Origin: Squalus acanthias
Taxonomy: Eukaryota
Assembly (NCBI GenBank): GCA_030390025.1
Contig: CM059431.1
Location: 154,382,001-154,442,000 of the forward strand
Direction of reading: 5' to 3'
DNA length: 60,000 nucleotides
Under the pieces are notes generated by a model. That model saw only the letters and a program-made list of their open reading frames with translations, ran no database searches and was not told the DNA's origin. Position 1 is the first letter of the stretch. Every line of letters starts with the position of its first letter. Positions 1 through 60,000 of the stretch are shown here, piece after piece. The position numbers were made by a program, and so were the translations under genes.

Positions 1-640
1 ATCCCTGAAGGTAGCAGGACAGGTAGATACGGTGGTTAAGTAGGCATACGGGATACTTTCCTGTATTGACCGAAGCATAGAATATAAGTGCAGGGAGGTT
101 ATGTTTGAACTGTATAAAACACTAGTTAGGCTACAGCTAAGTACTGAGAACAGTTCTGGTCACTACATTACAGAAAAGATGTGATTGCACTAGAGAGAGT
201 ACAGAGGAGATATACGAGGATGTTGCCAAGACTGGAGAATATTAGTTATGAGGGATAATTTTCTTTGGAACAGAGGGGGCTGAGGGGAGCTTTAATTGAC
301 GTGTATAGTATTATGAGAGGTTTAGATAGAGTGGATAGGAAGCACCTATTTCCCTAAGCAGAGAGGCATAGATTTAAGGTAATTGGTGGAATGATTAGAG
401 GGGATTTGAGGAGAAAAGTTTTCACCCGAAGGGTTGTGGGGCCTGGGAATCACTGCGTTAAAGGCTGGTAGAGGCAGAAAACTCTCATCGCATTTAAAAA
501 GTACGTGGATATGCACTTGAAGTTCCGCAACCTACAAGGATATAATGCTATGAAACAGGAGCTGGTAAGTGGGTTTAGGCGGGATAGCTTTTTTTCGGCC
601 GACACAGACACGATGGGTCGAATAGCTTCCTTGTGTGCTG
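1..640 (+). mobile_element. CR1 LINE 3' fragment (degenerate RT C-terminus and 3' end)
   Basis: Decayed coding similarity to the C-terminus of the intact ORF2 at 23304-26255 (LYKTLVR, QFWSLHYRKDVIALERVQRR). Confidence 0.85.
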
Positions 641-1039
641 TAATCTTCTCTAGGAACTTCTATGCTGCCGTTAAACCAACGGATTTTGAACGTGGTTTTG
701 TGTTTGGCCAAGGATTTATTCCAGTAGCGTTTTAATGCCGATTATGTGCACATTAAATTTTGTGATACATGTTTGTTCGGATCAAAAAGTCTTTCGAAAT
801 TAATTTTTAAAACTATGCTTTAATATCAATCAATGCAGAAGTAAAAGGTGGGCGGCAGGCAAGTCATAAATGCAAGTACACGGGAGCGTTACAGAGAAAC
901 CAAACGTCCCATAGCGTTTTAATCCCAGTCTTTAAATGTGCAAGCTATTCTTTCGGTGCTCGCCTCTTGCCGGAGTGCAGTCCCGTTTGCCACAGTGAAC
1001 ACCTCCCTCCCGCTCTCCATCCTACACCTGCAGCCCATG

Positions 1040-1330
1040 TGACGACCTGTGAAACATCTTCGATCACACATTAGCCCGATGGCATCACGGCTGACAGGTG
1101 ACGTATGTCGCTCCGACCAGCCCACAGACCGAGAGCAGTTTCGGCACGGGGAAGCCATTCAGCACCCGCCACTTCTCACTTGCTATTGGTTCATCCACAG
1201 GACCCCGATCCCTTGCTATTGGTTAGTGTCGACGCCAGTCACAGGTGGTAGGGCGTTGATTGTTGGAGCGGGCTGTCGGTCAGGGCTGGTGAGGCCCCGC
1301 CCCTCTCCCTAATCGTATCCTTTCCTTTTG
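1040..1330. promoter_or_regulatory. Possible promoter-like CpG-rich patch
   Basis: Two copies of CTTGCTATTGGTT (inverted CCAAT) about 34 bp apart, GC box GGCCCCGCCCC near 1292, CRE-like GTGACGTA near 1098. Motifs only; no transcript evidence. Confidence 0.3.
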
Positions 1331-2412
1331 CTCTGTTATTAAAGCCCCAGCTGTGAGACTGAGCGGAGTGCGCGGTCGATTTATATTATTGTGGGGCACA
1401 GCCAAGCTTGCTACGTGGCTGCTCCCGCGCAACATAGAGGGAACATAGACTGGCACCTGTACAAGAACAGGAGGGACGTTTACCCGTGGGAAAGGTTGCT
1501 TATGCAAAGGCTGGCTAGGTCCCATCGGAAATGATGACCAGGCTGATAATGTAAACTAATAAATGGGAAAAGGACTGCGTCAAAAACAGTGGTAAGATGA
1601 TAGCATTTTTTTTTCTCAAAAAGCTAGAAGAAAGCATTTCAGGTCACAAATAGTGACAGAGATTCTAAACGTGAAGGGAATCCTAAAATAACTGAAGTTG
1701 TTACAGCAGGCGTGAAATATAAGGAACATGTTCAGTTAAACTCTTTATGAAAGAGACCATCAGGACAGAAGAACAGGTTATGTCTCTAGCCCAAAAAGTG
1801 TCTTATATACTGTCGCACGGAGTATAAGAAATACATTGAGTGACTGAGAGGCTCAAATACTGCTTAGAGGGTATCCCATGTTGGGCATTACTGAGCGGTG
1901 GCTGCAAACTGGTCTTCATTGGGATTTAATTAGTGCATGTTACGAGGTCTTTAACAACGATGGGGAATCTGGAATCTATACAGGATTACATAGGTTATAC
2001 GGCACAAAAACAGGCCATTTAGCCCAACCAGTCCATGCCAGCGTTTATGCTGCACTCAAGCCTCCTCCGTCTTTCCTTATATAACTCAGTCATATTAACC
2101 CACTGTTCCCTTCTCCCTCATATACTTATCTAGCCTTCCCTTAAATGCATCTATACTTTTTGCCTTAACAACTACCTATGGTAGCGAGTCCATCATTCTC
2201 AACAATCTCTGGGTAAAGAAGTTTCTTCTGAATTCCCTATTTGATTTATTTGTGAATATCTTACATTGATGGCCGCTAGTTATGCTCTTCCCCACAAGTG
2301 GAAACATTCTCTCTGCATGCACTTTATCAAAACCTTTCATAATTTTAAAGACCTCAATTATGTCACTCCTCAGCCTTCTTTTTTCAAGCGAAGAGAGACC
2401 CAGCCTGTTCAT

Positions 2413-5400
2413 GAGAACATAAGAAATAGGAGCAGGAATACGCCACTTGGCCCCTCGAGCCTGCTCCGCCATTCAATAAGATCATGTGTGATCTAGGACT
2501 CAAAGCCACTTCCCAGCCCGCTCCCCATGACCCTTCACTCCCTTATCTTGCAAAAATGTGTCTATCTCCACTTTAAATGAATTTAATGACCCAGCCTTCA
2601 CAGCTCTCTGGGGCAGAGAATTCCACAAATTTACCACCCTCTGAGAGAGGAAGTTCCTCCTCAATTCAGTTCTAAAATGGCGACCCTTTATTCTGAGACT
2701 GTGTCCCCGAGTTCTAGATTTCCCCATGAGGGTAAACATCCTCTCTGCATCTACCCTGTCGAGCCCCCTCAGTATCTTATATGTTTCGATAAGAGCACCT
2801 CTCATTGTAATAAATTCCAATGAGTATAGGCCCAACCTGCTCAACCTTTCCTCATAAGTCAAACAACTCATCTCTGGAATTAACATAGCGTATCTTCTCT
2901 GAACTGCCTCCAATGCAAGTATATCCTTCCTTAAATAAGGAGACTAAAACTGTACGCAGTACTCAAGGTGCGGTTTCAGCAATACCTTGTACAGTTGTAG
3001 CAGGACTTCGCTGCTTTGATACTCTAACCCCCTTGAAAAAAAGGCCAACATTCCATTTGCCTTTTTGATTACTTGTTGCACCTGCATGCTGACTTTTTTT
3101 TCATGCACAAGGACCCCCAGGTCCCTCTGAACTGTAGCATTGTGTAATCTCTCTCCAGTTAAATAATAGCTTGCGTTTTTACTTTTCCTGCCAAAGAGAA
3201 TAACCTCGCACTTTCCCACGTTATACTCAATCTGCCAATTCTTTGCCCACTCACCTAGCCTGTCAATATCCCTTTGCAGATTATTTGAGTACTCTGCACA
3301 ACTTGCTTTCCCACCCATCTTTGTGTCATCCGCAAACTTGACTAAATTACACTCGACCCCTTCATCCAAATCATTACTGTAGATTATAAATAGTTAGGGC
3401 CCTAACACCGAACCTTGTGGGACCCCACTATTTACCGTTTGCCAACCAGAATGTGTCACATTTATCCCGACTCTCTGCTTTCTGTTACTTAGCCAATTCA
3501 CTATCTATGCTAATATATTACCCCCAACTCCATGAGCTCTTATCTTATGCAGTAACCTTTTATGTGGCACCTTATTGAATGCCTTATGGAATTCCAAATA
3601 CACCACATCCACTGGCTCATCGTTTTGCACCCTGCTTGTTACATCCTCAAAGAACTCCAGCAAATTTGTTAAACATGATTTTCCTTTCCTAAACCATGCT
3701 GACTCTGTTTGACTGCAGTATGTTTTTCTAAATGCCCTGCTACTGTTTGCTTAATGAAGGACCCCAGCATTTTCCGAACGACAGATGTTAGGCTAACTGG
3801 TCTATAGTTTCCTGCTTTCTGTCTCCCTCCTTTCTTAAATAGGGGTGTTACAGTAGCGGTTTTCCAATCCAGTGGGATCTCTCCAGATTCCAGGGAATTT
3901 TGGTATATTGCAACGAATGCATCCACTATCTCTGCAGCCACTTCTTTTAAGACCCTGGGATGCAGGCCACTGGTCCAGGGGACTTGTCGTCTTTTAGTCC
4001 CATTATTTTATCGAGTAGTAATTCCTTAGTGATAGTTATTGTCGTTATTTCCCCACTCCCTGTGGCCCCTTGATTATCCATTATTGGGATGTTGTTAGTG
4101 TCTTCTGCAGTGAAGACGCATGCAAAATATTTGTTCAGAATCCTTGCCGTTTCCCCGTACACCCTTATTAATTGCCCTGTCTCATCCTCTAAGGAACCAA
4201 CGTTTACTTTAGCTATCAACTTCCTTTTTATATGCCTGTAGAAGCTCTTGCAATATTTTTTAATGTTTCTTGCAAAATTATTCTCATAATTCATCTTCTC
4301 TCTCTTTATTATTTTTTTAGTCATCCTTTGCTGTTTTTTTTTAAATGTCCAATCCTCTGGTCTCCCAGCAATCTTGGCAACACTGTATGCCTTCGTTTTC
4401 AATTCCATACCATTCTTTACTTCCTTAGTTAGCCACGGATGGTGCTCACTTCTCTTAAAATCTTTCTTTCTCAACAGGATATATTTTTGTTGAGAGTTAT
4501 GAAATATCTTCTTAAATGTCCGCCACTGCATTTCAACTTTCTTACCCTTTAATTTGTTTTTCCAGTCCACTTTAGCCAGTTCTGCCCTCATGCCATTATA
4601 ATTGCTTATGTTTAAGATCAGGACACTCGTTTGGGATACAACTTTCTCGCCCTCCGACTGAATTTGAAATTCAACCATGCTATGATCACTCTTTCCCAGT
4701 GGATCTTTTACTATGAGATCATTTATTAATTCTGTCTCATTACTTAGTACCAGATCCAAGATAGCCTGCTCCCTGGTTGGTTCCATTAAATACTGTTCTC
4801 GGAAAACATCCCGGATGCACTCGATGAACTCCTCCTCTAGGCTGCCATTGCCAATTTGATTTGCCAATCAATATGCAGATTAAAATCACCCAAGATTATT
4901 TCCGTACCTTTTTTACAGGCCTCCATTATTTGTTGAAATATACTCTGTCCAACAGCTTTGCTATTGTTCGGGGGCCTGTAGACTAAGCGCAGCAGAGACA
5001 TTTTCCCCTTAATATTTTTTATCTCCACCCAAACCGATTCTACATCTTGATCTTCTCAGCCAATATCACTTCTCACCACTGTACTGATCCCATATTTTAC
5101 CAACAAAGCCACCACACCTCCCTTTCCTTTCTTTCCATCCTTCCGAATTATCTTATACCCTGGAATACTCATTTCCCAGCCCTGGTCGCCTTCCAACCAC
5201 GTCTCTGTAATGGCGATCAGATCATACCAATTTGTAACTATTTGTGCTGTCAACTCAGTTATCTTTTTACGAATGCTGTGTGCATTCAGACGTAGAGCTT
5301 TGAACTTTGTCATTTTACCAATTTTCCTTGTTTTCGCCTTTTTTCTGTTACACCCTTATTTTTAAACATTCTGTCCCATCCTGTCACGCTCTGGTTATTA

Positions 5401-6850
5401 TTTTACCCATCTCTAGCCTGCTCTATTGCTTTCTCATTTCTCATTGACTTTTTATTTTCCTGCTCCCCTGGATCCGCGCCCCACTTTTTACTTTCAAGCC
5501 CTCTATGCAGCCTTAATTATTCGATTTGCCAGGACTCTAGCCCCAACATGGTTCAATTAAAGCCCGTCCAAAAGGAACAGCCCCCTCTTTTCCCAATACT
5601 TTCGCCAGTGCCCCAGAAATCGAAATCCATTTCTCCCACACCACTCTATGAGCCACTCCTTCATTTCACTGATCATATTTGAACTATGCAAACTCGCTCG
5701 TGGCTCAGGTACTAATCCAGAGATTATTACCTTTGTGGTTCTGCTTTTTAATTTAGCCCCGAGCTGCTCATACTCTCTCATCAGAAACTCTTTATTGTCC
5801 TATCTATGTCATTGGTACCTACGTGGACCATGACAACTGGATCTTCCCCCTCCCACTCCAAGTTTCTTTCCAGCACAGAGGAGCTGTCCTTAACACTGGC
5901 ACCGGGCAGGCAACACAGCCTTCGGTACTCACGCTCTCGGCTGCAGAGAACAGTATCTTTCCTCCTCACTATTATGTCCCCAATCACTACGACATTTTGT
6001 TCCCCCGACTTGAATGGCTCCCGGTCCAACGGTGCTGTGGTCAGTTTGCTCATCCTCACTGCAATCCCTGGCCTCGTCCACACAGGGAGCGAGAATCTCG
6101 TATCTGTTGGACAAGGCCTAGGGCTGAGACTCCTCCACCACTACCTCCTGGATCCCAATACCTGCCTCGCTTGTAGTCACAACCTCCTGTCCCTGACCAT
6201 GGGCCAAATTGGAATTAATTATTCTAGTGTGTGTGACTGCCTCCTGGAACATAGCGACCAGGTAATGCTCCCCCTCCCTAATATGTCGCAGTGTCTGGAG
6301 CTCGGACTCCAGCTCATCAACTCTGAGCCGAAGTTCCTCGAGCAGCCAACATTTGCTGCAGATGGGATCGCCATGGACTTCAATGGTGTCCACGAGCTCC
6401 CACATGCAACAACAACAACAACACATTGCCAGGTCTTCCATCTCAATTAATTAATTATAAAATTTGGAACACTTACATATTTTAAATAACACCAAGGCAC
6501 ATAAATTTAGACGCTCAAGTTTGAAAAAAAAGCGAGAAATAGAGAAATACTCACCAACCAATCCCTTACCTCCTTTACGGTGATGTCACATTTCGTTAAT
6601 TTTTTACTTCTTTACACTCACTGGTCCTTTGTATCTCAACATCTCCCTCTGCTTTTGAACACTCCCGAGTTTTGGCGCTGTCGCTCTACTCCCGCTGCTT
6701 TTGAACTCTCCCAGGTTTTGTCGCTCTCGCTCTGCACCCGCTGCTTTTGAAATCACCCGGATTTTGACGCTCTCGCTCAGCTCCCCGCTGCTTTTGGACT
6801 CTCCCGGGTTTTGGCGCTTCAGCTCTGCTCCTGCTGCTTTTGAACTCTCC
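2413..6850 (-). mobile_element. Full-length degenerate CR1 LINE (E1): 5' 46-bp repeats, ORF1, ORF2, TTCTTATG-type tail
   Basis: ORF1 pieces 6118-6441, 5781-6083, 5557-5781 (Cys motif, coiled coil, esterase GTND). ORF2 pieces 5056-5313, 3947-4867, 2944-3369 (FADD), 2500-2913. Confidence 0.92.
6649..6850 (-). repeat. Tandem 46-47 bp monomers (about 4.4 copies) at the 5' end of CR1 E1
   Basis: CTGCTTTTG recurs at 6649, 6695, 6741, 6788, 6834. Confidence 0.9.
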
Positions 6851-7639
6851 TATCATACCTTCCTGATAGTCGCAACCTCGCATTTCTGGTAGCATACTTT
6901 TAAATCTTCTCTGCACCCATCTCCAGTGCCTCTATATCCTATTTATAATATGGCGATCAGAATTGTACACAGTACTCGAAGTGAGATCGAACCACGGTTC
7001 GATAAAAGTTTAGCTACTTTCACTACTTTTCAATTCTGTCCCTCTAGAAATAAACCCATGTGTCTGGTTTGCTTTTTTATGGCCTTGTTAACCTGTATCA
7101 TAACTTTTACTGATTTGTGTATTCATAGCCCGAGATCCATTTGCTCCCCTACCCCATCCAGTCTCGCACCCTCCAAGTAATATGTGTCCCCCGAATCTTC
7201 CTACCAAAATGTAATACCTCACATTTAACTGTGTTGAATTTCGTTTGCCAATTATATGCCCATTCTGCAAGTTTATTAACGTCTTCCTGTAATTTGTTGC
7301 AATCGTCCTCAGTATGAACAATCCCCTGCTCCCCAATTGGGTGTCATCCGCATAGTTACAAATTGTGTTTTTGATTCTAAAGTCTAAATCGTTAATATAA
7401 ACTGTGAACAACAGTGGTCGCAGTACTGATCCCTGTGGAACATCACTACCCAACTTCAGCCTCTGTGAATGGCTACCCTTTACACCTTCTCTCTGCTTCT
7501 CTGGCCTTATTCATTAGTCTATTATGTGGTACTTCATCGAATGCCCTCGAAAAATCCAGATAAACCATGTTCACTGAACAACCCCTGCCAATTTTCCAAG
7601 TTAACTCTTCAAAAAATTCATTGAGATTGGTCAAGCAAG

Positions 7640-8262
7640 AGGGTTTGAGTACAGGAACAAGGATGTCTTGCTGCAGTTGTACAGGGCCTTGGTGAGACCA
7701 CACCTTGAGTACTGTGTGCAGTTTTGGTCGCCTTATCTGAGGAAGGATGTTCTTGCCATGGAAGGAGTTCAGCGAAGATTTACAAGGCTGATACCTGAGA
7801 TGGCAGGAATGACGTGTGTAGAGAGATTGGATCGATTAGGCTTATACTCGCTGGAGATTAGAAGAATGAGAGGTGATCTCATTGAAACTTATACATTTCT
7901 GACAGGACAGGATAAACTAGATGCAGGAAGGATGTTCCCGATGGTCGGGGAGTCCAGATCCAGAGGTCACAGTCTAAGGATAAGGGGTAAGCCATTTAGG
8001 ACAGAAATGAGGAGGAATTTCTTCACCCAGAGAGTGGTGAACCTGTGGAATTATCTGCCACAGAAGGCAGTAGAGGTCAATTCATTAAATAGATTCAAGA
8101 AGGAGTTGGATATATTTCTTAAGGCTAAAGGGATCAAGGGATATGAGGAGAGAGCAGGGACAGTGTACTGAATTTGGATGATCAGCCATGATCGCATTGA
8201 ATGGCGGAGCATGCTAGAGGGGCCGAATGGCCTACTCCTGCTCCTATCTTCTATGATTCTAT
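7640..8262 (+). mobile_element. 5'-truncated CR1 LINE
   Basis: ORF 7668-8171 is the CR1 ORF2 C-terminus, followed by 3' UTR and TTCTATGA tail. Interrupts host CR1 at CAAGCAAGA/ACTTTCCC. Confidence 0.92.
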
Positions 8263-9254
8263 AAACTTTCCCTGTTGAAATCCATGCTGACTATTTCTTA
8301 TTATTTTTTTTGTTTTCTAGATGTTCTACTGTTTTCTCTTGTAGTAGGGATTACATTACTTTCCCTATCACTGATGTTAAGATGACTGCTGTATAGTTAC
8401 CTGGGAATGTTCTATCGCCCTTCTTATATTTATTGGTACTATGTTAGCTATCCGCCAGTCCTCTGGCACTATACCTTTTTTAATGAATTTTTAAGTATGT
8501 GTAGTAATGCCTCTGCTATCCCTTCCATAGATTCTTTTAAATTTCGTGGATGTAATCCATCCAGAGCAGGGTTTTTTTTATCCTCATTGAGTTTGATTAA
8601 TTTATTTAACATAGCCCCTCTTTTTATTTTAAATGCAGTTATTTCATTAGTAATCTCATGATCCAATTTCGTCATATCTTCCTGGTAAATACTGACGCAA
8701 AGTAATTATTTAATATTCCTGCAATCTATCTATCACTGCCTGTTTAAATTATCCTGTCCATCCCTTCCGGCCCTATTCCCATCTCGACCGTCCTTTTTTA
8801 ATTGATGAGCCTGTAAAGAATGTTGCTATTTTGTTTTATGTTCTTTGATAATTTATTTCATAGTTCCACTTTGCCTTCCTGATTGAGTTTTTGACTTCTT
8901 TCCTAATCTCTTCGTATTTTCCTTTATCATGCTCTCCCCTGCTGACCATGTGCATAATTTATGCCTCTTTCCTTATCCTCAGTATTTCACTTATAGCTTT
9001 ATTCATCCGTGGTGTGTGATTAGTGTTTAGCTTGTGCATGACTTTTAGCGAAATAAATTTTTCCTGGACTCTGTTGAGCACTGTTTTCAATGATTGTCAT
9101 TGCTGTTCTAAATCATTGTTTGTCAATATTGCTGTCCATTTTATTTTCACAAGTTCTATTCTCAGCCCCTTAAAAATCAGCTTCTCCCAATCTATTACGC
9201 TGGTCTTCGTTATACTTATGTCCTTCTCAATTACTATTTAAAGTGCATTATGAT

Positions 9255-9985
9255 GGCCCGTAATCTCCGATAGGAGGCTTCCTGTGTGCGGATGCCTCCT
9301 ATCGGAAAAAATCTACGCCCTTTCTGAGGTCTCCCGAGGTCCGGACACTTCCACTCCTGGGCCTCTCCAAAGTCGAAATGCGCAGGGCCCATGTATCCCA
9401 GAGGCACATGCAGTTCGCAAGCGTCCCTGGGATCAGGTGGACCAGGCCAGACAATACGGGAAGAAAATCTCCATTCAAACAATGACAGATAGATCTGTCA
9501 AATATATGAATGCAGATCACCCCAAAAACACAGTGAAGCATTAAATTAATTTAAAAAATACCATCACGTTTTTAAAATGAGTTAAATCTACAATAAGTTA
9601 AATATTTTAAACAAAAATTTAATTTTTTGAAAAAAATAATTGAAGTTTTTTACTTACGTTTTTAAAAGTATTTTTAAATTATAAATGAGTGAAAACAGTT
9701 ATTTTAAACTTTTTTTCAACTCTTATGCTGTTAAAAGCAAGCCTTACACCTGCTTTTACCAGGCGTAAAAATTCTAAGTGGTTTCTGCGGGCGGAGCTTC
9801 TGCAGAAATTGGAACTCTCCCTCCCCAGAGGCCCTTCTCGAAGGCAGGCGTCCGAACTGCCAAGAGCATTCTTGCCAGATTGGAAATGCCTGTTATCAGT
9901 ACATGTGCTTCGCATGCCTGAAACCGGCAATTCCGATGTCCCTACACAGTCCGTACACACTCGTTGGCATCAGAAACTACGAGCC
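9255..9985. mobile_element. MITE copy M1 (TIR-bounded non-autonomous DNA element)
   Basis: Ends GGCCCGTAATCTCCGA and TCAGAAACTACGAGCC are imperfect inverted repeats. GC-rich arms, AT-rich centre. Interrupts a CR1. Flanks GAT/ATT. Confidence 0.8.
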
Positions 9986-11865
9986 ATTATGTTCACTATT
10001 GCCTAGATGTTCAACTACTTCTACTTCTCTTATCTGCTCTGGTTCATTCCCCATTACTTATTCAATAGCGAATCCTCCACTGTTGTGCTTTTTACATATT
10101 GGGTTAAAAAGGAGACCTTTACACATTGCAGGAACTCCATTCCGTTCTTTAATTTACCTACATCTTCTGTCCACTTAATACTGGGGTAGTAGAAATCCGA
10201 CGTGATTATTATTCTGTTTTTTACACATTTCCATAATGTATTTCCATATTTATTCTTCCACTTCCCTTGCACTATTAGTTGCTCTGCAGACTACCTCTAA
10301 TAGTCTGATTGATTATTTCTCTTCTTTATGTCGATCCAAATGGATTCTATTTCTGTCTTGCTGATAGCTGCGTCCCTTTTTTGTACGAGCATTATGTTAT
10401 CCCTGGTAAGTACCGCTACTCCAACTCCCCTTTCTCCCTCTCTATCTTTTCTAAATATGTTATACCCTGCAATGTTTAATTCCCAGTCCTGATTTTTCTG
10501 CAACCATGCCTCAGTAACCCTACTATGGCTTGTTCCTCGCAATGCATGATTGCCTCCTGCTCCCCTGTTTTATTTCGGACACTGTGTGCATTGATGTACA
10601 GAAAGTTAAACAAAATTTTAATAGCAGTTAGTTTCACGTTATTTTAACCATCTTTTTACACTCCTGTTCTATAAATCCATTTATTTCCTGGCCATCAATG
10701 TCCACACTTACTTTATTCTTCCCTATGCTCATAAGGAAATAGCAGACTGATTGATTAATTAGTTATATGGGACCAGGATAATATACCTGATTCTGGGTAA
10801 AGTAATAATGATTCAAGGAATTAAATCACTAAATTAATGCAAGCAGGAAAACAGCATTAGAAAATATAATGATACTAAAGTCTGACAAATCCCTGGGAAC
10901 CGTTGGTTTCTATCTCAGTATTTTAAAGGAATTAGGTAAGGAAATTGCAGATGTTTTAGCAACAATCTCTCGATTCAGGAAGTCCTCCATAAAGGGAACT
11001 TACCAATGTGACTATATTATTTAAGAAAGTTGAGAGAGAGCAAACAGGAAGTTATAAACCTTTACGTCCAATATTTGTTGCGGGACATTATTGGAGTCTA
11101 TAACTACGGACAGAGTGACTGAGCACTTAGAGAAATTAAAGCTGATCAGCCATGATGTCACTGAATGGCGGGATAGACTCGAGGGACTGAATGTCCTAGC
11201 CTTGTTCCGATGCTCATGACGCTAAATAGATGGATAGATGGTTAGTATCGTCGAAGACCTATCGCCCTATTTTGCCTATGCTGAAAGAGCTAACCAATTA
11301 GTCTCACTTCCCTGCTATTTCTCCATAGCACTACAATCTAGAAACAGTTCAGATTCTGTCGTTTATAATGTTTGCTGCTACTGTGCCCGAAAAAAAACCT
11401 CCGGGTAAGCGAAGCCGGAAACCGAGGCCGTGGTTTACCGAGTCTGTCCATGAATGCTGTAATATTATGGTAGCTTTGAACTAATATCAAGCTGCATATT
11501 GCAACATGGCGAGGAATTTGAAAACATGTTTTCATCCTACCGTGTGAATTTGGTAACGGGAGGATTCCATCTATAATTATTGGGGGTAACTATAACTTTT
11601 AAAGCGCGCAATATAGGACGCCCAGTTGAGAAATTATTCACTGCGCCTCTATCGCCCGTTTGACAGTACCGAGAAAAGATAACGTTATCCCGAGAGTGTG
11701 CTAGCACAGTTTAACTTCTATTTTAAGGCAGCGGCCAAGAGGCTACGTGGTCGCGACCGATTATCGTTTGAGCAAGAGATTGGAGGAAAAGTGGAAATGC
11801 TTTTCGAGCGGCTTTCGGCACATGTTGCTAATGGGTCGAGGCTAGATTCGCAATCCCACGCGCAT

Positions 11866-12838
11866 TTTAATGATCGTTTTCACACTCCAGCGATTCGAAT
11901 CAAAGTATACCCATTCCCTCACTTATTCGAATCACATTATATTGTAGAAAACCTGAATCCACTGTTGATAGGATTGGCGTTATTAGTTACTTTTATATTT
12001 CAACACTCTCGCCCATTCCTTTCGCTGTCCACTGCTTTCTGTTTCCTTTCTTGGCTGCCTGCTTGATCTTGGAGTTAAGAGAAACGATATGCTCAAAAAT
12101 CGTCATGCGGTAAGTATCGGATCATCCTCCCCCGTAAACATTTCAAGCACCATCCCTGCCAATAAATATTAGAAATCACTTTTATTAAGTTCAGGTAAAT
12201 AACAGCAGAGTCCCGGTAATGCGAGGAACGTCAAGATGAAGAATCAGTGCCTAAGTGGAGAAAGGAGGGAAAAGCAAAACAATGTAAATTATAATGAGGG
12301 AGTGAAGCATGAGTGGCAAAATGAAAATTAAATGAAGTGGGCAGCACCTGGAGGAAGCAGGTTTTGATACAGCAAATGATGGAAAGCGAATTGTGAAAAA
12401 AGGTAGCGTTCATGGGCTGGGAGTGGGCTGCAAAAGGCAAAGGGAATGATGAGGAGCGTGGTTTATTGCAGAACAGCTGCGTATGTGCCGGAGAGTGAAC
12501 AGAGCATGTAAATGATCTCGCCATCGGTAAAGCCCTAATACTGTATCTCATTGCAAAGGACGTTACTTTCTGTATTCTGTGTCTGGCAATAATAAACAAT
12601 GAGAAATTCCAATAAATACCAGACACGGCAAGTGCTGGAATTCTGATATTTATCTGCAAAATTATTTGATTTATTTCCGAGTAAGTATTGGCAGTGCAGT
12701 TTAATTATCGTTTTCACACTCCAGCGATTCGGAAACAAAGTATTCGCATTCCCTCGCTTATTCGATTCACATTACATTGTAGAAAACCTGAATCCACTGT
12801 TGATAGGATTGGCGTTATTAGGTACTTTTATATTTCAA
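11866..12838 (+). repeat. Pair of ~140 bp direct repeats (about 11866-12003 and 12700-12838)
   Basis: Both read TCGTTTTCACACTCCAGCGATTCG...GTAGAAAACCTGAATCCACTGTTGATAGGATTGGCGTTATTAG...ACTTTTATATTTCAA. Confidence 0.9.
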
Positions 12839-12904
12839 TGCATATATTTAAAATACGGATATTGATTCCTAAGTAAAGGGCCAATAATACAAAGATTAAC
12901 CATC

Positions 12905-14320
12905 CTCTGAATGCAGAAATGTCTCCTCATCTTTGTCCTAAATGGCCGACCCCTTATTCTGAGATTATGACCCCTGGTTCTAGACTCCCCAGTCAGGGGT
13001 AACATCCTCCCTGCATCTACCCTATCAACCCCTGTAGGAATTTTGTATGTTTCAATGAGACCATTCTTCTAATCTCTAGAGAATATAGGTCTAGTCTACT
13101 CAATCTCTTCTCATAGCACTACCCCGCTATCCCAGGAACCAGTCTGGTGAAACTTCGTTGCATTCCCTTTATGGCAAGTATATCCTTCCTTAGGTAAGGA
13201 GATGAAAACTGTACACAATACTCCAGGTGTGGTCTCACCGGGGCCCTATATAATTGCAGTAATACGTCTTTACTGTTAAACTCAAATCCTCTTTTAATAA
13301 AGGCCAACATACCAGTTGCTTTCCTAATTGCTTGCTGTACCTGCATGTTAACTTTCAGTGATTCCTGCACAAGGAAACCCAGGTCCCACTGAACACCAAT
13401 ATTTCCCAATTTCTCACTATTTAAAAAAAACTCTGCTTTTCTATTTTTCCTGCCAAAATGGATAACTTCACATTTCTCCACGTTATATTCCATTTACCGT
13501 GTTCTTGCCCACTCACATAGCTTGAAGCCTCTTTGGATCCTTCTCACAACTTATATTGCCGCCCAGCGTTGTTCTATCAGCAAACTTGGATATATTACAT
13601 TTGGTCCCCTCTTCCAAATCATTGATATAGATTATGAATAGCTGAGGCCCAAGCACTGATCCTTGCGGTTCCCCACTAGTTAGTGCCTACCAACTCGAAA
13701 ATGGCCAGTTTAATCCTATTCTCTCTTTTATGTCCAGTCCTCAATCCATGCCATAATATTACCCACGATCCCATGAACCCTAATTTTGTTTAATAACCTC
13801 TTATGTGGCACGTTATCGAATGCCTTCCGAAGATCCAAATGCACCACATCCACTGGTTCCCCCTTATCTATTTTGTTAGTTACAGTCTCAAAAATCTCTA
13901 ACAGATTCGTCAAGCACGATTTCCCTTTCATAATTGCGTGTTGACTCTGCCGAATCCTATTATTATTTTCTAAGGGCCTGTTACCACGTCCTTAGTAATA
14001 GATTTTAGCATTTTCCACACTACTGATGTCAAACTAACTGGTCTGTAGTTCCCCGTTTTCTCTCTGCCTCCTTTCTTAAACCGTGAGTTTACATTTGCGA
14101 CCTTCCAATCCGCGGGAACCGTTCTAAAATCTATGGAATTTTGGAAGTGACAACCAATGCACCTACTATCTCTATAGCCAACTCTTTCAAAACTCTTGGA
14201 TGTAGGGAATGAGGTTCAGGGGATTTATCGGCTTTTAGTCCCATTAATTTCTCCAGTACTATTTTGTTTTACGAATACTAATTTCTTTCAGTTCCTCATT
14301 CTCGCTGGAGCCTTGGTTCT
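12905..14320 (-). mobile_element. CR1 LINE ORF2 (RT) fragment
   Basis: ORFs 13119-13493 and 13728-13931 (GKSCLTNLLE, KAFDNVPH). Confidence 0.9.
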
Positions 14321-15239
14321 ACAAGGATTAGCCGGCTGAACAGTTAGCAAAATGCAGATAATGCACGGATTTAAATATCCTGGCCCACTTAATCACATAA
14401 TTTCAATGTACAGTTAAATTGAACTATCTAACGTCGCAAGTGATTGCTAACTGTACGTTTGAATGACAAAACTGACTTCAAATAACATCGACGTTATTTC
14501 ATTTGAATTGCCGATTTCGGAGCCACTTCCGGTTATTTCGTGCTATTTTCAACGATTCAAATATTTCAACTAGTTAATTATAGACAGAAACGTTAATTAG
14601 AACTATCGGCTCTCCCGCGGGAAATAGCTAGCAAGCGAATATCCCTAAAAGTTTATCCCTGAGGTTGTAGGAATCTTAAATGCGGAAAATACAGCTCCAG
14701 CTGCTTAGCAAATTCGCCTGGCGGCAGAAGCGAGCAGATGCGCAGTGAATTTGTGTTGATTCGCTTTATAATAGGAAAATATCGTAAAGCCTGGTGCATT
14801 TCAGGGTAAGAAAGAGGCAGAAACCGCATACCATGGAATTCTCTCACTAAACGCCTCCGCTTCTACAACCGCTGTCATTCCTTAAACGTCTGTTTGAAAC
14901 CCAGTTCTTTGACTACAGATTTATTATATCTTTCATAGGTCCGGGTGTTTGGGTGCTCCTGCCTCATTAAAATTTACTGCAGGGCCTTGTACTATTTAAT
15001 TTTCTACGTTGAAAGCTCCATATGAGTGCAAGTTGTTGTTGATGGTTCGTTATTTTAATCTCTGTACATTATGTATTATCTGTTAAGGCAAACATGTGAA
15101 AGTCACGAATAATGTTAATCGTTAAACAGCATCAGGTGATTGCAAGGCATTAAATTTAACCTGGAAACTCAGATCATGGACTGGAACAGTTATAGGTTAA
15201 TTTTCTGGACGTCGGCGTCCATATATATATATATATTCA

Positions 15240-15620
15240 TTCAAGACAATTTGGCGTCGCTGGCAAGGCCAGCATTTATTGCCAATCCCTAATTGCCCTT
15301 GAGAAGGTGGTCGTGAACCGCTTGCTTGAACCGCTACAGTCCGTGTGATGAAGGTACTTCCACAGTACTGTCAGAGAGGGATTAAAATGGTTTTGAATCA
15401 GCGACGATGAAGGTACGGCGAGATATTTCGAAGTCAGGATGGTATGTGCCTTGGAAGGGAACGTGGAGGTGGCGGTGTTACAATGCGCCTGCTGCTTTTG
15501 ATCTTCTCGGTGATAGTGGTCGCGGGTTTTGGAGGTGCTGCCGAAGAAGCCTTGGCAAGTTACCGCAGTGCATGTTGCAGATGGTACACACTGCTGCCAC
15601 GGGACGCACGTGGGGAAGGG
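15240..15620 (-). mobile_element. Non-LTR retrotransposon 3' fragment, RTE-X-like
   Basis: GCTGGCAAGGCCAGCATTTATTGCC..TCCCTAATTGCCCTTGAGAAGGTGG is recognised from memory as a common shark LINE end. Related copies at about 52045-52090, 52505-52537 and 57936-58290. Family assignment is tentative. Confidence 0.55.
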
Positions 15621-16251
15621 ATTGAATGCTGCTACTTTATGGACGCTTTTATGAGCTTTGGACTCCATTCCTCTAACGGCCTTTGGCACAGCCCGTTATA
15701 AACTTCAGCTTGGTCCGAGCTCTACTACTTGTATTCAAATTCACATTTACTTTCGCCGATCAGTATTGCCCTCCTTAACTGATCTCTATTGACTCCTGAT
15801 CCCAAATTGATAAATCGTGAAATCCTCCGACTCATCTACAAATCTAATAAGCTCTCGCCCACCTTATCTCGACAGTCTTCTTCACGTCCCCTATGACACA
15901 CTCCATTCTCTCCTCTCCCCTTGCTTTAGACCCCAGTGTATGGGTTCCTCTGCTTCGGACTCCAGGCAAAGAATTCATCCCCACTGGACGGGAATCGCCT
16001 CCTATATGCTTTCATCTCTCTACTTATTACTTACTTTAAACAGCGACCACATGTTGCAAGGCCTTTGTCGTTTGCTTACATATAAAAAAAAGGCAGCGTT
16101 AATTCTGAATTCCACCTCTATAAGGCGCCACTGGACGTTTTACTGCTTGAACTATTATGAACAACCTCTGTTGCGAAAGCAGTTAGTTCACAGTATTCAA
16201 TGTTTCATAGTGGGTATTGTGTTAATCGGTTCTTTTTAACAACCTTGACAG

Positions 16252-16421
16252 AAAAGTCAGATACTAAAGTCTTACTAACGTTGGCGAGCTACACGGATAT
16301 CCAGCTGCGCAGAATTATCATTTCCTACCGTCAGAGATTGGAACAGTCAATCGAAGAAGTAGTGGAGGACGTTAGTCAGTCGCTCTTAGATGCAAAAGTG
16401 TTTACTGAAACAGATCATAAA
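16252..16421 (+). pseudogene. NLR gene 1 exon: N-terminal half of death-fold (CARD-like) domain
   Basis: ttgacAG acceptor, GTatgc donor, phase 1 to 0. Open frame EKSDTKVLLTLASYTDIQLRRIIISYRQRLEQSIEEVVEDVSQSLLDAKVFTETDHK resembles shark NLR N-termini. Paralog at 58852-59020. Confidence 0.75.
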
Positions 16422-16689
16422 GTATGCTTCATATATGTTAGATTCGTATAGTGTTAAATGAGACAAACGAATGACTGCTTAGACAGACTGCGTTCTGGGC
16501 AAACCAACAATATAAGCAGTGCTTTACGCTCTACTGATTTAACTTCAGTAGTAATCCTGAAATTGCTGCCCGGTGCCAATGCAACCAACATTTCAACTGC
16601 TCTTCCGTGGTATCTCTCTGCTAAATTATTTTTGCTACAATTTTCAATTAATGCAATCATAATAAGAGAACAGCATGATTTTTTCATGG

Positions 16690-17000
16690 CAGTGTCCTAG
16701 GCCCAATTATCGTCAGCTGCTTCATCAATGAACTTCCCTCAAAAGGTCAGAATTGGGGTTGTTTGATGTTGAGTGGGCAGTGTTCAGTTCCATTCGCAAT
16801 TCCTCAGAAAATGAAGCAGTCCATGCCCGCATGAAGCAAGACCCGGGCAAAATTCACGTTTGAGCCAATAAATGGCAAGTTGCATTCACGCCGCTTAAGT
16901 GCCAGGTACTGGTCATCTCAAACAAGAAAAAGCCTAACCACATCCCTTTGACATTGAATGGCATTTCCTTCTTCGAACTTGCCAGTATGAGCATCCTGTG
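16690..17000 (+). mobile_element. Degenerate non-LTR RT fragment (RTE-X-like)
   Basis: Encodes SVLGPIIVSCFINELP, an RT motif-B-like sequence. Confidence 0.55.
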
Positions 17001-18722
17001 TACCACCATTAAATCCAGCTTTGAGAATTCACCGACAAACTTCTTGCAGTTAACGTGATTCGAGTTGCCAAAACACCTCGAAATGAATAATTGAATAAGA
17101 CACCACGTGCTGCACAGGCATGACGCGTCCTCATTACAGTCCCAGTGGAAAACCTGGGGCTAGGTCAAAACTATAATAACCACATACTTCTAATCGCATA
17201 TGAATTAATTAACTGAGATATACAAACTTAACTGTAGGAATTTCCCTTCGATCACGGACGACAGATTCCACCTCTTCTCTATCAAAATGGCCATGCCTTT
17301 CCAGTAAACCATGCAATTGGTTTGAGCCACTGCCGGTGGCGCCGATTTCTAACAATTTCTACTGAACATATCCAAGCCGTTTCATCCATTCCACTTCTTC
17401 TTAAGTCCCGTCCCTACTTCGGTCCGATACTCAGGGACAATAACAATCCCAGCCTCTCCTGAGATCACATCCTCTCAGGTCACGAATGACATAATGCCCA
17501 AATTATTTTGAAAGATACTAGACTCATCTGTGATGTTTCTCTGCCGCGTTTTTACAATACCTGCTCAATTATTTAACAGAAATGTAAATAAATAAAAGTG
17601 TTGTAAATAAAGCTGGTTTGTTGAAGGTACAGATTGTCTGGTGATATGATATAAAGATATGATCGACGTGGCTTATATAAGGGCAGGATTGGGAGAAAAA
17701 CTGTCTTGTTACCAAAAAATCCAGGCAATTGATATTGTAACCAACAAAGGGAGCATTCAGTTTCAGCACTGGAACTCAGGACAGCTAGTATTTAATACAA
17801 CTCAATCTATAAGACGTTCCTTGTCTTACACGAAATAGTGGAAAAGGGATAGAAGAAGACGTATATAGACAAATTGGAGAAAGTGCAGCGATATCAGTAA
17901 CAGTGATCGTTGACTTTAAATATCCAAAGGATACAAGTAACACTAGTGGGGAAGGGAGGCCGTGGTGTCTGCAGCGTGTCCAGGAGAACAGTTGGACGGT
18001 ACTGTTTTAGGACTTCACCTGACTTCACCTGACGAAGGAACAGCCGCTCCGAAAGCTTGTGATTACAAATAAAGCTGTTGGACTATAACCTGGTGTTGTG
18101 CGACTTCTCACGGTTTTAGGACAACAAGGAAGGAATGATTATTTCATCGATTTCTAGAAAAGGGCAGGAACATCTACGATTAGTGATATCGTAAGGATTC
18201 ATATGAATTGTAAAAGGTATCGTCACAATCAAAACAATATACATATGAATGGATAAATCTAATTTCAACGAGGCTAACATATAAGCCCAAATATATTGGG
18301 GTGGAAATTATCAGATAAAGTCGTGGGGAGCAATAGAAATCTGGCAAATAGGATAAGATTGCCATACAAGATACGCAAAATGCAGCACAAACTAGAAATG
18401 TGTGGATGTGCTTAGCAACATTAATCCCATTCCACATACACTTCAAATAAAGTAGTTGCACAAAGGACAGAATTGTTGAGCGATGAAAAGGGAATGGATT
18501 ATACAGGGGTCTAAGGATTAAACGAAAAGTTTTTGCTACTGTTTCGATGATTGAAACTTGGAAGACAATCGAAAAAGAAAAGCGGATGCGAGTAAAAGGG
18601 GCCGCCCATTCGCTTCATCCCATTTCACCCAAATGGACAACACCAAGTTCAACCACATTGTGAAACATTAATTATGGTTTTCAACTCGTAAAATCTGAGT
18701 TTCTAAAATCGCGTTGAGAGCT
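16985..18722 (+). repeat. Segmental duplicon Y, paralog of about 49600-51475
   Basis: Collinear similarity, e.g. TGAGAATTCAC..CAAACTTCTTGCAGTTA, CGTGGCTTATATAAGGGCAGGATTGGGA, ATCTGAGTTTCTAAAA. Contains very old LINE remnants decayed the same way in both copies. Confidence 0.88.
18014..18112 (+). mobile_element. 99-bp Penelope-type terminal fragment with minimal hammerhead ribozyme motif, 10-bp TSD
   Basis: GTTTTAGGAC at 18004-18013 and 18113-18122. TCAC-CTGACGA-stem II-GAAA-GCTT-GTGA at 18025-18062, then AATAAA. Confidence 0.75.
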
Positions 18723-18733
18723 TTACAAGTATT

Positions 18734-19474
18734 GGGTCGGATAATCCGACCTCCCACGGATGCGTATGACGTCTGTATGCGACAGTAGGGGCCTCGCAAG
18801 TGCCGGTTTCAGGAATAGGAAGCGCACACGATAAATTCGGCACTTCCGATCTGTCAAGAATCCTCTTGACCGATCATCCGCCTGCCCGGGAAAAGGGCCT
18901 CCGCGGGCAGACAATTCCACTTACTGCACAACCTACGCCCGCTGAAAACCTTTAACAATCTTATGCCTGATAAAAGCAGGCGTAAGGTCTGCTTTTACCA
19001 GAATAAGAGTTGTTTTTTAATTAACACATTTATAATTTAAAAATGGTAAGTTTATATTTAGCCCTTAAAAAATGCTAATTCGTTTTTCAAAAAATTTATT
19101 TTTCTTTAAAATATTTAATTTAATTTAATGTAATTTTAACGAATTTTAAATGTGTTATTTAAAAATATATATATTTATTGTTTAACTGTTTTTAAGTGAT
19201 CCCCATTTAAACTTTTGTCAGATCTCTGCTGAGAGACCTGTCAAAAGTGTGCAGGGGGATACCCTTCTTTGATTGGTTTCCTATGGCCCACATGATCCCA
19301 GGGGCGCTTGCGAACAGCCTGCGCCCGTGGGATACCTGGGCATCTGCGCGCAGTGGAACAGGTGAGGCCCAGGATCGGAAGTCTCGGAAGCTACGGAGCC
19401 AGCAGGTAAGTGGTAAGATTTTTCCAATCAGATGCATCCGCCCGTAGGAAGCCACCAATCGGAAAATTTGGCCT
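18734..19474. mobile_element. MITE copy M2 (opposite orientation to M1)
   Basis: Ends GGGTCGGATAATCCGA and TCGGAAAATTTGGCCT. TSD ATT/ATT. Homologous to the reverse complement of M1. Confidence 0.82.
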
Positions 19475-19480
19475 ATTTAT

Positions 19481-19872
19481 TGGCCGTAATTTGCGGCCCC
19501 GACAGTTGCGTACGATTTGTGTGCGCGCCGTAATGGACGCTCAATTTCCGAGTTTTCGCGCGCAAAGCACATGCGTGAACACCCGGAACTTGCGATCTGT
19601 CAGATCATCAGAATCCCCTGGGAAAGGGCATCCGCGGGTGGATAGTTCGGCTATATGCCCAGCATCTGCCCAGCGAATGCCTGTGAAATTCTTACGCCTG
19701 CTTTTACGAGCATGATTTTTTAAAAACATTTTGCCAATCATTTTTACATTAAAAAACCTGGGTGATATTCGAATTGGGCGGGGGAGCACAGCGAGCGGTA
19801 TCACATCTACCGGCCGTTATGCGCTCAGTCAATGCTGCTTTCCATTGACTTCAATAGAACTAAATATCGGGC
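19481..19872. mobile_element. Related shorter or chimeric MITE copy M3
   Basis: Starts TGGCCGTAATTTGCGG and shares CGATCTGTCA, GAAAGGGC, ATTCTTACGCCTG with the M2 left arm. Right boundary uncertain. Confidence 0.55.
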
Positions 19873-20877
19873 GTCTTGAAGTTCGTAGCGTTCGTGATGT
19901 GCTCTGGTCTCTTAATGCGTTTACCTATTTTAAGCGGAGGTTTCAACATGCACATTACTGGTATTCTAGGCTGTAAGAAATCTCCACTGCAGTCCCAAAT
20001 ATGGTAAATTGTTATGTTTGAGACTTATTGTATTTGTATGTCTGTATTTTTACATATATACAGATATATAAAATGTTTTATAAATGTGCAAATACATATA
20101 TAAATATAGATATATACATACATATATATAGACATAAATTATGAAGAGAAATTCTTGTATAATTCTTTATATATTTCTTATATAAAATAATTTATTGTAT
20201 AAAACTACAGACTGATACTCGAAAAACCACATTCGCCGCCATATACAACACAGCATAAAGATTGACCATAACAGTACCCAATTCCCCGAGATAACAAACA
20301 GTAAAATGATAGATTTCCTTCGGCTTTCCATCTCTGGGTCTCCGGGATCTTCGCCACTACTGTCGGTCACTAAAATGTGTCTGATGGTTAAAGCGTTGAG
20401 CACCAGAATCAGAACAAATGGCACCCGGGTGTTAGAGAATAATGAAGGAACTCGATTGCTGCCAGAACCCAACATGGCTTGTTACATGACAAAAGCAGGA
20501 TTCGTTCATAACCCAATATTGACCTGTGAACATAAAATACCAGCAATTTAACAAGATTGACTTTTGTAATTTTGTCGTATTTTAGAAATCTTCATTACCA
20601 TAAGCTCAAAATGCAACAGCAAACGGCCCATAGAGTGCTTCATAATGCATTGTCCTGGTACTTCATAAATGTATGCTGTGTACGGCTATTGTTTTTTTCT
20701 TCTATGAGTGTCAGGGAAATAAGGTTTAAAATAATTAAATGCCAACGCATTGCTGAGAAACTCTGTAGTTGTTCTTTAAATCTCTTGAGCATTAGTTTTT
20801 CCTTCATAGCACTGATCTGTTAAATATTTATCTCCTGAATAACAATGAATATAAACATTTCGCTCTTCATATTCAAG

Positions 20878-21736
20878 AGATAGAACTACAGCACAAACAC
20901 ACCCTCCGCAAGCAGAATGAAAAGCTGACAGTCAAAACTACTGGAGGAAAAGAAAGATCTCGAAGATTTTTTTCTGGATGAAAAATATACTAAAATAACG
21001 ATTGTTGCTTCCCTGCGTGAGCGGAGACTGTTCGAAAATGAACTGAAGGCTCGAGGTAGAGAGCGTGAAGAATTACAAAGGAAACACATCGAGAATGAGC
21101 TTGAAGAGATTCAGCTGGTTCAGTTGCTGAGTTTCGCTAAAACAGGCAATCCTGGGAAAACCGTGATAATTGGGTCCCCGGGGATTGGGAAAAGCACCAT
21201 GATACAGAAGATAATTCGGTATTCGGCCGCAGGGAAAATATACCAACAGTATAAAGTTGTCTTTTCTTTTAAGGTTCGACAATTAAATTTAATAAAAGGA
21301 ACAACATTGTTAAATAGCCTGATCTTGGATTCCTACCCCGATTTCGAAAATGAGTTGGAACTTTTGTGGAAAGAACCCGGAAACATATTGTTTATATTTG
21401 ATGACTTTGATGAATTTCATCAAACCATCGATTTCACCGATAATCAGAGAAACAACGACCCCCAATATCAGTGTTTCGATCCCGAGTGCTGCTGTGATGT
21501 GTCAGACATCGTGCGCTGCCTCATACGGGGACAGTTGCTGAAAGGCTGTTCAGTACTGATCAGAAGCCGCCCCTGGAAACTGCAGTCTCTGGGAAAGGGA
21601 ATTATAATTCCAACCGTCGAAATTCTGGGTTTCACCTCTGAGAAAATAAAACAATACTTCGTCCATTATTTTGGAGATAAACATTTTTCGACAGATGTAA
21701 TGGAGTATTGAGCAGAATGAGACATTGTACACCATG
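20878..21736 (+). pseudogene. NLR gene 1 NACHT exon, 5' part
   Basis: Acceptor ttcaAG. EIELQHKHTLRKQNEKLTVK, then +1 T in the T7 run 20967-20973, then LDEKYTKITIV...ENELKARGR. Walker A GSPGIGKST, Walker B ILFIFDDFDE. 2-nt deletion near 21708, then EQNETLYTM. Confidence 0.92.
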
Positions 21737-22029
21737 AGGAGACTCAGAACAAACTGCCACAGGACAGAGAGTGAGGAGACTCAGAACAAACTGCCACAGG
21801 ACAGAGAGTGAGGAGACTCAGAACAAACTGTCACAGGACAGAGTGAGGAGACTCAGAACAAACTGTCACAGGACAGAGAGTGAGGAGACTCAGAACAAAC
21901 TGCCACAGGACAGAGAGTGAGGAGACTCAGAACAAACTGCCACAGGACAGAGAGTGAGGAGACTCAGAACAAACTGCCACAGGACAGAGAGTGAGGAGAC
22001 TCAGAACAAACTGTCACAGGACAGGGAGT
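21736..22029 (+). repeat. Eight near-identical 37-bp monomers at the 5' end of CR1 E2
   Basis: Unit GAGGAGACTCAGAACAAACTGYCACAGGACAGAGAGT; the third copy is 35 bp. Confidence 0.97.
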
Positions 22030-22307
22030 GAGGCGGACCTGGGTGGAGCAACAGCGGCGAGGCGGCGGCGGTAAAAGGCGGCAGCGACCAGGTAGGCTTT
22101 CACCAAGCCGAGAGCAGGAGAGAGGTAAAAAATAATCGAAGTGTGACATCACCAGAAAGCAGGTAAGTGATTGGTTGGTGAGTATTTCTCTTTTTTTTTT
22201 ATACAAAACTTCAATTTTATTGTTTCTCGGGTATCTGTGGTGTAGCAGAGACTGCTGGCATAAATTAACTGAACAGTAAATAATACATTTTTAATTAATT
22301 ACATAGA

Positions 22308-23265
22308 ATGGGAGAGCAGGTGATGTGTTACTGCTGCAATATGTGGGAGCTGGTGGACACCATTGATGTTCACGGTGAACACATTTGCAGTAAGTGTTGG
22401 CTGCTCGAGGAACTCCGGCTCCGTGTTGATGAGCTGGAGTCCGAGCTTCAAACACTGCGACACATCAGGGAAGGGGGAGAGTTACCTGGACTCCGTGTTT
22501 CAGGAGGTAGTCACACCAATTAGAGTAACTAATTCAGAAGTAGCCCGTGGTCAGGGACAGGAAGGTGTGACTACGAGTGAGGCAGGTACAGGGATCCAGG
22601 AGGTAGTGTTGGAGGAGCCGCAGCCCTTGCTCTTGTCCAACAGGTTCGAGGCTCTTACTCCCTGTGTGGATAGGAGCGGGGACTGCAGGGAGGATGAGCA
22701 ACCTGGCCACAGCACCGTGGTAAGGGGGGCCATTCAAGTGGGGGGAGTAAAAAGAAATGTTGTAGTGGTAGGGGATAGTATCATTAGGGGGATAGATAGG
22801 GTTCTTTGCAGCCAAGAGCGAGAGTCCCGAAGGCTGTGTTGCCTGCCCGGTGCCAGGGTTAAGGACATCTCCTCTGGGCTGGAGAGAAACTTGGAGTGGG
22901 AGGGGGAGGATCCAGTTGTAGTGGTCCATGTTGGTACCAATGACATAGATAGGACAAGGAAAGAGGTTCTGCTGAGGGAGTTTGAGCAGCTAGGGGCCAA
23001 ATTAAAAAGCAGAACCTCGAGGGTAATAATCTCTGGATTACTACCTGAGCCACGAGCAAATTTGGCTAGGGTAAATAAAATCAGGGAGTTGAATGCGTGG
23101 CTCAAAGACTGGTGTGGGAAAAATGGGTTTTGCTTCTTGGGACACTGGCACCAGTACTGGGGCAGGAGAGAGCTGTTCCGTTGGGACGGACTTCACTTGG
23201 CCAGTGCTGGGACTAGTGTCCTGGCGAATCGAATAACTAGGGCTGTGGAGAGGGCTTTAAACTAA
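22308..23265 (+). CDS. CR1 ORF1: Cys-rich zinc-finger-like motif, coiled coil, SGNH esterase domain; one frameshift
   Basis: CYCC...CSKC, LEELRLRVDELESELQTL, VVGDS, VHVGTND, DGLHL. One extra G in run 22473-22477 relative to the in-frame homologue at 6118-6441. Confidence 0.9.
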
Positions 23266-23303
23266 TTAGTGGGGGGGAGGTTTCAAGAGAGCAAAAAATA
23301 AAA

Positions 23304-26255
23304 ATGACAACAGAGAGGGTCATAGACATAGGTAGCAGTAGGGGAATCACAAATCAGAGCGTGGCAGGAAGGGACAGAATGTGTGGAGTAAAAGGTAAAC
23401 TGGTAAAAAGTGAAAAAGCAGGAACTAAGTGCCACAAAGCATATTTGAAAGTTCTCTATCTGAATGCACGTAGCATTCGTAACAAAATAGACGAGTTAAT
23501 GGCACAAATAACTACATATGGTTATGATATTGTGGCCATTACAGAAACATGGCTGCAGGGTGACAATGCCTGGGAATTAAACATACCAGGTTATTTAACG
23601 ATCAGGAAGGACAGGCAGGAAGGAAGGGGAGGTGGGGTGGCTATGTTAATAAAGGAAGGAATCACTGTAATACAGAGTAATGATATTGGGTCAAAAAATC
23701 ATGATAATGAAACAGTTTGGGTGGAGATAAGGAATAATAAGGGGAAAAAAACATTAGTGGGCGTAGTCTATAGGCCTCCGAACAGTTGCAACTCTATTGG
23801 ACGGAGTATCAATCAGGAAATAGTTGAGGCATGTAATAAGGGAACATCTATAATTATGGGGGATTTTAACTATCATATTAATTGGACAAATCAAATGGGG
23901 CAGGGCTGCCTTGAGGATGAGTTCATTGAGTGTATTAGGGATGGGTTTCTTGAGCAGTATGTAACTGAACCGACCAGGGGGCAAGCAACCTTAGATCTGG
24001 TCCTGTGTAACGAGACAGGATTAATTAAAAATGTCCTAGTAAAGGATCCCCTTGGAATGAGTGACCATAACATGGTTGAATTCCATATTCAATTAGAGGG
24101 TGAGAAGGTTGGATCTCAAACAAGCGTGCTAAGCTTGAATAAAGGAGACTATGAAGGTATGCGAGCGGAATTGAGTAGAGTGGATTGGGAAAATAGATTA
24201 AAGGGTAAGACGACACATGATCAGTGGTGTACATTCAAGGAGTTATTTTACAACTTCCAAAAAAAATATATTCCACTGAAAAAAAAAGGGTGTAAAAGAA
24301 AGGACAGTCATCCGTGGCTAAGTAAAGAAATTAAGGATAGTATTCGACTAAAAACAAGGGCATATAAGGTAGCGAAATCTAGTGGGAGGACAGAGGATTG
24401 GGAAAACTTTAAAAGGCAGCAAAAAATAACAAAAAGATTGATTAAGAAAGGGAAGATAGATTATGAAAGTAAATTAGCAAAAAATATAAAAACAGATAGT
24501 AAGAGTTTTTATAGTTATATAAAAAGAAAAAGGGTGGCTAAAGTAAATGTTGGTCCCTTAGAGGATGAGACCGGGAAATTAATGGTGGGAAATATGGAGA
24601 TGGCAAAAACACTAAATGAATATTTTGTATCAGTCTTTACAGTAGAGGACACTAAGAATATCCCAACACTGGACAAACAGGGGGCTATAGGGGGAGAGGA
24701 GCTAAACACGATCAAAATCACTAAGGAAGTGGTACTCGGTAAAATAATGGGACTCAAGGCGGATAAATCACCTGGACCTGATGGCTTACATCCTAGAGTC
24801 TTGAAGGAAGTGGCGGTAGGGATTGTAGATGCATTGGTAATAATTTTTCAAAACTCCCTGGATTCCGCTAAGGTCCCGGCAGACTGGAAAACTGCTAATG
24901 TAACACCCTTATTTAAAAAGGGCAGTAGACAGAAGGCTGGTAACTATAGACCGGTTAGCCTAACATCTGTGGTAGGTAAAATTTTGGAGTCCATTATTAA
25001 GGAAACAGTAACAAGACATTTGGATAATCATAATTTAATAGGACAAAGTCAGCATGGTTTTACGAAGGGGAAGTCATGTTTGACAAATTTGCTGGAGTTC
25101 TTTGAGGAAGTAATATATAGAGTGGATAAAGGGGAACCAGTGGACGTAGTGTATTTAGACTTCCAAAAGGCATTTGACAAGGTGCCACACAAAAGATTAT
25201 TGCTTAAGGTAAAAAATCACGGGATTGGGGGTAATATTCTGGCATGGATAGAGGATTGGCTATCTAACAGAAAGCAAAGAGTTGGGATAAATGGTTCATT
25301 CTCAGACTGGCAATCAGTAACTAGTGGTGTTCCACAGGGGTCAGTGCTGGGTCCCCAACTCTTCACAATCTATATTAACGATTTGGAGGAAGGGACCAAG
25401 TGTAACATATCAAAATTTGCAGATGATACAAAGATGGGAGGGAAAGTAGTGAGTGAGGAGGACATAAAAAACCTGCAAGGGGACATAGACAGGCTAAGTA
25501 AGTGGGCAGAGATTTGGCAGATGGAATACAGCACTGGAAAGTGTGAGGTGATGCACTTTGGCAGGAAAAATCCTAGAGCAATTTATTATCTTAATGGCAA
25601 GAAACTGGAGAGTACTGAAGTGCAAAGGGATCTGGGGGTCCTGGTGCACGAAACTCAAAAGGTTAGTATGCAGGTGCAGCAAGTGATTAAGAAGGCAAAT
25701 GGAATGTTGGCTTTCATTGCTAGGGGGATAGAATATAAAAATAGGGAGGTATTGCTTCAGTTGTACAAGGTATTGGTGAGACCGCACCTGGAATACTGCA
25801 TACAGTTTTGGTGTCCTTACTTAAGGAAAGACATCCTTGCTCTCGAGGCAGTGCAAAAAAGGTTCACTCGGTTAATCCCGGAGATGAGGGGGTGGTCATA
25901 TGAGGAGAGGTTGAGTAGATTGGGACTCTACTCATTGGAGTTCAGAAGAATGAGAGGCGATCTTATTGAAACATATAAGATTGTGAAGGGGTTGGATCGG
26001 GTGGATGCGGGGAGGATGTTCCCGATGACGGGTGAGACGAGAACTAGGGGACATAGTCTTAGAATAAGGGGCTGCTCTTTCAAAACTGAGATGAGGAGGA
26101 ACTACTTCACTCAGAGGGTGGTAGGTCCATGGAATATGCTGCCACAAAAAGCTGTAGAAGCTACAACATTAATTAAATTTAAAACAGAAATAGACAGTTT
26201 CCTAGAAGTAAAGGGCATTAAGGGTTACGGGGAGCGGGCAGGAATTTGGACATGA
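23304..26255 (+). CDS. CR1 ORF2: APE endonuclease plus reverse transcriptase, 983 aa, uninterrupted
   Basis: YLNARS, ITETW, YRPP, GDFN, LDLV, SDH (endonuclease). KSPGPDG, YRPVSL, DFQKAFD, GVPQGSVLGP, FADD (RT). Confidence 0.97.
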   Translation: MTTERVIDIGSSRGITNQSVAGRDRMCGVKGKLVKSEKAGTKCHKAYLKVLYLNARSIRNKIDELMAQITTYGYDIVAITETWLQGDNAWELNIPGYLTIRKDRQEGRGGGVAMLIKEGITVIQSNDIGSKNHDNETVWVEIRNNKGKKTLVGVVYRPPNSCNSIGRSINQEIVEACNKGTSIIMGDFNYHINWTNQMGQGCLEDEFIECIRDGFLEQYVTEPTRGQATLDLVLCNETGLIKNVLVKDPLGMSDHNMVEFHIQLEGEKVGSQTSVLSLNKGDYEGMRAELSRVDWENRLKGKTTHDQWCTFKELFYNFQKKYIPLKKKGCKRKDSHPWLSKEIKDSIRLKTRAYKVAKSSGRTEDWENFKRQQKITKRLIKKGKIDYESKLAKNIKTDSKSFYSYIKRKRVAKVNVGPLEDETGKLMVGNMEMAKTLNEYFVSVFTVEDTKNIPTLDKQGAIGGEELNTIKITKEVVLGKIMGLKADKSPGPDGLHPRVLKEVAVGIVDALVIIFQNSLDSAKVPADWKTANVTPLFKKGSRQKAGNYRPVSLTSVVGKILESIIKETVTRHLDNHNLIGQSQHGFTKGKSCLTNLLEFFEEVIYRVDKGEPVDVVYLDFQKAFDKVPHKRLLLKVKNHGIGGNILAWIEDWLSNRKQRVGINGSFSDWQSVTSGVPQGSVLGPQLFTIYINDLEEGTKCNISKFADDTKMGGKVVSEEDIKNLQGDIDRLSKWAEIWQMEYSTGKCEVMHFGRKNPRAIYYLNGKKLESTEVQRDLGVLVHETQKVSMQVQQVIKKANGMLAFIARGIEYKNREVLLQLYKVLVRPHLEYCIQFWCPYLRKDILALEAVQKRFTRLIPEMRGWSYEERLSRLGLYSLEFRRMRGDLIETYKIVKGLDRVDAGRMFPMTGETRTRGHSLRIRGCSFKTEMRRNYFTQRVVGPWNMLPQKAVEATTLIKFKTEIDSFLEVKGIKGYGERAGIWT

Positions 26256-26494
26256 GTCTAGGTTCGGATCGGTCATGGCCCTGTGGGTAGTGGAGCGGGC
26301 CCAGGGACTGTGTAGCCTGATTCTGCTCCTATTTCGTGTGTGCAATTCTGTTAGATGCAGGAGATGTTTCTGTGATAGATAGTAGATTGGCGGTTAGGAT
26401 CAGATCAGCCATGATCTTATTGAATGGCGGAGCAGGCTCGATGGGCCGATTGGCCTACTCCTGCTCCTATTTCTTATGTTCTTATGTTCTTATG

Positions 26495-27353
26495 TGCTAT
26501 AACCCTCTGTACTGCTCGGTCCTCGATTCATTATTAGAGTCACACTGGACAGAAGGAGCGCGGGAGAGACCATTGTCCGCCACAACCAGCACAAAGGTTT
26601 TCTCCGCTTACGTCACAAGCCTTTTGGAGAGATGCGGCTGTGACGCTGTAAACAGTCACGACATGTTGCTGAAACTGGGCGAGTTAGCGTATCAGGGAGT
26701 TTGCAACAAAACCGTCGTGTTTAAGACAGACCAATTCAATCGCTACAGAATCGAAATTTCGTTTGATATCTGTGAGTTTATGATGGGGATTCCAGACAAA
26801 GATCAGCGTAGTGTTGTCTACACATTCTCTCACTCCGTTATGCAGGACTTTGTCGCTGCTCTTGCAAAAAGTCTAAGTACAGCAGGAAATGGACTGACAC
26901 GATTGCTCGATAACGGATACACGTGCGCTGACGACAGATTTAAGACATTTTCACAGTTTCTTGTTGGTCTCTCCTCAAGTAATTCAACTGATCAGCTTGA
27001 GCGAAAATTGGGTCAATTTCCTTCTGAAGCAATTCCTTGTGTGTCGGATTGGCTCAAAAAAAAGTCGAAACACGTGTTACAAATTTAGAAGATGGGCAAA
27101 CCCAAAGGACGTTCTTAAAGATGTTGGATTATTTCCGTGAATTCGGAGATACAAATCTGAAGATGGCCGCATTAACACGGATTAAGAAGGTCATTTTCAC
27201 AAAATGTCGTCTGAAACCATTTGACTGTGTGATTCTTTCAACCACATTAGTGGCCGTTGAACTCATGGAAGAGCTGAATCTGGACACTTGCGGGGTTCAA
27301 GATGAAGGGATCCGTCAGCTGGAGCCCATGCTGCACAAATGTAACATACTCAG
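26495..27353 (+). pseudogene. NLR gene 1 NACHT exon, 3' part (winged helix, HD2, first LRRs)
   Basis: CYNPLYC, LLKLGELAYQGV, YTFSHSVMQDFVAAL, FLVGLSS. -1 frameshift in A8 run 27056-27063. LKPFDCVILS, ELNLDTCGVQDEGIRQLEPMLHKCNILR. Expected GT donor absent after 27353. Confidence 0.92.
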
Positions 27354-27391
27354 AATTGCGCAGAAATAGTTACAATTGCATTAGAAATATC

Positions 27392-28154
27392 GGGCCAGAA
27401 ATTCGGGTCGGAGGCTTACCGCGGGTGCAAGCCCCCGACCTTCACTTACCTAGTGCCCCAGCCGTTGTGGTGTGGGCCCGCGTGGGAACCCGGTCCTGGG
27501 CCTCCTCCAGCTGCCGGTGTACAGTGCTTGTGTATCCAAGGGCGCAGTTAGTTGGAAGCGGCCCCTGGGATCACGTGGGCCATGGAGAGCCAATCGGAGC
27601 AGGGAATCTCCATTCATAGATTTGACACGAAGACCTGCCAAATCTATGAATAGAGATCCTCCCCAAAAACTAACTAAATGTTCAAAAACATTTTTTTTAA
27701 TCACCTTTTTAAAATAACTATAAATTACATAAAGTAACTATTTTAAACAAAAAAAATAATTTTTGAAAACATTAATTACAGCTTTTAACGGGGCTAGAAA
27801 TAAACTTATCTTTCTTTAAAGTATTTAAAAATGATAAACCTGTGGAAAAAATGTTTAAATTTCACTTAATTCAACACTTACCTTGTTAAAAGCAAGCCTT
27901 GTGCCTGCTTTCCCCACCCACCCCCACCCCTCCCCAGCTGACAAAGACTTACCCTCACTTCAAAACCTGTAAAAAGAACATAAGTTCGCTGCGTGCGCGC
28001 TGCCTTTTTGGCGTACGCCTTTGACCTCCGAAACCCTTCCTTCAAAGGAACGGAAGTTCCGGTTGCCAGCGCATGAGCAGTGCTTGCGCGAAACCGGCAC
28101 TTTCGTTTGATCTACTGGTGAGTGCACACCCGTGGAGACCCGAAAATTTGGCCC
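27392..28154. mobile_element. MITE copy M4
   Basis: TIRs GGGCCAGAAATTCGGGTC and GACCCGAAAATTTGGCCC. TSD ATC/ATC. Confidence 0.88.
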
Positions 28155-28484
28155 ATCAACTCTTTCACTGGCATGTGGGATAATATTCGTTAATTGAAAA
28201 GCAAAAACATATTCTCCACTCGATCAATTTATGATCACATTCTCTCACCCGCCTCTCTGCTATCCTCAGCGGAACGGTAAGAGACGGCGCTGATGTGTCT
28301 CTTCCGGAAATACCGGTAAGTGCTGTGATGGTCACTTAAATAGATCGGCTTGGATGTTGACAACATCAATTCCGAATTTAACTCACTCTTCGTACCACGT
28401 GGGAATCTGGATTAATCAGTGAGATATACTCCCCTCCCCTTGACCATCATATATTACATCTCTGTTGGGAATAAAACACAATAT

Positions 28485-28790
28485 TCACAGAACTTTACCT
28501 CACAGAAGGAGACCATTCGGCCCATTGTGGCCATACCGGCACTTCCAAACACTTTTCTAATTAGTCACACTTCCCTGCTCTTTATCCATAGCCTTGCAAT
28601 TAGATCCCCTTCAAGTATTTATCCAATTCCCTTTTGAAAGTAACTGTTGAATCTTCTTCCACTAGCCATTCAGCCAGTGCATTCCAAACCATAACAACTC
28701 GCTGCATAAAGCACATTCTCCTCATCTCAACTCTCTTTTTTGCCAATTAATTTAAAATGGTGTCCTCCAGTAAATGATCCTTCTGCCATT
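28485..28790 (-). mobile_element. Degenerate CR1-type 3' end fragment
   Basis: CACAGAAGGAGACCATTCGGCCCAT...GCATTCCAAACCATAACAACTCGCTG resembles other minus-strand CR1 3' ends in the window. Confidence 0.6.
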
Positions 28791-29687
28791 GGCACCTTGT
28801 CATTAAGAAAATATTTGGGTATGTGTTAAACAATAACAATAAATGATAAATAACTTTTTTTTATTTGACAGTTTGATTAAATTACACGTGAGTTATTACC
28901 GTCCTGTTAGAAAGTTCCTAATTCCTCGATCATACCGGATTTGCCGACTCAATACCTTGTTGTTGAGTTCAATTATGCCAAGTGAGACAGTTAGATGTGG
29001 GTTCGCGTCTGCGATTCCTCAAATTCTGAATAAACTTCCCAGCGGCATAGCTACGTTAAGGCATCATGAGAGGCCGAGAGGAAATGAATAAACGACTGAA
29101 TATCACTCCACCTGTTCTTAGGCATATTCGAGTGATATGTTACAATTCCCCTCATTGGATTGTCCAATAAACTTCTCAGAAAATTCTTGTGTTTTGTGCA
29201 TGATTAAGTGCATTTTAAATCATAGTGTTTCAAAACGACACTTCTCCTAAAATAGAGACAAGGTCGGAGGTACGGTCCCTATATTTACCCCAAATTTATT
29301 CTTTTAATAAAAGAAAATCATCCCGTGAGAGACATGTGTACTGATTCCTCTTCGTTACAGACCACACGTTTACAGCATTTAACCTGCCAACTACTCAATA
29401 CCCACTTTACAGGTAACCGTTTTATAACGTGTGTTTAAATTTTGAACTCGGACATTAGAGTAACTTCCGGGTTAAGCAACCACATTCTTTGAATGTTACT
29501 GGTTTTAACACATGTGCTATATGCAATTAACTTAATGCAAATCACAGAATTGCATTTAAATTACGGGTCTTATATTCGTGTTTTGGATATCCAACGTGTC
29601 CATGTTAAATATATTACGTAATTGGCAATATTTCCTGTCTGCTGCATTATTCCATATTCATTCATGATTTTATTTATTTCTTTTTAG

Positions 29688-29774
29688 ACTCAATGAGAAT
29701 AAACTAGGAGATTCAGGAGTGAAACGACTCTCTGCAGTTCTGCAGAAAAATGATTGTAAAATACAGAGACTGGA
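29688..29774 (+). pseudogene. NLR gene 1 LRR exon (87 nt, phase 2-2)
   Basis: tttttAG and GTgagt. LNENKLGDSGVKRLSAVLQKNDCKIQRLE, a ribonuclease-inhibitor-type LRR. Confidence 0.93.
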
Positions 29775-30047
29775 GTGAGTAATTTTGAAACAAATTCGTA
29801 CAGCACCACGAGAGTGTTATTTATGTATAACATTACTAATTACTGTGTTAATGTTGATGAGTCAATCTCACTATTCAATTTACTTTAAGATGGAAGTCAT
29901 TTAGAAAGGGCTGAGTATGCATATGACATGAAAAGGATTCCCCACCCCGCCTTCATTTTGGAATTCCAAAGTATGTTTTGCATTTGGCGAAAATTTAACG
30001 TGTGTGTCTTTTTTATATAATGTGTGTTTATTTTTCGATCACTGCAG

Positions 30048-30239
30048 GTTAAAATCTAACGCTCTCACAGATGATTGTGTGCAAAGTCTGGTCTCTGCTC
30101 TCCGTGTAAACGGTTCACTGATGGAGCTGGATCTGAGTAACGATACTCAGGATGGCGGGCAGGCCAACAGTCTGACTGACAATTCTGTTCCGGCATTGCG
30201 CAGTCTCATCCAGAGTAGCGATACTCTCAAGGAAATCAG
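30048..30239 (+). pseudogene. NLR gene 1 LRR exon (192 nt, phase 2-2)
   Basis: ctgcAG and GTtatt. LKSNALTDDCVQSLVSALRVNGSLMELDLSN...NSLTDNSVPALRSLIQSSDTLKEI. Confidence 0.92.
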
Positions 30240-30481
30240 GTTATTTTTTCCGGGTTATGCATTTATTATTTACATGTTCATTCACGTGCAAAAATATATT
30301 TTCATATTTTTACTTTAATAAATGGACTTGTAATGGTAAATAAATCGTCATTATTATGCACTTTTGTCTGCTCATAACGAGTAACCACGTTTATTTTTAA
30401 TGTATCTTACAATATCGCTACTCATAGTGAACAGAATACAACTTATTGACAAAATTTTTCTTCATTTTAATAATTTTTCAG

Positions 30482-30569
30482 GTTGATACGCAATCAGCAC
30501 ATTGCAGAAGAAAAGCAAATACTGATGTCAATCAATGTATAGGATCACTTCACTGTAATTGCAGAATGA
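30482..30569 (+). pseudogene. NLR gene 1 terminal coding exon
   Basis: tttttcAG acceptor, phase 2. LIRNQHIAEEKQILMSINV then TAG 30540-30542 and a second stop TGA 30567-30569. AATAAA at 30810. Confidence 0.7.
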
Positions 30570-31199
30570 AGGATTGTTTACTATGAAGATTGTTTTATGT
30601 AAATACTTTAATTATTTTTTTCGGTTGTACTCGATATAATGAAGTCAACTTTAAACAAGTTTTCGGTACGTGCTCGAGAGGAAAACACACACCAGGAACT
30701 GTGGAATGACGAGAGATTTAAACTCACGGTTTCAGAGTCGGGAGGCCGCCGTGTCAACTTTCAACAAAGATATACCGCGTGCTCCGGTATCTGTGAACCG
30801 TGAGCAAATAATAAAATGATTGTATTGTAATAACACCTTGTACTGATTACTATTAACGCCCCTAATCTGACGGATTTACCCGCATTAATCGCACTGCTCG
30901 CCTTCTCTGTCCATTCAAAGGACAGGGAGATCAGACGTTCGGATTACCAACTGCTTCACTCACTGTTATCGCTGAGATCGATTTGACAATATTATTGATT
31001 AATCTACATTATTTTAGCAGTATTGCATTACAAGCTTTATTAGAATGGAATTTTCCCTTTCTCAATTTTTCCATTTTGGCGAGCATTGAAACTTGTTCAA
31101 ACCAAACTGTTACCATATTTTATATTCATATGTTTCCAGTAGATATGGAAAGGGAAAAAGGGAACGCAAAGGTGCAAACACCCAATGTGAGAGAACCAA

Positions 31200-34100
31200 T
31201 TTCAGTGATTTAAGGAGGGATCTAGCAGAGCTGGACTGGAAGCAAAGATTGGCCAGAGAAACAGTAAGTTAGCAATGGCAGGCCTTTGTGACACATATAT
31301 TTAGGGTAGAAACGAAGCATATTTCACATAAGGAGGACAGATGGGGCTTTGAAAGCTTATGCTCCCTGGATGACAAAGAAAATATACGCTAAAATAAAAC
31401 AGAAAAGGGATGTTTATGACAAATGTCAGTTACACATTACGGTACAAAAACAGGCAATGAGTGCAGGGGGGAATTTAATTAAAAAGAGATAAGGAGGTCA
31501 AAGAGATTGTGCAAGAAAATATTATTTGGTAAAATCAAATGGGAACAAGGAAACATCTTTTATAAACTTATATAGAGTAAAGGGATAGATAATTGAACGT
31601 TGGGCCGATTAATGTAGCATTAGAGGAGGGGGAGTAGAAATAGTGTAAAGGACAAAAATAGATAGAAAAGAGATGTTCGATAGGTTGGCATCCCTCAAAG
31701 TTAACAAGTCACCCAGACCACGTGGGATGCACCCTATGTTGCTGAGGGAAGCTAGGGTGTAGATACAAGAATCTCTGACCAAAATCTTTGCAGCATCCTT
31801 GGAAATGAGCATGGTGCCAGAGGACTGGAGGATTGTAAATATTACGCCCCTGTTCAAAAAGGGGAGGGGCATAACCCTGGTAGCTACAGATCAGTCAGTC
31901 TTACGTCAGTGGTGGGAAAACTGCTGGAGGTCTTTGTCAAGGACAAAATTAATTCTCACTTGGAGAAGCATGTGTTAATAAAGAATGGATTTATTAAAGG
32001 CAAATCGTGTCTGACTAACCTGATTTCTTTCTTTGATGAAGTAACTGAAACAGTTGATGAAGGCAGTGCAGCAGAGTTGTAAATGATCTTTCAAAAGGCA
32101 TGTGATATAGTACCACATAACAGACCTATTCGGAAAAAAGAAACACATTGCATTAAAGGGCCGGTGATAAGTTTGGCACTTAATTGACTAAGAGATATCA
32201 GCGGAGGAGCATAATACAGCGGGGAAACAGTTCCGACCTTATTGGAGACACCAGGAGCGGCGGAACCGTCGACGATTTCCAAAAGAATTCGAAGAGTGGC
32301 GTCACAAGGCAACAGGTCGGTGTTTGCTTGGCTGAGTATTAAGGTATTTTTTCTCTCTAACATTGGAAAGTGGTTTAAAATCGGTGCAGGAAACTATAAC
32401 TGTATTAAATGTATAGCTTAACTACTTAAAGTAATTAATATCACTAGAAAAAAAAACATTGAATAAATAATTTAACTAATTAAATAAATAAAATAAGGCT
32501 CGTCTAAGATATGGCAGGGCAGGTTGTGTGCCTGAATTGCAGTATGTGGGAGATTGTGAACGGCGAGACTGTTCTGAGGAAACACGTCTGCAGGAGATGT
32601 CTCCATCACTAATTTCTCCGGCTTAGAGTCGTTGAGCTGAAGTGCGAGTTGGAGAAACTCCGACGCATAAGGGAGCCGGAGGATTATCTGGACAGTTTTA
32701 TCCAGAATACAGTCACACCCCAGAGGAAAGCATAGGTTCAGGAAGGGAAGGGTGTGACTTTAAGGGAGCCGGGTAGCGGGGATTTACAAGTGGTTCAGAA
32801 GGAGGTCAACCAGAAACTGGTCCTGTCCAACAGATATGATGTACTCGCTACCTGTGAGGACAAGCTGAAAGACTGCAGTTAGGAAAGACGTAATGCAGAC
32901 CAAGGCACCGTGGCTCAGAAGACTGTCCAGGGGGCGGGGGGCTGGTGGGGGGAAGAGCAGAATAGAAATGTGGTAGTGACAGGGGATTCTATATTTAGGA
33001 TGATAGTTAGCCTCCTCTGCAGCCATGAACGAGAATTCCGAAGGGTATGTTGCCTACCTGGTGCCAGGGTAAGAGATATCTTACGTCGGCTGGAGAGGAA
33101 CTTAGAAAGGGATGACGTAAATCCAGCTGTCTTGGTCCATGTTGGAACAAACGAAAAAGGTTGGAACAGGGAGGAGGGCATGCTGAAAGAGTTTCAGGAG
33201 ATACGCTCTAAATTAAAAAGCATCCTCCAGGGTAATAATCTCCGAGTTATTCCCCGAGCCAAGTGCAAATTGGCAGAGAAGCATACAGATCAGGAGAATT
33301 AACACGTGGCTTAAGGGCTGGTGTGCGGAAGAGAGGTTATTTTTCATGGGACATTAGCACCAGTTGTGGAACAGGAAGTAGCTGTAACAATGGGATAGTC
33401 TCCACCCGAACCAGGATGGAAGCCGTGTCCGAGCGGAAAGGGTAAATAGGGAGGTGGCAAAGACTTTAAAATAATAAGAATGGCAGACGAATCTACAAGA
33501 AACGTAAGCAGCTAAAATATAAACAAAACAGGAAAAGTGATCGTAGGTAAGAATAAAGTAAGGGAGGATATTGACAGCAAGGGAGCAAAGAGAGTTATAG
33601 AACAGGAGTCTGAAAAGATGGTTAAACATAAAATTAGAGGAAATGCTATTAAAAATGAGTTAATCTGTCTCTAAAGCAATGCATATAGTGTCCGAAATAA
33701 AACAGGAGAGCTGGAGGAAATCTTGCGTTTGGAGGAACCAGTCATAGTTGGGATTACTGAGACATGGCTGCAGAAAGATCTGGACTAGGAATTAAACATT
33801 GCAATGTATAACATATTTAGAAAAGATTGAGAGGTTAAAAGGAGGGGTTGGGTAGCTGATGAGGGATAACATAAGGGCAGTAGAAAAAAAAAGGATGCAA
33901 ATATCAGTGTGACAAAAATAGAATCCATATGGATAGAGATAAAAGATAATAAACGATCAAAAACCCTAATAGGTGTATTCTACAGACCACCGAATAGTGA
34001 AAGGGAGGTGGAGGAAGAACTTTATAGACAAATTAGAGCATGAGTGAAAAGCAAAGAATAATAACAATGGGAGATTTCAACTACACCGATATTAATTGGA

Positions 34101-37100
34101 CAGAAGAAGTAAGTAAAGGGGATAAGGGAATGGAGTTCCTACAGTAACTACTGAACTCTTTCCGAACAAAATATGTAAAAAGCCCAACAAGGGAGGATTC
34201 GCTACTGGATCTAGTTATGGGGAATGAACCAGTGCAGATAAGAGAAGTAAAAGTAACTAAACCTATGTGCAATAGTGACAATAATATAACATGCTTTAAG
34301 ATGACAATAGACAAGGAAATAAGAATGATAAATTAACAAGTTAATAGATTGGAGAAAAACGATTTTGAGGGGCTGAGAACAGAATTTGGGAAGATAAAAT
34401 GGGGCACAATATTGGAAAACAACAATGTAGAACGACATTGGGAAACATTTAAAACGGTGGTTAACAAAGTGCAAGAACAATATATTCCGCTAAAAGGAAA
34501 GAACAAGCTAAACACTAATAAGACTTCATGGATGAAAAAGACATGAGGAAATAATTGAGTTTAATGAAGGGGCATACATTAAGTACATAGACAGCAGAGG
34601 AGTCCATGATAAGAGAGAATACGAAGGGATTAGGAGAGAAGTCATACAAAACAATTAGCTCTGCAAAGAGGAAGTATGACAATAAATTTTCACGGAACAT
34701 AAAGAAAAATGGTAAAATATTTTAGAGGCTCATCAATAAAAAAAGGAAGGTTGGGAATGGGAAAAGGGCCATTAAGCGATGTACTGGACAATACCACAAG
34801 TAACGATCGGGAGATGGCAGAAATAGTAAATCATTATTTCGCTTCGGTATTTATCAAGGAGATAGAACAGGTGGACATGAGGTTGGATAATGAGATGAGT
34901 AAGATGATAAATGCATTTAAAATAAAAAAAGAAGATATATTAAAAAAAACTAATCAAACACAGAGGGTAAAACTCCTGTTCCGGATGGATTGCATCCACA
35001 CATTTTAAAATAATCTAGTGAAGAGCTAGCAGAAGCATTACTGCACATATTTAATAATTCGTTAGAAAATGTGTAGTGTCAGAGGACTGGCGGATAGCTA
35101 ACGTAATACCTATATTCAAAAAGAGGATATAACATGTCCAGGGAATTACAGACCAGTCAGCTTAACATAGGTGGTTGGAAAATAATGGAATCCCTACCAA
35201 AGGAGAGAATAGAAGAACATCTAGAAACGAAAAGTATAACAATGAATAGTCAGCATGGATTTCAATAGGGAAAGTCTTGCTTGACTAACATTATTGAATA
35301 ATTTGAAGAAGTAGCAGAAAGTGTAGACAATGATCATTCAGTAGAAGTAATTTATCAAGATTTTCAAAAGGCCTTCGGTAAGGAACCCACAAAAAACTAA
35401 TGAATAAGGTCGGTGAATGCGGAGTCAGGAGACAATTATCAGAATTGATTGCTAGCTGGTTTGAAGACAGAAAGCAGAGAGTAGGAGCAATGGGTAGCTA
35501 TTCACAGTAGCAGAAGGTGGGTAGTGGTGTTCCACAAGTATCAGTGCTGGGATCACTGCTTTTCAAAATTTACATTAACGATTTAGACTTTGGAATCAAA
35601 AACACAATTTCTAAATTTGCGGATTATACCAAATTGTGTGTGTGTGTGTGTGTGTGGTGGCGGGTGGCGGGTGTGCGAGGAGGTTGGGGTGATAGTCAAT
35701 ACTGAAGTGGATTGCAACAAATTACAGGACGACATTAATAACCATGCAAAATGGACAAATAATTGACAAATGAAGTTCAACACAGACAAATTTGAGGTAT
35801 TACATTTTGGTACGAAGTATGGGGAGGTCACTTATTACTTGGAGGGTGCGAATCTAGGTGAGGTATTGGAACAAAGGGATCTCGGAGTGCAAATACACTA
35901 ATCACTAAAAGTTACGATACAGGTTAGCAGGACCATTAAAATGCAAACCAAGCATTAGGGTTTATTTCTAGAAGGATATAATTGAAAAGTAGGGAAGTTA
36001 TGCTAAAGCTTTATCAAACATTGGTTAGACCACACTTGGAGTACTGCGTACAGTTCTGGTCGCCATATTATAAACGGATATGGAGGCTCTGGAGAGGGTG
36101 CAGTGAAGATTTACAAGGATGACATCAGAAATGCGAGGGTATACATAACAGGAAAGGATGAACAGGCTGGGTCTCTTTGCTCTTGAAAAAAGAAGGCTGA
36201 GTGGAGATCTGATAAAGGTATTTAAAATTATAAGAGGTTTTGATAAAGTGGATACAAAGTGAAAGTTTCCACTTCTGGGGAGGAGTATAACTAGAGATCA
36301 TAAATATAAGATATTCACCAAGAGATCCATTAGGGAATTCAGAAGTATGATATTTAGCCAGAGAGTGTTGAGAATGTGGAGCTCGCTACCACAGGGATTG
36401 GTGCAAGCGAATAGTATAGATGCAATTAAGGGGAGGTTGGACAAAAGTATGATGGCGAAGTGAACGGAGGGTTCTGCTGAACGATTTAGATGAGGAAAGA
36501 TAGGAGGACGCTCGAGTGGAGCATAAACGCCGGCATGGACTGGTTGGTCCGAATGGCCTGTTTCCGTGCCGTATATCCTATGTAATCCTATGTAAGATAG
36601 AAGGTAGAGATTAGTGGTGATCGGCTGTTGTTCTGACTGGAGATAAGGCTGCAATAGTGTCCCCAGGGGTCGGTATTCGGACTATTGCTTTTCCTGTTAT
36701 ATATAAATGACCTGGACTTGGGCATAGGAAGTACAACTGTGAAGTTTGAGGATGATACAAAACTTGGCAACGTAGTAAGTATTGAGCACGAAAGTAGAGG
36801 ACTTCAGGACGATCTAGACGGACTGGTGTAAGGAGCAGACACATGGAAGATGAAATTTAATGTGGATAAGTGTGAAGTAATGTAATTGGAGAGATACTAT
36901 AATCTAAACGGTACTATTTTGAGGGGTGCATGAGCAGAGGTATCTGGGGGTGAATATTCACAAATCCTTTTTGCAGCCAGGGCTTCAGGGGACAACATTT
37001 TAGGCAGGATGTTAAGAACTTGGCAAGTGTGCAGAGGAGGCTTACCAGAATGATACCAGGGATGAGGGACTCAGCTCCGTGGATAGATTGGTGAATCTGT

Positions 37101-37815
37101 GATTGAACTACTTACAGCAGAGAAGGTAAGACGGGACCTAATAGAGTATTCAAGTTATGATAAATCAGCTAAGAAAGCATATGTGGTAATGTGCTTTGTA
37201 AACAGGAACATTGAATACAAAGCAAGGATATCCTGCTAAACCTTTACAATTCACTGCTTAGGACTCAGTTGCAGTATTGTGCACAAGTCAGGGCACAACA
37301 TTTTGGGCAGAATGTTAAGGCCTTAGCGAGTGTGCGGAGGAGGTTTACCACGATGGTACCAGGGATGAGGGAATTCAGTTACGCGGAGAGATTCTTGAAT
37401 CTCTGATTGTACTCCTTACAGCAGAGAAGGTTAAGGCGGGAACTTATAGAAGTATTCAAAATTATGACGCGTTTTCTATACAGCAAGAAGGGCGAAACTA
37501 GTTCGTCAGCTACGTGGTTCGATAAGCAGATATAATCTTTTTAAAATAATTGGGAAAAGAACTAGACGGGAGATTAGGAGAAATTATTGCACTCTAAGGT
37601 TTTTATGATCCGGAATGCACTACTTGAAAGCGTGGTAGAATCAGATGATATAGGTGCTTTCAAAAACCAATTGGACTTGTATTTGTAGAGGATTAATCTG
37701 CAGGATTACGGAGAAAAATCTGAAGTTTGGAACGAAATTGACAGCTCTTTCAAGGAGCCGGCACAAGCACGACCGTCTGATAGGCCCGCTTCTGTGCTAA
37801 AGATGCTATGGTTCT
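31200..37815 (+). mobile_element. Old CR1 (about 31200-32195 and 36596-37815) split by a nested full-length CR1
   Basis: RT motifs resume across the insert (CTAAGAGATA / AGATAGAAGG). The 3' part appears internally duplicated around 37000-37460. Confidence 0.75.
32195..36595 (+). mobile_element. Full-length degenerate CR1 LINE (E4)
   Basis: ORF1 from about 32511 (MAGQVVCLNCSMWE; 32910-33302 GDS, HVGTN). Decayed ORF2 (35517-35705 GVPQ, FADY). (ATCCTATGTA)n tail. Confidence 0.88.
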
Positions 37816-37987
37816 ATGAATTTTCTAAGATATTTTTAAACATACTGCCCCATATATGATTACAACTTTGATGAAACACAGTTATAAGGAAAACAGCAAT
37901 AAAATAACTCAGCTCAAAATTGAAAATATATAATTGTAACTTATACCTACAAATGTTGAAATGTCCCCTATTAATGAAACACCAGTA

Positions 37988-40412
37988 AAGAGTAAGCTTG
38001 CAGGGAACATAAAAACTGACTGTAAAAGCTTCTATAGATATGTGAAGAGAAAAAATGGTGAAGACAAGCGTAGGTCCCTTGCACTCAGAATCAGGGGAAT
38101 TTATAAAGGGGAACAAAGAAATGGGAGACCAATTAAATACATACTTTGGTTCTGTCTTCACAAAGGAGGACAGAAATAACCTCCCAGAGATGTCGGGGAA
38201 CATAGGGTCTAATGAGAGGGTGGAACTGAATAATATCAGTATTTGTAGAGAAATGGTGTTCGGGAAATTGACGGGATTGAAGGCCGATAAATACCCAGGG
38301 CCTGATAATCTACATCCTAGGTTACGTAAGGAAGTGGCCCTAGAAATCGTAGATGCATTGCAGGTCATCTTCCAAAATGCTATAGACGCTGGAACAGTTC
38401 CCATGGATTGGAGCTTAGCTAATGTAACTCCACTATTTAAAAAAGGTGGTAGAGAGAAAACGGGGAATTATAGACTGGTAAGCCTGACATCGGTAGTGGG
38501 GAAAATGCTAGAGTCCATTATAAAAGATGTAATAGCAGAGCACTAGGGAAACACTGACAGGATCGGACAAAATCAAAATGTATTTACAAAAGGTAAATCA
38601 TGCTTGACTAATCTACTGACATTTTTTGAGTATGTAACTGGTAGAATAGATAAGGGAGTACCAGTGAATGTGGTGTATTTGGACTTTCAGAAGGCTTTCG
38701 AAAAGGCCCCGCATAAGAGATTAGCGTGCAAAGTTAAAGCACATTTGATTGGATCTAAGGTACTGACTTGGATAGTAAACATTTTGGCAGACAGGAAGCA
38801 AAGAGTTGGAATAAACCAGTCTTTTTCCGAGTGCCATACAGTGACTAGTGGGGTACCACAGGGATTGGTGCTAGGACTCCAGTTATTCACAATATATATT
38901 AATGATCTATGTTGGTGAAAAATTAATTCACTCGAGTCTGTCTTGAAGCGAAAGATCACAGTTTATTATTCAGAGCACCCTGGGAGAAGGGTCATAGCCT
39001 GCGGTCTAATGACCCGCTTCTCAATTTAATAATGGCAGCCACGCTTCTTTATGCACTTCAAGAAGCCAGAAAATACAAACATCAGCACAGTTATTACATC
39101 ATGAGCGACCCTTTACGGTCTCTAAAAACAACTTGATTAGAATCATACAATGTTAGCGAAACTCATCCTTTACTTCAGCTTTTGGTGACCCATCTGCGCT
39201 GCAAGGTTTCATTCTTAGCCTTTTAGAGGTTAGTTTATTATAGAAAAACAATGATTCACATAGTTTTTCTGCAGTGTCTGCATTATCTATACTGCAGACT
39301 AAGCAAGTAGGTATTTTATCGAATTATACCCCTGTCTCCATGCCTAAGGGAGATACTTCGACCTTTGCTATAGTTCTTTAAGCAGTACAACTAATCTTAA
39401 ACATTACAACTGATTTTCCTTTACATTATTACAATATTTTTTTTTACACTTACAATCTAGATGAGGGAACTAGATGTAACATCTCCAAGTTTTCAGACGA
39501 CACAAAGTTGGGTGGGCGTGTGTGCTGTAAGGAGGATGTAGATAAACTCCAGTATGGTTTGGACAGGTTGGGCGATTGGACAGATGCATGGCTGATGCAG
39601 TATAATGTGATAAATGCGAGGTTATCCACTTTGGTGGCAAAAACAGGAAAGCAGATTATTATCTGAACGGCAATAGATTGGGAAAAGGGTAAGTGCAACG
39701 AGACCTGGGTGTCCTTGTGCACCAGACGCTGAAGGTAAGAATGCAGGTGCAGCAGGCGGTTAAGAAAGCAAATGGTATGTTGGCCGAAGATAGCGAGAGG
39801 ATTCGAGTACAGGAGCAAGGATGTCTTGCTGCAGTTGTACAGGTCCTTAGTGAGACCACACCTTAAGTATTGTGTGCAGTTTTGACGTCTTATCAGAGGA
39901 AGGATGTTCTTGCCATGGAGGGAGTGCAGCGAAGATTCACCAGACTGATACCTGGGATGGCAGGAATGACGTATGAAGAGAGATTGGGTCGATTAGGCTT
40001 GTATTCGCTAGAGTTTAGAAGAATGAGAGGGGATCTCATTGAAACTTATAAAATTCTAACTGGACTAGACAGACTAGATGCAGGAAGGATGTTCCCGATG
40101 GCTGGGGAGTCCAGAACCAGGGGTCACAGTCTAAAGATAAGCAGTAAGCCATTTAGGACTGAGATGAGGAGGAATTTCTTCACCCAGAGAGTGGTGAACC
40201 TGTGGAATTCTCTACCACAGTAGACAGTTGAGTCCAATTCACTAGATATATTCAAGATGGAGTTAGGTATATTTCTTAAGGCTAAAGGGACCAAGAGATA
40301 TGGGGAGAATGCAGGGACAGGGTACTGAATTTGGATGATCAGCCATGGTCGCATTGAATGCTGAAGCAGGCTCGAGGGGCCGAATGGCCTACTCCTGCTC
40401 CTATCTTCTATG
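37988..40412 (+). mobile_element. 5'-truncated CR1 LINE interrupted by a solo LTR
   Basis: ORFs 38055-38546, 38604-38918, 39870-40223. IYINDL/DEGTRCNISKF continues across the insert. Confidence 0.92.
38910..39454 (-). mobile_element. Solo LTR, 545 bp, 5-bp TSD
   Basis: TG...CA termini, ATCTA at 38905-38909 and 39455-39459. On the minus strand it reads TGTAAG...CATAAAAG...AATAAA...CCAACA. Confidence 0.85.
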
Positions 40413-41178
40413 TTAAGATAAGGTTGCGATTTCAAATTTACTTTGTATTAACAACTATCCAATATATCCTTCGTTTTCGGAAAATATTTTTAAATTGTTG
40501 AAAGATAGAACTAGTGAAATAGGTCAGTAATTTCATTTACTTTAAATATTTATAGATCACGAAGCAGAAGTATTTTTCGAAGTAGAATAACTTCAAATGT
40601 TCCCAACTGCTTTATTTGATTTGTCCTATACTAACGTCAGCTGTCTACCCATAATAATATATTAACATTCTTACCCCTTTGCAAGTTCCCTGCTAAAAGG
40701 TACAGATAACCAGTGCCTCTCATTTACGTATCAATATAGTTCGGATTATAAATTCCTCTGTCCAAGTTTTATTGAAAACAGCTTATATACACATTGATTT
40801 TATTGATTGCTAAATATCTACTCGCACACCAATTTTGTGAATGGAGTGGGAGAGTTGGTGCAGCAATCAGTTTTTCTGCTGTGTGGGCTTAATATCCGAG
40901 CGATGCAAAATCAAATTGTGCTAACTGAAGGACAATATTACAGCTTGACAATTTACATGGGGGCGTATATTCATATGCCTACGGGTGTGTGCGAGCTATG
41001 TACACACGTGTAGGGACATCGGAAATGCCAGTTTCAGGCATGCGAAGCTGTAACCGGTATTTCCGATCTGTCAAGAATGCTCTTGACAGATCGGACGCCT
41101 GCCCCAGAGAAGGTCCTCTGCGGGCGGATAGTTCCGCATTCTGGAGAACCTCCGTTGCAGTAAACCCTTAGAAATCTT

Positions 41179-44100
41179 ACATAAAATAAAAACAGCAAAC
41201 GCTGAAAATTCTCAGCATGTCAGGCAACATCTGTGGAGAGAGAAACAGAGTTAACGTTTCAGGTCGATGACCCATCGTCAGTACCGGAAGAAGCTGGAGA
41301 TGGAACAGGTTTTTAAGCAATTGTAGGGGCAGGGAAAGGGGAAGGGCACGAAAGAACAAAAGGGAAGTTCTGTGATAGGATGGAAGGAAGGAGAGATTAA
41401 GAGACAAAAGGGATGATGTTGCAAGGTTAAATGATATGGTAATGAGACAAGTTAAGAAACAAAAGTTGAAGTGTTAATTGCACTGACTGAATGAAAGCTA
41501 GCTTCCATCTAAGAGAGAGAAAACAAAAGGAAAACAAAGATAGGGGCAGAGGTTAAGGTCTGAAATTGTTGAACTCGATATTGAGTCCAGAGGCTATAAA
41601 GTGCCTAATCGAAAGATGAGGTATTGTTCCTCGAGCTTACTTTGAGCTTCATTGGAACAGTGTAAGTGGCCAGGGACGGTGAGGTCTGAGTGGGACTGGA
41701 GGGGAGAATTAAAGTGCTAGGCGACCGGAAGCTTGCGGTCCACTTTATGGACTGAACGGAGGTGTTCCACAAAGCGGTCACCCAATCTGCGTTGGTCTGC
41801 CCAATGTTGAGGTGACCGCATCGTGAGCAGCGAATACAGAATACAAAATTGCAAGAAGTAAAAGTAAGTCGCTGTTTCACCTGGAAGGAGTGTTTGGAGC
41901 CCTGGACAGTTGGAAGGGTGGAGGTAAAGGGGCATGTGTTGCATCTCCTGCGCTTGCAAGGGAAAGTGCCGGGCGAAGGGGAAGGGGTGTTGGGGGTGAT
42001 AGAGGAGTGGACCAGGTTATTGCGGAGGAAGCAGTTCCTTCGGAATGCTGAAAGGGGAGGTGAGGGGAAGATGTGTTTGGGGGTGGGATCACGCTGGAGG
42101 TGCTGGAAATGTCGAAGGATGATCTGTTGAATGTGGAGGTTGGTGGGGTGAAAGGTTTCCAGGAGGAAGGAGACTAGAGCAGAAGTGCGGGAAACAGAAT
42201 GGACGCGGTCAAGGGCCGAGTCAACCACAGTAGAGGGGAATAATCGGTTGAGGAAAAAGGAAAACATTTCGGAAGCACTAGTATGGAAGGTGGCAACGTC
42301 AGCACAGATGCGGCGGAGATGGAGAAACTGGGAGAATCGAATAGAGTCCTTACAGAGAGCGGGGTAGGAGGAAGTGTAGTCCAGGTAGCTGTGGGAGCCA
42401 GTGGGCTTATAGTAACAGTTTGTCAAAAGCCTATCCCCAGAAATGGAGACAGAAATCGAGGAAGGGAACCAAAGTGTCGGAGATGGAACATGTGAAGGTG
42501 AGGGAAGAGTGGAAATTGGAAGCAAATTAAATGACATTTTCAAGTTCAGGGCGAGAGCAGGAAACAGCACCGATACAGTCACTAATGTACCAGAAAAAGA
42601 CGTGAGGGAGGGGCCAGAGTAGGACTGGAACAAAGAGTGTTCCACATAACCCACGAAAAGGCAGGCATAGCTAGGTCCCATGCGGGTTCCCATAGCAACA
42701 CCTTTAATTTGTAGGAAATGAGTGGAGTCAACGGAGAAGTTGTTCAACGTGAGAACAAGTTCAGCCAGGCGGAGGAGGTTGTTGTTGTTGGGGACTGGTT
42801 GGGCCTTTGTTCAAGAAAGAAGCGGGCTCCCTCAGGCCATCCTTGTGTGGGAAGGAGGTGTTGATGGATTGGACGTCTATAGTGAAAAGGTGACGGTTGT
42901 GGCCAGGAAACTGGAAACTGTTAAAGTGGCGGAGGGCGTCGGAAGTTTTGCGGATGTAGGTGGGAAGAGACTGTACAAGGCGAGAAAAATGGAGTCGAGA
43001 TAGGAAGAGTTAAGTTCCGTGGGGCAAGAACAGGCTCAGACGATGGGTCTACCAGGGCACTCCTGTTTGTGGACCTTGGGAAGGAGGTAGATGCGGACTC
43101 TGCGAGGTTGGAGAACTAGGAGGATGGCATCCGTGGAGGGAAGATCTCCAGAGGAGATGAGGTCATTGACGGTCTTGGAAACGTTTGCTTGATGTTCGGT
43201 AGTAGGGTCATGGTCCAGGCGGAGGTAGGAGGAGGTGTTGGAGAGTTGGCGTTCAGCCTCCGCTAGGCAGAGGTCAGTTCGCCAAACAACAACAGCTCCA
43301 CCCTTGTCAGCAGTCTTAATAACAATGCTGGGGTTGGATCTGAGAGAATGGAGGTCTGCAAGTTCAGAGGTTGGTAGGTTGGAGTGAGTGAGCGGAGGAG
43401 AGAAATTGAGACGGCGAATGTCACGGCTGCAGATTGCAAGGAACAGATCTAGAAAGATTAAGAGGCTAGAGGGAGAAGTCCAGGTAAAACGGGAATTCTG
43501 AAAACGGGAGAAAGGGTCAGCTGTGCGGGGGGAAGACTCCTGACAAAACAAGTGGGCATGAAGACGAAGGCGGCGGAGAAAGAGCTCTGCATCGTGCCGA
43601 GCTCGAAATTAAATGAAATGGGCTATAAGGGGATGAAGCTCACGCCTTTGCTGAGGACTGATCGTTCGGGGTCAGGGAGGGGAAGGACAGAGGGGATAGT
43701 TTCAACACGGCAGGGGGTGAGATTGGAAGAAGGGACGGTATCAGACGAAAATGAAGGGGAAGAAGGTTGTTGGTGTCCAAGAGTTGTTGAAGCTTGCGAT
43801 CCTTGACATCTGAAAGGAAGAAAAAACGTTTTTTGTTCAAGCGCCGAATGTGGCGAAGGATGAAATGGAACTGCGGACAAGGACAGCTTTGATGCTGCTG
43901 AAAAGAGAGGTCGAGAGTGTCCATGTGGTGGCGCATAGCATTCAGCGTGGATCTCAGGATACGGCGAGAGCAGTGGTTCGAGAACGCTGAATATCAAGAA
44001 GGTATCTGTAGTCCTGGGTGGATCCAAAACACGATGGGTGAAATTTCAGCTGGAATACACGTGGGGTAAGACGGAGCTGGAGACAGTTGCTGAGGAAAGA

Positions 44101-44246
44101 TATGTGGCTGTGAAAGCGAGTTTTGGTAGATACATGTTCAAACACGAGAAGGGAGACAGAAAGCAATGAAAATGATCAAGGTAAAATGAAAAACGGAATT
44201 CCCGTCGGAGAGTAGAGCAGAACTACTTCAAGGTGGGCATTCTTCG
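41179..44246 (-). mobile_element. Penelope-like element (RT + GIY-YIG), near full length, degenerate
   Basis: ADKGGAVVVW, YLLPKVHK..PGRPIV, GVAMGTRMGPSYACLFVG, CKRRRCNTC, FCIRCSRCGHLNIGQT, RFVEHLRSV. Confidence 0.92.
41249..41285 (-). ncRNA. Minimal hammerhead ribozyme motif in the Penelope 3' terminal region (stem I degenerate)
   Basis: Minus strand GGTA-CTGACGA-T-GGGTC-ATC-GACCT-GAAAC-GTT-AACT. Confidence 0.6.
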
Positions 44247-45799
44247 AAGATTTCTAAGGCCTGCTTTTACGAGCATAAGAGTTAAAAAAAGTAAAGCCAC
44301 ATTTTATTCACTCATTTATTAGTTACAAACACTTTTAAAAAAGGTAAGTTTATTTTTAGCCCCGTGAAAAATTTTAATTACTTTTTTCAAAAAATTAATT
44401 TATTTTTTAAATACTTAATTTATTTTAATTTCAGCTCATTTCAAAAACGTGATGTTTTAAAAAAGAATATTTAATATTTTACTGTGTTTTTGGGGTGATC
44501 TCCATTCATATATTTGACAGATGTATCTGTCAACTGCTGTGAAAGAAGATTCACTTCTCCTTTTGGCTCCACAAGGCCCACGTGATCCCCAGGACGCTTG
44601 CGAACTGTATGGGCCTCTGGGATACGTGGGCACTGCGCATTTCGAGTTTGGAGAGGCCCAGGAGCGGAAGAATACGCACCTTGGGAGCCTTCAGGTAAGT
44701 TCGTAGATTTTTCCAGATCGGAGATCTCCGCACGCACGAAGCCGCCGATCGGAAAATACGGGCCGGTGTGTTTCAACTACACGAGACTGCGCAGGAAACT
44801 GTAACTGAAAAACTTAGTGCAAAAATGAGATTGGAATCAAAGACAATCTTATGGCAGGTCAAAACCAGTTGAAGTCTTGAGGTTGTGGTTGAAGTTGTGG
44901 AAGGATTCGCAGGATAATTAACATTCTGGCAGGGTTCGATGCAACACTCTTTCCATGGCCATAACCATCTCGATAGCAGCCCATAGGGTGGTTAGGTTCT
45001 GGAGGTCTGGAAGTTTTTCAGGGCTCCATTGACCGATACGATGAAGAGCAGTGAGGCAATGTACACCCACTAGATGTGAGTGTCCCGCTGGTTGTTATCG
45101 CAGAATTCAGTGCCGGAGCTCAGTTTTCAGCTCGGTGCTATCAGTGTTCGAACCCTGCCTCTTGTCACTCAGACGCAAGAATGTTGTCACGAAGTCGAAA
45201 TCCAGAAGTGAAGAGAAGGTATTACCAGGGTTGGGCAGATCGAATTCAGTCACAGTTTTAAAGGAATGCATTCTGTCCTATTTGTTACATTAATCTTTTG
45301 TTTAGCTATTATTTGTGATATATAATAACAAAGATATTAGCAATGTAGCTTGCAGTTAAGTAGAGTTCACTGATGCCAATCGATTTCTCGGCTGGGAGCT
45401 GGACAATTATATTTGTAGACGCTGTAGCGCCGCCACTGGTCGGAGTCTGCAATTAAAGCGTAAGAACTAGATCCACAGTATCAATTAGAAATGTGGATAC
45501 AAGAAAGTGTAATGTAGGTGCTCAGAGAGATAACATTTTTAATACATTACAAAGATATCTAATTCAAGAAAAAATTAAAACAATGTTAAAATGGACGACG
45601 TTTTAAATTGAATGCTGATTTAATTACACAAGAGAGAGATTCTGGATCACACGGTTCAGAAAGTGCTCACTCCTGACTGAGTGCTGGACAGCTCAGCAGA
45701 CAAGTAAAGTGTAAACAAACTGATGTTTGCGTCATCCCGCAGGGCTGACAGAGAGAGAGACAGGTGTCACAGTTGGAGCGTCTTCCTAAGTGTCCCAAA

Positions 45800-46065
45800 T
45801 CGTCCAGTGAATGCCGACTGCAAGTCTGTGAGGTCGATGGTAAAGTGACATAGAGGTGAGTTCTCGTCGGTAATATTGAGTCACATTGGAGCTATTTGCT
45901 GTAGATAGTTGCAGTACCGAGCGACTGCAGCACAGTCCGAGCTGCCGTCTTTCGCATAAGACGTTAAACCGAAGCCCTGCCTGACCGCTCACGCAGATGT
46001 AAACGATCCCACGACACTATTTGAAAGAAGAGCAGGGAAGTTCCCCGTCTCCTGGCTAGTAATCC
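45800..46065 (+). mobile_element. DeuSINE (SacSINE/AmnSINE-like Deu domain), degenerate
   Basis: TGCCGTCTTTCG.AT.AGACGTTAAACCGA.GCCC...GATCCCA.G.CACTATTT.GAAGAGCAGGG matches the Deu-domain core as I recall it. Confidence 0.75.
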
Positions 46066-46484
46066 TACAGTCCCGCACTGGAGTAACTGTCTCGATATTG
46101 TGCTCAATCTCTGGAAAGACGGACACTCGCCAACAGCGGCCCTAAATGTACATGTATGCATCTTTATGTATTTTTTCCGCGCCATTCAAAACCTCAGGTT
46201 ATCACGAAATGGCCATGCTCTAACAGATGCAGAACCTCGTGCAATTCCTCTGAAGAGTGTTATTTAGTGTGAGCATGCATTATATGTATGTTATGCTGTT
46301 ATAGCGAGTGGGAGCAAACTTCAGACGTTAGGTTCCGAAATAAAAGTCTTTAATGTGCACATTTAAGCAACAGCCAGAAGATAGTGATTGGTAGTGAGAG
46401 GTCTGGCTCATTGATAAACCCGGTACACAAGCGATGCTTTTGCAAATTATGGCACAGCTATCAACTGGCGACCAGCTAACGCTG

Positions 46485-48630
46485 CATATCCTAGGGTAGT
46501 CTGAACTTATCAAGGCCCAATGGCCCTGGGTTCTCTGATCTTCGACAGCTTCATATTCAAGGATATTCAGGCTCTCTCATTATCCGAATAGACCAGGATA
46601 CACTGACGGTCTACAGGCTCAATAGCCCAGGATATTCTGGCCCTCTATTGGACTATAGCACAGGTTAATATGACGCTCTGCAAAGCCTGGTAGCCTTGGT
46701 CACTTTTACACTCTGCATAGCCCAAAACCTGAGAGTACTCTGACTATCTTTACAAACCTGGGTAATCTGAATCATTACACGCACAATTACACAGTTACTC
46801 GAACATTCAATACTTGAGGGTACTCTGACCCTCTAAACGCCCAACAGCCCAGGATACACAGAACCACTGTATAGCCCAGGGAACACATACCTTCTGCAAG
46901 CCCTAAATACCAAGGTATGCTGTCCATCCCCAGGCCCAATACCCAGGGTAATCTGACTCTCTTTATGGCCCGTGGTAATCTGGTCCTCGACAGGCCCAAT
47001 AAACATGTGTATCTGACCCTCTGTGTAGCCCGGGTTATTCTGTCCCTCTGCATAACCCAGGGTAATCTGACACTCTGCCTGCCCAATAGTCCATGTTCTC
47101 TGAACCTCCAAAGAGGTAATAGGACTGAATACTCTGAAACTCTGTATATCCCAGCGTACTCAGGCCGTCAGCAGGCAATATATGCGAGGATACAGTGACG
47201 CTTGATCGGCCCAATTCCGCGCAGTACTCTGAGGCTCACCTGCTCAATTGCCCAGTTTACGCTGACATTCCACATGCTCAATATCTAAGGGTACTCTGGC
47301 CCTGTACCTATCCACTAGCCCATAATATCCTGACACTCTCCAGGCTACACTGTGCCTCTAACGTTCCATTAGTCCAGAGTAATCTGACAGTCTGTATATG
47401 AGAGGGTAGTCTGACACTATGTCGGCACAAAATTACGGGGTACATGCACACTCTTCGGGCTCAATATCCCAAGGCAATCTGTCCGATGACAGCCAATGGC
47501 ACTCACAACCTACACAGGTCCAATAACACAAGGGCAATTTTCCCCTCTGCATAGTAGAGCGTACAATCCGCCTCTACAGGCCAAATAGTCTGAGGGTATT
47601 CTGACGCTCTGCACGCACAATAGCTCAGGCTATACTAGCCCGCTGCATACCCAATATCTCGTTACTCTAACCTTTTGCATTGCCCAGTGTCCTCTGACCA
47701 TCTACCGGCCCAATTTTGTCACTGTCTCTGACAAACTCCGAGGCCAGTAGCCCAGAGACATTGACCTTCTCCATTGTCAAGGCTACTCAAACACTCTACA
47801 GGCCCAATAGCCCAGTGTTTCCAACGACATATATAGCCGATTTTAATCTGTCCAACTACAGTCTCAATAACCCAGGGTACACTGACACTCTGCAGACCAA
47901 AACGCCCAGGAGAATCTGAAAGCAGGCCCAATAGCCCAGGGTAAATTGTACCTCTACATACCCCGGTAAACTCTGGTGCTTTAAGACCCAATAACCCTGG
48001 GTACGCTGACAGACCTAATAGTCCAGAGTACTCTACCGCTCTATCGGCGATATATCCTAGCATATGCTGTCCACGTACATGCCGAATAGCCTGGCGTGTG
48101 CTGACCCGCTACAGGCCCATTTACTCAGGGAACACTGATCCTCTACATAGCCCAGAGTAATCTGACCCTACAAAGACCAGGACACTCAAAACATCTACAT
48201 ACACAATAGCCCGTAGACCAGCGTACTCTAGCCCTCTACAGGCACAATTAATCAGTGTACTGTGGTAATTTGCATATGCCAAGTTAACTGAATTCTCTAA
48301 ATAGCCCGTATTCGCTGTCACTCTAAAGACCCTAAATAGCTCATGATATTCTGACCCTCATGTTCCAATAGTGCAGGTTACTCTGAACCTATGCATAGCC
48401 CATGACAATCTGACCATCTCCAGGCCAAATAGCCCACGGTACGCTAAACCTCTTTACAACCAATGGTACTCTGAACATCGACAGGCCCAGTAGCTCAGGG
48501 TACTTTGAGCCTCTGCAGTCCGAGTAGCCCAGGGTACTCTCTCGCTCTGTGCATCCCCAGTTACTTTGACCTTCCGCAGGACCAATATTGCAGAACGTCT
48601 GATTCTCCAAGTAGCCTAGGGTACTTTGAC
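46485..48630. repeat. Highly diverged minisatellite with mixed ~34 and ~27 bp units
   Basis: Approximate consensus CTCTACA(GGCCCAA)TAGCCCAGGGTACTCTGACC. Confidence 0.85.
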
Positions 48631-48637
48631 TCGTTGA

Positions 48638-49595
48638 TAGAACATAAGAACATAAGAAATAGGAGCAGCAGTAGACCAATCTTCCCCTCGAGCCTGCTCC
48701 GCCATTCAATGAGATCATGGCTGATCTGATCCAACCTCAACTCTAAAGAACACAAAAAGTAGGAGCAGGACCAGGCCACTCGGCCCCTGGGCCCGCTCCG
48801 CCAGCCACAGGGCCTTGACCGATCCGAACTCAAACTCATGTCCAATTTCCAGCCCGCTTCCCGTAACCCCTCATACCCTTTACTTCTAGGAAACGGTCTA
48901 TTTCTGTTTTAAATTTATTTAATCAAGTAGCTTCCACAGTTTCCTGGGATAGCAAATTCCACAGACCCACTACCCTCTTAGTGAAAAAGTTTCTCCTCAT
49001 CTCAGTTTGGATAGAGCAGCCCCTTATTCTAAGATTATGTCCCCTAGTTCTAGATTCACCCATCATTTGGAACATCCTCACCACGTCCACCCGATCAAGC
49101 CCCTTCACAATCTTATATGTTTCAATAAGATCGCCTCTCATTCTTCTGAACTCCGATGAGTAGAGTCCCAATCTACTCAACCTCTCCTCGTATGTCCACC
49201 CCGTCATCCCCGGAATTAACCGAGTGAACCTTCTTTGTACTGCCTCGAGAGCAAGTATGTCTTTTCTTAAGTATGGACACCAAAACTGTATGCAGTACTC
49301 CAGGTGCGATGTCACCAATACCCTATACAACTGCAGCAATACCTCCCTCTTTTTATATTCTAGCCCCCTAGCAATAAAAGCCAACATTCCATTGGCTTTC
49401 TTGATCACCTGCTGCACCTGCACACTAACTTTTTGATTTTCTTGCACCAAGACCACCAGATCCCTTTGTACTGCAGTACTTTCCAGTTTCTCGCCATTAA
49501 GATAATAACTTGCTCTCTGATTTTTCCTGCCAAAGTGCATAACCTCACATTTTCCAATATTGTATTGCATCTGTCAAATCTCTGCCCACTCACCC
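48638..49595 (-). mobile_element. 5'-truncated CR1, same subfamily as E2/E3
   Basis: ORF 48923-49570 closely matches the E2 ORF2 C-terminus. Doubled 3' end and TTCTTATG tail. Confidence 0.93.
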
Positions 49596-49599
49596 AGTT

Positions 49600-51475
49600 C
49601 TACCACCATGAGCGTACCGGTGATCACCAGTAAAACCAGCTCTGAGAATTCACTGCCAAACTTCTTGCAGTTACCGTAATTCCAGTAGCCAAGCCCCTCG
49701 AAATGATTAATTGAATAAGACACAATGCGCAGCCTAAGCATCACACATCCTCATTAAAACCCCAATGGACAACCTGGAGATAGATCAAAACTGTAATAAC
49801 CACATACTTCAAATCGCATGTGAATAATGTTAACTGACACATACGAACTTAACAGTATGAATTTCCCTACGATCACGGCCCAGGTTTTCCGCCCATTCAC
49901 CATCAAAACGGCCGATAAATTCCAATTGGATTGAGCCATTGCCGGTGGTGCGGATTTAAACAATTTCTGCTGAACGTATCAAATTATTTTCTTCTATTGT
50001 ACTTCTTGCGAAGTCCCGCCCCTACTTTGCTCCAATGCTCAGGGACATTAACAAACCCGGCCTCTCCCGAGGCCACATCCTCTCACCTCATTAATGCGAT
50101 AATATCCCATTTCTTAAAGTAAACCTAGACTAATCTATGATGTTTATCTGCTCCTATTCTCCAATACCTCCTCACTTATGTAACAGAAATGTAATGAAAC
50201 ATAGTACTGTGAATAAAGTTTGTGAGTTCAATGAACAGTTTCTCTGAGGGTATGACATAATGATGTAATCAACGTGGCTTATATAAGGGCAGGATTGGGA
50301 AATGAAGTGCCCTGTTACCAGAAGATCATGGTAACTTAAGTTTTATGCAAATAGGGAGCGGTCACTAATAACAGATTCATTTGCCGCATTGGAACTCAGG
50401 ACTGATATAAGGAATGATTCAAAATAGATATCTATAAGTTTGGGGTAACACAATAATAATGGAACACCTTGTCTATAAGGCGTTCGTTGTCTTACACCAA
50501 ATAGTGGAAAAGGGATAGAAGAAGAGTTATATAGACACATTGGAGAAAATGCAGCAATAACAGTAACGGTGATTGGTGACTTTAAATATCCCAAGAACAG
50601 AAGTAACATAAGTGAGGAAGGGAGGCCAGGGGTCTGAAGCTTTGCCAGGACATTATTCAGATAGGTAACATTTTAGTACAACAAGAAAAGATTGAGCATT
50701 TCATCCGTTTCTAAAAATTGACAGCGGCTACTCAGTGAGGTAAGTCAAGTGAAACATTCACCAATTATATAGTTAGTATTCATATGAATTAGAACATGTT
50801 TCGTTAAATTCAAAACATTAAATATGTTAAAGGAATGTATCTAATTTCAACGCGGCTACCATATTAGCTCAGTTATATTGAGGCTGATATGATCAGATAA
50901 TATCGTGGTGAGGCAATAGAAAGATAGCCAGTAGAAGTTTAGCATACAAGATAAACAAATCACACGTGAATGAAAGGAGTGCAGCACAAACTAGAATTAC
51001 TTGGGCGCGCATAGAAAATGAAATAAAGAACAGATATTACAATTGAATGGAGGAGTGTAGGGCTAGTTATATAAAACAAATGAAGGACGCCTTGGTAATA
51101 TAGTGAATATATAATGGGTGAATGAGTGGCCGGTGACAGAGTTCAGATAATGATCACATTCCGTATAAACTTCAAAGAAAATAGTTACACAAATAACAGA
51201 GCTGCTTAGAGATGAAAAGGGAATGGTTCATATAGATGCCGAGGGATTCACTGAAAAGCTACTGGTACTGTTTCGATGAATGAAAGTGATACTTGGAATG
51301 AGTGAAAAACTCATTGAAGTCAATTGATAAGAAATCAGACGCGAGTTAAACGGGCCGCCGATTCGCTTCAGAGCGTTTGACCCAGTTGGCCAACACTGGC
51401 CAACACCTTGTGACCCATTGTTTATGGTTGTCAACTGGTGCAATCTGAGTTTCTAAAAACCAAGCTGTGAGCTTT
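49600..51475 (+). repeat. Segmental duplicon Y', paralog of about 16985-18722
   Basis: See 16985-18722. Lacks the 99-bp hammerhead insert and has extra sequence near 51000-51150. Confidence 0.88.
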
Positions 51476-52224
51476 CAAAACGATTATTGTTCTTAACAAC
51501 GAATAATTATTGATTTTGATCGTATCCTATACCTGTAATCTTAAGTTTGTTTGGTTTTATTTGGCACATTAGCTTTTCAATCAATCAATTGCTGGTTATA
51601 ATGAAAGAAAGTCCAGTCGCCCTGGGTGTCTCAAAGCTGCTACTTTCTAACTCTGTAACATCTTCCAATCCTACAAACTGTCCAAATCCAGGCCCTGGTC
51701 CAGTTCTGGCTACTTGTGCATCCCCCATTTACATCGCTGCACCTTTGATGTCCTTGCCTTCAGCGCTTCAGACCCTAAGCACTGGAATACCCTCCCGAAA
51801 CCAGTATGAATCTCTCACTCTCTCTTCTCTAAGATTCTGATTAAATCTACTCTGTCACCAAGCTTTGGTCACCTGTCCTAATATCTTCCTCTGATGCTTG
51901 GTGTTACATTTTTTCTGACAACACTCTCTTTGCAACGCATTGGGACGTTTTACTACGCTAGTTCTTGTTCTTTCTATTTAATTCTCATTGCAGGCTCGCC
52001 TCCTTTCTGACTAATGGCGTATCTTCCTTTTATTCCCTTATGAGATCTGGGCGTCGCTGTCAAGGACAGCATTTATTGCTCATCCCTTAATTGTTTTCTG
52101 CATTAACTCCAGATTCTGATGGTTTCATCTCTCTCCCAAGGAAAGCTAGAAATAGAAAAGACGTTTCTTATCCGAGTTTGAACATTACTTCTCTATATAT
52201 GATTTCAATATACATTCTTGTTAG

Positions 52225-52423
52225 GAAATCAGATCCCTAGCTGAATGTCACTGCAGAAGCGGTGCATCCCAAATCATTTTCGATACCGTGCTGGAAAAGG
52301 GAGCTCGGCGAGAAAGAACAATGTGGAACATATTGCTTCAACTGCAGAACACCAAATCCAAAATGAAAATGACTTTGTCTGAGATACAGAATCGATGTGC
52401 AGAGGGAGAAAGTCATCTAGAAG
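52225..52423 (+). CDS. NLR gene 2 exon: C-terminal half of death-fold (CARD-like) domain, open frame
   Basis: ttgttAG and GTtagt, 199 nt, phase 0 to 1. EIRSLAECHCRSGASQIIFDTVLEKGARRERTMWNILLQLQNTKSKMKMTLSEIQNRCAEGESHLE resembles the shark NLR V.EKG.RA...MW motif. Not in the ORF track. Confidence 0.72.
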
Positions 52424-55096
52424 GTTAGTGGTAGCCAAATCTAATTTTCCGTTAGAATTACAACGTTTTATTTAAGATGAGCACTATCTTTTACTCGTTT
52501 ATGTGATGTGGGCTTCGCTGCCAAGGCCAGCATTTATAAGAACATAAGAAATAGGAGCAGGAGTATGCTAATCGGCCCCTCGAGCCTGCACCGCCATTCA
52601 ATAAGATCATGGCTGATCTGATCCTAACCTCAAATTTAAAGAACACAAGAAGTAGGAGCAGCATCCTGGCCACTCAGCCCCTGGGCCCGCTCCTCCACCC
52701 TCAGGGCCCTGACCGATCGGAACTCATCCTCATGACCAATTTCCTGCCCGCTCAACGTAACCCCTCATTACCTTTACCTCTAGGAATCTATCTATTTCTG
52801 TTTTAAATTTATTTAATGATGTAGCTTCCACAGCTTCCTGGGGCAGCAGATTCCACAGATCAACTACCCTCTGAGTGAAGAAGTTTCTCATCATCTCAGT
52901 TTTGAAAGAGCAGCCCCTTAGTCTAAGATTTTGCCCCCTAGTTCTAGTTTCATTCATCCTTGGGAACATCCTTACCGCATCCACCCGATCAAGCCCCTTC
53001 ACAATCTTATATGTTTCAATAAGTTCGACTCTCATTCTTCTGAACTCCAATGAGTAGAGTCCCAATCTACTCAACCTCTCCTCATATGTCCACCCCCTTG
53101 TCCCCGGGATTAACCAAGTGAACCTTCTTTGTACTGCCTCGAGAGCAAGTATGTATTTTCTTAACTATGGACACCAAAACTGCATGCAGTATTCCAGGTG
53201 CAGTCTCACCAATACCTTATATAACTGTTGCAATACCTCCCTGCTTTTATTATCTATCCCCCTAGCAATAAATGCCAACATTCCGTTGGCGTTCTTGATC
53301 ACCTGCTGCACCTGCATACTATTTTTTTTATTTTCTTGCACTAGGACCCCAGATCCCTTCGTACTGCAGTACTTTCCAGTTTCTCGCCATTAAGATAATA
53401 ACTTGTTCTCTGATTTTTCCTGCCAAACTGCATAACCTCACATTTTCAAATATTGTATTGCATCTGCCAAATCTCCGCCCACTCACCCAGCCTGTCTATA
53501 TCCCTTGTAGGTTTTTTATGTCCTCCTCACTTTCTACTTTCCCTCCCATCTTTGTATCATCTGCAAACTTTGATATGTTACACTCGGTCCCCTCCTCAAA
53601 TCGTTAATAAAGAGTTGGGGAATCAGCACCGACCCCTGCGCAACACCACTGGCTTCTGGTTGCCAGTCCGAGAATGAACCATTTATCCCAACTCTCTGCT
53701 TCCTGTTAGATAACCAATCCTCCACCCATTCCAGAATATTATCCCCAATACAGTGATTTTTTATCTTGAGCAATAATCTTTTATGTGGCACCTTGTCGAA
53801 TGCCTTCTGGAAGTCTAAATACACTACGTCCACTGGTTCCCCTTTATCCACCCTGTACGTTACGTCCTCAAAGAACACAAGCAAATTTGTCAGACATGAC
53901 TTCCCCTTCATAAAGCCATGCTGACTTTGTCCTAATAAATTATGTTTATCTAAATGTTCCGTTACTGTCTCCTTAATAATAAACTCCAAAATTTTACCCA
54001 CCGCAGATGTTAGGCTAACTGGTCTGTAATTTCCAGCCTTCTGCCTACTACCCTTTTTAAATAAGGGTGTTACATTAGCAGTTTTCCAATCTGCCGGGAC
54101 CTTTGCTGAGTCCAGGGAATTTTGGAAAATTATTACCAAAGCAGCCACAATCCCTACTGCCACTTCCCTCAAGACCCTAGGATGTAAGCGATCAGGTCCA
54201 GGTGATTTATCCGCCTTGAGTCCCATTATTTTACTGAGTACCAATTCCTTAGTGATTTTAATCGTATTTAGCTCCTCCCCCCCTAGAGCCCCCTGTTTGT
54301 CCAGTGTTGGGATATTCTTAATGTCCTCTACCGTAAAGACTGAAACAACATATTTGTTCAGCATTTTTGCCATCTCCATGTTTCCCACCATTAATTTCCC
54401 GGTCTCTTCCTCTAAGGGAACTACGTTTGCCTTAGCCACTCTTTTTCTTTTTATATAACTATAGCACTCTTGCTATCTGTTTTTATATTTATTGCTGATT
54501 TTTTTTCATAATCTATCTTCCCTTTCTTAATCAATCCTTTAGTTAAATTGTGCTGTCTATTCAAGACGTCACAATCTTCTATCCTCCAATTAAGTTTGGC
54601 TACCTTATTTGTCCTTGTTTTTAGTCGGATACTATCCTTATTTTTTTTTACTCAGCCACGGATGGCTGTCATTTCTTTTACACCCTTTTTTCCTCAGTGG
54701 AATATATTTCTTTTGAAAGTTGTGAAATAACTCCTTAAATGAAAACCACTGCTCATGTACCGTCTTACCCTTTAGTGTATTTTCCCAGACAACTTTAATC
54801 AATTCCGCACTCATACCATCATAGTCTCCTTTATTCAAGCGCAGTACGCTTGTTTGAGAACCAACCTTCTCACCCTGTAATTGGATATGGAATTCAAATA
54901 TGTTATGGTCACTCATTCCAAGGGGATTCTTAACTAGGACATTATTAATTAATCCTGACTCATTGCACAGGACCAGGTCCAAGTTTGCTTACCCCCTTCT
55001 ACGTTCAGTTACATACTGCTCAAGAAATGCATCCCTAATACACTCAATAAACTCTTCCTCAAGGCTGCCCTGCCCAATTTGATTTGTCCAGTTAAT

Positions 55097-55860
55097 CGCC
55101 CAGAAATTAGACTTTGATGGTTGACACGGGGGGTAAGGATCCGGCGCGATCTTACCTACCGCGCCTGCCTTTATGGTTCGGGCCCACACGAACTTCTGGT
55201 CCTGGGCCTCTCCCTGGTGCTGGCGCACAGTGTGTGCGTGTCCCAGAGGCGCAGTTAGTTCGATGCGACCTCTAGGATTCACGTGGGACATGGAGAGCCA
55301 ATGGCAGCACACCATCTTTCATTCATAGATTTGACAGGAGAACTGTCAAAACTATGAATACTAATTGCCCCCAAAAGAAAAGCTAAACCTCAATTAATTT
55401 TTTTTAAAAACATCACATTAACAAAATAAATATAGTTAAATAAATTAACCACTTTAAAGAAAAATTAAATACTTTGCAAAAAGTTAAATTCTTTTTAAAA
55501 GTTATAAAAATAAACTTACCTTTCTTTAATGTATCTAAAAAAGCTAAAACTGTTGAAAAAAATTAAAATAATACTTAATTAACTACTTACCTTGTTAAAA
55601 GGGGGTCTTGCGCCTCCTTTTTTCATGTGTAAAATCTTCCATACTTACCCTCGCGTTCAAACATGAAAAAAAACCTAAGTGTGCTGCGTGTGCACAGGCT
55701 GTAGTGCGCACACGGTTCACTTAGGAACCGCCCCCTTCGCAATATCGGAAGTGCAGGTTTCTCGCGCATGCGCAGTGCATGCAGGAAACCGGCACTTCGG
55801 GACCGAATACGGGTGAGTACACAGTGCGTACTCTCCCGTATTCGGCCGAATTTCTGGGCC
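55097..55860. mobile_element. MITE copy M6
   Basis: Ends CGCCCAGAAATT and AATTTCTGGGCC. TSD AAT/AAT. Removing it restores the CR1 GDFNYHINWTNQ coding sequence. Confidence 0.9.
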
Positions 55861-57629
55861 AATATGATAGTTAAAATCCCCCATAATTATAGCTGTTCCC
55901 TTATTACATGCCCCAACACTTTCCTGATTAATACTTCTTCCAGCAGAGTTGCAACTATTAGGATGCCTGTATACTACTGCCACGAGTGTGTTTTCCCCTT
56001 ATTATTCCTTATCTCCACCCAAACTGTTTCATTATCCTGATCCTTTGACCCAATATCATTTCTCTGTATTACACTGATTCGTTCCTTTATTAACATAGCC
56101 ACCCCACCTCCCCTTCCTTCCTGCCTGTCCTTCATGATTGTTAAATACACTGGCATATTTAGTTCCCAGTCGTTCTCACCTGCAGCCATGTTTCTGTAAT
56201 GGCCGCAAGATCATACCATACGTAGTTATTTGTGCCGTTAACACGTCCATTTTGTTACGAATGCTACGTGCGTTCAGATAAAGAACTTTCAAATATGTTT
56301 TGTGACACTTAGTTCCTGCTTTTTCCTTTTTTAACAATTTACCTTTTACTCCATACCTTCTGTCCCATCCTGACACACTTTCCTCTGTCTCCCTGCTCAG
56401 GTGCCCAACCCCCTGCCACTTTAGTTTATACCCTCCCCAACAGCACTAGCAAACACTCCCCCTAGGACAGCGTTCCCGGCCCTGCCCAGTTGCAGACCGT
56501 CCGGTTTGTACTGGTCCCACCTCCCTCAGAACCGGTTCCAATGTCCCAGGAATTTGAATCCCTCCCCCTTGCACCATTCCTCTAGCTACGTATTCATTTG
56601 AAATATCCTCCTATTTCTACTCTGACTAGCACGTGGAACTGATAGCAATCCTGAGATTACTACCTTTGAGGTCCTATTTTTTTAATTTACCTCCAAACTC
56701 CCTATATTCTGCTTTTAGGACCTCATCTCCTTTTTTAGCTATCTCGTTGGTGCTATATGCACCATGACAGCTGGCTGATCGCCCTCCCACTCCAAAATGT
56801 TCTGTAGCCGCTCTGAGACATGCTTGACCCTTGCACCAGGGAGGCAACACACCATCCTGGAGTCTCGTTTGCGGCCGCAGAAACGCCTATCTATTCCCCT
56901 TACAACTGAGTCCCCTATCACTTTAGCTTTTGCACACTTTTTCCTCCCAGCCTGTGCAGCAGAGCCACCCATGATGCCAGGAAGTTGGCTGCGGCTGCCT
57001 TCCCCTGATAAGTCATCCCCCCCAACATTATTCAAAGTGGTATATCTGTTTGAGAGGGGGATGTCCACAGGGGACCCCTGCACTACCTGCCTGCACCTCT
57101 TACTCTGCCTTGTGGTCAACCATTTATTTCCTGCCTGTACACCCTTTGCCTGCGGTGTGACCAACTCGCTAAACGTGCTATTCACGAGGTTCTCAGCATC
57201 GCGAATGCTCCAATATCTATCCGATCGCAGCTCCAGCGCCGTAATGCGGTCTGCCAGTAGCTGTAGCTGGATACACTTCCCGCACACATGGTTGCCAAGG
57301 ACACCGGAAGGGTCCCTGATACCCACATAGCAGAGGAGGAGCATACCACGGGGCCGAGCTCTCCTGCCATGACTTACCCTTTAATTAATTCAAATTAAAT
57401 TAAAAGATTTCAATCCCACCAATTGCACTACAGTTAAATGATATACTTAAGTGTCATGGTTTACCAACAGTCCCCGCTACACCACAGAGAGCTTAGAAAC
57501 TATAAACCACAGAGTTTAAGTTTAAAAAGAGAGAAATACTCAACAACCAATCACTTACCTGCTTTCTGGTGACGTCACACTTCGATTACTTTTTACTTCT
57601 CTCCCTCCGAGCTCGGAGATTGGTAAGCC

Positions 57630-57930
57630 TCCCTGGTCTCTTCGCCTCTTAAACCTCGCCGCCGCCGCCTGCCTGGTTCCTCGCAGTTCTGCCGCCGCTC
57701 TGATGCCTACCTGTTCTCTGCCGCCACTTAAACCTCGCCGCCGCCGCCGACTGGTTTTCCCGCAGGTCCGCCGCCGCTCTGAGGCCTGCCTGGTCTCTTC
57801 GCCTCTTAAACCTCGCCGCCGCCGCCGCCTGGTTCCCCGCAAGTCCGCCGCCGCTCTGAGACCTACCTGGTCTCTGCCGCCTCTTAAACGTCGATGCCGC
57901 CGCCGCCGCCTGGTTCCCCGCAGGTCCTCC
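57630..57930 (-). repeat. About four GC-rich 78-79 bp monomers at the 5' end of CR1 E3
   Basis: TTAAAC recurs at 57649, 57728, 57806, 57884, with (GCC)n tracts. Confidence 0.9.
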
Positions 57931-58851
57931 ACTACTGTTACCCATCCCTAGTTCACCTTGAAAAGGTGGTGCTTATCCGCTTTCCTGAAACGCTGCAGTT
58001 CATGTGGTCAAGGTTCTCCCACAATGCTGTTGGGGAGGCAGTGCCATGAGTTTGACAAAGCGACAATGAAGGAACTGCGATATACTTCCAAGAGTGGATG
58101 GTGTGTGTCTTGGAGGGGAACTTGGAAGTGCTGGTGTTCCCAGGCGCCTGATACTCTTGACCTTCTAGTTGGTAGAGGTCGCGGGTTTCGGAGGTACCGG
58201 CGGGAAGCCTTCACGCGTTGCCGCAGTGCATCTTGTCGATGTTCCACTCTGCAGCCACTGTGTGGCAGTGGGGAAGGGACTGGATGCTACTAATTTTTAC
58301 AGTCTTGTGTGAGTTTTATATTCGATTCCTTAAACGAAATTATAAATTTTAGCTTGGACAGAGCTCCACTACTCCTCTGCAAATTCACCTTTTGTTTTAC
58401 GGATCCGTGATGCCCTCATTAACTGAACTACTTTGATTCCTTAAACAAAATTGATCATTTGTGAAATGCTCCTACTCATCCTCAAATCTCTCGCCTACCT
58501 TATCTCTAAAGTCATCTTCACATCCCCCTTTTGCACTCCAGTCCCTCCTCTCCCTTGTTGTGCTCTCCAGTGTGCCAGTTCATCAGCTCTGCTCTCCAGA
58601 CATACATTCACACCGACTGGAACTCAGCTGCTACGAGCTTCCATCACTGTACTTCTTACTTATTTAAACAACGATCACACTTAGCCAGGCCTGGGTTGTT
58701 TCGCACAACTCCAGCAGAGCAGTCAGCGTTAATTCTGAATACCAGCTCTGTAAGATATTCTAAAGAACTTCTGTCGCGATAGCCGTTAGTTCAGAGTATT
58801 CACTTGTTTCAAAGCATTTATGTTAATCTGTTCTCATTTACACCTTCACAG

Positions 58852-59020
58852 AAAATGCAGATACTGAAATATCACGAACGTTGGCGAGCAACACGGATTT
58901 CCAGCTGCGCAGAGTTATCGTTTGCTACCGTCAGAGATAGAACAGTCAATTGAAGAGGTAGTGGAGGCCGTTTGTCAGTCGCTTGTAAATGCAAACGTGC
59001 TTACTGAAACAAATCATAAG
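58852..59020 (+). pseudogene. NLR gene 2 exon: broken paralog of exon 16252-16421
   Basis: Same splice sites, 169 vs 170 nt. AGATTGGAAC has become AGATAGAAC, giving TAG at 58938-58940 and a frameshift. Flanks 57936-59080 are paralogous to about 15270-16480. Confidence 0.85.
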
Positions 59021-59080
59021 GTATGTTTAATCTATGTTAGAATGGTATACTGTTAAATGAGTCAAACGATTGACTGTTTA

Positions 59081-60000
59081 TAGTCATAGAGTCATAGAGT
59101 CATAGAGTTGTACAGCACAGAAACAGGCCCTTCGGCCCATCGTGTCCTGCGTCGGCTATCGCACCCTGTCTATTCTAATCACATTTTGCAGCATTGGTCT
59201 GTATCCTTGTATGCTATGGCGTTTCAAGTGCTCATCTAAATGCTTCTTGAATGTTGTGAGGTTTCCTGCCTCTACCACTCTTTCAGGCAGTGAGTTCCAG
59301 ATTCCAACCACCCTCTGGGTGAAAAAGCTTTTCCTCAAATCCCCTCTAAACATCCTGCACCCTTCCTTGAAACTATGTCCCCTTGTTATTGAACCCTCTA
59401 CTAAGGGGAAAAGTTCATTGCTATCTACCATATCTATGCCCCTCATAATTTTGTACAGCTCAATCAGGTCCCCGCTCTGCCTTCTCTGCTCTAAGGAAAA
59501 CAACCCCAGCCTGTCCAGTCTCTCTTCATAGCTGTAGTGCTGCTACCCAGGTAACATCCTGGTGAATCTCGTCTGCACCCTCTCCAATGCAATAACATCC
59601 TTCCTATAGTGTGGCTACCAGAACTGCACACAGTATTCCAGCTGTGGCCTAACTGACGTTTTGTACAGCTCCATCACAACCTCACTGCTCTTATATTCTA
59701 ATCCTCGGCTAATGAAGGCAAGTATCCCACATGCCTTCTTAACCATCTTATCTACCTGTCCTGCTGCCTTCAGGGATCTATGTACATGCACACGAAGTTC
59801 CCTCTGATCCTCTGTCCTTCCTAAGTTCCTACCATTCATTGTGTATTCCCTTGCCTTGTTAGTCCTCCCAAAATGCTTCACCTCTCACTTTTCAAGCTTA
59901 CATTCCAATTGCCACTGTTCTGCCTATCTGACCAACCCATCTATATCGTCCTGTATCCTGAGGCTTCCCTCCTCGCTATTTACCAACCCACCAATTTTCG
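59081..60000 (-). mobile_element. CR1 LINE 3' portion, running off the window
   Basis: ORFs 59156-59503 and 59615-59881. (CATAGAGT)3 tail. Confidence 0.92.

Follow-up and report, generated by a model that had tools for sequence, protein, structure and literature searches.

A low-divergence CR1 element within an NLR exon of Squalus acanthias that was probably already a pseudogene

Results

The window, by which we mean the whole 60,000-nucleotide stretch of Squalus acanthias DNA that was analysed, contains the NACHT exon of an NLR gene divided by a CR1 LINE; all features described here are on the plus strand. The 5' part of the exon, a pseudogene (20900..21736, start approximate), matches the NACHT domain (PF05729, E 1e-30), and the 3' part (26495..27352) encodes the winged helix and HD2 (PF17779 and PF17776). 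The element between them is 4,758 bp long (21737-26494), its ends being blurred by 1-2 bases of microhomology.

The element begins with an array of 8 units of 37 bp (21737..22033), shortened relative to most sibling copies; repeat analysis gave 8.1 units with 96% matches, the array match beginning at 21735. One leftover GC-rich monomer of a 76-bp type (22032..22097) follows; in sister copies, monomers of this type make up the entire head array. ORF1 (22308..23265) has a Cys-rich N-terminus, a predicted coiled coil (judged from the sequence by eye) and an SGNH esterase domain (PF13472, E 3.5e-10). In intact siblings it encodes 318 aa, in which the catalytic Ser, Asp and His motifs can be read, whereas one extra base near 22471 limits the product of the window copy to 71 aa. 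Just 5' of the ORF1 stop is a putative slippery-type heptamer (23256..23265), at which point the minus-one frame, that of ORF2, has already opened; this region is variant in just one of 39 siblings. ORF2 (23304..26255, with the ATG at 23304 in an open frame of 23241-26255) encodes 983 aa without interruption and matches PF03372, PF14529 and PF00078, i.e., the APE endonuclease and reverse transcriptase (RT) in a single frame. Its RT region is about 54% identical to bird and turtle proteins, and the best RT protein matches, ranked by similarity search and not on a reference tree, are from bird, turtle, amphibian and ray/shark (about 45-81% identity).

The 3' end is doubled. A degenerate first copy of the tail (26256..26345), which aligns to the terminal tail, is followed by a spacer of about 50 bp (26346..26395) that belongs to the young lineage only; the two older copies with a doubled tail in the window lack it. 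The terminal tail (26396..26494) has predicted hairpins (fold energy computed without a shuffle control) and three 8-bp repeats (3.1 copies), and no poly-A. The window copy shows canonical traits of vertebrate CR1: an EN-RT ORF2, an esterase ORF1 (broken here), a hairpin and 8-bp tail, and a short target duplication. The length of the element, its uninterrupted EN-RT frame, its homogeneous 5' array and its intact tail all agree with the first-pass annotation. That annotation had overlooked the ORF1 frameshift, the shortening of the head array and the stop in the NLR frame ahead of the element.

When the element is removed, the NLR flanks rejoin in frame, and only ATG is duplicated. The left copy of this 3-bp target duplication is at 21734..21736, where the last two bases show 5' microhomology with the array unit, and the right copy is the last three bases of the terminal tail. 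The empty-site join was continuous at all of 29 NLR paralog loci, with zero gap at 28 of them (BLAST). These results bear out the earlier observations that the flanks rejoin exactly and that the junctions share ATG alone. The microhomology between tail and target, noted previously as a possible primer, is also present at the junctions, but it is not special to this copy. Among 34 of the 40 copies (four with the 5' end out of reach and two without a tail were left out), the number of junction-shared bases ranged from 0 to 8 and averaged 2.6, versus 1.45 after permutation, and none of 2000 permutations reached 2.6. In the window copy 3 bp are shared, although the measure, which maximally extends the tail, scored it as 2. 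Such sharing is family-wide and a published trait of CR1. In five public runs (share of words 0.04-0.06, with no RNA run listed among them), contigs over the left flank (four runs) and the right junction (four runs) were short, with many differences, and mostly derived from paralogs. Neither junction was bridged by any of the pieces listed. One run had a single contig that carried on past the left flank into sequence of the empty site; because paralogs have that sequence too, this contig speaks neither for nor against the polymorphism suggested in the first-pass annotation, and bears no more on the indels.

The 5' part of the NLR exon is 78-89% identical to 29 paralogs, the majority of which lie on one contig (C7), and only nine of these 29 have exons open across the site. 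Alignment to eight paralogs revealed one extra base in a T run at 20966, which causes a frameshift, and a 2-base deletion, relative to all eight, with a resulting stop codon at 21709-21711 (21706..21711). Owing to this deletion, the NLR frame 20929-21711 terminates 25 bases ahead of the element. In the 3' part, paralog alignment placed a one-base deletion near 27063 and a further indel near 27352, the probable exon end. Besides the element, the exon carries three frameshifts and a fourth indel, and it lacks one open exon even though NACHT, winged helix and HD2 are all present. An additional stop at 26649 suggested by codon comparison was an alignment artefact; the frame 26321-27088 is open. 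The earlier placement of the element inside an NLR immune gene is correct as to the NACHT exon, but lesions other than the element make this exon a pseudogene. If the exon and the element accumulate indels at an equal rate, the siblings' indel rate leads one to expect that 0.23-0.33 indels arose in the 1.8-kb exon after the element had inserted, and the Poisson probability is 1e-4 to 4e-4 for four or more and 0.02-0.04 for two or more.

A genome search for near-identical copies, proposed in the first-pass annotation, yielded 39 siblings that are 99.0-99.8% identical to the window copy (the best 40 of 2,616 candidates, with a mean pairwise distance of 0.19% in the set). Both frames were open in 23 of 37 complete siblings, two (L036 and L053) being excluded because the fetched stretch held no tail; a strict test gave 22 of 38, or 23 with L031, which has a variable ORF1 anchor. 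These proportions are biased upward, since the siblings were picked by score. Among the first listed matches on one contig (C1), 6 of 12 copies had both frames open. The window copy, with its broken ORF1, is not a copy of this kind. A 31-mer overlapping the spacer had 9,195 exact matches in the genome, versus 1,472 for an ORF1 23-mer, which counts copies reaching ORF1. ORF2 variants common to several copies were mostly silent (8 silent, 4 replacement) and those found in single copies were not (22 silent, 29 replacement), as expected if the source lineages were under selection and the copies were not.

The closest siblings differ from the window copy by 3-4 substitutions over 4.45 kb, in which the private changes of the element are one substitution and one indel. 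This low divergence supports the proposal of a very recent insertion. The statement that other CR1 copies are decayed is true within the window (65-86% identity) but not genome-wide, and the idea that this genome has few intact CR1s should be corrected. The CR1 family is young and abundant and looks recently active.

The family bears two different 5' heads, arrays of 76-bp or of 37-bp units, on bodies that are about 99.5% alike. At least 86 copies are 37-bp-headed. In the siblings, arrays of this type have as few as 5 units and as many as 50 or more, the longest reaching at least 1.8 kb.

Discussion

We consider it likely that this locus holds a copy of a young, abundant CR1 family, with a shortened head array and a frameshifted ORF1, that entered an NLR exon through target-primed reverse transcription when this exon had likely already become a pseudogene. 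The insertion as such is an ordinary one. The endonuclease would have nicked the target beside ATG, and the RNA tail would have paired with 3-4 matching target bases for priming. Copying may then have halted inside the eighth head unit, whose end would have been joined through a 2-base match; the likely mode is ordinary target-primed reverse transcription. The 3-bp target duplication is normal for CR1, for which the available text of PMC4245944 gives a peak near 3-5 bp.

The NLR exon was probably dead before the insertion, because, apart from the insertion, it is disrupted by three frameshifts and one further indel, with a stop 25 bases before the element. If so, the insertion would have been cost-free and tolerated. 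That the element instead disabled a working NLR gene, the frameshifts being later events or assembly errors, seems improbable. In other respects the exon is complete, its identity to the open paralogs L071-L073 is 89-91%, and two of the NLR indels fall in single-base runs; two of the four, and possibly the ORF1 insertion as well, could be assembly errors. However, neither the 2-base deletion (21706) nor the indel near 27352 lies in a run, and the element, with a single private substitution and a single private indel over 4.45 kb, is too young for the 1.8-kb exon to have gained four indels since. Misassembly, in which a high-copy repeat was joined into an NLR paralog, is far less probable still. 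The paralog cluster is rich in repeats and both junctions are taken from the assembly, but base-exact rejoining of the flanks, a 3-bp duplication and microhomology are typical of a real insertion, and a misjoin is not expected to produce them.

It is also unlikely that the window copy itself still retrotransposes, with ORF1 either dispensable or supplied by siblings. ORF2 is open with its own ATG, the tail is intact and eight head units are left; moreover, the esterase ORF1 of zebrafish ZfL2-1 was reported dispensable in HeLa assays, according to the available part of PMC3905857. On the other hand, a 32-mer over the ORF1 frameshift has one genome match, the window copy itself. Four other copies share its substitution at 25114, none of which has the linked marker at 25914; with the frameshift and the pair of linked markers confined to this copy, these sites revealed no daughter copy, and we rejected it as a source element. 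At ORF2 residue 604 the window copy has Ile, where every aligned sibling, and also P0022 (79% identical), has Thr. Translation of ORF2 may depend on ribosomes that arrive at the ORF1 stop and shift frame or re-initiate there; in that case, the early end of ORF1 at codon 72 would block it. The suggestion of possible activity is thus weakened for the window copy and fits the family. We infer that the window copy is a dead end and that its intact siblings are the likely sources; its uninterrupted ORF2 means that its death is not proved.

The zebrafish element ZfL2-1 (CR1-1_DR) belongs to the L2 side of the CR1/L2 group. As described in the available portions of PMC4245944 and PMC3905857, it shares with the shark family an esterase ORF1, target duplications of 1-8 bp and 5' joining by annealing, but it was shown to jump in cultured cells, whereas the shark family is known here from its sequence. 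Canonical vertebrate CR1, in the text available for PMC13343379, likewise has an esterase ORF1, an APE-RT ORF2 and no poly-A tail. That text attributes 22-34% of shark and ray genomes to CR1-group elements and mentions 5' repeats only for ORF1-less elements, as 1-5 units of 100-500 bp; the present family, unlike this description, bears ORF1 together with 37-bp units that number from 5 to 50 or more. HER1, a LINE of sharks and rays that is named in a table of PMC3747384, may be related to the present family. Intact avian CR1s, from another host group, share the single EN and RT frame and the 3' hairpin with an 8-bp microsatellite, and some birds have large numbers of full-length copies, with 1,125 in the assembly of one parrot; the available part of that report mentions neither a doubled 3' tail nor long head arrays (PMC8665684). 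The host exon may belong to the shark expansion of NLRP-related NLRs, a lineage-specific expansion of NACHT genes, as outlined in the accessible text of PMC8455134, but the window copy is a pseudogene.

One tentative explanation of the two heads, perhaps somewhat short of an even chance, is that the family is currently active and is replacing its promoter: the 37-bp array may have been set before one leftover 76-bp monomer in a sub-lineage of at least 86 copies, while the 76-bp form persists. The direction proposed depends on the structure of the heads and on a 78-bp array of greater age that also lies in the window. A comparable situation, in the available part of PMC5381506, is that of mouse and rat L1, with tandem 5' monomers that serve as promoters, variable truncation inside the array, and 5' UTR replacement giving unrelated heads on related bodies. 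L1 is, however, another LINE clade with monomers of about 200 and 650 bp versus 37 and 76 bp, and the promoter role of the CR1 arrays is putative. Our literature search, which covered few subscription journals, found no paper on this family or on replacement of CR1 5' heads.

The locus itself carries little weight: the LINE is damaged, and its host is a dead paralog from an immune cluster that evolves by birth and death. The family could matter more, since intact, near-identical copies with two competing heads would make CR1 promoter function, the need for ORF1 and the translation of ORF2 testable. If head replacement is true, a CR1 in a vertebrate that mutates slowly would be undergoing 5' turnover in the manner of mammalian L1, and many naturally intact copies would be usable for a CR1 activity assay. 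The family's intact copies and two heads would also show that retrotransposition remains a source of variation in a lineage whose point-mutation rate is very low.

Structure of the CR1 element and its host exon

The CR1 LINE reported at 21737-26494 by the first-pass annotation was found at that position, with the features ascribed to it: a homogeneous 5' array (21735-22033, 8.1 units of 37 bp, 96% matches), an intact tail (26471-26495, 3.1 units of 8 bp; both by Tandem Repeats Finder) and an uninterrupted 983-aa ORF2, whose frame is open over 23241-26255, with an ATG at 23304 and endonuclease and RT domains; matches to the RT include ray and shark proteins. By its domains, tail and junctions the element is a canonical CR1 (compare the available text of PMC13343379 and PMC8665684) and adds another CR1 of an already known type. 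This copy is not intact. ORF1 begins at 22308 and, in near-identical copies elsewhere in the genome (siblings), encodes 318 aa with an SGNH esterase; in the window copy, one additional base near 22471 shortens the product to 71 aa, and a 32-mer spanning the frameshift has a single genome match, the window copy. A slippery-type heptamer (23256-23265), nearly invariant among siblings, is located in the overlap of ORF1 and ORF2, shortly ahead of the stop codon of ORF1; ORF2 occupies the minus-one frame.

The left flank encodes an NLR NACHT domain and the right flank the winged helix and HD2. As claimed, the flanks rejoin in frame when the element is removed. All 29 paralog loci have continuous sequence across the site, and in 28 of them BLAST gives a gap of zero. 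The left flank was searched against the same genome (3.71 Gb; 296 candidates, best 40 scored), and most of these 40 matches lie within 153.8-159.5 Mb of contig C7. Alignment of the exon without the element to eight paralogs revealed an extra base at 20966, a two-base deletion at 21706, a one-base deletion near 27063 and, where the exon probably ends, an indel near 27352; the 21706 deletion produces a stop at 21709-21711, 25 bases ahead of the element. The host is an NLR pseudogene. The sibling indel rate predicts 0.23-0.33 indels per 1.8 kb since insertion (P = 1e-4 to 4e-4 for four or more, 0.02-0.04 for two or more); since the observed indels exceed this, the gene was, on the sequence comparison, probably already dead when the LINE was inserted. 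The exon is open across the insertion site in only 9 of the 29 paralogs, so most members of this cluster are dead. The closest paralogs, L071, L072 and L073 (C7, 154.71, 153.80 and 155.52 Mb), have open 614-codon frames across the exon, and L071 and L072 appear to be a recent duplicate pair. An expanded NLRP-related family is described for the whale shark in the available part of PMC8455134. With regard to the possible polymorphism raised by the first-pass annotation, five public runs (contigs only) contained 4-6% of the words of the NLR flank; contigs compared with the left flank and with the right junction, from four runs each, were short and mostly paralogous, and no listed one bridged either junction.

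Mechanism and age of the insertion

The target ATG is present at both element ends, the match of the tail repeat extends by one more base of the right flank (four bases in all), and the last two left-flank bases match the array unit. The simplest reading is a 3-bp duplication plus base pairing at both ends. Among 34 copies, bases common to both junctions averaged 2.6, against 1.45 (sd 0.21) with permuted flanks, and none of 2000 permutations reached the observed mean; 13 of the 34 shared four or more bases (6.5% expected), and shared bases within the tail averaged 1.12 against 0.75 (p 0.0075). According to the accessible part of PMC4245944, target duplications peak at 3-5 bp for L2 and very similarly for CR1, and truncated inserts have microhomology at 5' junctions. 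From the junction statistics and this published pattern, the tail-target microhomology earlier proposed is likely the right mechanism, and is already known.

The element had also been called very recent and possibly active. Its low divergence agrees with a recent insertion: it differs from the majority at five sites in 4,452 bases, and its nearest siblings are 3-4 substitutions away. Activity of this copy is made less likely by the frameshifted ORF1, and daughters with linked markers were not found. Three of the five sites are common to a sub-lineage of 5-7 copies and one to L031 only, whereas the fifth (25114) was in none of 37 aligned siblings; it gives Ile instead of the Thr kept in siblings and in P0022, which is 79% identical. 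The 25114 letter recurs in four other copies of the genome, none with the linked letter at 25914; they are thus recurrences, and the window copy was ruled out as their parent. At the rate given for another species, the epaulette shark (7e-10 per base per generation, in the available text of PMC10587355), about 3e5 generations are needed, by our arithmetic, for one substitution per 4,452 bases; fixation of a young insertion is therefore quite possible, and low divergence would not amount to current insertion. Nor is the copy necessarily dead, since the esterase ORF1 of the zebrafish LINE ZfL2-1 is reported, in the part of PMC3905857 available, to be dispensable in HeLa cells.

The CR1 family in the genome

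A search of the same genome with the first 864 bases gave 2,616 candidates; among the best 40, which were scored, 39 siblings were 99.0-99.8% identical to the window copy, 37 of them reaching the tail in a one-piece match. In the alignment of 38 bodies (window copy included, two dropped), the mean pairwise distance was 0.19%; ORF1 was whole in 30, ORF2 in 29, and both were open in 22 (23 counting L031), in a set of best matches biased toward intactness. Both were open in 6 of 12 copies picked from the first listed matches on contig C1. A 3' UTR 31-mer has 9,195 exact genome matches and an ORF1 23-mer 1,472, which indicates that near-full-length copies are common. Thus, the claim that all other copies are decayed holds inside the window (65-86% identity) but not genome-wide. 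ORF2 variants shared between copies were 8 silent and 4 replacement, and single-copy variants 22 and 29, a pattern that fits selection on source lineages.

The 38 bodies contain 31 indel events, assembly errors included. L069 (10 events), L111 and L112 have far more small indels than other copies, possibly reflecting lower local assembly accuracy; L112 adjoins a run of N. Young copies L043, L050, L052 and L054 interrupt CR1 sequence of greater age, an expected outcome given the CR1 content of the genome.

In the young family the 3' tail is present twice, the first copy being degenerate and separated from the terminal one by a spacer of about 50 bp. This spacer is absent from two older window copies (85-86%), whose tails are also doubled, and the oldest copy ends in one tail only; three apparent 3'-end stages are seen within the window (26256-26494, 52536-52830, 48639-48930 and 2410-2700).

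Two types of 5' head

The head array of the window copy, at 8.1 units, is shorter than the family norm: the 34 copies in which the end was reached have 5 to 45 units (median about 17) in 23 different starting phases, and one sibling has 50 or more. None of the copies showed a shared 5' start. These variable lengths and phases indicate that the array belongs to the family as a whole and that every copy is truncated inside it. The array comprises 40 units in L028 (contig C3, near 199.477 Mb), 45 in L020 and at least 50 in L021, the longest reaching 1.8 kb or more.

In the window copy (head region 21737-22097) and in each of the 39 siblings, the 37-bp array precedes exactly one 76-bp-type monomer. 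In four further copies (L106, L107, L108 and L110) the head consists of 3-6 GC-rich 76-bp monomers, with zero 37-bp units, on bodies 99.4-99.5% identical to that of the window copy; another, L109, groups with the siblings, having the 37-bp array plus one leftover 76-bp monomer. The sequence that joins the 37-bp array to the core has 86 exact genome matches, and the monomer-core border common to both head types has 528. An older CR1 relative on the minus strand of the window (body pieces at 55861-57670) carries four GC-rich monomers of 78 bp (57627-57927), degenerate but related to those of the 76-bp head, which suggests that the 37-bp head may be the newcomer. According to the available part of PMC5381506, mammalian L1 elements commonly replace their heads, whereas among non-mammals this was found in only one lizard family; with two heads on near-identical bodies, this CR1 family resembles L1. 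We tentatively propose, with some doubt, that the family is currently active and midway through replacement of its 5' head.

The two head types, the doubled 3' tail and the ORF1/ORF2 heptamer of the family are more noteworthy than the locus. If the family is truly active and in the middle of head replacement, it would be of greater interest than the insertion in the window itself.
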